From: a virus
Taxonomy: Duplodnaviria; Caudoviricetes
Length of the DNA: 45,614 bases
Direction: 5' to 3' (one strand)
Virus record (IMG/VR): IMGVR_UViG_3300005137_000013
Location: 1 to 45,614 of that record
The notes under the pieces are model-generated. The model did not search any database and was not told where the DNA came from. It was given only the letters and a program-made list of their open reading frames with translations. Made by a program: the position numbers and the translations under genes. Positions 1 through 45,614 of this stretch are shown here, one piece after another. Positions within the stretch are counted from its first letter, which is position 1, and every line of letters starts with the position of its first letter.

Positions 1-282
1 TTATCGTTTCGATTTGTAAAATTCGTGGTACAGCTTCATGAGCGCGCGCTTCTCGATGCGGGACACGTAGGACCGGCTGATGCCGAGTTCCTTGGCGATT
101 TCCCGCTGCGTCCGCTCTTCTCCGCCCGCATCGAGGCCGAAACGGCCGATCACCACTTCTTTTTCGCGTTCATCGAGAATGTCCAGGTTGCGAAAAATTT
201 TGCTTTTCTCGATTTTCAGCTGCACTTTGTCGACGACTTCGTCGGTATCGGTTCCCAGGATATCGATTAACGTAATTTCGTT
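1..282 (-). CDS. sigK: 3' segment of split sporulation sigma factor SigK (spoIIIC-like half gene)
   Basis: Frame reads [27 protein letters not shown]...[32 protein letters not shown], the SigK region 3-4 signature. Similarity stops at the Asn codon (280-282), and an in-frame TAA lies 5 codons further upstream. Confidence 0.93.
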
Positions 283-303
283 CTCATCAATACCTTATCT
301 GTA
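270..303. other. Prophage attachment junction (hybrid att site) within sigK
   Basis: SigK similarity breaks at about 283 (expected ...DKEG-NEI, observed *GIDE-NEI), about 20 bp from the recombinase stop codon. The exact crossover cannot be fixed without the other junction. Confidence 0.7.
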
Positions 304-1860
304 TTATTTGAACTTCGGCACCAGGACAAGTTCGAATTGATCTTTACGCTGCCACTTTTCTTTTTTGTAAGTGGCATGAAGGAGGACGGATTTGAGAAGG
401 GCGTTTTTCTTTGCGGGGTACTTGGATTTCCAGTACAACTTGATCACGTTTTTCAGTTTGGGTATCACATCCTTCTGCGCTTGTTCTTTATGCTGTTCCT
501 CTTTCAATTCTTGTTCCGCACGTTCAATCCGTTCCTTGGTAGAGGAGATACGCTCGGCCAGTTTCTTTGAACGATCCAAGTACGTTTCCTCATCGTATAT
601 GCCGCGCTCCAATAGATCATGCAGGCGTTCTTTTTGCGCCTCCAACTCATCCATTTCCCGTTTCAATAAATTCACCGCGTTTTGTTTCACTTCCACCATA
701 TTTGAAACTTTACGTTTCCGTTGACCGTATTCGATCACATAGGTATCCATCCATTTTTCCAACGCTTGCAACAATTTTTCCTCGACGTAAGCAATCTGCG
801 AACTTTTATTGTCGCAGAAACGGTTGTAACACATGAGATGGGGAGCCTGTTTGGTATAAGGTCGCAAAATCATCGACGCACCGCATTTCGCGCATTTGAT
901 GACGCCGGCCAATGGATTCGTGATGCCGTTCAATTGCTGATAGGGCACATGATACTTTTGTTTAAGAATTTCCTGCGCCTTTTGAAACGTTACCTCGTCA
1001 ATCAACGGTTCATGCTTTCCTTGAACATCAATCCATTCTTGCACCGGTCGGGTGCGAACGTCCTTTTTCTTTCCGGTAATTTTCGACTTTTTGACTTCTT
1101 TCTTTTTCCACTGGATACGTCCGATATAGACGGCATTTTTTATGATCGTCAGCACCGAAGAAGAAGTCCACTTTTTTCCGGTGTAAGATGTATATCCCAA
1201 CTCGTTCAGTTTGATTGCAATTTTGTTGCTGCCCATACGCTTTTCGGGATCGTCATGGGTGTATAGTTCAAAAATCAACTTCACGACCGGCGCTTGTTCG
1301 GGGTGGGGAACCAGATAGCGGTTCCGCCCATCCTTGATGACTTGATAACCGTAAGGAGGGCGGGTGGCGATGTAGTTTCCGGCTTCAACGGACAAAACCC
1401 GCCCACGTTGCAGCCGGCGGGTGATGATTTTCAATTCTTTGCGCGCCATGAAGGCCTCAAATTCACTGTATTCCTCGTCAAATTCATTGTTGAGATCGTA
1501 TATTTTACGAGGAGTGATAATGAGAATATTCAGCCTTTGGAACGTGCCCAAAATCAATCCTTGTTCCTGCATATCGCCGCGACCAAGGCGGTCGATGTCC
1601 ATCACAAGAATGCCTTTGGGACGACGTTCTTCCATCAGGTCGAGCATACGCAGCATTTCCGGGCGGTGATAAATACTCTCCCCGGACGCGATTTCTCGGA
1701 ACGGTTCTTCCGTAATTAGGATGCCTAAGTCTTTGGCGAGTTTATAAAGCATCCGTTCGTGTTTCTTCAATGTTTCGCCTTCGCCACGCGCTTCTGCTTC
1801 AAGGTCTGCACGGCTCTTTCTCAAATACATCCAGTATTCGCCGGAAGGTAGATTTTGCAT
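304..1860 (-). CDS. Large serine recombinase (SpoIVCA-like integrase/excisase)
   Basis: YLRKS catalytic motif, DRLGR, PYGY recombinase domain, CAKCG zinc ribbon and coiled coil; 518 aa; AGGAGG RBS. Confidence 0.95.
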   Translation of the reverse strand: MQNLPSGEYWMYLRKSRADLEAEARGEGETLKKHERMLYKLAKDLGILITEEPFREIASGESIYHRPEMLRMLDLMEERRPKGILVMDIDRLGRGDMQEQGLILGTFQRLNILIITPRKIYDLNNEFDEEYSEFEAFMARKELKIITRRLQRGRVLSVEAGNYIATRPPYGYQVIKDGRNRYLVPHPEQAPVVKLIFELYTHDDPEKRMGSNKIAIKLNELGYTSYTGKKWTSSSVLTIIKNAVYIGRIQWKKKEVKKSKITGKKKDVRTRPVQEWIDVQGKHEPLIDEVTFQKAQEILKQKYHVPYQQLNGITNPLAGVIKCAKCGASMILRPYTKQAPHLMCYNRFCDNKSSQIAYVEEKLLQALEKWMDTYVIEYGQRKRKVSNMVEVKQNAVNLLKREMDELEAQKERLHDLLERGIYDEETYLDRSKKLAERISSTKERIERAEQELKEEQHKEQAQKDVIPKLKNVIKLYWKSKYPAKKNALLKSVLLHATYKKEKWQRKDQFELVLVPKFK

Positions 1861-1868
1861 GGTGCCTC

Positions 1869-2180
1869 CTATAACTGTTTCACGGTAATGATGCTGATTC
1901 CCAATTGCTCCAATTCATCTATAAAGTCTTCGATCTTCAAAGAGTCGCGAAACAGGCGATCATACGATGTTAAAACCAAGGTGTCGAACTTTCCTTTGCG
2001 AGCATCATCGAGCAACAAACTTAACCCATCGCGCAACAATTGGTGGGCAGAAGTGCCGGGATCGTCATAAATCCCGACGACTTCACCGCCTTTCTCTAAG
2101 ATATATTCTCGGCACAATTCAATTTGCTCCTTTGTGCTTGAATCGTGATGTGCGGTGCGTGCGTAGATGGCGGCTTTCAC
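1869..2180 (-). CDS. Stand-alone serine recombinase catalytic-domain protein, nucleophile Ser replaced by Ala
   Basis: AAIYARTA (vs consensus YARVS), D-x-G-x-S, R-x-GL, DRLFRD, LEQLGISI; 103 aa with no helix E or DNA-binding domain; AGGAGG RBS. Confidence 0.85.
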   Translation of the reverse strand: MKAAIYARTAHHDSSTKEQIELCREYILEKGGEVVGIYDDPGTSAHQLLRDGLSLLLDDARKGKFDTLVLTSYDRLFRDSLKIEDFIDELEQLGISIITVKQL

Positions 2181-2668
2181 ATCATTTCCCCTCCTGTAAT
2201 GGTATCTATGAAGTATGTTTCGTTGGCATTTCCGGTAGACACAATTATTTTATTCGTTCCGTTCAAATTAAACCCATCTAGTTCGACTACAAAACGCTTA
2301 GTAATATAAATTCTGCCATAAAAATTGGCGCGACTGTATGTTGTTCCGTGTCCATTAAAAATAACTTTATCATTCAATATCACTATCAAAGGATCGGCAC
2401 TATTTGTATATCCTCCATATAAGAACATTTCAATTTCTGATTTCTGATAAGGAGATATGTCGATCCTTAATCTTGGATTGTCATCTAAATAAAATTCATC
2501 TGTATAGTAGTTATTACCTTTCAATTTTATAGCTAAGTTCACGTCATAGAAAAATGTGTGAGGGTCACCAAACCTCTTTTCAAAATAGTACCTAATGTTG
2601 CTCGGAACACCAAGAAAAAAAAGGATAAATACAACTACCAATAAACCGATGATAATCTTGGCTTTCAT
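2177..2668 (-). CDS. Membrane-anchored extracytoplasmic protein, low GC (possible superinfection exclusion/immunity-region protein)
   Basis: N-terminal hydrophobic helix IIIGLLVVVFILFFLGV; AT-rich; between integrase and repressor; stop overlaps the next start (ATGTGA). Confidence 0.6.
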   Translation of the reverse strand: MKAKIIIGLLVVVFILFFLGVPSNIRYYFEKRFGDPHTFFYDVNLAIKLKGNNYYTDEFYLDDNPRLRIDISPYQKSEIEMFLYGGYTNSADPLIVILNDKVIFNGHGTTYSRANFYGRIYITKRFVVELDGFNLNGTNKIIVSTGNANETYFIDTITGGEMM

Positions 2669-2838
2669 TTTGACACCTAAATATTCCCGATCGGCTCGGG
2701 GACTTGCTAACATAGGAAGAACGGATTATAACCAAAAAGCACTATTGCCTTGGAAGTGCTTACATGGTAATATTTTCTTCACATATCGTCACAATTCGGC
2801 AAAAATTCAAAAAGTATATTTTATTGTCTTTATTTTCC

Positions 2839-2867
2839 TTGATTATACGAACATATGTTTGTATAAT
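2839..2867 (+). promoter_or_regulatory. SigA promoter with LexA (DinR/SOS) box in the spacer
   Basis: TTGATT(2839-44)-17 bp-TATAAT(2862-67); CGAACATATGTTTG at 2848-2861 matches the Firmicute SOS box GAAC-N4-GTTY. Confidence 0.8.
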
Positions 2868-2928
2868 GAAGGAACAGTCCGTCGTCCAGGTCGAATAAAT
2901 ACAATCCTGCATAATGGGCGGTGTGAGC

Positions 2929-3126
2929 ATGGAAAAATTCGATGTGAAAATGTTTCTGCAAGCCATGGATTCTGTCGATCTCCCCGAAGAAGATCGACAG
3001 AAATTGAAGCGTTTTATTTCGAGGCTCGACGAAAGGAAAAAATCCCTCGAACAATCGCCAAAAATTCTTTCTTCTCTTCATCCGTTAGTTTCATACCGTC
3101 ATAATACATATCCACTTGATTCATGA
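2929..3126 (+). CDS. Small SOS-inducible protein, convergent on and overlapping the repressor gene (candidate antirepressor)
   Basis: 65 aa MEKFDVKMFLQAMD..., GGCGGTG RBS, directly downstream of the LexA-boxed promoter; overlaps the repressor 3' end by 113 nt. Confidence 0.55.
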   Translation: MEKFDVKMFLQAMDSVDLPEEDRQKLKRFISRLDERKKSLEQSPKILSSLHPLVSYRHNTYPLDS

Positions 3127-3391
3127 TTTCGTCGTCTGTTAAGTCTAGTTTATCGTATATGAATCGTTCCTCTTTACTGAACTGCATTTTTGGATTGTCC
3201 GTCCTTCCCACAAGGTAATCGATGGATACTCCATAATGGTCTGCAATTCTGTTAAGTAAACCTATATCTGGTTCGCGTTTACCGGATTCATAATTTGAAT
3301 ATGTACTTCTTGGTATTTGAAGTAATTTTGCAGTCTCCTCTTGTGTTTTACCACTTTTCATCCTCAGTTGCTGCAATCTTTTGCTTAACAC
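3014..3391 (-). CDS. Xre-family prophage repressor (ImmR-like, no peptidase domain)
   Basis: HTH TQEETAKLLQIPRSTYSNYESGKREP...VSIDYLVGRTD; start is one of five tandem GTG codons (3391-3403). Confidence 0.9.
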   Translation of the reverse strand: MLSKRLQQLRMKSGKTQEETAKLLQIPRSTYSNYESGKREPDIGLLNRIADHYGVSIDYLVGRTDNPKMQFSKEERFIYDKLDLTDDEIMNQVDMYYDGMKLTDEEKKEFLAIVRGIFSFRRASK

Positions 3392-3434
3392 CACCACCAC
3401 CACCCAATCAGCAATCCATCATCTCATTATATAG

Positions 3435-3539
3435 CTTCAATATGAAACCAAAAATTATTTTCCCCAAAAAGAAGCAAATTGTATTGACAGCTTCAAAATG
3501 AAGAGTTATTATAAAGATGCAAATTGCTTCATTATGAAG
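3435..3539. promoter_or_regulatory. Lysis/lysogeny switch: three palindromic operators and rightward early promoter
   Basis: CTTCA-N3-TGAA(G/A) at 3435-47, 3491-3503 and 3527-39; TTGACA(3484-89)-17-TATTAT(3507-12) with one operator in the spacer. Confidence 0.8.
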
Positions 3540-3554
3540 AAAAGGGGTGAGTAA

Positions 3555-3785
3555 ATGAAACCGAGAACTTGGCTTATTGAAATCCGGGAGTCAAAAGGTC
3601 TTACGCAACATCAGGTAGCGCTTCTTGCCGGAATTAGTAGAAGTGCATATTCCAACATCGAACGAGGAAAGGGTCTGAGCGTATCACTAGCTAAGAAAGT
3701 CGCTAAGGCTCTCGGATTTAATTGGCATATTTTTTTTGATGAAAAATGCGCCGAAATGAAGCAAAAGAAACCAAAATCAGCATGA
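3555..3785 (+). CDS. Cro-like Xre HTH regulator
   Basis: LTQHQVALLAGISRSAYSNIERG; divergent from the repressor. Confidence 0.9.
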   Translation: MKPRTWLIEIRESKGLTQHQVALLAGISRSAYSNIERGKGLSVSLAKKVAKALGFNWHIFFDEKCAEMKQKKPKSA

Positions 3786-3799
3786 AAGGAGTGTTTAAC

Positions 3800-4573
3800 G
3801 TGAACAAACTCCAAACTTTCCATCACCCTCAATTCGGAAAAGTGGAACTGGTTGTGATCGATGGTAAGGAATGGTTTGGCGCAACACAAGCAGCGCTCGC
3901 CCTTGGTTATGCGAATCCCCACGATGCCATATCAAAACACTGTCGGCAAGAGGGGGTCGCGTTTCGCGAGGTCCTTACCAACGGCGGCGTACAGCAAATG
4001 AAATTCATTGACGAAGGAAATCTATACCGATTGATCGTCAAATCCAGACTTCCCGAAGCAGAAAAATTCGAACGTTATGTATTTGAAGAAATCCTTCCGA
4101 CGATCCGCAAACACGGCGCGTACATGACGCCGGAAGTCATCGAAAAGACTTTAACCGATCCTGACTTCATCATCAATCTTGCCACACGACTGAAAGAAGC
4201 GAACGAAGAAAAGGCGCGTCTTCAAGCGAAGATTGAAGCCGACAAACCCAAAGTATTGTTCGCGGAATCGTTGCAAATCTCCAAAGACTCTATTCTTGTG
4301 GCCGACCTTGCCAAACTCCTGCGACAAAACGGCATCCAAGTTGGTGAAATGCGCCTGTTCCGTTGGCTTCGCGAAAACGGATATTTGATCAAATCCGGCT
4401 CCGAATACAACATGCCCACACAGCGTTCCATGGAACTCGGAATTATGGAAATCAAAGTCGGTTATCGTGCCGGAGCAGACGGAACCACAAAAATCACGCG
4501 CACGCCCAAGATCACCGGTAAAGGCCAAATCTATTTCATCAATAAATTCCTGAACAAGGGCGTGAGTGCGTGA
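3800..4573 (+). CDS. Phage antirepressor (Bro-N + KilA-C/ANT)
   Basis: FHHPQFGKV...EGNLYRLIVKSRLPEAEKFE...LPTIRKHGAY; KPKVLFAES...TPKITGKGQIYFINKF. Confidence 0.92.
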   Translation: MNKLQTFHHPQFGKVELVVIDGKEWFGATQAALALGYANPHDAISKHCRQEGVAFREVLTNGGVQQMKFIDEGNLYRLIVKSRLPEAEKFERYVFEEILPTIRKHGAYMTPEVIEKTLTDPDFIINLATRLKEANEEKARLQAKIEADKPKVLFAESLQISKDSILVADLAKLLRQNGIQVGEMRLFRWLRENGYLIKSGSEYNMPTQRSMELGIMEIKVGYRAGADGTTKITRTPKITGKGQIYFINKFLNKGVSA

Positions 4574-4740
4574 ATCTTATACACTTTCCCGGTAGTAAGC
4601 CAACAAACGAACATGAACTTCGGGCCGCGATTCTCGAACATTGCAATGACATTTATCAAGGGGCGACACACCCCGAAAGAGGTACGGATTTCATCATGGA
4701 ATTAGTTAGAGACTACATCCAACGCGAGAAAGGGACCTGA
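4570..4740 (+). CDS. Hypothetical protein, 56 aa (not in ORF track)
   Basis: GTG start overlapping the upstream stop; MNLIHFPGSKPTNEHELRAAILEHC... Confidence 0.55.
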   Translation: MNLIHFPGSKPTNEHELRAAILEHCNDIYQGATHPERGTDFIMELVRDYIQREKGT

Positions 4741-4856
4741 ACCATCACCAACAAGAGACCCAGCAAAACAAAGCACAACAAATCAAAAAAGGAGCCTAGC
4801 CTATGAGTGTCGTCCACCAACCTCTACGGCATACACATAAGCCGAGGGGTGAGGAT

Positions 4857-5018
4857 ATGTATGCTGCGGTGTATCAGCTAGGTAACGCCACGATCATGAT
4901 CGACGACAGCTACATTCGCACTCGCGATCCCGAAAAAATTGAACTCGACAATGAACAAGTCGTTGAAGCCGCTTGGGCCATCATAGACGAACTGATTGAA
5001 GCCGGGGAGGAAGTGTAA
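4857..5018 (+). CDS. Hypothetical acidic protein
   Basis: GAGGGGTGAGG RBS; MYAAVYQLGNATIMIDDS...; followed by a hairpin. Confidence 0.6.
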   Translation: MYAAVYQLGNATIMIDDSYIRTRDPEKIELDNEQVVEAAWAIIDELIEAGEEV

Positions 5019-5069
5019 TCCTCTCCCTGCTAGACAAGCCTCATTATATCACAAAAGGAAGTGCATGAA

Positions 5070-5204
5070 ATGACCAACAAACAATGGACTGAAACCGGCA
5101 TCGCAACGTTTCTGCTCATCTTCTTCATCGCCATCAGGTACGTGGATCGCCGCAAGAAAAAGCAGAGGGAGTCGGAATACCATGGCCCTACCGAAGAAGA
5201 TTGA
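5070..5204 (+). CDS. Small single-pass membrane peptide, 44 aa
   Basis: MTNKQWTETGIATFLLIFFIAIRYVDRRKKK...; AAAGGAAG upstream. Confidence 0.5.
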   Translation: MTNKQWTETGIATFLLIFFIAIRYVDRRKKKQRESEYHGPTEED

Positions 5205-5454
5205 ACACACCGCCGAGATCATTGCGTTTCCGATTGTCCCTTGTGCATGTGGCTGTGGAAACATCAATTTGCGGGAACACGCCTACATCTATTCCCGCGC
5301 AACTGGCGAATACTACGCCGATGAGGTTTGTTTAATTCGCGCCGTGGCTGACGATTACGATTTGGACGGTTGGGGATTGCGCGTGCTGTTCATGGATCAC
5401 TGGATGACCGAATCCCAATTCTTAGACGAAATGGAGGTTGTGAAAGTTGACTAG
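5182..5454 (+). CDS. Hypothetical Cys-rich phage protein
   Basis: AGGGAG RBS; CACGCG motif; chained overlap with neighbours. Confidence 0.6.
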   Translation: MALPKKIEHTAEIIAFPIVPCACGCGNINLREHAYIYSRATGEYYADEVCLIRAVADDYDLDGWGLRVLFMDHWMTESQFLDEMEVVKVD

Positions 5455-5683
5455 CGAGATTTTCATTATCCGCAAAGCGTTGGACGAGTTACACGAAATC
5501 CAGCGTAGCAAAGATTGGTACTTATCCGACTTGGAAATCTGGCTCAAAACCTATCCCAAATTGATCGAAAACGCCTTGGGAGACTTGGAAATGCGTCTAC
5601 ACAAACTCATGCACGACCCACACGCACAACCGGAGTTGAACACGGAACATGAACAGGCGATTGAACGAGGAGAAGTGGCGTGA
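5447..5683 (+). CDS. Hypothetical phage protein
   Basis: GGAGG RBS, TTG start, coupled to neighbours. Confidence 0.6.
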   Translation: MTSEIFIIRKALDELHEIQRSKDWYLSDLEIWLKTYPKLIENALGDLEMRLHKLMHDPHAQPELNTEHEQAIERGEVA

Positions 5684-5928
5684 AGCGAATTTCCTACGAA
5701 GAATCCGTCAGACTGACGCAGGAAATTCTCAGACAGCCACTTGGAAACTGGACGCACATGATCGACGGAAAGCCTGTCAGAGTTGTTGAACGCTGCATCG
5801 TAGGACGGCATGAATACGAGATCGTCTTTTTCCGCGCAGACGATTACTGCGGGCGTTGGATAGCGGAGCAGTTCGACAAGCGCGCGAAGCCGTATGTGCC
5901 GGAGCCGGAGCAAATGACGTTATGGTGA
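5680..5928 (+). CDS. Hypothetical phage protein
   Basis: GAGGAG RBS; ends EQMTLW, resembling a QLxLF-type clamp-binding tail. Confidence 0.6.
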   Translation: MKRISYEESVRLTQEILRQPLGNWTHMIDGKPVRVVERCIVGRHEYEIVFFRADDYCGRWIAEQFDKRAKPYVPEPEQMTLW

Positions 5929-6874
5929 GGGAGGGAAAAGGGATGGCAACGGTCAACGTCCTTTCCATCAGCGGGGGTAAAGACAGTACAGCTATGTGGC
6001 TGTACGCGTTGGAAACAAAACCGGAAGGTGATATTCTACCGGTTTTCGCAGACACAGGCCACGAACATCCGTTGACCTACGAATACCTGGACTATCTCGA
6101 ATCCAAGCTGGGGCCGATCCGGCGTATTAAAACAGACTTCTCGGAAGAAATCGCAAGAAAACGCGAATATGTACAAACGCATTGGCGCGAAGAAGGCGTA
6201 TCGGAAGAAATAATTCAACAAGCACTCGAAGTTTTGCAACCGACCGGGATTCCGTTTCTTGACTTGTGCTTATGGAAAGGGCGCTTCCCTTCAACGAAAG
6301 CACGTTTCTGCACTCAGTTTCTGAAAAGGGAGCCGGTATTCAACCAAATCTATTTGCCGCTGATGGATGAAGGAAAGCAGGTGGTTAGCTGGCAAGGCGT
6401 GAGAGCGCAGGAGAGTGCGGCCAGAGCAAAACTTCCGGAACGAGAAGAAACGCCAGAAGGATTCGAGATATACAGGCCGTTACTCAAATGGACAGTCGAA
6501 GATGTGTTCAACATCCACAAACGGCACGGAATTGAGCCGAATCCGTTGTATTTGCAAGGCATGTCCCGCGTTGGATGTATGCCCTGCATCAACTGCCAGA
6601 AATCCGAACTCTATGAGATCGCCAGAAGGTATCCGGAGGAAATTGAGCGCGTGGCGAAATGGGAAAAGATCGTCAGCAAGGCATCAAAACGAGCATCGGC
6701 AACATTTTTCTGTTCAACGAATGACTGGGGAGAAAACATTTACGAGGCCGTCGAGTGGTCGAAAACCGGATATGGGGGAAAGCAGTACGATCTTTTCAAA
6801 GTTGCTGGATTTGAGGATGTACCGGTATGTTCAAGCGTTTATGGACTGTGTGAATGAGGGAGGGAAAAGGGATG
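5926..6874 (+). repeat. Perfect 20-bp direct repeat flanking the PAPS-reductase gene
   Basis: TGAGGGAGGGAAAAGGGATG at 5926-5945 and 6855-6874. Confidence 0.9.
5943..6857 (+). CDS. Phosphoadenosine phosphosulfate (PAPS) reductase family protein
   Basis: SISGGKDS PP-loop, FADTGHE, RFCTQFLK, QGVRAQESAAR, PNPLY..GMSRVGCMPC. Confidence 0.9.
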   Translation: MATVNVLSISGGKDSTAMWLYALETKPEGDILPVFADTGHEHPLTYEYLDYLESKLGPIRRIKTDFSEEIARKREYVQTHWREEGVSEEIIQQALEVLQPTGIPFLDLCLWKGRFPSTKARFCTQFLKREPVFNQIYLPLMDEGKQVVSWQGVRAQESAARAKLPEREETPEGFEIYRPLLKWTVEDVFNIHKRHGIEPNPLYLQGMSRVGCMPCINCQKSELYEIARRYPEEIERVAKWEKIVSKASKRASATFFCSTNDWGENIYEAVEWSKTGYGGKQYDLFKVAGFEDVPVCSSVYGLCE

Positions 6875-7057
6875 AAGATTGTCCTGCTATGCTGGACATG
6901 CGGAAAAGAATATTCCGATGTACCGCTAAATGGTCCCTACAAATGCGAATGTGGCGGTTATGTGGTAAGTCCGAGCGGAAGGGTGCAGGGAAAATGGATC
7001 GCGGACGAGCGAACCGCATACGGTCAGGATTGTCCGGGCGGGCGCTGTGAATTTTAA
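6872..7057 (+). CDS. Small Zn-ribbon protein with C-terminal YGxDCPGGRC tail
   Basis: CWTC...CECGG; strong RBS. Confidence 0.7.
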   Translation: MKIVLLCWTCGKEYSDVPLNGPYKCECGGYVVSPSGRVQGKWIADERTAYGQDCPGGRCEF

Positions 7058-7073
7058 TCAGGAGGGAACGAAC

Positions 7074-7580
7074 GTGAATTTCGAAACGCTGTACGAAATG
7101 CAGAAGACGCTGGACGCGCGGATTATCCGCGAGAAGGGGCTGGAAGGGCAGGACTTGCTTCCGAACACAGTGCTGGCCCTGCAAGTCGAGATCGGGGAAC
7201 TTGCCAACGAATGGCGCGGCTTCAAACATTGGTCGAATGATCGGGAGCCTCGCAGGGAGCGGATGCTGGAGGAATACGTTGACTGTCTGCACTTTTTCTT
7301 GAGCATCGCCCGGCAATTGGACGTGCCTGTTGAAAAGCTCGAACATACGGATTCATCGGTTATCGAAAGAGGAACCATTGCTGGTTTTTCTGGACTGATG
7401 TCATCCGTCGGCATGATAAGAGTCTATGAACCAGCTTACTACCATGCGTGGAACGAATTTATTACGTTAGGGAAACGTCTGGGCTTTTCGTGGGATGAGG
7501 TTTCCGCCGCATACGTGGCGAAAAACCGCGTATCCACCGTCTACGGCAATGACTGCCCCGGCGGGAGGTGTAAGTATTAA
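7074..7580 (+). CDS. Dimeric all-alpha dUTPase
   Basis: LALQVEIGELANEWRGFKHWS, LEEYVDCLHFFLS, AYVAKN. Confidence 0.9.
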   Translation: MNFETLYEMQKTLDARIIREKGLEGQDLLPNTVLALQVEIGELANEWRGFKHWSNDREPRRERMLEEYVDCLHFFLSIARQLDVPVEKLEHTDSSVIERGTIAGFSGLMSSVGMIRVYEPAYYHAWNEFITLGKRLGFSWDEVSAAYVAKNRVSTVYGNDCPGGRCKY

Positions 7581-7582
7581 CC

Positions 7583-7798
7583 GTGATATTCGAATTCGAA
7601 CGTCATAGCGAGATTTGGTGCATGAAGTGTGAAGAAGTGAAACGTGGAGTTTCGATTTCGGCAGAAGACGAGATTGAACATGTCGCCTTTAGCTTATGCG
7701 AACATCACGCAAGAATTCTTTCCGAAGCGTTTCAAAGGTTTCTGCGGAGATTGCCAACGGAAAATGTGAAAGGAGCGAACAAAAGTGAGCAAATTTGA
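7583..7798 (+). CDS. Hypothetical Zn-binding protein
   Basis: CMKC...LCEHH; GGGAGG RBS. Confidence 0.55.
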   Translation: MIFEFERHSEIWCMKCEEVKRGVSISAEDEIEHVAFSLCEHHARILSEAFQRFLRRLPTENVKGANKSEQI

Positions 7799-8069
7799 CT
7801 TCATGTTTTTCCACGACGGTTGTTATGTGACCGACATCGTTGCGCCGAAATCGAAGTACACGAAAGAGGAATTTTTGGAAACCGCGCAATTTGAAAGCGA
7901 TGGGTACGATTTTGCAGATGAAGTTAAACCGGAAAATATCCGCGAGAAATATGTCCGATGGTATCCTGTTCCGCCTGAAGATTGCGATTATGACGGTGAC
8001 AAAGGCTGCTACACGTTCGGTAAGCCCGGACGCGGAGCAATTCCGGTGTGGGCGATAAACGTCAGGTGA
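7785..8069 (+). CDS. Hypothetical phage protein
   Basis: AAGGAG RBS; flanked by the 14-bp direct repeat GTGAAAGGAGCGAA (7766-79, 8066-79). Confidence 0.65.
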   Translation: MSKFDFMFFHDGCYVTDIVAPKSKYTKEEFLETAQFESDGYDFADEVKPENIREKYVRWYPVPPEDCDYDGDKGCYTFGKPGRGAIPVWAINVR

Positions 8070-8084
8070 AAGGAGCGAAAACGC

Positions 8085-8942
8085 ATGACTGAATACCTGA
8101 GCAAGAAAGCGGTGTTGGAGTGGTTGGATGAAAAGATCATTTCCGTTCGTGGTTTGGCAATTGTGTTCAGGAATCAAGGAGATGAATTGGGGGAGCGCGA
8201 TTGCCGTCATGATGCGGATGCATTGTCGATAATTAAATCAAAAATCCAATCCGGCGAATTTGATGCGGATGAATCCGAAGGCACTTGGAAAGCGACCGCT
8301 GAAGTCCTTGGGCGCGAAAACGCACAGATGAACAGCGAAATCAAGCGTCTGCGGGCGGCGGCAATTAAATTACATGAAACAATCAACAGCTTTTGGCAGG
8401 GTGATTGTGACAAAGCAGATGTCGTTGCGGCGCAGTCGAAACTGTGTGATGTTCTCTCAACCACAACCGAACCAACCGACCCTTACACCATCCGCCGCGA
8501 CGAATACGGTCATGCCGTCGCCATCGAGCGAGACGGGTTTACAGTTCTGCATTTGCAACCGGGAACCGAGCGGAATGAGCAGGAAGTGGAGGGAATCGTG
8601 GCGTTGCTGAACATGAATGCGGCGAAGGTGGAACGGGTGAGGGAATATTATCGCAAACTTGAAGAATTGCGAAATCGAACAAAATATCGTGATGCTGCCA
8701 TTGAGTATGAGCAACGAATTACTGATATTTGCAATGTATTGAATTTTCTCGGCATCACAATCCCCGGCATCAACGCAACGGAAACAAAACAGGATGATGA
8801 TCTATTGGGCGATTGGACAGACGAACGATGCCCGAAGTGTGGAGCGAATTTACTGGGAAACAAAGTCGGAGACAAATGGTGTTCGTTGGTTGGTTGTGAA
8901 TACGACATCAACGCGCCGAAAGGAGAGGGAAACGATGCGTGA
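8085..8942 (+). CDS. Hypothetical mosaic phage protein with C-terminal Zn ribbon
   Basis: AAGGAG RBS; several apparently fused segments; CPKCG...WCSLVGC. Confidence 0.65.
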   Translation: MTEYLSKKAVLEWLDEKIISVRGLAIVFRNQGDELGERDCRHDADALSIIKSKIQSGEFDADESEGTWKATAEVLGRENAQMNSEIKRLRAAAIKLHETINSFWQGDCDKADVVAAQSKLCDVLSTTTEPTDPYTIRRDEYGHAVAIERDGFTVLHLQPGTERNEQEVEGIVALLNMNAAKVERVREYYRKLEELRNRTKYRDAAIEYEQRITDICNVLNFLGITIPGINATETKQDDDLLGDWTDERCPKCGANLLGNKVGDKWCSLVGCEYDINAPKGEGNDA

Positions 8943-9414
8943 GGTACGTTTCAGGGGAAAGCGTTTAAGCGACGGCAAATGGGTTTACGGGAGTTATCAA
9001 GCCGATGTTTTGTGCCTTGGCAAACACACAATCATTTATGGTGATTTGGAAGGTTTCTATTGTGAGGATGAAGTCGATCCCGAAACAGTAGGGCAATATA
9101 CCGGCCTCAAAGACAAGAACGGGCGGGAGATTTATGAGGGGGATATTGTCCGGTATAAACCGGGTTGGAACGAATTGATTGGCGTCGTATGCTTCGGCCA
9201 TTACAGTCAGGATGGAAGTGGTGGAGAATATAGTCCGCGTTCGTGCGTTGGGTTTTATGTCGAACGCAAGGTAATTATCCCGGACGAATGGGATAATGGG
9301 GAAGTTTATCCCCGTGAAGAAGAGGAGCAAATGTCGATTGCGGAACAAGAATACGAAATCATCGGCAACATATACGAAAACCCGGAACTGCTGAAAGGAG
9401 ACGAGGACGCATGA
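8935..9414 (+). CDS. YopX family protein
   Basis: MREVRFRGKR...WVYG...VGQYTGLKDKNGREIYEGDIV...EIIGNIYENPELL. Confidence 0.92.
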   Translation: MREVRFRGKRLSDGKWVYGSYQADVLCLGKHTIIYGDLEGFYCEDEVDPETVGQYTGLKDKNGREIYEGDIVRYKPGWNELIGVVCFGHYSQDGSGGEYSPRSCVGFYVERKVIIPDEWDNGEVYPREEEEQMSIAEQEYEIIGNIYENPELLKGDEDA

Positions 9415-9614
9415 TAAGCATTTCAACGCCTCATCAACCCAATTGGAAATGCGATTCTTGCAAATACCCGAACAAACATAACACGCACCTGCTTGTCGAA
9501 ATAAGCGGAGACAGTATCTTTGAAAAAAGCGGAAACAGTATCTTTCTTTGCCGCGACTGTGCCGAAACGCTTGGAATCATGCTGCTTGACCATGTGAGGG
9601 ATGAGGATGAGTAA
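9411..9614 (+). CDS. Hypothetical Zn-finger protein
   Basis: CDSC...LCRDC; coupled start. Confidence 0.6.
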   Translation: MISISTPHQPNWKCDSCKYPNKHNTHLLVEISGDSIFEKSGNSIFLCRDCAETLGIMLLDHVRDEDE

Positions 9615-9789
9615 AGAAATCCGACTACGCCTGATGAAGAACGCTTATAAGTCGGACTTGGAAGAGTATGCGAAGACGGGAAAAATAAAAGGACTTGGGC
9701 CATGGCATTGTGCGGCATACTACGAAGAATTTCTGGAACGCAAGCGAAAGGCGATAGAACGGCTTGAAACGGAATTGAAGGAGGAATAA
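9607..9789 (+). CDS. Hypothetical phage protein
   Basis: Coupled ORF MSKEIRLRLMKNAY... Confidence 0.55.
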   Translation: MSKEIRLRLMKNAYKSDLEEYAKTGKIKGLGPWHCAAYYEEFLERKRKAIERLETELKEE

Positions 9790-9792
9790 CAC

Positions 9793-10077
9793 ATGATACG
9801 GTTGACATCGAAATACACGAATAACGTTTGGTATGTAAATCCCGATCACATTATTTCGATCGGATGTATCAATGGGGGTACAACGGTCGAATTGACTACG
9901 GATATTGAAACTGATGCAGTCCGTCATATCACCGAAACCCCCGAAGAAGTCGTTCGCAAGGTGTTGGAATGGAAGTTGGCGATGGCTGACTATCAGGACT
10001 CGAGCGGAGAGTATCGCCAAATGATGCGCGAAACCCTAGAAGAACTGGCCGGATTGGAGGAACAGAACTATGACTGA
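9793..10077 (+). CDS. FlbD/SwrD family protein
   Basis: MIRLT...YVNPDHIISI...TTVELT...ITETPEEVVRKVLEWK matches the FlbD pattern; GGAGG RBS. Confidence 0.75.
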   Translation: MIRLTSKYTNNVWYVNPDHIISIGCINGGTTVELTTDIETDAVRHITETPEEVVRKVLEWKLAMADYQDSSGEYRQMMRETLEELAGLEEQNYD

Positions 10078-10444
10078 ACAATTGACCCGTGATGATATTT
10101 TGGCGATGAAGCCGGGGCGGGAGTTGGACAGACAAATCGGTGAACACATCTTCGGCTTTAAAAATATCCTCAATGTTGCTGACTACTGGTTTATTGACGA
10201 TTTGAATACGTCGTTGCCGAGCTATTCCACAGACATAGCCGCAGCGTGGGAAGTGGCGGAGAAAATGAGCGAGGAATGGCCTCAATTCTCAATTGCTCGG
10301 GTGGATACCGGGTGGTGTGTCATGTGGGGGTTTGATGGTTATGGTTGGCCTAATGTTACTGTGGCAACCGCCCCCGAAGCCATCCCCGAAGCCATTTGCA
10401 AAGCCGCACTACTGGCGGTGATGGAAAAGGAGGATTCCCAATGA
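10070..10444 (+). CDS. Phage ABA-sandwich-like protein
   Basis: GRELDRQIGEHIFG...PSYSTDIAAAWEVAEKM...PEAICKAAL. Confidence 0.75.
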   Translation: MTEQLTRDDILAMKPGRELDRQIGEHIFGFKNILNVADYWFIDDLNTSLPSYSTDIAAAWEVAEKMSEEWPQFSIARVDTGWCVMWGFDGYGWPNVTVATAPEAIPEAICKAALLAVMEKEDSQ

Positions 10445-10863
10445 CCCAAAAAGTCCGTTTGCCTCGCGAAGTGGCGGGGGCAATTGAAAGACTACAAAAT
10501 GAATATAAAAACAGCAATCTTGCTATATTGTCAGGATCAATGAGCGTAAGTCGATATAATGACCCGGATTGGAACGTTCTGCATAATTACGTTTTCCCCG
10601 ACAATGAAGAAAACTTTTTCAAACTTGTTGACGCGCTCCGCTACGGATATGAAATCGAGCCGGAGCCGATCACGGTAACAGTGACGGCTAAACAAATGGA
10701 TCATATTCGTTTGGTGTATTCATACGATGCAGATTTGCCATCGAGTCATACACGATCATACTCTGACGGTGTGAGATTTGGGGTAAGACGCACGTTAGAT
10801 CATTTAGGCGTCGAAATCCCAGGGGTGAACGCGCCCGCAACATCCTCAAAGAAATCGGGGTGA
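10441..10863 (+). CDS. DUF1642-like phage protein
   Basis: KVRLPREVAGAIE...LVDALRYGYEIEPE. Confidence 0.65.
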   Translation: MTQKVRLPREVAGAIERLQNEYKNSNLAILSGSMSVSRYNDPDWNVLHNYVFPDNEENFFKLVDALRYGYEIEPEPITVTVTAKQMDHIRLVYSYDADLPSSHTRSYSDGVRFGVRRTLDHLGVEIPGVNAPATSSKKSG

Positions 10864-10869
10864 CACTCA

Positions 10870-11037
10870 ATGACTAACGCCGCCGCTATCGGGTACATGA
10901 TTCTCGCGGCCAAACGGTTGCAAAAGAAGGGCGAACCCATCCCGGATGAACTCATCCGCAAACTGGACAGCATGATGTACGACATGATGGACTTCAAATC
11001 GGAAGAAGAAGCCGAAGAAGCGTACAGGAATTTTTGA
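10870..11037 (+). CDS. Hypothetical protein, 55 aa (not in ORF track)
   Basis: GGGGTGA RBS; MTNAAAIGYMILAAKRL...EEEAEEAYRNF. Confidence 0.65.
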   Translation: MTNAAAIGYMILAAKRLQKKGEPIPDELIRKLDSMMYDMMDFKSEEEAEEAYRNF

Positions 11038-11053
11038 AAGGAGGTGAATACGA

Positions 11054-11203
11054 ATGAGCTACAACGAACTGCTGGAACATCGCAGATTTGCCCTACACCG
11101 CATGATGGAAGCACAGACGGAGCATGAACGGGCGTTGTGGAAAGTCGTATATCGATGGGCGTGTGACGAGATAAAAAGACACTCCACCAAGTGGAGCGCA
11201 TAG
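11054..11203 (+). CDS. Hypothetical protein, 49 aa (not in ORF track)
   Basis: Consensus AAAGGAGGTGA RBS; MSYNELLEHRRF... Confidence 0.65.
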   Translation: MSYNELLEHRRFALHRMMEAQTEHERALWKVVYRWACDEIKRHSTKWSA

Positions 11204-11261
11204 AGAAAAACCCTTTGGCAAAGGTTCAATCCTATTATAAACGAACGGAGCGTGAAAGTAT

Positions 11262-12137
11262 ATGCAGGCCGTGAGACTGGTTAATACAAAGGACATGCCC
11301 CGTGAAGAATGGCTTCAATGGCGCAAAAAGGGGATCGGCGGAAGTGATGTCGCGGCTATTTGCGGGATGTCCAGGTTTTCCTCTCCGCTGGAAGTCTATC
11401 TGGACAAGATCGGGGAACTTCCTGAAAAAGAAGAAACGCCACGCATGAAGGCCGGGAGAAAGTTGGAACCGCTGATTGCGGAATGGTTTTCCGAGGAAAC
11501 CGGATATAAAGTGATGCGGCAAAACTCTATTTTTCAACATCCGCAGTATCCCTTTATGCTGGCGAACATTGATCGATGGCTCCCCGGCCAAAACGCCGGA
11601 TTGGAGATCAAAAACACATCCGAATATAACCGCCAAGATTGGTTCGACGGTCAGACTGAGATCATCCCGACAGAATATCAATTGCAGGCGAACCACTATA
11701 TGGCAATCCTTGGCGCGGAACGTTGGTTTATCGCTGTCCTCATCGGCGGGTGGGACTTTCAATGGCGCATGATCGAACGGGATGAAAGGTTAATTCAAAG
11801 TCTCATCACCATCGAGGAAAACTTTTGGAACAATCACGTGCTGGCGAAGGTTCCGCCCGCCCCTAATGCACAAGATACAGACCTTTTAAACGCCATGTAT
11901 CCTGAGTCAAAACCGTCGAGTATGGAGATCAGCGAAGCATATTACGACCTTGTAAAAGAACTGCTCGACAGCAAAAAGGCGTTAAAACGAGCCGAGGAAC
12001 GGCACGAAGATGCCAAAAACAAAATCAAGGCGCTCATGGGAGAAAACGAACTCGCCTTCTGGCAAGGAGAAAAGTTTGTCTCTTGGAAAACTGACAAGTC
12101 TGGAAAACGAGTTTTCAAAATCGTGGGAGGAATTTGA
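11262..12137 (+). CDS. YqaJ-like viral recombination exonuclease
   Basis: EEWLQWRKKGIGGSDVAAI, MLANIDR, LEIKNT, YQLQANHYM. Confidence 0.93.
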   Translation: MQAVRLVNTKDMPREEWLQWRKKGIGGSDVAAICGMSRFSSPLEVYLDKIGELPEKEETPRMKAGRKLEPLIAEWFSEETGYKVMRQNSIFQHPQYPFMLANIDRWLPGQNAGLEIKNTSEYNRQDWFDGQTEIIPTEYQLQANHYMAILGAERWFIAVLIGGWDFQWRMIERDERLIQSLITIEENFWNNHVLAKVPPAPNAQDTDLLNAMYPESKPSSMEISEAYYDLVKELLDSKKALKRAEERHEDAKNKIKALMGENELAFWQGEKFVSWKTDKSGKRVFKIVGGI

Positions 12138-12138
12138 A

Positions 12139-13020
12139 ATGCCTAAACAAGCAACAGACCAAACCGCACTTGCGGAAAAATTGCAATCCAAAGCCGTGGC
12201 TCCGGCCAAGAAAGGAAGGACGCTGTCCGACCTTTTTGAGGAAATGAAACCGGCCATTGCTCAGGCGATTCCCAAACACCTGACGCCCGACCGACTTCTC
12301 CGGATCGCCATGACTTCGATTCGGACGAATCCGAAACTGAAAGTCTGCACTCCGGAATCCCTGTTGGGGGCTGTCATGCAATGTGCGCAGCTTGGATTGG
12401 AGCCGTCTATTCTGGGACATGCCTACCTTATTCCGTACAGAAACAAGCGGAAGGATGAGAACGGCAAGGAATACTACGTGGACGAGGCGCAATTCCAGAT
12501 CGGATACAAAGGTTTGATCGAACTAGCCCGGAGGACGGGACAAATCAGCAGCATCATGGCGCAAGCCGTCCACGAAAAAGACGTTTTTGAGTACGAATAC
12601 GGCATTAATGAAAAACTGCGACACGTTCCGGCAGAAGGCGATCGAGGCCCGGTGGTTAAGTATTACGCCTATGCGAAATTCAAAGACGGTGGCTATTCTT
12701 TCTTGGTCATGACCAAACGAGATATTGAAATTCACCGGGACAAGTTTGCGAAAGCGAAATCGTATGGTCCGTGGGTTGATCACTTCGACGAAATGGCGAA
12801 AAAGACCGTCCTGAAAGCACTCATGAAATACATGCCGATTAGCGTTGAGTTTCAAAAGGCTGTGGACCAGGACGAAACAACGAAATATTTCGATCCTGAA
12901 GTGAAGGATATGTCGGAAGTCATCGATGTGACCGACTGGTCTGTGCAAGAGGAAAGCGAAGTTGAAACACCGGATGAGATTGAGCAGATGATGAGCGACA
13001 CGCTATTTCCGTTGGGATAA
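12139..13020 (+). CDS. recT: RecT single-strand annealing protein
   Basis: SLLGAVMQCAQLGLEP, AYLIPY, AQFQIGYKGLIELARRTG, PWVDHFDEMAKKTVLK. Confidence 0.95.
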   Translation: MPKQATDQTALAEKLQSKAVAPAKKGRTLSDLFEEMKPAIAQAIPKHLTPDRLLRIAMTSIRTNPKLKVCTPESLLGAVMQCAQLGLEPSILGHAYLIPYRNKRKDENGKEYYVDEAQFQIGYKGLIELARRTGQISSIMAQAVHEKDVFEYEYGINEKLRHVPAEGDRGPVVKYYAYAKFKDGGYSFLVMTKRDIEIHRDKFAKAKSYGPWVDHFDEMAKKTVLKALMKYMPISVEFQKAVDQDETTKYFDPEVKDMSEVIDVTDWSVQEESEVETPDEIEQMMSDTLFPLG

Positions 13021-13031
13021 GGGGTGATCCT

Positions 13032-13346
13032 ATGCCCCCTCTCAATGAACAACCGGCTAGACCCGTGCCGAAGCCGAAGCATAAGCGCAGAGTACGGAAA
13101 CGCGGCAACGCCAGCAAATACAGCACCGCCGTTAGATTAACCATCATCGAACGAGACAAAGGTTTCTGCGTCCGCTGCGGGGCGTTATACGACGATATTC
13201 ACCACATCATCTTTCGTTCTGCCGGCGGCAAAGGAACGGTCGATAACGGCGTTTGCGTGTGTCGGAAATGTCACGCATGGGCGCATAGTTGCCGAGAAGG
13301 ACGAGAATGGTTTGAACGATATAGAGAGGAGCGATTATTGACATGA
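13032..13346 (+). CDS. HNH endonuclease
   Basis: RDKGFCVRCG...IHHIIFRSAGG...NGVCVCRKCHAWAH. Confidence 0.88.
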   Translation: MPPLNEQPARPVPKPKHKRRVRKRGNASKYSTAVRLTIIERDKGFCVRCGALYDDIHHIIFRSAGGKGTVDNGVCVCRKCHAWAHSCREGREWFERYREERLLT

Positions 13347-13735
13347 TGTTCCCCATCATCAAAGTACGCGACAACGAAACCGGACACGTACATGTGGTAG
13401 GCACAAATACGCACGATACCCTTTACATCGACGATAAAACCGGCGGAATCCATTATCACAACCTACAGAACTGCGAAGGGACAATGAAAATTGGCAGGCA
13501 CAGCACTTATGATTTTGTCGGCAAATCGTATGAATGGGAACCCTATGTCCAAGTCGAGTTTGTCACGTTTGACCAACTTATCGAAATTTACAAGCAAAAC
13601 ATCGCCATGTCGTGCGAACAGGAACGGCACCTGCGAGACATGATCAAAACCTTCATCGAAGAAGTACGCGCGAAACATCGTCTGGACGAGTACGAAGTCT
13701 ATATCAGGCACACGGGCGGGAATTATCGCTACTAG
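13343..13735 (+). CDS. Hypothetical phage protein
   Basis: GAGGAG RBS; coupled ORF of 130 aa. Confidence 0.65.
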   Translation: MMFPIIKVRDNETGHVHVVGTNTHDTLYIDDKTGGIHYHNLQNCEGTMKIGRHSTYDFVGKSYEWEPYVQVEFVTFDQLIEIYKQNIAMSCEQERHLRDMIKTFIEEVRAKHRLDEYEVYIRHTGGNYRY

Positions 13736-13745
13736 GAGGCACACC

Positions 13746-13826
13746 ATGCGACTTTGGCTGCTACTTCCAGAGAGAATGTATCTGTTGTGGTGGAAACGGA
13801 AGTTTTTGAGGAAGGAGAGGGGTTAA
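13746..13826 (+). CDS. 26-aa hydrophobic/cationic peptide
   Basis: AGGAGG RBS; MRLWLLLPERMYLLWWKRKFLRKERG. Confidence 0.45.
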   Translation: MRLWLLLPERMYLLWWKRKFLRKERG

Positions 13827-13969
13827 TCCCCTTTCCTCTCCCTTTCCATCTTCAACGCGAATTCTTTATTGATGACCTGGCTGACATTCAGCCGTTCGCG
13901 TTCGGCCAGTTCAACAATGTAATCATAAACGTCTTTATCAAGGCTTATCGACGTTTTTATCTTTTCCAT
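13823..13969 (-). CDS. Ribbon-helix-helix (CopG/Arc-like) regulator, 48 aa (not in ORF track)
   Basis: MEKIKTSISLDKDVYDYIVELAERERLNVSQVINKEF...; GAGGTGA RBS. Confidence 0.8.
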   Translation of the reverse strand: MEKIKTSISLDKDVYDYIVELAERERLNVSQVINKEFALKMERERKGD

Positions 13970-13989
13970 CGTTGTCACCTCAGCATGAG

Positions 13990-14064
13990 ATTATATCACA
14001 ATGGAGTACTGAGTGTGTACGATTACCACGAACTACTACAAAGTATTACAAAGTATGATATAAT
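13990..14064. promoter_or_regulatory. Divergent extended -10 promoters with tandem operator
   Basis: TGATATAAT on both strands (minus 13990-98; plus 14056-64); TACAAAGTAT twice at 14037-56. Confidence 0.65.
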
Positions 14065-14097
14065 AGTCATATAAGTAACATAGAAAGGGTGGTTGAG

Positions 14098-14253
14098 ATG
14101 GAGCAAATGAAAATCAAGACGTTCCCTTTGCGCATGACGGATAAATTGAACCAGGAATTGCGCATTGTGGCGGCGAGGGAAAACACCACGATGCATAAGT
14201 GGATCATGGAAGCCATCGCGGAAAAGTTGGCTAAGTGCGACAAGGCGGTGTGA
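14098..14253 (+). CDS. Ribbon-helix-helix (Arc/HicB-C-like) regulator, 51 aa (not in ORF track)
   Basis: KIKTFPLRMTDKLNQELRIVAARENTTMHKWIMEAIAEKL; AAGGGTGG RBS. Confidence 0.8.
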   Translation: MEQMKIKTFPLRMTDKLNQELRIVAARENTTMHKWIMEAIAEKLAKCDKAV

Positions 14254-14258
14254 TCGGT

Positions 14259-15056
14259 GTGGCTGATGTTCAAACTGAGAATGGGTACACGAAAATCGCC
14301 GACGAACTTCTTGAAGTTATACCGAAATTCAAATTCAACGGAACTCAACTCCGGATCATCATGGTTGTTTGGCGTTATACTTACGGATTCGGCAGAAAAG
14401 ATCATGAAATGTCTTTATCCTTCTTCATGAAAGCAACCGGTTTAGGAAAAACGCAGCTTGATCGGGAACTGAAAACGTTGATTGAACGAAACGTGCTTAC
14501 GGTCACAGAGGAATCAACCTATACGAAGTCCAGAAAGTTATCCTTTAACAAACACTACGACGCTTGGACCATCGAACGTGCGGACAGTCAGCATAAAAAT
14601 GGACAGTCAGCAAAAACGCTGACAGTCAGCAAAAAAGCTGAGGAACAGTCAGCAAAAACGCTGACACAGACAGTCAGCAAATTTGCTGACCAAGATATAC
14701 ATTCTTTTATAAACAATTCTATAGACAATACAACAACAACAATAGGGCCACGAACCATCGATGACGCATACGTGAAAGTGTTCAATACCGGGCAAATGGG
14801 AAGTTTGTTTTTGGAGTTTGTGCATGATTACAAGAAAAAGGGATTTACCGACCAGTTTCTGATCGAAGTCCTTCTGGAAGCGGCGGAAAGTTCGGCAACC
14901 AAGCCAAGTTTGCGATACATCAGGAGTATCGCGGAGGAATGGGAAAGGAAAGGTATCTATACCAGAGCGGAAGCCAGAAAAAGGAGGGTGACCCTTGCAA
15001 GACCTCGGACAAGCGTTGCAGGAGACGATTTTGACTATAACAGCCTCTCTCTCTGA
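14259..15056 (+). CDS. Phage replication initiator (lambda O-like N-terminus, DnaD-like C-terminus)
   Basis: ENGYTKIADELLE...IIMVVWRYTYGF; C-terminal LRYIRSIAEEWERKGIYT; internal iterons. Confidence 0.9.
   Translation: MADVQTENGYTKIADELLEVIPKFKFNGTQLRIIMVVWRYTYGFGRKDHEMSLSFFMKATGLGKTQLDRELKTLIERNVLTVTEESTYTKSRKLSFNKHYDAWTIERADSQHKNGQSAKTLTVSKKAEEQSAKTLTQTVSKFADQDIHSFINNSIDNTTTTIGPRTIDDAYVKVFNTGQMGSLFLEFVHDYKKKGFTDQFLIEVLLEAAESSATKPSLRYIRSIAEEWERKGIYTRAEARKRRVTLARPRTSVAGDDFDYNSLSL
14582..14725. repeat. Replication origin: five iterons plus AT-rich tract inside the initiator gene
   Basis: ACAGTCAGCA at 14584, 14603, 14622, 14645 and 14670, most as GTCAGC-N6-GCTGAC palindromes; followed by ATTCTTTTATAAACAATTCTATA. 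Confidence 0.85.
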
Positions 15057-15858
15057 TGAACATGTGTGCCCGCATTGCCATCAGGTGGTGCCCAAAATGA
15101 CCATTCACGTGTTCGGAATGGAAAAGACCGTTCAACCGCGTTGCCGGTGCGAAGTGTTGGAGTTTGAAAGGGGCGTTACCGAAGCGGTCGAGCGGAAAGA
15201 AAAAAACGAGATCGAGCGCAAGTTTTCGCTGGACAACCTGGGCGAACGGTTTCAAAATTGCCGGTTTGACACGTTTATCCTCAAAGAGGGTAATCGCAAA
15301 GCGGCGGAAATGGCTCGTGGGTATGCCCTTAATTTTGGGGATTATGGCGGCGAATCACTCCTGATATGGGGAAAGCCCGGCAACGGGAAAAGTCATCTAG
15401 CCGCGGCGGTCTGTCATGAAATCCGGGCAAAAGGCTTTATTCCCGTGTTCCAAACGATGCCGGAACTGCTTGAGCGCATCCGAAACACCTTCAACAAGAA
15501 AAGCCATGAGAGCGAGCGCGAGATCATGGACGCGCTGCGGGAATGCGATTTGCTTGTCTTGGATGATATTGGCGCAGAAAAAGTCACCGATTGGGTGCTG
15601 GATGTGCTGTTTCGGATCATCGACGGGCGATACCGGAACAAGAAACCGACCATGTTCACGACGAACTTTTCACCGACCGACCTTTTATACCGGTTTATGC
15701 CGGAGCGCCCGACAGCAGAACAAGAAATCTCGGCCAAACGCATCCATGACCGAATACTGGAAGTGTCGATCATCGTCGAGAACAAAGCGCCGAGTCACCG
15801 TCTGGAAACCGCTGCGGCGCGGGCGAAAGAAGCTGATATAAGGAGGATGTGGGCGTGA
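14995..15858 (+). CDS. DnaC/IstB-like helicase loader ATPase
   Basis: CPHC/CRC Zn motif, Walker A GKPGNGKS, LLVLDDIGAE, MFTTN; AAGGAGG RBS before TTG. Confidence 0.92.
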   Translation: MQDLGQALQETILTITASLSDEHVCPHCHQVVPKMTIHVFGMEKTVQPRCRCEVLEFERGVTEAVERKEKNEIERKFSLDNLGERFQNCRFDTFILKEGNRKAAEMARGYALNFGDYGGESLLIWGKPGNGKSHLAAAVCHEIRAKGFIPVFQTMPELLERIRNTFNKKSHESEREIMDALRECDLLVLDDIGAEKVTDWVLDVLFRIIDGRYRNKKPTMFTTNFSPTDLLYRFMPERPTAEQEISAKRIHDRILEVSIIVENKAPSHRLETAAARAKEADIRRMWA

Positions 15859-15860
15859 GC

Positions 15861-16043
15861 ATGGGTAAAGTACGAACCGCGTATGTCGACCAGCTTCCCG
15901 AAGATGTGCGGACATACATCGTCAATCACTATAAACTATACAGGCGCAATCGAAGAAAACTCATGCGGAAAGTCGGCATCACAAACAAATTCGTGTTCAA
16001 CCAGATTTTGATCGAGTTAGATTTACCGAGGGGTGAAATGTGA
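15861..16043 (+). CDS. Hypothetical basic protein
   Basis: Coupled ORF MGKVRTAYVDQLP... Confidence 0.55.
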   Translation: MGKVRTAYVDQLPEDVRTYIVNHYKLYRRNRRKLMRKVGITNKFVFNQILIELDLPRGEM

Positions 16044-16089
16044 TGAGGAATATCGTGTTTCGCGAAATAGTCAAAAGAGGCGACCCGAC

Positions 16090-16326
16090 ATGAAACGCCG
16101 CGCACGCCGACTCAAACGAACGTTCACGGAACTGGATCATACACAGTGGCGCAAAGTGATGGACGAATACCGCTCTATGCGTCCGTATCGCGAAATTGAC
16201 TTGACCGAAGCGCTGGCGCGTGAGCAAGCGGAACGGGAATCATGTCGAACGCGCGTATATTGGGAGCGCACGTACCGGATCGAGGATTTGCCGCAGGAGG
16301 ATAAAGAGAGGTTGGGGCTAGGGTGA
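16090..16326 (+). CDS. Hypothetical phage protein
   Basis: ORF ending GTGA, coupled to the MTase start; start codon uncertain. Confidence 0.5.
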   Translation: MKRRARRLKRTFTELDHTQWRKVMDEYRSMRPYREIDLTEALAREQAERESCRTRVYWERTYRIEDLPQEDKERLGLG

Positions 16327-17315
16327 AGGCGTTAAGTCTGTTCAGCGGCATCGGTGGTATTGACTTGGCGTGTGAATGGGCCGGCATACAGACTGTAGCT
16401 TTCTGCGAAATCGAGCCGTTTTGTCAAAAGGTACTTCAAAAACATTGGCCACACATTCCAGTCTTTGACGACATCTGCAAATTAACCAAAGCCGAACTGG
16501 CAGCGAAAGGAGTGATCGACGATGTTCCCAACGGAAGTAGAACAATTGACATTATTTCCGGCGGGTACCCTTGACCATGCCAGCCTTTTAGTTACGCCGG
16601 GAAGCGACGAGGCGCGGAAGATGACCGCCACCTCTGGCCGGAAGTTAAGCGAATACTTGAGGAGATCAGACCCCGTTGGTTTGTTGGCGAGAATGTTGCT
16701 GGACACGTCACTTTGGGGCTCGACGACGTCCTTGCTGACCTGGAAAGCATCGGCTACACCGCGCAGGCGTTTGTTATTCCGGCTTGTGCCGTCGGTGCCC
16801 CGCACAGACGAGATCGAGTCTTTGTTGTGGCGCACGCCTCATGCGAATTGCTACACGGGAGCCAGGGAGTATGGAGAAGGCTGGATGAACATTCAGACAG
16901 CGGTGAAGATGTGGCCGACTCCACGATCGAGCGATGGAGAACACGGAGGACCGAATCAACGGGACAGCAGGGGGAACTATGCACTTCCAGGTGCGGTTCA
17001 TCATTCTCAAAGCGAACTAGCGGGCCAACTCAATCCGGAATGGGTGGAAGTGCTCATGAACTTTCCGCCGGGTTGGACGGAGGTATGAACCCGCTGGACG
17101 CACTGGCGGACTTCATCGCTTCTTATCCGCAACCGGCGCTGTTGGGACAACCGCAATACGATTGGGAACCGCCGCGGGTGGCAATCGGCGTAAAGAATCG
17201 AGTAGCGCGGCTGAAAGCGCTTGGAAATGCAGTTGATCCGTTGCAGATATTCCCGATCATGTATGCGATCAAGACCATAGATGACTTGTTGAATTGCGAG
17301 AAGGTGACGGCATGA
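16323..17315 (+). CDS. C5 cytosine DNA methyltransferase alpha chain (motifs I-VIII and X), with an in-frame TGA at 16572-16574
   Basis: SLFSGIGG (I), GGYP*PCQPFS (IV), ENV (VI), PHRRDRVF (VIII), LKALGNAV (X), all in one frame with a single internal stop. Confidence 0.85.
16522..17088 (+). CDS. Nested +1-frame MTase beta chain (carries motif IX)
   Basis: AAAGGAG RBS 9 nt before ATG; 188 codons open entirely inside the alpha gene; WPTP repeats; ends LNPEWVEVLMNFPPGWT (motif IX-like). Confidence 0.8.
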   Translation: MFPTEVEQLTLFPAGTLDHASLLVTPGSDEARKMTATSGRKLSEYLRRSDPVGLLARMLLDTSLWGSTTSLLTWKASATPRRRLLFRLVPSVPRTDEIESLLWRTPHANCYTGAREYGEGWMNIQTAVKMWPTPRSSDGEHGGPNQRDSRGNYALPGAVHHSQSELAGQLNPEWVEVLMNFPPGWTEV

Positions 17316-17641
17316 CCAAATACCGAGCCAGGAAAACCGTCGTGGACGGCATACGCTTCGACAGCAAAGCCGAAGCCATGTACTATCTCTATCTCAAAAG
17401 CGAGAAGCAGCAGGGGCGTATCAAAGAGATCGAGTTGCAACCGGAATTTGTGATCATCGACGAGTACGAGATCAACGGACGAAAGCAACGGGCTACGAAG
17501 TATGTCGCGGATTTCCGTGTGACGTATGCGGACGGACGGGTGGAGGTGATCGACGTAAAGGGCGTGAAAACGCCGGTGTACAAGCTGAAAAAGCGATTGG
17601 TGGAAAGTCGGTACGGAATCGAGATAAAGGAGATTAGTTAG
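17312..17641 (+). CDS. DUF1064 family PD-(D/E)xK nuclease-like protein
   Basis: KYRARKTVVDGIRFDSKAEA...LQPEF...YVADF...VIDVKG. Confidence 0.9.
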   Translation: MTKYRARKTVVDGIRFDSKAEAMYYLYLKSEKQQGRIKEIELQPEFVIIDEYEINGRKQRATKYVADFRVTYADGRVEVIDVKGVKTPVYKLKKRLVESRYGIEIKEIS

Positions 17642-17652
17642 GAGGATTGACC

Positions 17653-17838
17653 ATGATTAAACGATATGAACGTGTCGGCAAGGATTTTGTCGCAGTCAAT
17701 GAACACGAACGTGTGGTGGGCGTGATTCGTTCGGCACCTTTTGAACTGATCGATACGAAAAAGAAAATCAAACCGTTGCCGAATCTCCCGCCGTCGCTCA
17801 TGTTCGAGAACTATGACGGGCCGGATGGGGCGGCGTAA
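17653..17838 (+). CDS. Hypothetical protein
   Basis: AGGAGG RBS. Confidence 0.55.
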   Translation: MIKRYERVGKDFVAVNEHERVVGVIRSAPFELIDTKKKIKPLPNLPPSLMFENYDGPDGAA

Positions 17839-17972
17839 AACGTCACCAGACGCGCGTAATAGCACCTTAGAGGGCGAAAACACAAAACAGGTGTTATACC
17901 ATTCCCCGGAAACGATGCATCGTAAAATGCGGGGTTATACGCACAAAAAAACCTAACATGGAGGGTATAAAC

Positions 17973-18233
17973 ATGGGTTATTCACGCGATGAAATGGAAA
18001 CCACCTGCAGCTATGATTACCTGACTAAAACTTGGACGGTATACACGACCGTTCCGACACACATCACGAAACTGTCGAAACTGGCAGAGCCGATATGGAA
18101 GGAGGAGGAACCGGACGTACATGGAAACCCTCGCATTATCGCCGGAAAGTGGAAGTTGAGCAGGAGCCAAGTCCGATTTGCCAAGCTGATCGAGCGGCAG
18201 GAAGATGAAGACGATCAGGAAGAAAGTGCCTAA
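17973..18233 (+). CDS. Hypothetical phage protein
   Basis: GGAGG RBS; YSRDEMETT...WTVYTTVPTHITKL. Confidence 0.65.
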   Translation: MGYSRDEMETTCSYDYLTKTWTVYTTVPTHITKLSKLAEPIWKEEEPDVHGNPRIIAGKWKLSRSQVRFAKLIERQEDEDDQEESA

Positions 18234-18338
18234 TCTTTTATCATACCACGTAAACAGGTGCAAAGACTATCAATATGTGGTATGATATAAGTATTAACTA
18301 TCATGAAACGGAATTTTATAGGATGGGGGTATAAAAGC

Positions 18339-19403
18339 ATGACCTTGAACTTTAACGAAGCGGTTGCGCTGGGACTGCCGGAACTGTACCGGCGCAGGGA
18401 CGAACTCGCGGGCCAAGAGGATTTTGACCGGGGACTTTACAACGTGATCACGAACGCGATTTCTCATTTGGAGGCATTGGAAGGGACGAAGCAGGAGGCG
18501 GAGGAACGGAAGCAATTGACGGAGGAACAGAAACAGAATTTCAGGCTACCGAAAGACTACAACGATCTTTTCGATGATCACCGCGCAAACGATGAAATCC
18601 TGCGCCTTGTACAACAAACGATCGATCAGGTGTCCGAGTATTACGAAGGCATTCTCGTTGAAAAAGATCAGGAGAACGTGCAAGCAATTCGCGATCTGCA
18701 CGCGGGATATGAGGAGCAAATTTCACAGTTGCAGCGGCAGAACAAAGAGTTGCAGGCGATCGTGAGCGGTCAGAAAACGGAACTCAAAATTGCGAGCGAG
18801 ACGTATGAAAAGCTGTACCAGGAATACAATGAACTGAAATACGATCGTGAAGTCCTACTGCAACAGGTGGAATCGGCACGATCCGAACTTTCCGAGGCTC
18901 GCCGCGAACGCGATGACGCCGTACAAAAACGCGATGCGGCGATGCGCGAAGTGTCCGCACTCAAGGCACAGATTGACGAATTAGAGCAGCAATTGTCGGC
19001 GTACCAGAAGCCGAAGAAGACGAATTTCAGTTTGAACTTGTCGAGCGGCATTTCGGACGAACCGCGCATCAAGTCGCGCTTGGAAATCGCGATGGAACGT
19101 GCTGGAATCCAACTCCCCGCATTCAATACGTCGAATTATCGGGGTGATCAGCCGTCCGGCGAATCGTTTCGTGAAGAAAACGTGGAATCTGCTCAGCCTG
19201 CCGATGAAGTACGTAATGAGGCTGGGCAGGAGGTAGGCTTTCGTGTTCCCGACAATCAAGCATCTGCCGGGGTATCTGAGGAAACAGCGGGAAATGATCG
19301 AGGCTTGGGATTTGAGGCATGGGCGAAGGCGGAAATTGAGGCGTTGAAACGCAGGGTGGATCATCTGTACCGGATTTCCGGGCACAGTGAACCGGCAGCA
19401 TAG
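18339..19403 (+). CDS. Long coiled-coil protein of unknown function
   Basis: Heptad-rich central region, disordered acidic tail; AT-rich promoter-like sequence upstream. Confidence 0.7.
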   Translation: MTLNFNEAVALGLPELYRRRDELAGQEDFDRGLYNVITNAISHLEALEGTKQEAEERKQLTEEQKQNFRLPKDYNDLFDDHRANDEILRLVQQTIDQVSEYYEGILVEKDQENVQAIRDLHAGYEEQISQLQRQNKELQAIVSGQKTELKIASETYEKLYQEYNELKYDREVLLQQVESARSELSEARRERDDAVQKRDAAMREVSALKAQIDELEQQLSAYQKPKKTNFSLNLSSGISDEPRIKSRLEIAMERAGIQLPAFNTSNYRGDQPSGESFREENVESAQPADEVRNEAGQEVGFRVPDNQASAGVSEETAGNDRGLGFEAWAKAEIEALKRRVDHLYRISGHSEPAA

Positions 19404-19413
19404 GAGGGATCGC

Positions 19414-19824
19414 ATGAACAAAGCGATGGTTGTGGATCTGCTCAAAAATTTCCGGTGCTACGAATACGCGGCGATGAATTGCGGGCCGGCGGACGGTGCG
19501 ATGCCGTTGGTGATCTCCGAGCGAAAACGGAACCTGAACATGTGGGACAGGAGCCGGTATAACCGGATCGTGATTTTCATCCGCGGTGCCGTGGATCATT
19601 GTTTGAGTGATGATCAGCGAAAAATCATCACGCGTCGGTACTTAGACCGAAACCCGCAGTCGTTCAGTGAGATTGCCGTCGATATGTGTCGGGATCGCAA
19701 AACAGTATCCCGTTTGCACAATGACGCGATCAACCGGCTGAGCATTGCGCTGGAACCGCTGAGCGAGGATGAGACGGAGATCACGACGTTCCATCACATG
19801 TGGCAAGAAAAAATCCCCTCATGA
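19414..19824 (+). CDS. ArpU/RinA-like transcriptional regulator (sigma70 region 4-like HTH)
   Basis: LSDDQRKIITRRYL...SFSEIAVDMCRDRKTVSRLHNDAINRL. Confidence 0.8.
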   Translation: MNKAMVVDLLKNFRCYEYAAMNCGPADGAMPLVISERKRNLNMWDRSRYNRIVIFIRGAVDHCLSDDQRKIITRRYLDRNPQSFSEIAVDMCRDRKTVSRLHNDAINRLSIALEPLSEDETEITTFHHMWQEKIPS

Positions 19825-19841
19825 TGAGGGGGTTTTCTTTT
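19805..19841. terminator. Bidirectional intrinsic terminator containing both convergent stop codons
   Basis: AAGAAAAAAT-CCCCTCA-TGA-TGAGGGG-GTTTTCTTT. Confidence 0.75.
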
Positions 19842-20490
19842 CTTCCAGCTTGTCCAAATACGGCAGATGATATTTTTCCTCGGCGCGTTTTCTGGCTGCA
19901 GCAGCTTGCTCTATCGTTGGAAAAGTGCCAAGGTAGTAATTTTTTCCTTTAAGACAAATATAGGCAACATACGCATAACCCGATTTTCTTCGAACTCGCG
20001 AAACTCCTTTAACTCCAGAAGTATTGTTTTTTTGTAGTTTTTTTGTCAATGACGGAACAAATACACCCTCAATACGGAGATTCATTTCGTTGTATTCTTG
20101 TAATTCATATCCGCTGTCTTTCAATAAGCATCCACATGATTTTATAGCACCTTCTTTTAAGTGAACACCGTCGGCAATAGTTGTATTTCCGCATTCGCAT
20201 TGACAAACCCAAAAAACGTGACGGGATTTATAGGGTTTCGTCTCTGATTGTTTCACAACGGTTAATCTGCCAAAAACTTTTCCGGTTAAGTCGTCGGTGT
20301 TTGCTGCAAAACTTTTTTCTCGTTGATAGCATCCACAAGATTTTGTGTGACCAACACGCAAATTACTCATTGCGACAACGCGTTCGTTGCCGCAATCGCA
20401 TCGACACAACCATCGACGCGTATATCCTTTTCGCTCGACTTCTTTGATCACAACAAGACGGCCATAACGTTGACCTGTCAAGTCGATCAT
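19819..20490 (-). CDS. AP2-domain protein of the phage HNH/AP2 homing-endonuclease-associated family
   Basis: Two DLTG.x.GRL.V...W.C.C.CG...SCGC repeats plus NTSGVKGV...YLGTFPTIEQAAAARKRAE; lower GC. Confidence 0.85.
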   Translation of the reverse strand: MIDLTGQRYGRLVVIKEVERKGYTRRWLCRCDCGNERVVAMSNLRVGHTKSCGCYQREKSFAANTDDLTGKVFGRLTVVKQSETKPYKSRHVFWVCQCECGNTTIADGVHLKEGAIKSCGCLLKDSGYELQEYNEMNLRIEGVFVPSLTKKLQKNNTSGVKGVSRVRRKSGYAYVAYICLKGKNYYLGTFPTIEQAAAARKRAEEKYHLPYLDKLEEKKTPSS

Positions 20491-20496
20491 TTGACA

Positions 20497-20922
20497 TCAC
20501 CCGATACCGAAATGTTCAGCAACCGCCTTACGAAAATCGTCTCCACTTTTTTCGTCGCACCAAAACCTTTCTGCTGCGTCCACAATCGCCATAGCGGTAA
20601 GATCGTCAAGTTTGGAAAGTTTTTCGATCAGCGTTTTTCCATCCACGCCCCACTTTTCGTCCAACTCATCCATTTCAATCGAGTCTTGGACGCCGATCCA
20701 AAACCGGGTGCCGGAAGTTACATCGTGTAGCGTGCCGTTGAGGGCGTCCACGATGAGGCACGCTTCGTCGATCGTGAGTTTCACGCGGCGCAGGGCGCGC
20801 GCGTAAAGACCATAAAGACGTTCCAAGTCGCGGTTGACTATGGGTGCGCGCTGGGGCCCGCGTTTTGCGAGTTCCTCCAAAATGTGCGGTTGAAAGTTAA
20901 CGGATGTGGATTTGGTTGCCAT
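20497..20922 (-). CDS. Hypothetical protein (possible N-terminal RHH)
   Basis: AGGGAGG RBS; MATKSTSVNFQPHILEELAKRG...IVNRDLERLY. Confidence 0.7.
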   Translation of the reverse strand: MATKSTSVNFQPHILEELAKRGPQRAPIVNRDLERLYGLYARALRRVKLTIDEACLIVDALNGTLHDVTSGTRFWIGVQDSIEMDELDEKWGVDGKTLIEKLSKLDDLTAMAIVDAAERFWCDEKSGDDFRKAVAEHFGIG

Positions 20923-20946
20923 GGTTGAATCCTCCCTACAATTATT

Positions 20947-21028
20947 GCGGCTTCCCGCGACGCCCCGGAGGGCGTTTCGACCCGTAGCCACCGGGCCCAA
21001 AGGCGCTTTCGCGCTCGTCAGGCGGGGG
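20947..21028 (-). ncRNA. Type I hammerhead ribozyme with loop II pseudoknot and an extra inserted hairpin
   Basis: Minus strand: CCCGC CTGACGA [GCGC GAAA GCGC CTTTG] GGCCCG GTGGCTA CGGGTC GAAA CGCCC TCCG GGGCG TC/ GCGGG A AGCCGC. Core, stems I-III, GUC site and GUGGCU:AGCCGC pseudoknot are all present. Confidence 0.85.
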
Positions 21029-21263
21029 AATATGGATAACCGTATACGATTTCACACGGCCCGAGGACCGTTCCGTTTTTGCCGTAGTAGACGACGTGCG
21101 GTTTTCCATCGATAACGGTTTTGTAATCCTTGTGCATGTTCGCCCAATCATTGAGCGAGAGGATCGGAATGATTATTGCGTCCGTCCCGAAATACGATTC
21201 GGCCTCGTCGTATGTGTTGAACGCTTTAGTAATGACGCCGTTTTGCATGGTTGCGAATTTCAT
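21018..21263 (-). CDS. Hypothetical protein
   Basis: GGAGGGG RBS; its TGA stop is the UGA of the hammerhead core. Confidence 0.7.
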   Translation of the reverse strand: MKFATMQNGVITKAFNTYDEAESYFGTDAIIIPILSLNDWANMHKDYKTVIDGKPHVVYYGKNGTVLGPCEIVYGYPYSPA

Positions 21264-21502
21264 TGTTCAACCCCTCCAAAATACGCTTGTTCTATCTTAA
21301 TCAGCCGTTCCGTCAGGTTGATCGGCGCTGGCGGCTGGTAGTTTTTCAGTTCGGCGCATTTCCGCTCAAAATTGCGGGTGTCGCTGATCCGGAACGATAC
21401 GCCGTTAATGTGGCCGTAGTATTCGCCGAATACCTTGCGGATCGAAGTTTTTACACCGTGTTTTTCTGCGATCTTTTGTAGTTGGTCCATGTTCATGTTC
21501 AT
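21260..21502 (-). CDS. Hypothetical protein
   Basis: GGAGGGA RBS; MNMNMDQLQKIAEKHG...; coupled to the next gene. Confidence 0.65.
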   Translation of the reverse strand: MNMNMDQLQKIAEKHGVKTSIRKVFGEYYGHINGVSFRISDTRNFERKCAELKNYQPPAPINLTERLIKIEQAYFGGVEQ

Positions 21503-21602
21503 TCCCTCCAAATGTGTTATAATGGAGGGGAGAGCGGCCTGCGAAGTCACTCTCCCCGAAGCCTGCCAGTGTGTGAGACCGGCAGGCTTCAAAGTTTCCT
21601 GC

Positions 21603-21782
21603 TTATTCGTGCAAATAATCAAGGTAAAATTCGTCAAGATCGACTGCCTCAAAACCGTGCTCCCGACAAAACGCTTCCTCGTCGAAATTAACCAGCTCCA
21701 AGGCTTCTTCGATCGAGAGACTACGATTTGTCAAAACAGTACCGACCTCAATGTTTTCATAGTACACTTTTACTTTTGCCAT
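21603..21782 (-). CDS. Hypothetical acidic protein, 59 aa (not in ORF track)
   Basis: AAAGGGG RBS; MAKVKVYYENIEVGTVLTNRSLSIEEALELV... Confidence 0.7.
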   Translation of the reverse strand: MAKVKVYYENIEVGTVLTNRSLSIEEALELVNFDEEAFCREHGFEAVDLDEFYLDYLHE

Positions 21783-22201
21783 TTTGCATTTCCCCTTTCG
21801 CTAAGTAATTGCATGAGTTTTTCGTAATATTCGTCTTTGCTGAACTCCTCGTCAATGTAATAATGATCATACAGGTCAAATACTTCGGTCATGAAAGGTG
21901 CTGCATCAATTTCTGCAATCGTTCTCGTGCAAATCGCGAGGTCTTCCCAGTCCGGCCCTTCACCTACCTTTTCCCCTTCAAAAACGGTCACTTGTTTATC
22001 TTCGTAATCCTTGATCTTTGTGAGCAAGTTGTTTTCTGTCCAGTATTGGCGGAGTTTTTCTATACCATGCCCGTCGTCAACTTTGAAGCAACTGGCGCCG
22101 GCATGTTCGTCTTCCCTGAAATCGTCGTATCCCGCTGTGCTACGATGTTCCGACCCTTTCCATTCGCCTTTGAGGTCGATTCGGATGAATACGTTATTCA
22201 T
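21770..22201 (-). CDS. Hypothetical acidic protein, first gene of the counter-oriented operon
   Basis: AAAGGAG RBS; 143 aa. Confidence 0.7.
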   Translation of the reverse strand: MNNVFIRIDLKGEWKGSEHRSTAGYDDFREDEHAGASCFKVDDGHGIEKLRQYWTENNLLTKIKDYEDKQVTVFEGEKVGEGPDWEDLAICTRTIAEIDAAPFMTEVFDLYDHYYIDEEFSKDEYYEKLMQLLSERGNAKWQK

Positions 22202-22259
22202 TTTCGTTCGCTCCTTTCAGCCCGCCGCCCTATCGTCGGCTGTCGGCCTTGTTGACTTT

Positions 22260-22288
22260 ATATTATCACGGCGATAACACTATGTCAA
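22260..22288 (-). promoter_or_regulatory. SigA promoter of the leftward operon
   Basis: TTGACA-17-TAATAT on the minus strand. Confidence 0.7.
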
Positions 22289-22489
22289 TACGAACATAAT
22301 ACGAACATAATGTGACAATTATGTGAACAAATGTCCCATTTTTGCCCGCAAAATCATCAATTGACGTGCTATGATAGATATAACCGAATATGTGCGATAG
22401 AGAGCCGCAGACAGAGGCTTTTATTTTTGTTGAAGGAGGGAAGGGGATGGCAGAGTGAGCCGGCGGCATAACGAAAGGAGGGTCCAGGC

Positions 22490-22945
22490 ATGGAGATATA
22501 CGGAACATACGATGAACTGTGCAAGGAAATCGAGATATACGAGGAATGCCTTTCATCGTACAAGAGCGAACTGAGGAAATTAAGACGCATCATGCTGCGA
22601 AACGGCAGTCCCCGTATGAGGCTAGTCTCTCAAATTGACGGATTGCCGAAGGGACAAGGTGACAAAGAGCCGTTCATCAATTTAGCGCAAAGGTATCTGG
22701 ACATCGAAAACCGGATCAACGATATTGAAGACATACTGGATTTGAAGCGTGAAGCTAAAGCGCGTATTGAATTGAGATTGAACGGCCTTAAAGGGCTGGA
22801 TTATCAAATCGTATTCAAGCGCGACATTGAAGGCAAAACGTTGAAGCAAATTGCTGATGAACTGAAGTATAGTTACGATTGGATCAGGGAACGGAGCGCC
22901 AAGCTGAAACGCATCAAACCCACAACAAACCCACAAACCGCTTAA
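22490..22945 (+). CDS. RinA/ArpU-like late transcriptional activator
   Basis: LKGLDYQIVFKRDIEGKTLKQIADELKYSYDWIRERSAK; located just before the packaging genes. Confidence 0.8.
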   Translation: MEIYGTYDELCKEIEIYEECLSSYKSELRKLRRIMLRNGSPRMRLVSQIDGLPKGQGDKEPFINLAQRYLDIENRINDIEDILDLKREAKARIELRLNGLKGLDYQIVFKRDIEGKTLKQIADELKYSYDWIRERSAKLKRIKPTTNPQTA

Positions 22946-22991
22946 CATTTTTGTGTTATCATGATATCGGGTGATCCGTGCCTGGAACCCC

Positions 22992-23024
22992 AAGAGTCGC
23001 ACAAACTCGCGTGCGGCTCTTTTT
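22992..23024 (+). terminator. Intrinsic terminator
   Basis: AAGAGTCGCAC-loop-GTGCGGCTCTT-TTT. Confidence 0.75.
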
Positions 23025-23070
23025 GCTAAGAAAGGAAAAGTCGTCTCGTTGGAGAAATATTCATCGGGTG

Positions 23071-23397
23071 ATGAATATGAATTTTCGGGAATGGCTGATA
23101 GGTATTGCTGGAGTCATCATAGGGGCCGTAATCAATGAATTGATCAGGAAATTGATGAACGGCGATTTCTGGAGAGGGAAACGTGAACGAGACAAAAACT
23201 TGGTATTGGTTGCTTTGAAAGAAATAGACACGATATGGAGCACGGAAGAAATCCGTGATCGGGCGTTACCCAAAAAAGACGTGAAGTATGTCGAAGAATT
23301 GCTAATAGAACTGCAACGAACACATCCGATCCAAATTGTGATGAATTACATGGGCGAAGAACCAGAAAGATGTTGGACATACAAACGAGCGCCTTAA
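23071..23397 (+). CDS. Moron: small membrane protein
   Basis: N-terminal TM (WLIGIAGVIIGAVI); SigH-like promoter 23031-58; own terminator 23387-23414. Confidence 0.65.
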   Translation: MNMNFREWLIGIAGVIIGAVINELIRKLMNGDFWRGKRERDKNLVLVALKEIDTIWSTEEIRDRALPKKDVKYVEELLIELQRTHPIQIVMNYMGEEPERCWTYKRAP

Positions 23398-23433
23398 CGG
23401 GTGCTTTTTATTTTACACAAAGGCGTGGTAAGG

Positions 23434-23559
23434 ATGGTTTTCACGCCGCATTTCAAGCAAACGCTGATTTTGTTTGTGATATTGCTGCTGTTTGCAACCC
23501 TTTGGTGGTGGATGTGGCTTAGAGCGTATTTTCGGAGTAGGAAGGGGGATGATGATTAG
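23434..23559 (+). CDS. 41-aa single-pass membrane peptide (not in ORF track)
   Basis: MVFTPHFKQTLILFVILLLFATLWWWMWLRAYFRSRKGDDD. Confidence 0.5.
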   Translation: MVFTPHFKQTLILFVILLLFATLWWWMWLRAYFRSRKGDDD

Positions 23560-23560
23560 A

Positions 23561-24013
23561 ATGGCTGAGACAGTCACAAAAGTTGACGAATACCGTCCGA
23601 CAGCAAAAGAAAAAAGGCTTGTTGAAGCCATGTCGGACCCGAAAAACCGAAATTTGAACATAACGGAATTGTGTAAAGTCGCAGGGATCAGCCGGGAAGC
23701 CTATTATCAGATGATGCGCAAACCGGCGTTTGTAGAATATTACAAGCGAATACAGTATGAAGTAGTCAAAAGCAGTATCGCAAAAGTGTTGCAATCAACG
23801 ATCAAATTCGCGATAGAAAATCCGAAATGCCACCAGGACCGAAAAATGCTGCTCGAAATGAGCGGCATGTATACGCCGAAACAAGAAGTAGACACCAACA
23901 TCGGCAACAAAGACGGCAAACCGTTTGAGACAGCGCAGCACGTCGATTTGCGCGGACTGAGCGCGGCGGAACTGGCGCAGTTGGAAGCGATTTTGAGCAA
24001 GGCGCAGGAATAA
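23561..24013 (+). CDS. Terminase small subunit-like HTH protein
   Basis: NITELCKVAGISREAYYQMMRKPAF; C-terminal GKPFE...DLRGLSAAELAQL typical of TerS; upstream of TerL. Confidence 0.75.
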   Translation: MAETVTKVDEYRPTAKEKRLVEAMSDPKNRNLNITELCKVAGISREAYYQMMRKPAFVEYYKRIQYEVVKSSIAKVLQSTIKFAIENPKCHQDRKMLLEMSGMYTPKQEVDTNIGNKDGKPFETAQHVDLRGLSAAELAQLEAILSKAQE

Positions 24014-24089
24014 TATATAGAGAAAGAATTAGCCGAAACACAGAAACGCCGAAATCCCTTGAGCCGAAAGGGAAGTCAGGCGTTTTTTC

Positions 24090-24270
24090 ATGTGGTAAAT
24101 TTACCACATTGTGGAGGCTGGTTTGGTCACGTCGCTGCTATATATACAGAGTGAGAGAAGCGACCATACCCTAAAAACCGGATAAGCCATGACAGACAAG
24201 GGATTAAGGTACTTTTGAGGTAGGATAAAAATTTCCTACATGTAGGCGAAAAATTTCCTACCTGAAAAGG
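24090..24270. repeat. Palindrome and iteron-like repeats upstream of the RepL-like gene
   Basis: Perfect 20-bp palindrome ATGTGGTAAATTTACCACAT (24090-109); GTAGGATAAAAATTTCCTAC (24220-39) and GTAGGCGAAAAATTTCCTAC (24242-61). Confidence 0.8.
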
Positions 24271-24280
24271 TGGTGAAAAT

Positions 24281-24937
24281 GTGGGAAAAACCGCATTACA
24301 ACAGTCTTTCTTGGATGCGGAAAGAAATGCAAGAAAGCGAGATATGGAACAGAAAATAGACATAGATTCGCTTTCGCGGGAACTGAAAAAGGCATCCGAA
24401 CAGAATGTGAAGATCGTACATGTGACACCGCGAAACCCAGCGGGGTTTGTGCAAGTGATTGCGGAAAACCTGAACTACATCATAGAAAGCGAGTATCTGA
24501 GTACATCGGAACTCGCTTTTCTTATGTCCATTATGGGACGTACAGAAATGCACTCGAACGCTGTTGTGGATTCGGACGGGCGATATATGACGATCACGGC
24601 GCTGGCAGAGTCGGCGAAATATTCCGTTCGACAGGCGCGTACGCTCATTGCGTCACTGCTGGAAAAAGGTATTATCTTTGAATTTGTGGACGTGCAGCAA
24701 ATCAAGCGTCACGGTCGTGTGGTGGAGGAGCGACCGCTGTATCTAAACCCGGAAATCATCTTTTGCGGCGACAGAAACCGCATCAATGCGACACTTTGCC
24801 GCCTGGTGATGAACGCCGATCCGCTTGAACGACGGAAAATCCTGTTGCCATGGAAACTGTGGATGGATCCGGGTGCGGAATACGGACGTTTGTACCGCCG
24901 CAAAACGTGGCTCAAAAAACGGAAAGGTGATGCATGA
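24281..24937 (+). CDS. RepL-like winged-helix replication/maintenance protein
   Basis: FVQVIAENL, MTITALAESAKYSVRQARTLIASLLEKGII wHTH, LYLNPEIIFCG. Confidence 0.65.
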   Translation: MGKTALQQSFLDAERNARKRDMEQKIDIDSLSRELKKASEQNVKIVHVTPRNPAGFVQVIAENLNYIIESEYLSTSELAFLMSIMGRTEMHSNAVVDSDGRYMTITALAESAKYSVRQARTLIASLLEKGIIFEFVDVQQIKRHGRVVEERPLYLNPEIIFCGDRNRINATLCRLVMNADPLERRKILLPWKLWMDPGAEYGRLYRRKTWLKKRKGDA

Positions 24938-25101
24938 TGATCGACTTGGGAAGGACGGCGAAATGCGAAGTGTGCGGCCGGCCTGTGCCGGTAGCGTGGG
25001 CGAACGACGACGGCAAGCATCGCGGCCATGCGCTGTGCATCATGGTGAAACGGGATGGTGTAAGCGGTGTTGACGGCAAAAAGAAGCATACCGACCCTTG
25101 A
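24934..25101 (+). CDS. Small Zn-ribbon protein (not in ORF track)
   Basis: AAAGGTGA RBS; MMIDLGRTAKCEVCGRP...HALC. Confidence 0.45.
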   Translation: MMIDLGRTAKCEVCGRPVPVAWANDDGKHRGHALCIMVKRDGVSGVDGKKKHTDP

Positions 25102-26599
25102 ACAAGTCCGCGCCGCTCGCGCCTATGTGGATTTTTCCTATTTCATGGACTACGACAGCGACGGGAAAGACGTGGACGGTCGGCACTTGGACGTGCTTGA
25201 CCGTGCACTACAGGACGTTTCCGAGGGCAAGATCAAACGCCTTATCGTCGCCATGCCGCCGCGTCACGGAAAGTCTGAACGCGTATCGAAAAAATTCCCG
25301 GCGTGGCACGTCGGACGCAATCCCGAGGACGAAATCATTCTTGCGTCATATTCGATTGATTTGAGCCGCGAACACTCCATGATCGCACGGGACACACTCG
25401 CCGAGCGCGCAGACATATTCGGCGTAAAGCTGGCGAAAGATCGGCAGAGCGCCGAATCTTGGGGAATCGAAGGTTATCGCGGCGGCGTAAAAGCGGCTGG
25501 TGTCGGCGGACCGATTACTGGACGCGGAGCACGAATCGCGATTATTGACGACCCGGTGAAAAACTCGGAGGAAGCGAACAGTGAGGTCATCCGGGAAAAG
25601 ATATGGCAATGGTACCAGTCTACGCTTTATACACGTCTCACGCCGGACGGGCGCATTATCGTCGTCATGACGCGCTGGCACGAGGATGATTTGGTGGGCC
25701 GGCTACTCAAAAAAGAGCGTGAGGAGATCGAGAACGGCACGCACTTGGGCGAACGTTGGACGGTCATCAATTTCCCCGCGATTGCGGAGGAAAACGACTA
25801 TCTGGGCCGCGCGGAAGGCGAGCCCCTTTGGCCGGAATTTGGCTTCACGAAAGAGAGGCTTGCGGAGATACGAAACGAGGTCGGAACCTATGTCTGGAAT
25901 GCGCTGTATCAACAGCGCCCGAGCGCAGCGGACGGAACGATTTTCAAACGTGAACATTTCCGTTATTTTCGTGAGGAAATCATATACAACATCCCCTATT
26001 TCGTGCTTCGCGACGGCAAACGATACCGAAAAGACGAATGCTGGAACTTCCAGACCGTGGACACGGCGAACAGTTTGAAAACGATCAATGACTATTTCGT
26101 CGTCACAACCGTCTGGGTAACGCCGGAACATGATTTGCTTATATACGACGTATACCGCACGCACATCGAAGGGCCGGAGCAAAAGCAACTGATGAAGGAC
26201 ATGGCACACCGTCACCGGCCGAAGTTTCAGGCCATCGAGGATAAAACATTCGGCACAAACCTGATCCAAGAGTGCAAACGCGACGGTATGACGATAAGAC
26301 CGGTCAAAGTCGATAAAGACAAAGTGACACGGGCATTACCGATTGCGGCACGGTACGAAGTCGGGAAAGTGTATCATCGAGAGGGCGCGCCGTGGCTGAC
26401 GGACTTTGAAGATGAACTGCTTTCCTTCCCGCGCGGCAAGAATGACGACCAGGTGGACACCATCAGCATGGCCGGGGAACTGGTACACACGGTCCGGGAG
26501 ACGCAAGGCGCATGGACAGCACAACCGGACGCCGACCGCAGACCCGACTTTGACACGGACGAGGAAGAAGAATACACGAGTACAGGCTCGTTTTGGTGA
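25067..26599 (+). CDS. terL: Terminase large subunit
   Basis: MPPRHGKS, ITGRGARIAIIDDPVK, MTRWHEDDL, YQQRP, FPRGKNDDQVD. Confidence 0.95.
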   Translation: MLTAKRSIPTLEQVRAARAYVDFSYFMDYDSDGKDVDGRHLDVLDRALQDVSEGKIKRLIVAMPPRHGKSERVSKKFPAWHVGRNPEDEIILASYSIDLSREHSMIARDTLAERADIFGVKLAKDRQSAESWGIEGYRGGVKAAGVGGPITGRGARIAIIDDPVKNSEEANSEVIREKIWQWYQSTLYTRLTPDGRIIVVMTRWHEDDLVGRLLKKEREEIENGTHLGERWTVINFPAIAEENDYLGRAEGEPLWPEFGFTKERLAEIRNEVGTYVWNALYQQRPSAADGTIFKREHFRYFREEIIYNIPYFVLRDGKRYRKDECWNFQTVDTANSLKTINDYFVVTTVWVTPEHDLLIYDVYRTHIEGPEQKQLMKDMAHRHRPKFQAIEDKTFGTNLIQECKRDGMTIRPVKVDKDKVTRALPIAARYEVGKVYHREGAPWLTDFEDELLSFPRGKNDDQVDTISMAGELVHTVRETQGAWTAQPDADRRPDFDTDEEEEYTSTGSFW

Positions 26600-26607
26600 G
26601 GTGCATT

Positions 26608-26847
26608 ATGACCCTTTATATCGCTTCTATCGCCGCTCTAACCGGCATTATCATCGTGCAAAGCGTTGTCTATTACCTGCATATTAGGGCGCAACAGAAG
26701 ACGATTGATGCGCTCACAGACAAACTCATGGTGCGCATGGGACACCGGGAATACCGGGAACCGATGCTGATGGAAGAAGAAAAGCCGAAGCGCAAGCCGA
26801 TGAGTTTCTTTGATGATCCGGATATCGAGGATGAGGCCGTGAGTTAG
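26608..26847 (+). CDS. Small membrane protein
   Basis: TM helix followed by LTDKLM; followed by a terminator-like hairpin. Confidence 0.65.
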   Translation: MTLYIASIAALTGIIIVQSVVYYLHIRAQQKTIDALTDKLMVRMGHREYREPMLMEEEKPKRKPMSFFDDPDIEDEAVS

Positions 26848-26882
26848 CGGCTTTTTTATTTGCAAAGAAAGAAGGTGAGCAA

Positions 26883-28970
26883 GTGGCCATCATCGACAAA
26901 ATCAAAGGCATCTTCACGGGCGAAGATTCGAGCCAGCAAGAGCCGATCAACACGCCGGAGCAACAGAAACTGGTGTCTATGGTGATGCAAGACTATGCCG
27001 TTTTCAAAGAAGCGCGTCAGCCGATCGAACCGATTTGGCGGCAAGAACAACGCTTTTACATGGGCGATCACTGGCACGGGTTGCGCCCGGAAAGCGTGTC
27101 AAAGCTGCGCCCGAACAGCGTGGATAACATCGCGTGGAGCCAGATCGAAAACATTGTGTCGAAGCTGACGGGCTGGATGCCGTACCCGGAGTTTGAGCCG
27201 CAAGAGTCTGGAGACGACGAAAAAGCGAAGAACCTGAACGATTACATGCCTTATGAACTGCGGTGTATCAAATTCAAACAGAAACACATCCGGGCCGTGC
27301 GTCGATTCGTCATTCACGGGCCGCTGATTTATAAAACGATCTATGATCCGACCGTGGAATTTGGGAAGGGAATGCACAAATATATCGGCCAAAACGACAT
27401 TATTCCCGTCGATTTGGGCAGTTTCTTTCCTGATCCACGTATCCGAGACTTTATTTATCTCCAGAAGGGAAAAGCGCACATCATCCATACGCGGAAACCG
27501 ATTGAGTATTTCCGCGAACGCTGGCCGAAACAAGGGAAAAAGGTCATGCCGGACACGCTTTCCGAGGACGTGCATATCTTCGACGAAAACGAATATTCCA
27601 TGACCGCGTTCAATACGACTTTGGACAACGGCACATACGACCCGAACACGGACAGCCAGACATGCGGCCTGATCGAATACTGGTATCGCGGCGTTCCAAA
27701 GTATATGAGCGCCGAGGACAAGCGCTTATTCCGCGAAATGGGCGACGAAAAACTGGCGAACGGCATCGACCCTTCCGAATGCTACGCCAAATCTAAGGGA
27801 ACAGCGGAAGGCATCCACTGCATTTACATCTCGTCTGACGGCGTGTTTCTCGAACACAAGGCGTATGTGTACGATCACGGTCAATATCCGTTCGTGGCGC
27901 GCACGCTTTTCCCGGATGAACAATCGGTCTGGGGCAAGGGCTTTATGCGCGACATGATCAAGCCGCAGATTATGAAGAACAAGTTCGCAGAAATCGCCGT
28001 GGAAACCATGGCGAAAGCCGGGAACAATGCGATTGTGTACGAGGAAGGCGCGATCACGAAGCCGCAGACTTGGAAAGAACAGCGGAGCTTGCCGGGCGCG
28101 ATGCTTCCCGTGGCAAACGGGCGCATGAACGACTGGAAAGAACTGCAGGGCGTGAACGTGCCGAACACCGTCTTCAACATGCTCCAGTATTACGATGAGA
28201 TGTTGCAGAAGATTCCGGGGCAATTCGACAGCGCGAACGGCATGGCGAATCCGAATGTGACGAGCGGCGAACAGGCGAAAGCGCTGATCAATGCTGCGTC
28301 CATCCGACTCAACTTGCCGGCGGAAATCATCCAAGACGCGCTCGAAGAAGTGTTCGCCCAATACATCGAACTGATGGCGCAATTTTATACGGATGAGCGA
28401 ATCGGGCGCATTACCGGCAGAATGGTCAGCATGAGCCGGAATAAGATTTTGAGCTATGCGCCGACCATTTACCGATTCACTGACCCGACGACAGGCGAGG
28501 AAATCGAGCAGACCGTTTACGAGGAATACGTGCCGAAGTTCGACATTCGCGTGAACATCAGCGTAGATAGGCCGCATGATCGTGAGTATTGGGTTCAGCT
28601 TGCGTTCAACCTGTTGCAGATGAAAGACCCGTTGACCGGACTGCCGATGATGGACGGCGTAGGCGTAACGTATGCGATTGATAATGGGCGCTTGGAGCCG
28701 TTCGAGAAAATCCGGGAGCGCATTGAGCAGAAGGCCGGTCTGATGCAACAGTTCCAGCAGATGCAGATGCAAATGCAGGAGATGGGCGCGACGATTCAAC
28801 AGCTTCAACAGGCGCTTGGCCAGCAACAGCAGGCGAACGTGCAGGCGGAAGCTGACTTGATCAAGGCGCAGACGGAAGCTGAGCGAGAACAGTTCAACCG
28901 CGCGGCACAGATGCGGAAATTGCAGATCGATGAAGCGAACGCCATGGCAAGGATTGCGGGGGTGAGATAA
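26883..28970 (+). CDS. Portal protein (P22-like)
   Basis: 695 aa after TerL; FYMGDHW, YDHGQYPFV, WGKGFMRDMIKPQ, TSGEQ; Q-rich C-terminal barrel. Confidence 0.85.
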   Translation: MAIIDKIKGIFTGEDSSQQEPINTPEQQKLVSMVMQDYAVFKEARQPIEPIWRQEQRFYMGDHWHGLRPESVSKLRPNSVDNIAWSQIENIVSKLTGWMPYPEFEPQESGDDEKAKNLNDYMPYELRCIKFKQKHIRAVRRFVIHGPLIYKTIYDPTVEFGKGMHKYIGQNDIIPVDLGSFFPDPRIRDFIYLQKGKAHIIHTRKPIEYFRERWPKQGKKVMPDTLSEDVHIFDENEYSMTAFNTTLDNGTYDPNTDSQTCGLIEYWYRGVPKYMSAEDKRLFREMGDEKLANGIDPSECYAKSKGTAEGIHCIYISSDGVFLEHKAYVYDHGQYPFVARTLFPDEQSVWGKGFMRDMIKPQIMKNKFAEIAVETMAKAGNNAIVYEEGAITKPQTWKEQRSLPGAMLPVANGRMNDWKELQGVNVPNTVFNMLQYYDEMLQKIPGQFDSANGMANPNVTSGEQAKALINAASIRLNLPAEIIQDALEEVFAQYIELMAQFYTDERIGRITGRMVSMSRNKILSYAPTIYRFTDPTTGEEIEQTVYEEYVPKFDIRVNISVDRPHDREYWVQLAFNLLQMKDPLTGLPMMDGVGVTYAIDNGRLEPFEKIRERIEQKAGLMQQFQQMQMQMQEMGATIQQLQQALGQQQQANVQAEADLIKAQTEAEREQFNRAAQMRKLQIDEANAMARIAGVR

Positions 28971-29206
28971 TGGCTGTTGTACAGCGAATCTATCCAGAAT
29001 CAAAAACGGGACTGATTAACTGGATTGAGCAGAACTTTCATGATATTGACGAATACGTTGTTCAATTCACCATGAAAGATGGAACGACCATGTTTGTATA
29101 TGACACTTACAACGTGATCAATGCCCTTGGTATGCTGGAAATGGCGAAGGGAACCATTTATGAACTTGCCGTAAACGGTGAATTTATTCCAAAAGAACGG
29201 AGATGA
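28970..29206 (+). CDS. Hypothetical protein
   Basis: Coupled to the portal gene; GGGGTGA RBS. Confidence 0.65.
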
Positions 29207-29210
29207 TCAA

Positions 29211-29345
29211 ATGCCGCTCAAAAAGGGATCGTCGCAAAAGACGATCAGCCAAAACATTCGTAAACTTCGCCATGAAGGATACCCGCAAGATCAGGCCGTG
29301 GCAATCGCCATGAGGAAAGCAGGGAAATCCAAGAAAAAGAAATGA
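29211..29345 (+). CDS. Small basic phage protein, 44 aa (not in ORF track)
   Basis: [44 protein letters not shown]. Confidence 0.75.
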
Positions 29346-29384
29346 CGTGCCTTGAATGAGACTTTCAGGGCACGTTTTATTTTG
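29345..29384 (+). terminator. Intrinsic terminator
   Basis: ACGTGCCTTGAA-loop-TTCAGGGCACGT-TTTATTTT. Confidence 0.7.
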
Positions 29385-29426
29385 CAAAATTCTGCCCCAC
29401 CCATAGGGCATATTGGAGGTTAAAGC

Positions 29427-30383
29427 ATGGAAAACGTGAACGAAAGCGCCACCCATAGCGCGGAAGTCACAAATGCGCCTACCCCCCCACAGGTAGACGA
29501 AACGGATGAGTTGTCAAACGTTTTTGAAGTATTCGGATTGACACCGCCTGAACTGGAAAAGAAAACTCATCCCGAGGAACAATCGGAAGTAGCGGAGACT
29601 CCTCCCATAGAGTCGAGCGAACCCGAAAAGAAAGGGATGAAGGTCAAATTCCTTCACGAAGAAGTCTTTGTGGAGGAAGAACGTTATCCCGAATTGTTGC
29701 GAAAAGGACTCAATCATGACCGCATCGAGGGGAAGATCAGCGAGTATCAGAAAGCTTTGGATGAAGTCGCTAAACTTCAAGGCTTCAAAGATCACAATGA
29801 CCTGATGCAGAACCTTGAAAAACTCAAAGCCGAAGCCAAACAGCGCGAAGAAGATCAATTCAAGCAACTGCGCGAGGACTTGCGGCAACAGGCCGAAGAT
29901 GCCGGGCTTGATCCTGAGAAGGTGGAACAGTTCATCGAAAACCATCCGTTGATGAAGGAAGCCCGCCGCATCAAGGCCGAAAACGAGGAACGCGCCAAGA
30001 TCGAGAAACAGCTTCGGCAACAGCAAGAGATCGAGCGCCAGTGGTCGGAACTGTATCAAGCGTTCCCGGAACTCATAGAGGACGCAAAAGCGTGGACAAG
30101 GGGCGAAACGCCATCTTTCTACACGCCCGAAATGCAAGCGTTGGTGGAGCGTGGGTATCATCCCCTGCACGCTTACAAGCTGGCGCACATGGACAAATTG
30201 ACTACGCAAGCGAAAGAGCTTGCCAGACAAGCGGCAATCAAGGAACAAATGCTGAACAAGCGCAGCCAAGTCGAAACCGACACGGGCGGAGACATGGAAC
30301 CGGAAGCTCCGGAAGAACTGAAAGAAGCCTTTGCCTTGTTCGGGCTTGACCCGAAACTCGCCAAAAAGTACGCAAAACGATAG
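29427..30383 (+). CDS. Capsid scaffolding protein
   Basis: Acidic N-terminus, coiled coils, position between portal and capsid. Confidence 0.75.
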   Translation: MENVNESATHSAEVTNAPTPPQVDETDELSNVFEVFGLTPPELEKKTHPEEQSEVAETPPIESSEPEKKGMKVKFLHEEVFVEEERYPELLRKGLNHDRIEGKISEYQKALDEVAKLQGFKDHNDLMQNLEKLKAEAKQREEDQFKQLREDLRQQAEDAGLDPEKVEQFIENHPLMKEARRIKAENEERAKIEKQLRQQQEIERQWSELYQAFPELIEDAKAWTRGETPSFYTPEMQALVERGYHPLHAYKLAHMDKLTTQAKELARQAAIKEQMLNKRSQVETDTGGDMEPEAPEELKEAFALFGLDPKLAKKYAKR

Positions 30384-30395
30384 GAGGAATCAACC

Positions 30396-30809
30396 GTGGG
30401 ATTCAAATTCATTCACAACGATTACGGCGCACCGCCGACGAGAATCACGCACATCCTTTGCACCAACAGCGAAGCCTTTACCGCCGGGGAAGCGGTGAAG
30501 TTGGTCAACGGACGCTGGACGAAAGCCAGCGGCGCGGATGTTCCTGCCGGCATCATCACGCATAACGTCACCGCAGGAACGGACAAAGAAGCGGAAGTGC
30601 AATTGATCCGCGAAGGTGACGTGTTTGAAGCGCCTTATGAGGGCACGCCTGCAGGCGGTTTTGTGCCGGGCGCAAACGCCGTCGCTCTCGACACAGACGG
30701 ACTTGCCGTGGATTCAGCGACGGTCACCGGCGGGGCGATCGCCATTCTGTCCGTCAACACCGACAAAGCAACATGCCAACTCAAATTCAAGTCGCGGCAA
30801 TTGAGCTAA
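30396..30809 (+). CDS. Capsid decoration/cement protein
   Basis: Small Ala/Gly/Thr-rich beta protein just before the capsid gene. Confidence 0.7.
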   Translation: MGFKFIHNDYGAPPTRITHILCTNSEAFTAGEAVKLVNGRWTKASGADVPAGIITHNVTAGTDKEAEVQLIREGDVFEAPYEGTPAGGFVPGANAVALDTDGLAVDSATVTGGAIAILSVNTDKATCQLKFKSRQLS

Positions 30810-30823
30810 GGGAGGGACGCTGA

Positions 30824-31792
30824 ATGCAAACGAAACTGAGATGGGACGCGAAAGTACTCGAACCGATTTTTCGCGAACTTGTTCGCATTGAAATGACCAA
30901 ACGCCCGGACTTTATCGAAAAACTGTATGGTGTGGAAAATTCCACAAAGGATACGGAAAGCCTCGAATCCATCGGCGGAGAAGGATTGATGGAAGAATGG
31001 GGCCAGTCGAACAATCAGGTGTACTATGCCGACGTGAATGAACTGTGGCAAAAGTACATCAAGAACAAAAAGTTCTCGCTTGGCCGCCAGATCGACCGCG
31101 ACCTGTTGGACGACCTGAAGCTGACCGCCATCAAAGACCGCCTGAGAAGCTTGGGAACCGCCGTCTACATGACACAGCAATACCAAGCCGTTGAAACCTA
31201 CAACAACGCCTTTGCCACCGCGACAGGCGTCGATTTTCGCGGACGGACGTACAACGCCGCAGGCCCGGACGGAAAAGCCCTTTGCGCGACAGATCATCCG
31301 TACAGCCCGACCAATACAACGGATACGCAGTCGAACAAAGGCACGAAACCGCTGTCCATCGACGCTTGGGATGAAACGGCGGTTGAAATGCAAGGATGGG
31401 TGGACGACACCGGCAACATCATGGGCGTGTTCCCGGATACGTTGTTGGTGCATCCGTACAACGCCCGCAAAGCGTTCCAGATCGCCGGTTTGCCGGGGAA
31501 AGAAGCACCAAAATATGAACCGGGAAGCGCGGACTTCAACACGAACGTTTATGCTGTGTACAACGGCGGCATTACGGTCATTGTGAACCCGTTCCTGAAA
31601 AACAAATTCAACTGGTTTGCCATCGATTCAAGCCGCATGACGCGCATGAACAAATGGTTCTGGCGCAGAAAGCCGGACTACGGCTCGATCACGGACTTTG
31701 ACACGGAAGTGGCGAAGTATAAAGTTATCGGGCGTTGGAGCCATGGCTTTATCCATTATTCGTGGATTTACGGCCATCAGGCGACGGAGTAA
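30824..31792 (+). CDS. Major capsid protein (Mu gpT-like family)
   Basis: 322 aa; GPDGKALCATDHP, PDTLLVHP, VIVNPFL...WF, RWSHGF..YSWIYG. Confidence 0.85.
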   Translation: MQTKLRWDAKVLEPIFRELVRIEMTKRPDFIEKLYGVENSTKDTESLESIGGEGLMEEWGQSNNQVYYADVNELWQKYIKNKKFSLGRQIDRDLLDDLKLTAIKDRLRSLGTAVYMTQQYQAVETYNNAFATATGVDFRGRTYNAAGPDGKALCATDHPYSPTNTTDTQSNKGTKPLSIDAWDETAVEMQGWVDDTGNIMGVFPDTLLVHPYNARKAFQIAGLPGKEAPKYEPGSADFNTNVYAVYNGGITVIVNPFLKNKFNWFAIDSSRMTRMNKWFWRRKPDYGSITDFDTEVAKYKVIGRWSHGFIHYSWIYGHQATE

Positions 31793-31804
31793 GGGGGCGT
31801 CCGC

Positions 31805-32131
31805 ATGAAGGGACTGCATTCGGAAGCGCTCGGGATCAAGAAGTTTGGACAGCCTCCCGCCGATTTGGTGACCAATCTGATCGTGCAACAGATCACGTTC
31901 GACCCGCCTTCACTCGCCGCCGCAACCGGTGCCGTATCGAGCGGCATTACGGTTACAGGCGCCGCGTTGGGCGACCGGGTGGAACTGTTTCCGCCGTATG
32001 ACACACAAGGCATCCTGTTCCAAGGTTTCGTGAGCGCACCAGACACGATCAAGATTTCCCTGTTCAATCCCACCGGCGGCACGATTGATTTGGGCGAAGG
32101 CACATGGACGGTGCAGGTGATCCGGCCGTGA
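31805..32131 (+). CDS. Virion head-associated protein
   Basis: FDPPSLAA...ITVTGAALGD.V...VSAPDTIKI...NPTGGTIDL beta-sandwich pattern. Confidence 0.65.
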   Translation: MKGLHSEALGIKKFGQPPADLVTNLIVQQITFDPPSLAAATGAVSSGITVTGAALGDRVELFPPYDTQGILFQGFVSAPDTIKISLFNPTGGTIDLGEGTWTVQVIRP

Positions 32132-32307
32132 AAGAGGAAATCAAATGGTTTATCGGCGGTCAGGAAGTGCCGTCCACGCCGAAACTTCCCTATGTCGGCA
32201 CATGGTCGAGCTTCAATAAACTGCCGGATGAGGAAAAGTCGAAACTATTCAACGCCATGCGAGCAGAGTTAATCGCCAGCGGCAAAATGGAGAACAAGGG
32301 GGGCTAA
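32128..32307 (+). CDS. Hypothetical protein
   Basis: GTGA-coupled ORF followed by terminator 32296-32321. Confidence 0.55.
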   Translation: MKEEIKWFIGGQEVPSTPKLPYVGTWSSFNKLPDEEKSKLFNAMRAELIASGKMENKGG

Positions 32308-32340
32308 ACGCCTCCCTTTTCTCGTATTGGGGGATATATC

Positions 32341-32550
32341 ATGTATCGAATGGAATTGGATGCGCTCAATGCGATTGTCAAGGAATTGCGTGAAATCAAA
32401 ATGGAATTGCTTGAAATCAAGGAACTATTGAGGGAGAAGCAACCGCAAAAGTCTGTAACGCCAGTAAGGAGGGAACCGAATGATCACGAGCAGCAAAGCA
32501 CCGTTACACGTAAACGCGGCGGTCGCAGGAATAGCCATCACACCGAGTGA
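32341..32550 (+). CDS. Hypothetical protein
   Basis: GGGGGA RBS; short coiled coil. Confidence 0.5.
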   Translation: MYRMELDALNAIVKELREIKMELLEIKELLREKQPQKSVTPVRREPNDHEQQSTVTRKRGGRRNSHHTE

Positions 32551-32740
32551 TACGGTAAACTTTGACAGGCCCATCAATGGTTTTTATGTAGGAGGTGCCG
32601 GTGACGCGTTGGTTGTGTTTGAAAACGATACGACCGTTACCTTGAAAGGTTTGCTGGCAGGGCAAATTTATCCGATGAAGCTCAAGCGAATCAACGCCAC
32701 GGGAACCACAGCGACCAACCTTGTCGGATTGTATTGGTGA
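32480..32740 (+). CDS. Head spike-base-like protein
   Basis: AITPSDT...FYVGGAGD...LLAGQIYPM...RINATGTTATNLVGL, resembling the RcGTA head spike base family; AAGGAGG RBS. Confidence 0.7.
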   Translation: MITSSKAPLHVNAAVAGIAITPSDTVNFDRPINGFYVGGAGDALVVFENDTTVTLKGLLAGQIYPMKLKRINATGTTATNLVGLYW

Positions 32741-32745
32741 TCGCC

Positions 32746-33324
32746 ATGGCAACTACATTGGAAAATATTCGCTTTACCGTAGAAAGAGAGATTCGCGCCA
32801 CACTCGAAAATGAGCAAGTCATCGCATGGTGCAACTTCGCCAACATGGATTTTGGCGTGGGGTTAAACATCCCCGCCACGGCGACGATTTCACTAAACGA
32901 AACGGATTTGAGTTATCCCGAACCGACGGGACTGAAAGAGATCGTCTACATGTATCTGCAAAGCGATTTCGACAACGGCATCAACCGCCCGTTCAAATGG
33001 CCGTATCGTCGGTTTAACGGTGCGATTTGGTTTGAACTGCCGTATCGCGAACCTGACACGTTGAACATCCAGTATTACAAGGATTTGACGCATTTTACCG
33101 ACATCACGGATACGATTGACCTGGAAGACCGTTTCAGTCCCATTTACACGTTCTATTGCCTGATGAAATATTACGCATCCCCGGAAGCGAAGGAACGTTT
33201 CGGCGATGCTGTCGCAAGACGGGAACAAGAGCGGGCGGAAGCGTCTTACTATCACATGCGTGATCAGGTGCAAAGTTATTATGAGTTTAAGAACCCGCAG
33301 TATGTGATCGAGGAGAGATGGTGA
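32746..33324 (+). CDS. Head-tail adaptor protein
   Basis: Position and size; helical N-terminus with beta insertion. Confidence 0.65.
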   Translation: MATTLENIRFTVEREIRATLENEQVIAWCNFANMDFGVGLNIPATATISLNETDLSYPEPTGLKEIVYMYLQSDFDNGINRPFKWPYRRFNGAIWFELPYREPDTLNIQYYKDLTHFTDITDTIDLEDRFSPIYTFYCLMKYYASPEAKERFGDAVARREQERAEASYYHMRDQVQSYYEFKNPQYVIEERW

Positions 33325-33512
33325 TGAAACAATTCCAATTCTCCGTATCCACAAACGACAACCCGCTTGAGGAAGCGCGAGACGAACACGGGAATCTGAT
33401 CTTGACACCCATCGTCACCGCCGAGAACATTTCACAGGCCATGAACAGCGAAACCATCTACAACTTTTGCGTGCAGAACAATTACCGCATCTTCAAACCG
33501 GTAAGGAAGTGA
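33324..33512 (+). CDS. Hypothetical protein
   Basis: Coupled ORF. Confidence 0.5.
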   Translation: MKQFQFSVSTNDNPLEEARDEHGNLILTPIVTAENISQAMNSETIYNFCVQNNYRIFKPVRK

Positions 33513-33516
33513 TCCC

Positions 33517-34179
33517 ATGCCGAATCTGTACAATGCGGGGCAGCTTGCCTCCATCATCCGCAAACTTGGAGAGATGGATATAGAAGACCTCGGCTCCGAC
33601 ACCGATTCGCAGAACACGTACATCTTCTACTACATGAACCTTGCGATGTGGGAACTCGCCCGACTCGCCAACCAGGTGAAGTACAGCGACATGAAAACCA
33701 TATCCGCCGACGGGTATGTGACGTTTCAGCAGAACGGGGCGGACATTACGAACATGTTTGAACCGCTGATGATTTTCGGACCGAACGGTAAGCCCGTACC
33801 AAAACGCACGGCAGATGACGCGCCGCTCGGATGGTGGCGAGAAGCAGAGAATCAGGAAATTCATATCCGGGGATTTTCCGCCGCGTCTCAACCTTTGCAA
33901 TCGGGCCAGTACCAACTCAAATACATCAAGTATCCGAAGCAAGTCACACTTGAAACCGACACCGTGGAATTCCCGCCGAGCGGATATATGACGCTGGTGA
34001 AGAAAACACTTAGCCTCATAAAATACTCGAAGAACAGCTACGGCGGCGCCGAATTTATGGATACACAGTCCAAACTCAGCATGGGCAATCTGATGCAAGC
34101 TGCCGTCAGCGCAAGGGGAACGGGAACAACAGGACAGCCTATCGGCGAAAACGATTTGCGTATTGCCAGAGGTGGTTAA
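33517..34179 (+). CDS. Second adaptor/tail tubular protein A-like
   Basis: YMNLAMWELAR...LKYIKYP; position before the nozzle gene. Confidence 0.6.
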   Translation: MPNLYNAGQLASIIRKLGEMDIEDLGSDTDSQNTYIFYYMNLAMWELARLANQVKYSDMKTISADGYVTFQQNGADITNMFEPLMIFGPNGKPVPKRTADDAPLGWWREAENQEIHIRGFSAASQPLQSGQYQLKYIKYPKQVTLETDTVEFPPSGYMTLVKKTLSLIKYSKNSYGGAEFMDTQSKLSMGNLMQAAVSARGTGTTGQPIGENDLRIARGG

Positions 34180-34180
34180 C

Positions 34181-35749
34181 ATGGCCGTGGATCAAGAAAA
34201 GTATACCGAACTGGACTTTCCCGTGTTCTTGGGACTGAACACCGCCATGAAACCGGGAGGACTCGCGCCGGGACAGTTTCGGGCGTTGAAAAACGCCATT
34301 CAAGGCGCGTCTATTGGCGCGATCAAGAAACGTCCCGGCACGATTCCGGTTACAGGTACGCCCATCGGTGAGATCAAACATCTCACAACCTACAAAGCCA
34401 ACGACAAGATTCTCGCCACGAGTGGGACGAGTTTATATAAATACGATTCGGTTACCGGCGAATGGGTATCCTTAACGGGCGCGCTCAATCAAGCGGACAT
34501 TTACGATGTGGACTTTACGGACGCGAACACCGTTTCAAGGAAGATTATTGCAGACAAAGGGGCGCTCAAGGCATATGATGATGCCACACAAACCGTTTCC
34601 GCCATCACGCCAGCGGCAGATGATCCTTCACCGGGAGCGCCAAACGTATTATCTACATTGAATGGTCGGGGCATTAAATACGTGTGGACATATTCATCTC
34701 ATGTATTCATTGCCTTTGAAAAGTCGGACGAAGTGTGGTATTCCAAACGCTTCTATTTCGACTATTTTCCATCGGTCCAGTACGAGCGATGGGTGCGGAA
34801 TAACGATTATGTCAATGGGTGCGGCATCGCCTTTGATAACGCCATGCTGGTACCGATGCGAAGAAATTGGGGAATCTTGCTTGGGTCAACGTTCGACAAC
34901 TTTCAAGGAAACTTGTTCTTGAATACTACCGCCGGAGTGATCGCGCCGCGTTCGATTGCGAAGATTATGTATCCGAACGGCGCGCAGACGATTGCCTATC
35001 TCTCCGATGACGGCGTGCATGAAATCTACGATACCGGGTTTGAGGGCGAAGGGTCGCGTCGTTACTCCACTCGAAGCCTGATGAAAAACAAAATCGACTT
35101 TGATGCGTTAGGGCTGACAGAAGCCGAAAAAGCGGCGGCTGTGGCCTTTTTTGACGAGTCCTCATCGTTGTATATCTTAAAGTTCAACAAAGGCTCAGAA
35201 CGCATTGTATACGCCTACGATACGCGAAACGGAGAATGGTATCCGTGGACGAATATCAAAGCGAACGGGTTTGTCAAAGTGGGGGACACTCTCTACTACG
35301 CCGGGGAAACAGGGCATCTTCAAAAGTTTGACGATGAACTTGGGTCGGATTGTGAAGACCGTGATATGACCACAAAAACGCCTATCGACATGGACCTATA
35401 CTCGGACGTGATTGCGCTTGAAGATACAGGTTATGCTTCATACCTGGATTATCTCTTAATATGGGCCAAGCAACAAGCTTCCAAATCCAGTATCGATGTG
35501 AGCATCAACTTTTTCTCGGGAACGGAAGAATATGAGCATTTGGTGCGGAATGCTTATATGATTTGGGGAATAGCAAACTGGGGAGAAGCGGTGTGGTACA
35601 ACGTCAATTTCACGGATTTGGTCGGAAGGCCCGTCAGAAAGCCGATCAAGAAAAAGTCGTACTTTTTTCAGATTCGTATGCGCAATAATCGCGACGAACA
35701 GGTTGAGATATACCGCTATAAACTATTGGGAAGGGTGAGCGGAGCATGA
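34181..35749 (+). CDS. Tail nozzle/stabilization protein (P22 gp10 / T7 gp12-like)
   Basis: FLGLNT...KKRPGT N-terminus; beta-propeller-like; YLSDDGVHE. Confidence 0.7.
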   Translation: MAVDQEKYTELDFPVFLGLNTAMKPGGLAPGQFRALKNAIQGASIGAIKKRPGTIPVTGTPIGEIKHLTTYKANDKILATSGTSLYKYDSVTGEWVSLTGALNQADIYDVDFTDANTVSRKIIADKGALKAYDDATQTVSAITPAADDPSPGAPNVLSTLNGRGIKYVWTYSSHVFIAFEKSDEVWYSKRFYFDYFPSVQYERWVRNNDYVNGCGIAFDNAMLVPMRRNWGILLGSTFDNFQGNLFLNTTAGVIAPRSIAKIMYPNGAQTIAYLSDDGVHEIYDTGFEGEGSRRYSTRSLMKNKIDFDALGLTEAEKAAAVAFFDESSSLYILKFNKGSERIVYAYDTRNGEWYPWTNIKANGFVKVGDTLYYAGETGHLQKFDDELGSDCEDRDMTTKTPIDMDLYSDVIALEDTGYASYLDYLLIWAKQQASKSSIDVSINFFSGTEEYEHLVRNAYMIWGIANWGEAVWYNVNFTDLVGRPVRKPIKKKSYFFQIRMRNNRDEQVEIYRYKLLGRVSGA

Positions 35750-37212
35750 GCCTGCCTATTGATCGAACAGCGAAAATCGCATTGGATGCAAACCTGGTCA
35801 ACGGTGTCACATCCGATGCGCCGAAACTGAAAGCGAACAATGATGTGATTTACAACACGATTGACGAATTGTACAACTACGCCGCCGGACTCGTTCAATC
35901 GGACAAACTGAGCGATATGAAGATTATCAACGTCAAGGATTACGGCGCCAAAGGCGACGGGGTAACGGATGACACTCTCGGCATACAATCTGCTTTAAAT
36001 GTTGCAAGAGACGCTGGTGGAGGAACAGTTTATGTTCCAAATGGAACGTATTTAATCACGGCTATTCTTCGTATTTACAGCAACACCAAACTCATATTGA
36101 GTCAAAACGCAACGATTCTGCGTGGTGCGCATATCAATGCCATGCTTTTGAATGGAACAGAAAATGTCAATGCATATGACGGCGATCATGACATCGAGGT
36201 GATTGGCGGTACGTGGGACGGAAACAAGGATCAGTTTACCTCTGAAGTAACGGTCATCGCATTTGGTCATTGTCAGAGGATTACATTGCGTGATTTAACC
36301 GTCAAAAACGTTTACCTTTGGCATCACGTTGAGTTTAATGCAGTCAAAACGGGACGCATTCTTAATTGCACATTCCAAAATTTTGATAGCCCAAATCCAG
36401 GTGAAATGGTACAAATTGATCTTATGGCTAATGAAAGTGCATGGGTTTGGTTCGGAAATCTCGATCAAACACCTTGTGATGATATTCTGATTCAAGGATG
36501 TACTTTCATCAACGGTTCCAGAGCAATAGGAACGCATACAGGTGTAGTAGGAAAAAAACAAACCAATATCAAGATTGTCGGAAATCATTTCGAAAACTTC
36601 CGGAATGAAGCGCTTTACCTTATGAATTATGAAAATTTGGTTGTGAGTGAGAACACGTTTTATGATTGTTGGCGCGGAATTTACGTTTTTGTAGACGGTC
36701 AAGATTGCTTCGGATACAACATAGCTAATAATGTATTGAAAAACATTAAGAAAGATGTTCTAGCTAGAGCCATGGTGTTTACCGGAGTACCGAATCAATA
36801 TGGGCCAAAAAGAGGAATAATCATCGGTAATATTATTGATGATGTTTCACGACATGGAATTGGGGTTGAATATACAGAAGATTGGTCTGTTGTGGGTAAT
36901 ATCATTACTCGTTGTGGGTACTCAGGATTATGGTTATATATGTCCAAAAGAGTCAGCGTAGCAAGTAATGCTTTTCGTGATAATCTGTTTTTGGATAATA
37001 ATTATGACATTAGAGTTGGAGCGAATGAAGGGGTTAATACAGCCACAACGGATGTCGTTGTCGCAAATAATACCGCATCAAAGATTGATATCCACTTTGC
37101 GAGCAGGGTTGTCGTCACCAATAATTTTGTAGAAACCAGTATAACCGTACAACCCGTTGCAAGTGGTGTGCAAAAGTTCAATAACTATATTTCTGGAGTT
37201 TGGACACCATAA
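35746..37212 (+). CDS. Tailspike/depolymerase with pectate lyase 3-like beta helix
   Basis: INVKDYGAKGDGVTDDTLGIQSAL...VYVPNGTY; parallel beta-helix repeats; GC drops after about 35990. Confidence 0.88.
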   Translation: MSLPIDRTAKIALDANLVNGVTSDAPKLKANNDVIYNTIDELYNYAAGLVQSDKLSDMKIINVKDYGAKGDGVTDDTLGIQSALNVARDAGGGTVYVPNGTYLITAILRIYSNTKLILSQNATILRGAHINAMLLNGTENVNAYDGDHDIEVIGGTWDGNKDQFTSEVTVIAFGHCQRITLRDLTVKNVYLWHHVEFNAVKTGRILNCTFQNFDSPNPGEMVQIDLMANESAWVWFGNLDQTPCDDILIQGCTFINGSRAIGTHTGVVGKKQTNIKIVGNHFENFRNEALYLMNYENLVVSENTFYDCWRGIYVFVDGQDCFGYNIANNVLKNIKKDVLARAMVFTGVPNQYGPKRGIIIGNIIDDVSRHGIGVEYTEDWSVVGNIITRCGYSGLWLYMSKRVSVASNAFRDNLFLDNNYDIRVGANEGVNTATTDVVVANNTASKIDIHFASRVVVTNNFVETSITVQPVASGVQKFNNYISGVWTP

Positions 37213-37218
37213 TGAAAT

Positions 37219-37275
37219 GAAGGAAATTGCATCCTTCTGTCGAAATTCGAATATGAAGTAACTTCGACGGAAGGA
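37219..37275 (+). promoter_or_regulatory. SigH-like promoter overlapping an RBS-sequestering inverted repeat
   Basis: GAAGGAAAT-11-GTCGAAAT (37219-46); arms TCCTTCTGTCGAA (37232-44) and TTCGACGGAAGGA (37263-75). Confidence 0.6.
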
Positions 37276-37283
37276 AAGTAGTT

Positions 37284-37940
37284 ATGCAAATTCGATCCAT
37301 AATAGCGAATCCCGGAAGAACGTTGTACAGTTTATGGTTATCATTACGCCATTGTCCAAAATATGTATTGAAGGTTCCTATCAGGGCATCTTGGATTACA
37401 AGGATTAAGAAAGCAAAAGGTGCTTCACTTCAAATCAACGGTCGCTTAATACTGGGTAAACTAGTTACGCAAATTGGCGAAATCGGCCAAATGAAATATG
37501 ACAGAACGATTGTACAATTAGCAAAAAACAGCCGACTAGAAATTAATGGCCATGTAACGATTGCGCCAGGCGCCAGAGTCATTGTCGGCGAGAACGCTTC
37601 CCTCAGTATTGGAGATCGCACAATCATTAGTAGCAAAATTTTGTGTAAAAATTCGATTCACATCGGTTCGATGTGCGGAATCTCTTGGGGAGTCCAGATT
37701 ATGGACACCGATTTTCATCATGTCATCATTGACGGGGAGAGAAGATTGAATACAAAACCTGTTGTTATTGGAAACAATGTTTGGATTGCCTCCAATGTTA
37801 CCATTCTAAAAGGTGTACATATTGGTGACAATTCCATTATTGCAGCCGGTTCAGTCGTTACGAGAGATGTTCCACCAAATAGCCTAGTAGCCGGAAACCC
37901 GGCCAGAGTAATCAAAACAAATATATCTTGGGAATGGTGA
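37284..37940 (+). CDS. Moron: hexapeptide-repeat (LbH) O-acyltransferase
   Basis: IMDTDFH...PVVIGNNVWIASNVTILKGVHIGDNSIIAAGSVVTRDVPPNSLVAGNPARVIK; low GC. Confidence 0.9.
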   Translation: MQIRSIIANPGRTLYSLWLSLRHCPKYVLKVPIRASWITRIKKAKGASLQINGRLILGKLVTQIGEIGQMKYDRTIVQLAKNSRLEINGHVTIAPGARVIVGENASLSIGDRTIISSKILCKNSIHIGSMCGISWGVQIMDTDFHHVIIDGERRLNTKPVVIGNNVWIASNVTILKGVHIGDNSIIAAGSVVTRDVPPNSLVAGNPARVIKTNISWEW

Positions 37941-37997
37941 ACAGAAAGGTCTTACCAGCATTCACCAAACATGCTACATTGGTATTGAGGTGATTTT

Positions 37998-38660
37998 ATG
38001 AAAAAGGGAATCTTGATTCTAGCACTTATGCTGATGTTTGCGGGAGCCGTCCAAGCATCCAGCATCCACGGTACGTTTGAAGGGTACAACATCGTCAAAG
38101 TGTATGGGCCGGATGGCGAACTGACGGCAGCGAATCCGGCGATCAACTTCAAGGGAACGACGATGGTGCCGATTCGGATGATTGAACAACTCGGATTCAA
38201 AGTGGATTGGGACAGCGATACGTACAGCGTCACCGTCACGCCACCGGAACCGGTTGTCATCGAAGTGGAGAAACAGGAAATCGCACCGGAAGGTGAAACC
38301 ACCACAGAAGAACCGGGCGAGGAACCGGGAGAAGACCCGACCGAACCTACTCAACCGGAGAACCCGACAGAACCCGGCGAAACGAATGAACCCGCAGAAC
38401 CTTCGGAGCCGAGCGATCCTACTGAGGAACCGCAAGACCCGACTGAACCGACAGAGCCGGAAGAGCCTGAACAACCGCAGGAACCGGAGGAACCGCAAGA
38501 ACCTGATAATGCGCCGTTGTGTAGATCGATCAGTGAAGAATACGCCGGTAAGATCGCGATGCTGTCCTACACCACGAAAACGACAGCACAATATAATCTT
38601 CAAAAGTATCTGCTAGAACTGGAACGCGACCAAAAACTAGCCGAAAATGGCTGCAACTAA
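37998..38660 (+). CDS. Moron: secreted protein with copper-amine-oxidase N-terminal-like (stalk) domain and Pro/Glu-rich linker
   Basis: Signal peptide (AVQA), PAINFKGTTMVPIR...LGFKVDWD, EP-rich repeats; own terminator 38659-83. Confidence 0.8.
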   Translation: MKKGILILALMLMFAGAVQASSIHGTFEGYNIVKVYGPDGELTAANPAINFKGTTMVPIRMIEQLGFKVDWDSDTYSVTVTPPEPVVIEVEKQEIAPEGETTTEEPGEEPGEDPTEPTQPENPTEPGETNEPAEPSEPSDPTEEPQDPTEPTEPEEPEQPQEPEEPQEPDNAPLCRSISEEYAGKIAMLSYTTKTTAQYNLQKYLLELERDQKLAENGCN

Positions 38661-38696
38661 CGCCCAAACGGGCGTTTTTCTTTTGGGGGTGAATCC

Positions 38697-40508
38697 ATGG
38701 CAACGTCTACTGCCCAACAATTTCGACGCGATGACCAGGGGAATGTTTATAAAGTCGTCAACGGCAGAGAAATCAAATTAACTTCACAAGCCGCACAATC
38801 CGCAACACAGAAGTATAATCTCCAATCGCCGCAAGAACAACAGCAGGCCATACAAAACAAACTGAGCACACCCGGTGCAAAAACGGTGTATCTCCAAAGC
38901 GGTGGAAACATCACATTGAACGACCGTGGAGAAATCACCGGTTGGGGCGGGACACTCGCACCGGGACAGATGAATCAAGCTGGAATAGATGCACAGCGTG
39001 CCGCTCTCGAACAGGAGTTTCGGGAAGGCAAGATCGCGAACGTATTCGACTACAAGCCCGGTCAAGGCACACAGTGGGCAACGGGAGCGACGAACTATTC
39101 CCCCTTTGCCGTAGACTTGCAAACAGCGGCAAGAAACGCCGGACAAGTGCCGATGCCGCCGGGAACAACCACGCAACCAACAACGACGACAACACCGACG
39201 ATCCCGACATCAGCCGTTCCTACTCCCTATGCTTCACTGGAATATGAACGCGCTCAACGGGAACGCGCCATGAACGAGGCAATTAACCGACTGAATACGG
39301 ACTTTTCCCGGTTGAATCAGAACATCCAACAAGACCGCGTGCTGGAAAATCTCCAACTAGGACGACAACTGAATCCCTTCTCCGGGCGATCGGACTACGC
39401 CATGGGTATTCTGAATATGGAACGAGCGCGGACGGACAGAGAGCGGCAAGAAGACTTGGAAAACCGGATCGCGGCGATTCGCGGCGGATACCTCGATTTC
39501 GTGAACGCCTTGCCGGGACTCGAAAGGGAGTATCAAAATGAACAAGCCCAACGAGCATACCAAAACGCGCTTCAATACGCGCAACTGTTCGGATACTTGC
39601 CGGGTGGTGTTCCGACGCCATACAGCGGCCTAAACGGGGTGTTGCCAAATTTTACTGGCGGGGGTGGTGGTAACACTGCCCCCTTAACCTTGTCCGCTCA
39701 AAACCAATTGTTTAACCAAGCGATGGCGTTGCGTGAATTTGCACGGGCTAATGAAGCGCAACAAGCCGCTTTGACGGGACGTTATCTGCCGCAAGAGGCA
39801 CAACCGTTACTCAATGAACTACTGAGCCTGAAAACGGCGGCAGAACAACCGGGTATCTCGCGTGAACAATTGGCGCAATACCGCGCACGCGCTGATCAGA
39901 TTCGCCAACAATTGGCCGTAAATTACGGCATTGACCCGTCTTGGATTAGCGCGGATGTTCCGTATTCTCAGGCTGTACAGAACATCGCTACAGGTTATCC
40001 GACCTATGAGGCACGTATGGCACAACAACGTTTTGATGCGGAAGAAGCACAACGACTGTGGGAGAACACGTTTGCGGAACGGCAGTTTGATTTCAAAGTC
40101 GCTCAACAGCTTTGGGAGAATCAATTCCAAGAGCGCAATTTTGAACAAGCTGTGAAGGAACAAGCGCAAAAGATGGGTCTGGAATGGTCTCGTCTAAACC
40201 AACAACAGCAGCAGTTTGTGGCGGAACTGGCCTATAAGGAAAAGGCGCTGCAACAAGAACGGGAATTGAAAGAAGCGGCACTTGCTTTAGAAAGGGAGCA
40301 AATTGCTTCCACTTTGAAGTCTGGCAAGACAGTGGATGGCATGTCATACGTCCAAGAACTGAACACTCGATTTTTAACGACCGATCCAGTGTCAGGAAAT
40401 AAGGTGATTTCCGATCCGCAAGGACTGAGAAACGCCATCATCGCTCTCGGCCTGCCGGATTCGGAAACCGACAAACTGTTGTTGTATTACGGACTCCCCA
40501 TTAACTAA
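38697..40508 (+). CDS. Internal virion (ejection) protein
   Basis: 603 aa Q/A/N-rich helical protein in the podoviral ejection-protein position. Confidence 0.65.
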   Translation: MATSTAQQFRRDDQGNVYKVVNGREIKLTSQAAQSATQKYNLQSPQEQQQAIQNKLSTPGAKTVYLQSGGNITLNDRGEITGWGGTLAPGQMNQAGIDAQRAALEQEFREGKIANVFDYKPGQGTQWATGATNYSPFAVDLQTAARNAGQVPMPPGTTTQPTTTTTPTIPTSAVPTPYASLEYERAQRERAMNEAINRLNTDFSRLNQNIQQDRVLENLQLGRQLNPFSGRSDYAMGILNMERARTDRERQEDLENRIAAIRGGYLDFVNALPGLEREYQNEQAQRAYQNALQYAQLFGYLPGGVPTPYSGLNGVLPNFTGGGGGNTAPLTLSAQNQLFNQAMALREFARANEAQQAALTGRYLPQEAQPLLNELLSLKTAAEQPGISREQLAQYRARADQIRQQLAVNYGIDPSWISADVPYSQAVQNIATGYPTYEARMAQQRFDAEEAQRLWENTFAERQFDFKVAQQLWENQFQERNFEQAVKEQAQKMGLEWSRLNQQQQQFVAELAYKEKALQQERELKEAALALEREQIASTLKSGKTVDGMSYVQELNTRFLTTDPVSGNKVISDPQGLRNAIIALGLPDSETDKLLLYYGLPIN

Positions 40509-40521
40509 AGGGGGAATGCAG

Positions 40522-43500
40522 ATGAGCAAGTATGATGCCGAGAGAAAAAAACTCGGCCTCGCGCCTATCGGGGATGAGGGGAAATCCACAGAACAGACCA
40601 AAAGCAAGTACGACAAAGAACGCATGAAACTCGGACTCATCCCCGACACGCGATCAACCCAAGAAAGGTTGGCCGATTTCGAAGCGAGCCAGCCTATGAT
40701 TGCACAGTCTCCCTTCTACCAATCGCTAGGCGACCCGCGCGGTATCACGGGCATCATGCGCGACCGCGTGGATCAAATTGCGGAAGAACGCCGTCCGCCT
40801 GAGACGCCGCAAATTCTCCCGCGTGATCCGACCAAAACATACTTGACGCCGGAACAAGTAACCGACCCGGAAGTGCGGAAAGAGATCGACCGTTATAAAC
40901 CCTACACCGGTACACCAAAAAGCCCGGCGGATCAACTCGTTTCCGGACTCGCCAATACGGTGATGCTTGGTGTACCTAACGCACTAACGCAAGGTGAAGC
41001 CGCGAGGGATACGAATACACCCGCCGGAATCGCCGGACAAATTGCTGGTGAAGTGCTTGGATTTGGTGTCGTTCAACGATTGACCCGTCCTATCGCAGAC
41101 GCAGCGGTAAGACGGGTAGTGGGTGAATCCACAGGCAAATTGGGCCAAAAAGTCGCGGAAGGAGCCATTCGCGGCGGGATTGCCGAAGGTGCATTTGCTA
41201 CGGCTCAAGAGCTTGCTGATGTGGCGATGGACACGCGCCGGAATGAGAACGAATCCATTGGTCAACGTCTCGGGAATGTGGCGCTGCGCACCGGTTTAGG
41301 GGCAGGGTTGGAAGCCGGGAGAATCGCTTTAGGAGGGGCGATACAAAAAGGGCTTTCGTCACTGGCGCGCCGACAAGCGGATGAAGCTGCCACGATAGCC
41401 ACCAGAAGTGCGGAACCGACAACGACGAAAACCGCTCAAACACAAACTCAGGTTGCCGAAGAATCCGCTCAACCCGTCCGCCAAGGATGGTTTGAACGAT
41501 TGTTTGGCACTCAGCCTTTGGGGATCGTCGCGCGCCTCTCCAGAGGCGGTAGAAACCCGCTGACGACGGAAGGGCAGATCGTAGATACCCCGATCAAGCG
41601 AACCGTTTCAGGAGCGAAAGAAACAGCGCAGGCCGCTGCGAGAGCCGCTTATAACGATCTGGTGGATATGGTAAATCCGCTGAAAAAGATCAGCCCGAAG
41701 GCTTACGACGCCGCTATAGACGCGGCGAGAGCAAACCAAATCGCAAACGTCATTATCACGGATAAGTTTGTGAATCTGCAAGGACAGGTAATAGGCGAAG
41801 GCCTACAAAACATCATACGCAAGGCCGGACGCGGTAACTATAACGCCTTCACGGATTATCTGATTGCACGCCATGCTTTAACCCGTATGCAACGCGGAGA
41901 ACGGGTATATGCTGAACATTTGCAAATGACGCCTGAGAAAGTGGCAGAACGCATCCGAACATTGGAACAACGCTACCCAGGTTTCCGCGAAATCGCGCGC
42001 GAATGGGACCAATACTTCAAGAACATCCGCGAAGTGTACGGCGTGGAGGAAGGTTTGATTTCCCGCGAATTGGCCGACTACCTGGAAAAACACAACCCGA
42101 CGTATGCGCCGATGCGCCGTCAGTTTACGGATGCGGAGAAGATTAAACAGTACACGGGACAGCGGCAAATGTTCAGCGGGCAGAAAGCGCCGATTAAAGA
42201 AGTCAGCCCAACCGGTTCGGCACGCAAGATCGTCGATCCGGTACGTTCTACGATCGAGCAAACCGGCGCATGGGTGCAAGCCGCCATGAGAAACCGCGTT
42301 ATGCGTGAAATCGTGGATCGTATCCTTCAAAACTCGGAGGACATGAAGGGGATCGCGGAGATTGTCCAGCCTCCAAAGGGAAGTCCGAATCTGCGTGAAC
42401 TGATCGAGAAGGAAGGCGAAGATGGATTCCTGGAAAACCTTGCCGATGACTTCAATAAACTGTTCCAGCGCCAGCGCGTGGACAAAGACAACATCGTGAG
42501 AGCTATGGTGAACGGCCAACCGGTTTACGTCAAAGTCCACGATCCCGAAGTACTGAAAACCTTGCTCGGATTGGGTGCGGACAACGCTGGTCTGGTCTTA
42601 CGCACCATGACCGCGTTCAGCAACGCGATTAAGCGCGGCGCAACCGGTGCGCTGGCTCCGCTGTTTGCGGTCAAAAGCGCGACGATGGATGTGGCGCAAG
42701 CACTCATTCAATCGAAAAACCCGTTGCAACACGCCGGATATTTGATGGGGTCTGTCGTTTCCTCCATTGCCGACGCGCTGAACATCCCGGTACTACGCAA
42801 CATGGCGCAGGACTTCTACCGTGCCGGCGGTGGATATTCGGCAGCTTTACGCGGCGAACGCGGTCTGCGTCGCAGCATCAGTTCTATGCGACTTGATCCA
42901 TTGTTAAGCCCGCGCACACTCGCAAAAGCATCGGTAAGAACAATCGCCGCGCCGTATCGTGCATCTCTCAAAATCGCGGATATTGCCGAAAACATGAACC
43001 GGATCGCGGCGTTTCATCATCGATTGCGTCAACTCGGCGGCGAACGGACACCGGAAAATATCCGTGATGCGATGAATTACGCGAGAGAAATCACCATCAA
43101 TTACAGCCGGAAAGGCAGACAATCCAAACTCTTAGAAGCGTTGATTCCTTACAATAACGCCGCCATACAGGGATTGTACCGGTTTGCCAAAGCATGGAAG
43201 AAAAATCCGGTCAAGACAACGGCGATGGTAACACTGACGGTTTTGGCGCCGAAATTCTACGAGTACATGCAGTTTCATGACGATCCAGATTACAATAACC
43301 TTCCTGCGCGGGAGAGATACCGGAATCTGTATCTGTCCAAGAATGCCGACGGGACGTTTAACAAAATCCCTCTCTCGCCGGAATACAACGCATTGGGGGC
43401 GCTTATGGTGGATATGCTCCGGGCATGGAAAGACGGCGACCCAGAAGCATTCAAGGGCGCGTCTGACGCCTTAATGAACGCCTATACACCGCCTCTTGTT

Positions 43501-44181
43501 TCTGGTCTGGCTCAAGGCTTCACCCAAGGCGGTGGAATTGATCAAAGCCTTGCAGGTGCGGCAAACGCTACATCTCTTGCACCACTCGCAGCGGTCATGG
43601 CGAATCAAAGTTTCACCGGCGCACCCATCGACTCGCGGAAAGTCGAAGACCGCTCGCCGCAGTATCGTTACGATGAGCGCACGTCTTCGATAGCCAAATG
43701 GCTAGGAGAACAACTGAAATGGTCGCCGATGAAGATTGACTATGTGCTGCGCGCCTACGGCGGCGACCCGGCGCGGATTCTCTTGCCTCTCACATCCGAA
43801 GTCGGACGAGGAACGACGAGGAACACGCTGCTTCGTAACTGGATTACCGACCCGGTATTTACCAACACGCTCACGGATGACTACTACCGTGGAAAAGAAG
43901 CGCTCACTCAAGCGTATCGGGATCATCAAGAGGCCGGAGCACCGTTGCCGGAATGGTACGACGATAGCCTGCGCCGTATGATGACTTCGACCGCTGCCGG
44001 TTCGGTAACGAAACGCCTGAGCGCATTGACCGAACAGAAACGTCAGGTGAATCTGGATCGTTCGTTGAGCGCGGAAGAAAAAGCGCAAAAGCTACGTGAC
44101 ATTCAGCGTCAAATGAACGAAATCTACATCGATGTTAACACGCGGATGCGCGAAGCTGGCGTGCCGATGTTGAGTAGGTGA
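40522..44181 (+). CDS. Large internal virion/ejection protein (LPD38-like C-terminal region)
   Basis: About 1220 aa; ENMNRIAAF...AREITINYSRKG...IPYNNAAIQGLYR, NQSFTGAPI, WSPMKIDYVLRAYGG. Confidence 0.8.
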   Translation: MSKYDAERKKLGLAPIGDEGKSTEQTKSKYDKERMKLGLIPDTRSTQERLADFEASQPMIAQSPFYQSLGDPRGITGIMRDRVDQIAEERRPPETPQILPRDPTKTYLTPEQVTDPEVRKEIDRYKPYTGTPKSPADQLVSGLANTVMLGVPNALTQGEAARDTNTPAGIAGQIAGEVLGFGVVQRLTRPIADAAVRRVVGESTGKLGQKVAEGAIRGGIAEGAFATAQELADVAMDTRRNENESIGQRLGNVALRTGLGAGLEAGRIALGGAIQKGLSSLARRQADEAATIATRSAEPTTTKTAQTQTQVAEESAQPVRQGWFERLFGTQPLGIVARLSRGGRNPLTTEGQIVDTPIKRTVSGAKETAQAAARAAYNDLVDMVNPLKKISPKAYDAAIDAARANQIANVIITDKFVNLQGQVIGEGLQNIIRKAGRGNYNAFTDYLIARHALTRMQRGERVYAEHLQMTPEKVAERIRTLEQRYPGFREIAREWDQYFKNIREVYGVEEGLISRELADYLEKHNPTYAPMRRQFTDAEKIKQYTGQRQMFSGQKAPIKEVSPTGSARKIVDPVRSTIEQTGAWVQAAMRNRVMREIVDRILQNSEDMKGIAEIVQPPKGSPNLRELIEKEGEDGFLENLADDFNKLFQRQRVDKDNIVRAMVNGQPVYVKVHDPEVLKTLLGLGADNAGLVLRTMTAFSNAIKRGATGALAPLFAVKSATMDVAQALIQSKNPLQHAGYLMGSVVSSIADALNIPVLRNMAQDFYRAGGGYSAALRGERGLRRSISSMRLDPLLSPRTLAKASVRTIAAPYRASLKIADIAENMNRIAAFHHRLRQLGGERTPENIRDAMNYAREITINYSRKGRQSKLLEALIPYNNAAIQGLYRFAKAWKKNPVKTTAMVTLTVLAPKFYEYMQFHDDPDYNNLPARERYRNLYLSKNADGTFNKIPLSPEYNALGALMVDMLRAWKDGDPEAFKGASDALMNAYTPPLVSGLAQGFTQGGGIDQSLAGAANATSLAPLAAVMANQSFTGAPIDSRKVEDRSPQYRYDERTSSIAKWLGEQLKWSPMKIDYVLRAYGGDPARILLPLTSEVGRGTTRNTLLRNWITDPVFTNTLTDDYYRGKEALTQAYRDHQEAGAPLPEWYDDSLRRMMTSTAAGSVTKRLSALTEQKRQVNLDRSLSAEEKAQKLRDIQRQMNEIYIDVNTRMREAGVPMLSR

Positions 44182-44185
44182 TGCC

Positions 44186-44344
44186 ATGGAACGTAACTGC
44201 ATCGTCTCCGAAAAGGAATTGCGCCTCTTAAAGAAGTTTCTTCCGAAAGAGGCCATCCAGGACTTGTACTACTACGGTCCGAAATATGTCAAGGTGAAAC
44301 GTCGTGTACGACTTGATCTTAGACGCCTTATCCACCTTCATTAG
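44186..44344 (+). CDS. Hypothetical protein, 52 aa (not in ORF track)
   Basis: AGGTGA RBS; MERNCIVSEKELRLLKKFLP... Confidence 0.5.
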   Translation: MERNCIVSEKELRLLKKFLPKEAIQDLYYYGPKYVKVKRRVRLDLRRLIHLH

Positions 44345-44873
44345 ACATGGACTGTCGTGGACTTCTCTCGCGGCAGTCCTCATTCTTTTGCTCAAAAATC
44401 GTCGATTGAAACGGTACATCAACCATCATTTACCGAAGATTCTGCGCGACCATGATGATGAGCGATTAAACCGAATCGAATCGAAACTGGACTATTTGAT
44501 TGAATTGGAGGGAGGGGCATGTGCGCCTATATCCAAGCGTTACGAAGCAAATACTCCGTCGAGCTTATCAAAGTCTTTCACATTGTCACGAACGGGCAAA
44601 TCTATTGTCCCGTCCATAATCAAATTCATGAATTTAAGGAGGATGAAAAGCATGTTGCAAAAGTTGAAGAGTAGGAAGTTTATTTTGGCGGTTGTTTCGG
44701 CAATTCTCATTGTGTTGAATGATGGACTTGATCTTGGGATTGATCAAGACACCGTCCTTGCCTTTGCCGGATTGGTTGCCACTTGGATTCTAGGAGAATC
44801 GGCCATTGATGCCACCCGCGCGAAAGCGCAAGTAGAATCCGTCGATGATCCCGGCGAAAAACTGTCCCACTAG
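44304..44873 (+). CDS. Lysis membrane protein: N-terminal TM/coiled-coil domain in frame with the holin
   Basis: AAGGTGA RBS, GTG start, TM helix, RLNRIESKLD; no stop before the holin start. Confidence 0.55.
   Translation: MYDLILDALSTFIRHGLSWTSLAAVLILLLKNRRLKRYINHHLPKILRDHDDERLNRIESKLDYLIELEGGACAPISKRYEANTPSSLSKSFTLSRTGKSIVPSIIKFMNLRRMKSMLQKLKSRKFILAVVSAILIVLNDGLDLGIDQDTVLAFAGLVATWILGESAIDATRAKAQVESVDDPGEKLSH
44652..44873 (+). CDS. Holin (two TM helices)
   Basis: AAGGAGG RBS; KLKSRKFILAVVSAIL...WILGESAID; immediately before the endolysin. Confidence 0.8.
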   Translation: MLQKLKSRKFILAVVSAILIVLNDGLDLGIDQDTVLAFAGLVATWILGESAIDATRAKAQVESVDDPGEKLSH

Positions 44874-44882
44874 GAGGTTCCT

Positions 44883-45614
44883 ATGTACGAAATCGAGTGG
44901 AAAGGATCGCCCAACTATTATTCCGGATGGGGCAAGTGGAAACCCATGGTGATTGTCAATCACATCTCCGCCGGCACCATGGGAAGCATGGACAATCACT
45001 TTGCCAATCCGAAATCCAAAGCATCGGCTCATTTCGGTGTGTCGAGAGAAGGGAAAATCCATCAATATGTGCGAATGACCGACCGCGCATGGACACAGGG
45101 TTTGCGTCAACATGAAATCAAATACGCTACCGCGCCCATTGTGAAGCAACTGAACACGGACCCGAACAATTACTGCATCTCCATCGAGCACGAAGGTTAC
45201 GCTGGAAATGGTCTGGATGGGTCGCTCACCAACGAGCAATTCTTTGCCAGTGTATGGCTTCACAAGTACATTCAAACAAAAGTTCAGGATATTCTCGGCG
45301 TGAAAATCCCTTTCACACCGCAGCATGTCATTGGTCACTTCCAGATCGACCCGATTGACAAGCCTTTTTGTCCCGGCGTCAATTTCCCGTGGGCGCGGCT
45401 GTACAATCTCCTGTACAAGGCCGACCGGATGACCATGGACGAATTCGAGGAATGGCTTGCGTACACGAAGGAAAAAGCAACATTAGAACGTGCGGTAGCC
45501 GTTCGGAATCGTATTGAGGACTTGTACAGTAAGATCAACAGCAAGTTCCACGATGATGCGGTATACAAGCTGAATCAGATCGCGGACGATATGGAGGAAA
45601 AGGCGATTCTGTAA
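44883..45614 (+). CDS. Endolysin, N-acetylmuramoyl-L-alanine amidase (Amidase_2)
   Basis: IVNHISAG, ASAHFGV, ISIEHEG, VIGHFQID..KPFCPG. Confidence 0.93.
   Translation: MYEIEWKGSPNYYSGWGKWKPMVIVNHISAGTMGSMDNHFANPKSKASAHFGVSREGKIHQYVRMTDRAWTQGLRQHEIKYATAPIVKQLNTDPNNYCISIEHEGYAGNGLDGSLTNEQFFASVWLHKYIQTKVQDILGVKIPFTPQHVIGHFQIDPIDKPFCPGVNFPWARLYNLLYKADRMTMDEFEEWLAYTKEKATLERAVAVRNRIEDLYSKINSKFHDDAVYKLNQIADDMEEKAIL

What the first reader, a model, noticed from the sequence alone, without database searches (positions are those of the whole stretch)
16323..16620. Candidate ribosomal stop-hop (CCT-TGA-CCA) that would exactly rebuild the MTase catalytic motif
Seen: the MTase frame reads GGG TAC CCT TGA CCA TGC CAG CCT TTT AGT (G-Y-P-stop-P-C-Q-P-F-S) and then stays open to 17315 with motifs VI, VIII and X intact. 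Relative to canonical motif IV (GxPCQxFS) there are exactly 6 extra nt: a stop plus a second Pro codon. Established: ribosomes can hop over a stop flanked by codons read by the same tRNA (the CUU-UAG-CUA stop-hop type), and tRNA-Pro(UGG) with modified U34 can read CCU and CCA. Inference: a hop from CCU to CCA yields precisely GGYPCQPFS, whereas readthrough would put two extra residues next to the catalytic Cys. The 6-nt insert also keeps the overlapping +1 gene in frame. This could be programmed bypassing that throttles MTase level and would normally be mis-annotated as a pseudogene.
Basis: partly seen in the sequence, partly recalled or inferred. Interest (0 to 1): 0.9.

Follow-up and report, generated by a model that had tools for sequence, protein, structure and literature searches.

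The report
Widespread stop-hop gap in phage methylases
This prophage's DNA methylase gene, like well over a hundred other distinct phage copies, carries a tiny stop-containing insert between its catalytic proline and cysteine codons that ribosomes likely hop over, and the insert probably shields the gene from a selfish DNA-cutting gene that travels with it in relatives.

Summary
The C5-methyltransferase frame 16323-17315 reads Pro(CCT)-TGA-Pro(CCA)-Cys at 16569-16580. In scans that allowed any two inserted codons at this site, the first was a stop in 60 of 60 viral and 117 of 117 metagenome loci, using all three stops. Among 152 distinct carriers, gaps are 6, 7, 9, 10 or 15 nt, and the triplet before Cys always has C or T second. 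The 7- and 10-nt gaps rule out readthrough as the general mechanism. Both gene halves stay under purifying selection like uninterrupted relatives. An HTH-HNH endonuclease lies just upstream in 45 of 80 carriers and 0 of 125 uninterrupted genes, including two of the window's kin; the window itself lacks it. Best reading: a natural ribosomal stop-hop that likely gives immunity to a homing endonuclease, a minimal counterpart of T4 gene 60/MobA. No protein or cleavage data exist, so hop and immunity are inferred. The scan noted such gaps before on other DNA (e1-7845208 as a hop, e1-6460413 as an off switch); my searches of papers found no description.

The parts
16323..16571 (+). C5-methyltransferase large (alpha) chain, part before the gap: motifs I-III up to the Pro of motif IV (83 codons)
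   Evidence: PF00145 profile 1-70, E 2.2e-11; translation
16569..16571 (+). Predicted take-off codon CCT (Pro)
   Evidence: Sequence; CCC is almost absent at this position in carriers, 2 of 151 against 38 of 114 random uninterrupted genes
16572..16577 (+). 6-nt coding gap: stop TGA plus predicted landing codon CCA
   Evidence: Sequence; stop first in 60/60 and 117/117 two-codon inserts; gap lengths 6-15 nt in relatives
16578..17315 (+). Alpha chain after the gap: catalytic Cys, motifs VI, VIII and X; no conventional in-frame start before TTG 16713, which lies past motif VI
   Evidence: PF00145 profile 70-163, E 3.4e-23; phrog_363 E 7e-51; start-codon scan; purifying selection
16522..17088 (+). 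Nested +1 ORF, 188 aa: predicted small (beta) chain with target-recognition region and motif IX-like end; AAGGAG at 16507-16512 precedes its ATG
   Evidence: phrog_1008 DNA methyltransferase E 1.2e-31; annotated as a second internal methyltransferase gene in phages BN12 and Lily; for the SD

Best explanation
The 6 nt are a coding gap that ribosomes likely hop, and the gap probably serves as an immunity mark against an HNH homing endonuclease that would cut the uninterrupted motif IV sequence. Shown: the gap, its recurrence, its variable length, the constraint on its first and last triplet, selection on both gene halves, and the link with two HNH families. Inferred steps: (1) the ribosome stalls with peptidyl-tRNA-Pro on CCT and the slow Pro-stop in the A site; (2) most ribosomes terminate, but some release the codon, slide 6 nt and re-pair on CCA; (3) decoding resumes at TGC, giving a normal G-Y-P-C-Q catalytic loop; (4) this alpha chain pairs with the nested beta chain to methylate DNA at a reduced level; (5) in relatives an HTH-HNH nuclease, encoded just upstream or in frame between motifs III and IV, would nick uninterrupted alleles in co-infections and copy the cassette in, while the gap spoils its own site without changing an invariant protein motif. 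In this prophage the nuclease is absent, so the gap would be left over after nuclease loss or picked up alone by short-tract conversion.
For: Stop first in 60/60 viral and 117/117 metagenome two-codon inserts, with TGA 62, TAA 53, TAG 34 among 152 distinct carriers; uninterrupted genes are about 150-fold commoner (est. 9,100 against 60). Gaps of 7 nt (9 carriers) and 10 nt (1) break the frame yet end in a Pro-like triplet right before Cys. Second base of that triplet is C 103, T 49, never A or G; 30 inferred changes on the tree are all C-T, while C changes at fourfold sites are transitions in only 30 of 109; this fits G-U wobble with a GG anticodon. CCC take-off is depleted (2/151 against 38/114), and CCC_UGA is known to be +1 shift-prone and Pro-stop slow to terminate (PMC3082878 passages). 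dN/dS of carrier pairs 0.10 before and 0.24 after the gap, against 0.08 and 0.27 in uninterrupted pairs; after the beta stop pN 0.18 against pS 0.80. 270 of 273 carrier loci stay open at least 85 codons past Cys. In one all-carrier clade HNH and downstream methylase distances co-vary (rho 0.83, p 0.0005, 10 rows) with dN/dS 0.30, so selection acted with the stop in place. HNH within 800 nt upstream in 45/80 carriers, 0/125 uninterrupted genes. Loci picked by HNH alone: 52 of 63 distinct loci with the HNH upstream of motif IV have the stop gap, 2 have an intact canonical motif (counted by hand from its table). 106 of the top 120 HNH-family-1 proteins end at or within one residue of G-[FY]-P. 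Precedent: T4 gene 60 bypass cassette blocks MobA nicking and outlives the nuclease (bioRxiv 2022.08.31.505936 Discussion).
Against: No protein, ribosome-profiling, methylation or cleavage data. No dedicated stimulatory signal found: anti-SD pairing upstream does not differ (p 0.23) and no conserved hairpin, so efficiency may be low. 74 of 152 landing triplets are not Pro codons, 9 of them without a simple single wobble explanation (GCG 4, ACN 4, TTA 1). Three carriers put a sense codon between Pro and the stop (CGA, CAA), as do 10 of 120 proteins; L602, L607 and P0004-P0006 have frame-breaking gaps with no stop in frame; L576 has His in place of the take-off Pro. These need a looser hop than the simple model. 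Two HNH loci keep an intact canonical motif (L588, L656). 35 of 80 carriers, and the window, have no HNH of these families nearby. The nested beta frame overlaps the gap and could add constraints on the landing triplet. The HNH cut site was not located.
Confidence: 0.62

Rival explanations
1. The hop is real, but the gap is kept to throttle or regulate methylase level; the HNH link is historical.
For: 35 of 80 carriers and the window lack a nearby HNH of the two families yet keep the stop; the stop swaps among TAA, TAG and TGA and never turns sense. The MobA preprint also raises a second function for limited bypassing.
Against: No regulatory signal found; about 99% of such genes do without the gap; none of 125 uninterrupted genes has the HNH. 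A stop could also be kept simply because the hop needs it.
Confidence: 0.13
2. The gap switches the methylase off or nearly off: homing debris or the HNH gene's own stop codon, with only background leak.
For: In family-1 carriers the stop is the end of an HNH ORF with its own SD and ATG. The methylase is dispensable: contigs in two runs lack the whole gene. Divergence between carriers could predate the gap if it spreads by homing; the window's nearest row on the tree is uninterrupted. An earlier scan note read a 9-nt case this way (e1-6460413).
Against: Selection on both halves equals that of intact genes, also in all-carrier clades where HNH and methylase co-diverged; 270/273 stay open; the stop persists where the HNH is a separate upstream gene and does not need it; the landing triplet is constrained.
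Confidence: 0.1
3. The 6 nt are removed or skipped before translation: RNA polymerase slippage, RNA splicing, or DNA-level reversion in part of the population.
For: The gap is flanked by CC-starting near-repeats; gap-free alleles occur in related DNA. No RNA run holds the region, so it could not be examined.
Against: Slippage needs Watson-Crick repeats, yet half of the landing triplets differ from CC in the way a tRNA tolerates (C to T); gaps vary from 6 to 15 nt with no intron-like ends; no Rfam match. The one run that holds the whole stretch shows no gap-free form, though contigs drop rare variants.
Confidence: 0.05
4. Three-piece enzyme: the part before the stop is one chain and a second chain starts at or near the landing triplet by non-canonical reinitiation.
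For: C5-methylases tolerate splitting (PMC3404938 passage); a few landing triplets (CTG, ACG) can act as weak starts (recalled); Gly-Gly codons upstream resemble an SD.
Against: Most landing triplets (CCA, CCT, CCC, CTA, TCA) are not start codons; first conventional in-frame start in the window lies past motif VI; the split would fall between the two residues of the catalytic Pro-Cys; no SD enrichment.
Confidence: 0.05
5. Stop-codon readthrough (suppression, recoded genetic code or selenocysteine) adds two residues before the catalytic Cys.
For: 134 of 152 gaps are 6 nt and in frame; stops followed by C are weak (context effect cited).
Against: All three stops are used; 0 of 177 inserts have a sense codon in place of the stop; 7- and 10-nt gaps are out of frame; some 9-nt gaps hold two stops; TGA ends both chains in the window; no tRNA gene in the window.
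Confidence: 0.03

Closest known systems
T4 gene 60 translational bypass cassette with the MobA homing endonuclease (bioRxiv 2022.08.31.505936: abstract, Discussion part 1 and section 16 read; PMC5009743 passages)
   Same: Non-coding gap starting with a stop right after the take-off codon, at an invariant residue of a phage enzyme; take-off and landing triplets readable by one tRNA; linked to a homing endonuclease that is often lost while the gap stays.
   Different: Gap is 6-15 nt rather than about 50; no stem-loop, mini-SD or nascent-peptide signal found here; Pro rather than Gly or Asp; host gene is a C5-methylase of mostly temperate phages; two HNH families in two layouts; nothing here is tested at the bench.
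Synthetic 'stop hop' (9 nt specify one amino acid), as described in PMC5009743 and bioRxiv 2024.12.09.627546 passages
   Same: The window's CCT-TGA-CCA is exactly this arrangement.
   Different: Those were constructs with low-level hopping; the 2016 review states that no natural in-frame stop hop was known. Here it would be natural and needed for the gene's product.
Streptomyces phage Hau3 / StrepC.1 terminase bypassing (PMC10732093 passages)
   Same: Short (7-10 nt) frame-breaking gaps in a phage gene; bypass shown by mass spectrometry in E. coli when the gap's first codon was made a stop.
   Different: Natural trigger there is the hungry codon UUA and the proposed role is developmental; three genes known; no endonuclease link in the passages read.
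M.EcoHK31I two-chain C5-methyltransferase (PMC3404938 passage)
   Same: Large chain with motifs I-VIII and X, small chain with motif IX; in the window the small chain is nested in another frame.
   Different: No stop in motif IV is described; in the window the target-recognition-like repeats seem to lie in the small chain.
ShiLan 'hidden HNH' insertion in actinophage methylases (PMC11855218: abstract and passages)
   Same: HNH endonuclease homing into phage methylase genes without intron or intein; related free-standing HNH genes upstream of methylases.
   Different: ShiLan adds no stop and is read through; the word bypass does not occur in that text. Here the self-protecting element is a separate stop gap at motif IV.

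Membership tests
Programmed translational bypassing | One polypeptide made from two ORFs with the gap skipped | not testable with these tools
   Needs reporter or mass spectrometry; no RNA holder listed
Programmed translational bypassing | Stop or slow codon directly 3' of the take-off codon | tested here: met
   Window TGA; 149 of 152 carriers; exceptions CAA 2, CGA 1, plus stop-less gaps L602, L607
Programmed translational bypassing | Take-off and landing triplets readable by the same tRNA | tested here: met
   Window CCT/CCA; 78 of 152 CCN, 65 single C-to-T changes, 9 poorer. That one tRNA-Pro of this host reads both is recalled wobble knowledge, not tested
Programmed translational bypassing | Both ORFs under purifying selection | tested here: met
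T4 gene 60 type cassette | Take-off stem-loop, mini-SD, long AU-rich gap, nascent-peptide signal | tested here: not met
   Gap 6 nt; no SD-energy difference; no conserved hairpin; nascent peptide not tested
Homing endonuclease plus immunity insert (MobA-like) | Endonuclease gene linked to the insert | tested here: inconclusive
   Met for the family (45/80 against 0/125) but not in the window itself
Homing endonuclease plus immunity insert (MobA-like) | Nuclease cuts gap-free but not gap-bearing alleles | not testable with these tools
   Needs a cleavage assay
Homing endonuclease plus immunity insert (MobA-like) | Patchy distribution among close relatives | tested here: met
   43 state changes on a 385-row FastTree against 105-120 shuffled; carriers interleave with intact genes near the window, though one clade is not rejected (p-AU 0.07)
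EcoHK31I-type two-chain C5-methylase | Motif IX on a second chain, motifs I-VIII and X on the large chain | tested here: met
   motif IX assignment of the beta C-terminus is by recalled motif and PHROG match
EcoHK31I-type two-chain C5-methylase | Both chains needed for methylation | not testable with these tools
   No assay
Stop readthrough / selenocysteine / alternative code | One specific stop, always in frame | tested here: not met
   All three stops, 7- and 10-nt gaps; no tRNA or Rfam hit in the window

The most novel reading that the evidence does not exclude
Phage C5-methylases host a widespread, minimal 'translational intron': a 6-15 nt stop-hop gap inside the catalytic Pro-Cys motif that lets HNH homing endonucleases of two families spread through an invariant active-site sequence without introns or inteins. 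It would be the first large natural family of in-frame stop hops, with more than 150 natural variants that map what re-pairing a bacterial ribosome accepts.
Probability: 0.55. Interest if true: 0.9.

Novelty: new variant of a known kind. Interest (0 to 1): 0.82.

Why it matters
Natural ribosomal bypassing has very few known cases (T4 gene 60 and kin, yeast mitochondrial byps, Streptomyces phage terminases), and a 2016 review says no natural in-frame stop hop was known. This family would supply hundreds, in a 9-nt element that is simple to test, with natural variation in take-off codon, stop, gap length and landing codon. It would add a way, beside introns, inteins and read-through inserts, for homing endonucleases to protect their own site in a sequence that cannot change at protein level. 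It also means these genes are being annotated as pseudogenes or two fragments when they may encode active methylases.

Tried and rejected
Longer gaps of 20-30 nt from the variable-gap scan were chance matches to the Leu-Phe-Pro start of the nested beta gene; that scan covered 23 of 64 parts and showed no 3-nt insert. Ten sense-codon matches among 22 genome loci are not methylases: none has motif VI, and L193 was checked by translation; I dropped them from the counts. An RF2-like internal SD was not supported (p 0.23). An apparent upstream hairpin excess vanished against random controls. No RNA holder listed, so expression is untested. Logan contigs in runs X7 and X4 cover the gap without a deletion but fall short of the 31-letter bridging rule on one side, so I do not count them; X1 and L489 are identical to the window and may be its source. 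No tRNA, no Rfam family. No HNH of families 1 or 2 in the window genome. A search for full-length HNH-methylase fusions with an intact motif found none among 4 hits of 86 candidates, which the tool calls weak evidence. I ran no structure prediction, since a model would not tell a hop from readthrough. Literature searches found no description of this gap; the library lacks most subscription journals, and I read no supplements (bioRxiv ones are closed), so a mention there cannot be excluded.

Full report
Setting. The window is a whole 45.6 kb provirus record with a serine recombinase, replication, terminase and portal genes. Its nearest annotated matches are Paenibacillus phages. The finding lies in a cytosine methyltransferase gene between the replication module and a DUF1064 nuclease gene.

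Observation. From GTG 16323 the frame reads G-G-Y-P-stop-P-C-Q-P-F-S, with CCT 16569-71, TGA 16572-74, CCA 16575-77 and TGC 16578-80, and then runs to TGA 17313-15. Both halves match PF00145 and abut on the profile at position 70. A nested +1 ORF, 16522-17088, matches a methyltransferase PHROG, and phages BN12 and Lily have the same internal gene annotated. This two-chain layout resembles M.EcoHK31I (PMC3404938 passage) and is not new. After the stop, the first conventional in-frame start lies past motif VI, so no ordinary restart can supply the catalytic Cys.

Recurrence. Of the 80 closest viral loci only L004 has the insert. A scan for any two inserted codons between Pro and Cys gave 60 viral loci, all with a stop first, and 117 metagenome loci from 37 of 64 parts, all with a stop first. 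In GTDB 12 of 22 loci had the stop; the other ten are not methylases. Carriers include prophages of two Paenibacillus species, Clostridia and other bacteria. The uninterrupted pattern was estimated at about 9,100 viral stretches from 1 of 64 parts, so under 1% carry the gap. After clustering at 97% there are 152 distinct carriers: first gap codon TGA 62, TAA 53, TAG 34, CAA 2, CGA 1; gap length 6 nt in 134, 7 in 9, 9 in 7, 10 in 1, 15 in 1.

What the gap allows. The last gap triplet starts CC in 78, CT in 48, TC in 17, GC in 4, AC in 4 and TT in 1. Its second base is never A or G. On a FastTree of 138 carriers 30 changes at that base are all C-T, whereas only 30 of 109 fourfold-site differences involving C are transitions. 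The tree is noisy, those sites are near saturation, and the beta frame overlaps the gap, but ten carriers without an open beta frame obey the same rule. C-to-T is what a GG anticodon tolerates by G-U wobble and what polymerase slippage would not; that is my inference. CCC is avoided at take-off (2 of 151 against 38 of 114 random uninterrupted genes). Passages of PMC3082878 say that CCC_UGA is +1 shift-prone and that Pro before a stop slows termination. Gaps of 7 and 10 nt, and 9-nt gaps with two stops, cannot be read through into the catalytic frame but can be hopped.

Selection. For non-overlapping pairs of carriers dN/dS is 0.10 in motifs I-III (28 pairs) and 0.24 in motifs IV-VIII (34 pairs), against 0.08 and 0.27 for uninterrupted pairs. 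Past the beta stop, where no second frame overlaps, pN is 0.18 against pS 0.80 (7 pairs). The uninterrupted set was required to show motif VI, which favours intact controls. Of 273 carrier loci with enough DNA, 270 stay open for 85 codons or more. Because homing could drop a gap into alleles that had already diverged, I tested three all-carrier clades: dN/dS 0.30, 0.21 and 0.19, with HNH and downstream methylase distances correlated in the two that could be tested (rho 0.83, p 0.0005; rho 0.37, p 0.02), while stops and landing codons changed within the clades.

The endonuclease link. Many carriers have about 135 extra residues in frame between motifs III and IV. This insert has its own SD and ATG, an HTH and an HNH-type nuclease domain (phrog_2340 E 2e-20, phrog_8446), and it ends at the motif IV stop. 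A second family, HTH plus Pfam HNH_3, stands free directly upstream of the methylase in other carriers, among them L004 and L180, kin of the window. Leaving out loci that were fetched by their HNH, 45 of 80 carriers with 800 nt upstream have one of the two families, against 0 of 125 uninterrupted genes (Fisher p 3e-16 against the 70 random ones, not corrected for kinship). A tree-aware test for family 1 gave 6.8 pairs in the same direction and none opposite (median p 0.016, HNH-picked rows included). In the reverse test, of 160 loci fetched by HNH similarity alone, 63 distinct ones have the HNH upstream of a methylase motif IV: 52 with the stop gap, 3 with other gaps, 6 with a different motif sequence, 2 intact (hand count; some are the contigs that supplied the queries). 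Of the best 120 family-1 proteins, 96 end at G-[FY]-P and 10 one residue later (length-limited), and none of 4 longer hits has an intact motif. The window has neither family.

History. Stop and non-stop genes change state 43 times on a 385-row FastTree, against 105-120 when shuffled: clustered, but on many branches. Near the window, carriers interleave with intact genes and the nearest row is intact (88% identity), although a single carrier clade is not rejected (p-AU 0.07). Gain and loss cannot be told apart.

Mechanism. I commit to a stop-hop by peptidyl-tRNA-Pro, kept because the gap spoils the target of a homing HNH while the ribosome restores an invariant motif. The hop is inferred from comparative constraints (about 0.75 to 0.8 on its own). 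Immunity is inferred from the linkage and by analogy with T4 gene 60, where the bypass insert blocks MobA nicking and often outlives the nuclease (bioRxiv 2022.08.31.505936, Discussion part 1 read). Lower methylase output would be a side effect.

Against. There are no expression data. I found no stimulatory SD or hairpin. Carriers prefer GGC or GGG for the Gly before take-off (133 of 151 against 35 of 114) and TTC for Phe, which I cannot explain. A minority have a sense codon before the stop, no stop in frame, or a non-Pro take-off. A passage of bioRxiv 2024.12.09.627546 says low-level resumption can occur without pairing, which may cover them, but they weaken the strict model. Two HNH loci keep an intact motif.

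Known work. PMC5009743 (2016, passages) states that no natural in-frame stop hop was known. PMC10732093 (passages) shows short-gap bypassing for Hau3 terminase. PMC11855218 (abstract and passages) describes HNH homing into phage methylases without any stop. Eight searches found no account of this gap. Earlier notes of this scan saw single cases on other DNA, one read as a hop and one as an off switch; in the lines shown neither mentions an endonuclease, and they are not independent support.

Verdict. A real, widespread and selected feature; most likely a natural stop-hop tied to HNH homing; a new variant of translational bypassing. Interest 0.82.

Noticed in passing
window 16319-17313: Contigs in runs X2 and X3 join these two positions with one base between: related phages lack the whole methylase gene, so it is an accessory module.
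   Followed up: no
window 19819-20490 (-): An HNH endonuclease gene of another family (phrog_374, E 1.7e-52) lies 3.2 kb downstream on the opposite strand; not matched by the two methylase-linked profiles. Its target is unknown.
   Followed up: partly
L443, L440, L450, L471, L570: The family-1 HNH lies out of frame inside the methylase, whose own frame stays open across it for more than 100 codons, like the published ShiLan layout.
   Followed up: partly
L602:1900-2000, L607:1900-1960, proteins P0004-P0006: Frame-breaking gaps after G-F-P with no stop in frame; in L607 and the three proteins ordinary reading runs into the beta chain. Possible hungry-codon or stop-free hop, or decay.
   Followed up: partly
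L643, L645-L647, L651, L657-L661, L592, L606, L609: HNH genes of the same families lie about 350-550 nt downstream of an uninterrupted motif IV, suggesting a second insertion site in these methylases.
   Followed up: no
L437:1301-1316: With a 7-nt gap the stop overlaps an ATG in the beta frame (ATGA), so termination could be coupled to beta initiation.
   Followed up: no
window 5856-6857 and 40516-44181: A PAPS-reductase-domain gene and a 1221-aa LPD38 polyvalent protein; an unannotated 211-codon ORF overlaps the former (6415-7050, no PHROG hit).
   Followed up: no

Follow-up and report, generated by a model that had tools for sequence, protein, structure and literature searches.

The window, that is, the whole stretch of 45,614 nucleotides that was analysed, has the gene content of a temperate tailed phage: serine integrase, antirepressor, RecE/RecT, replication initiator and loader, terminase, portal and head genes. 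In its replication block, 5' of a resolvase-like gene, lies a cytosine-C5 methyltransferase (MTase) locus with two overlapping reading frames, hereafter alpha and beta (Table 1). The alpha frame holds the C5 (PF00145) motifs I (FxGxG), IV (PC), VI (ENV), VIII (RxR) and X, and is broken by an in-frame TGA (16572-16574). It is read as GGYP*PCQPFS, with the catalytic PC intact only after the stop. The piece of alpha before the stop matches the Pfam family DNA_methylase (E 2e-11, profile 1-70) as well as PHROG 363, and the piece after it matches the same Pfam family (E 3e-23, profile 70-163) and PHROG 363 (profile 124-323), the two Pfam stretches being adjacent in the profile. Beta matches PHROG 1008 (E 1e-31) and no Pfam family. 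A promoter and terminator search over 15800-18400 yielded nothing above chance. In named genomes, the insert-bearing close copies of this locus are found in Paenibacillus species (L124, L128). In contigs of two other runs, 16317/16319 is joined to 17313, that is, there are close relatives without the whole methylase cassette, which is an accessory module with near-precise ends.

Table 1. Features of the methyltransferase locus (window coordinates)
Feature	Position	Strand	Remarks
Alpha frame, whole	16323..17315	+	Contains the beta ORF in the +1 frame
Alpha part 1: C5 motifs I-III and GGYP, last codon the putative take-off Pro CCT (16569-16571)	16323..16571	+	
Shine-Dalgarno AAAGGAG of beta, within the alpha coding sequence	16506..16512	+	9 nt before the ATG
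Nested beta gene, ATG start, 188 aa, ends LNPEWVEVLMNFPPGWTEV	16522..17088	+	+1 frame
Predicted RNA hairpin, 3' end at the putative take-off codon	16524..16568	+	Starts at the G of the beta AUG
QLTLF in beta, residues 8-12, candidate sliding-clamp-binding motif	16543..16557	+	
CCT-TGA-CCA-TGC: putative take-off Pro, stop, putative landing Pro, catalytic Cys	16569..16580	+	6-nt insert relative to most relatives
Alpha part 2: PCQ (IV), ENV (VI), HRRDR (VIII), poorly conserved linker, motif X near 17196-17280	16575..17315	+	
Two W-x-T-P modules in beta, candidate target-recognition modules	16828..17028	+	HHalign to the single-chain variable region
Motif IX equivalent LNPEWVEVLMNFPPGW in beta	17029..17076	+	Family identity and HHalign register

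The original prediction for this locus was that a 188-codon ORF with its own Shine-Dalgarno (SD) sequence lies in the +1 frame within the MTase gene; its span (16522-17088), the AAAGGAG and the LNPEWVEVLMNFPPGWT end are all present, and the TGA of alpha lies 50 nt after the beta ATG, as had been claimed. A query with beta retrieved 1374 related proteins and 352 related viral stretches, the best 80 of which were retained. Among these best 80 of 352, both frames are open in 80/80 loci, beta is nested in 77/77 of those with both ends present, and alpha is uninterrupted at motif IV in all 80; regarding a possible interruption of beta in close homologues, the beta motif is found in an open +1 frame in 79 of the 80, the remaining one being too short. 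Since these loci had been picked by beta, a second sample of 120 loci was picked by alpha motif IV alone. It comprises 117 methylases, 72 of them long enough to be judged, and in the latter the beta motif lies in an open +1 frame in 59, lies in the alpha frame in 2, is absent from 9 and is broken in 2. Upon random synonymous recoding of the window alpha, the +1 frame stays open over the whole overlap in 146 of 20000 trials and, up to motif VIII only, in 281 of 20000, while recoding across 50 relatives leaves it open in 3.2% of cases on average. As the +1 frame so rarely survives synonymous recoding, yet is open in 80/80 relatives, its openness is more than chance. At 4-fold degenerate alpha codons of 50 non-redundant relatives, the third-position pair difference is 0.70 outside the overlap (12 columns) versus 0.24 inside it (15 columns). 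Past motif VIII, the constraint shifts to beta, the terminal motif (IX) of which shows 76% pairwise identity versus 16% for the alpha linker. A +1-frame start with an SD match of at least 4 nt can be found in 91 of 139 two-chain loci. Phage records matching beta number 71, and in RefSeq NC_041909 the phage Shelly homologue, gp56, is already annotated as 'g55 internal gene'. Nested beta is almost certainly a real gene, and its expression and its binding to alpha are predicted.

The motif partition also turned out as proposed, the main frame lacking motif IX but keeping motif X: in alpha, motifs I-VIII can be recognised, as can X (ALGNAV), and nothing there resembles motif IX. The alpha/beta architecture likened to that of M.EcoHK31I holds as regards layout, with dual coding under selection. 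Judging from the sequences, the two overlapping conserved genes very probably encode a single orphan cytosine-C5 methyltransferase, one chain each, the nested two-frame layout itself being already known (M.EcoHK31I; RefSeq phage record). At the other end of the overlap (17078-17088), GGAGGT is followed by ATGA, where the beta stop overlaps an in-frame alpha ATG (17084), a possible start of a separate motif-X peptide. This start was treated as a by-product of the overlap, since any TGA in the +1 frame yields NTG in alpha.

In single-chain relatives, motifs I-VIII, W-x-T-P modules, LNP..M.FP and motif X are found in one frame, in an order kept in 72 of 120. Beta residues 96-188 align to the variable region and IX segment of these enzymes (HHalign 99.7%, E 9e-26), and the terminal motif of beta aligns, gapless and in register, with the classical motif IX of five Pfam-type control enzymes (HHalign 78.6%, E 1.7e-5); the motif IX equivalent sits in the expected place in single-chain enzymes. 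In the AlphaFold model of the single-chain P0173, motif IX forms a helix with high confidence (pLDDT about 90), the modules being left unmodelled (pLDDT<50), and Foldseek matches this model to HaeIII and HhaI over the catalytic core only. Beta alone is modelled with low confidence (pLDDT 61, pTM 0.26), and Foldseek found no match for it in the PDB. Nor did a profile search of the PDB with beta, the W-x-T-P modules having no solved homologue, and a 23-residue motif IX profile alone retrieved no methyltransferase from the PDB or Pfam; the neighbours of beta in the Atlas are only unnamed clusters. The assignment of motif IX to beta is made with moderate confidence. Each beta harbors 0-5 W-x-T-P modules with a median length of 39 aa. 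In solved enzymes, according to the available text of PMC3404938, the small domain that reads the DNA is made up of the variable region together with motif IX, and beta can on this ground be regarded as the likely recognition chain. As the W-x-T-P region is unmodelled in the single-chain relative too, it is the position of the modules that points to a role in DNA recognition. That the recognition modules are carried on beta seems reasonably likely. As for order, P0177 and P0184 are single chains with a rotated arrangement, namely motifs I-VIII and X, then beta-like modules and motif IX at the C-terminus, and the beta homologue P0159 has an HNH-AP2 domain in frame ahead of its modules.

The sequence QLTLF near the N-terminus of beta had been put forward as a possible sliding-clamp-binding motif. 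The consensus for such binding is QL[SD]LF, and QLTLF is a candidate. This suggestion stands in part: codon choice in the beta frame favours Q and L, but strict QL[STD]LF occurs in only 37 of 139 two-chain loci (53 of 139 in loose form; 0 of 11 single-chain loci), and many betas lack it. Among the alpha codons under Q and L, A-ending ones amount to 54/64 versus a 30% background and T-ending ones to 64/89 versus about 30%, shared ancestry inflating these counts.

The stop in alpha could have been private to the window, none being present in 80/80 loci (the best of 352 beta relatives); this was overturned by pattern scans. Scanning for F/Y-P-stop-P-C-Q-P yielded 38 viral, 12 genome and at least 117 metagenome stretches (about 170 estimated). 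Of 167 pattern loci, duplicates and the window's own contig included, 149 are methylases by an ENV filter, and the 18 failing it are chance matches (L120, L122, L123, L127, L129) or contig ends; among the long pattern loci, 87 of 96 are two-chain. A control scan for any 6-nt insert between Pro and Cys gave 49 viral matches, i.e., 5 chance matches and 44 methylases, and in 44/44 of the latter the stop comes first. The second codon of the insert is CCN in 18, CTN/TTA in 22 and TCN in 4, all pairable with tRNA-Pro through G-U, so that the putative landing codons are cognate in 18 and near-cognate only in 26/44, the window having CCT/CCA. In 62 non-redundant loci, the stops are TGA (28), TAA (21) and TAG (13), with eight different landing codons. 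The insert is rare, with 44 cases versus about 5100 uninterrupted genes (the latter estimated from 2 of 64 parts), or about 1%. In a scan for gaps of 1-30 nt on a codon subset, methylases show gaps of 6 nt (n=25), 9 nt (n=2) and 4 nt (n=2, identical), and none of 1-3 nt. At the same Pro-Cys site, the 9-nt gaps (L417, L420) have the stop first, CCG or TCA last and a strong hairpin, and L419/L422 have a 4-nt, frame-changing gap with a Pro-like codon directly before Cys.

With regard to the reality of the insert in the window, no difference is seen in the Logan assembly of a run that is possibly the window's own source, and a contig with 95% identity over 231 nt (L118/L292) has an identical CCT-TGA-CCA. 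Given this agreement of the contig and the Logan assembly, of which the latter may share the window's source, an assembly artefact was rejected. Re-initiation after the stop was rejected as well, there being no in-frame start codon between the stop and the Cys codon. Mapping the insert onto a FastTree phylogeny of 208 alphas takes 21 changes, 13 of them forced by strong branches, with uninterrupted genes sampled far more thinly and long-branch warnings; one supported 23-row clade holds all three stops. The alpha-only regions of five groups of loci with the insert (hop loci) give pN/pS values of 0.07-0.28, from pairs that are not independent, and purifying selection on alpha appears to continue in the hop clades. 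The Pro-Cys adjacency is invariant in 47/47 aligned alphas. Motif X was not seen in frame in 10 of 29 non-redundant long hop loci versus 9 of 59 controls, three of the ten lying at or near the end of the fetched DNA. As regards expression, no RNA dataset figured among the listed carriers of the sequence, and from a run labelled metatranscriptomic, a 166-nt contig ends at the hop site without bridging it, which favours neither side. Overall, the comparison of these loci makes a programmed stop-hop quite probable for the family and, to a lesser degree, likely for the window's own copy. In L084, L091, L146 and L173, the stop insert is present though motif IX lies in the alpha frame; the hop and the nested motif IX are separable.

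The sequence preceding the insert is structured. The 51 nt before the Pro codon fold with a mean of -21.4 kcal/mol in 62 hop loci, a set that leaves out loci with an in-frame nuclease domain, versus -8.6 in 146 controls, and a hairpin with z<-3 is found in 47/62 versus 1/146. The stem reaches the last base before the Pro codon in 59/62 loci, the folded segment ending at that base. The wobble base of the last Gly codon is complementary to the 5' arm in 52/52 anchored hop loci (C-G 30, G-C 21, U-A 1) versus 2/11 controls, and RNAalifold, run on 20 chosen loci, predicts a basal stem of 7 pairs, 3 of which vary at both positions. Folding across or 3' of the site is little different from controls, and no take-off (A-site) stem-loop was found there. 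The window hairpin (16524-16568) reaches -13.6 kcal/mol (z -2.1), a stability matched in 6 of 200 shuffles, and contains a U-U mismatch at a position that is G-U in its kin; L094 reaches -14.6 and the three nearest hop relatives -17 to -21 kcal/mol. From these comparisons, the 5' hairpin appears to be under selection in the family and is weak in the window copy. In the window and its nearest hop relatives, the hairpin starts at the G of the beta AUG, the beta start lying elsewhere in other clades. This overlap would give a physical basis to the proposal that beta initiation influences ribosome traffic at the hop site, as a ribosome starting beta would be expected to melt the hairpin. In T4 gene 60, the available text of PMC7026636 describes mRNA refolding behind the ribosome as enforcing forward sliding, and polysomes weaken the 5' stem-loop according to a title cited in bioRxiv 2022.08.31.505936.

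HNH or HNH-like genes lie within 1.2 kb of 28 of 51 non-redundant hop loci, a set that includes loci with an in-frame nuclease domain, versus 2 of 102 controls, in which they may be under-detected as the HNH profiles were seeded from pooled, mostly hop loci; the other 23 of the 51 have none. An unseeded HNH regex gave 9/28 versus 0/58 and 0/44, and the HNH families were confirmed by Pfam and PHROG on four examples. Among the 28, the nuclease is in frame in the N-part of alpha in 15, upstream in 12 and only downstream in 1; in L094, the HNH gene is just upstream of the methylase. In the window, no HNH gene adjoins the methylase. Two HNH-family genes are located about 3 kb on either side of it (13032-13346, + strand; 19819-20490, - strand) and differ from the adjacent type of the hop loci. 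In the nearest hop relative, L152, about 340 nt are inserted at the window-equivalent 17085/17086, with an HNH-like gene that starts at the beta stop. This gene sits inside the alpha linker with the alpha frame still open, and the window corresponds to the empty allele. In L087, L092, L099, L113, L125, L143, L192 and L210, an HTH plus an HNH-like domain lies in frame between alpha motifs III and IV, directly before the hairpin and stop. The bypass insert of T4 is described as protecting against nicking by MobA (bioRxiv 2022.08.31.505936, available portion). By the same model, the insert studied here likely originated as a shield against a homing nuclease of the HNH type that cuts the conserved motif-IV DNA, the target site being a predicted one. 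A hidden HNH reported in a phage methylase (PMC11855218, available text) is a different element.

Taken together, the locus is best explained as a two-chain orphan C5 methyltransferase, the catalytic chain of which is probably completed by a programmed 6-nt stop-hop. Alpha would supply motifs I-VIII and, beyond a filler linker required only to keep its frame open, motif X, and beta, expressed from its own SD and AUG in the +1 frame, would supply the small domain with the variable W-x-T-P modules and motif IX. On reaching motif IV with peptidyl-tRNA-Pro on CCU and the stop in its A site, the ribosome would pause, and the hairpin, as it refolds at its rear edge, would drive the ribosome onward. 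After the tRNA had paired anew, with the CCA six bases downstream, translation would continue from the catalytic Cys codon, so that YPCQP is restored exactly. The insert would shield the motif-IV DNA from an HNH homing nuclease, the window having kept the insert and a weakened hairpin with no adjacent HNH. The methylase may have an anti-restriction role. A broader reading, tentative and with slightly less than even chances, is that of a mobile minimal bypass cassette that spread with HNH nucleases into the catalytic Pro-Cys of phage C5 MTases in several phyla, shielding the gene and leaving the protein unchanged. In the same reading, a single run of 45 nt in the window's clade would code for alpha and beta and also fold into the hairpin at the beta AUG, beta initiation would tune the amount of catalytic subunit, and beta would be a swappable, clamp-tethered module of multiple specificity.

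Other explanations have to be weighed against the programmed hop. The enzyme could be two-chain with the alpha stop simply read through to give YP-X-PCQ, the hairpin merely pausing the ribosome. A C after a stop codon makes a leaky context. The stop is followed by a pyrimidine in 44/44 loci and near-cognate landing codons are common, which would fit readthrough, but a single base change would suffice to replace the stop by a sense codon and none has occurred in the same 44/44. Moreover, a Pro-like codon immediately precedes Cys in the gaps of 9 nt and 4 nt too, which readthrough does not uniformly explain, and the invariance of the Pro-Cys adjacency (47/47 aligned alphas) tells against an extra residue there. 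Readthrough is considered improbable. Even less credit, indeed very little, can be given to the view that the 6-nt insert is a DNA lesion that recurs, or a scar of nuclease repair, and inactivates alpha with no recoding: the patchy distribution, the rarity of about 1%, the nuclease link and the near-palindromic nature of many inserts would be expected of a scar, but the codon rule holds across inserts as diverse as three stops and eight landing codons allow, the covarying hairpin is specific to insert loci, and purifying selection persists in hop clades, including the supported 23-row clade with all three stops.

The family could also be truly two-chain and hop elsewhere, with the window copy decaying and making little or no alpha. 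This would agree with its hairpin of -13.6 kcal/mol versus -17 to -21 in the three nearest hop relatives, with the lack of an adjacent HNH, whereas L094 and L152 have one, and with the methylase cassette being dispensable, as follows from its absence from contigs in two other runs. On the other hand, all catalytic motifs and both frames are intact in the window, pN/pS is 0.13 among five hop loci of the window's clade, and the L094 hairpin is similarly modest (-14.6). Decay of the window copy is therefore rated as a minor possibility, only a little above readthrough. The rival with the best prospects, though still an unlikely one, concerns beta, which could carry motif IX only, or be an accessory or regulatory protein, with target recognition in alpha as published for M.EcoHK31I. 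That published partition (PMC2836561, PMC3404938, available text) and the W-x-T-P modules having no solved homologue speak for a target-recognition domain (TRD) in alpha. The alpha linker, however, shows 16% identity and near-free codon positions, the repeated modules lie in the beta frame, and in single-chain relatives these modules occupy the variable region, all of which is more consistent with recognition through beta.

The closest counterpart in layout is M.EcoHK31I (YGGCCR; PMC2836561, PMC3404938), where, in the available text, beta lies wholly inside alpha in another frame and alpha has motifs I-VIII and X, beta motif IX. The likeness is one of layout and motif partition. Unlike M.EcoHK31I, the methylase here is encoded by a phage as an orphan, no restriction partner being seen close by, and has an alpha stop at motif IV, and while the M.EcoHK31I papers, in the portions available, place the TRD in alpha, the variable region here appears in beta as W-x-T-P modules. 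The small chain of M.AquI also has part of the variable region together with motif IX (PMC3404938, available text) but includes motif X as well, which here stays in alpha, with beta nested. The same family and layout can be found in pairs from Paenibacillus larvae phages, e.g., Shelly gp55/gp56 (NC_041909; PHROG 363, 1008). The Shelly pair is known from annotation, and the available text of PMC6070908 lists both genes without discussing their nesting. Tandem modules in variable number on an orphan phage methylase are also described for the multispecific C5 MTases of Bacillus phages (PMC8936443, PMC12707154, available text), which are, however, single chains. M.BatI, a single short enzyme according to the available text of PMC8936443, was set aside as not relevant.

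As for the hop, T4 gene 60/MobA (bioRxiv 2022.08.31.505936, PMC7026636, bioRxiv 2024.12.09.627546, all as available in part) shares the take-off codon, the stop, the matched landing codon and the location in a catalytic region, as well as the upstream stem-loop and, at 28 of 51 hop loci but not in the window, a linked HNH nuclease, the insert being protective in T4 and presumably so here. The differences are a gap of 6 nt (rarely 9), in frame, versus 50 nt, the use of Pro versus Gly/Asp, the lack of a detectable take-off (A-site) stem-loop and the frequency of near-cognate landing, as far as the available T4 texts go. Stop-hops in E. coli, in which nine nucleotides are likewise read as one amino acid, are synthetic and low-level in the available text of PMC5009743 and PMC10732093. 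The same sources propose a 10-nt bypass in the terminase of Streptomyces phage Hau3, similar in its short gap and proposed 5' stem-loop, different in its hungry UUA codon and frame change. According to the available text of a 2016 review (PMC5009743), no natural in-frame stop-hop was known. A literature search for a stop-hop in a methyltransferase found no report, most subscription papers being outside its reach. While the layout is known, the surprise lies in a putative 6-nt hop that is structured, linked to nucleases and overlaps with the start of beta.

If the proposed hop is true, it would be a natural, widespread and very small bypass element, and the 60-nt cassette with its dozens of natural variants would make the role of the 5' hairpin and the rules of P-site re-pairing testable. 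It would also suggest activity for many of the phage methylases that are now annotated as pseudogenes. The two-chain nested layout, known from one characterised enzyme, would then seem to be the majority form in this phage methylase family, with specificity probably residing on a separate modular chain. Elsewhere in the window (5856-6857), a PAPS-reductase-like gene is possibly another DNA-modification enzyme; in L001, such a gene also follows the methylase.
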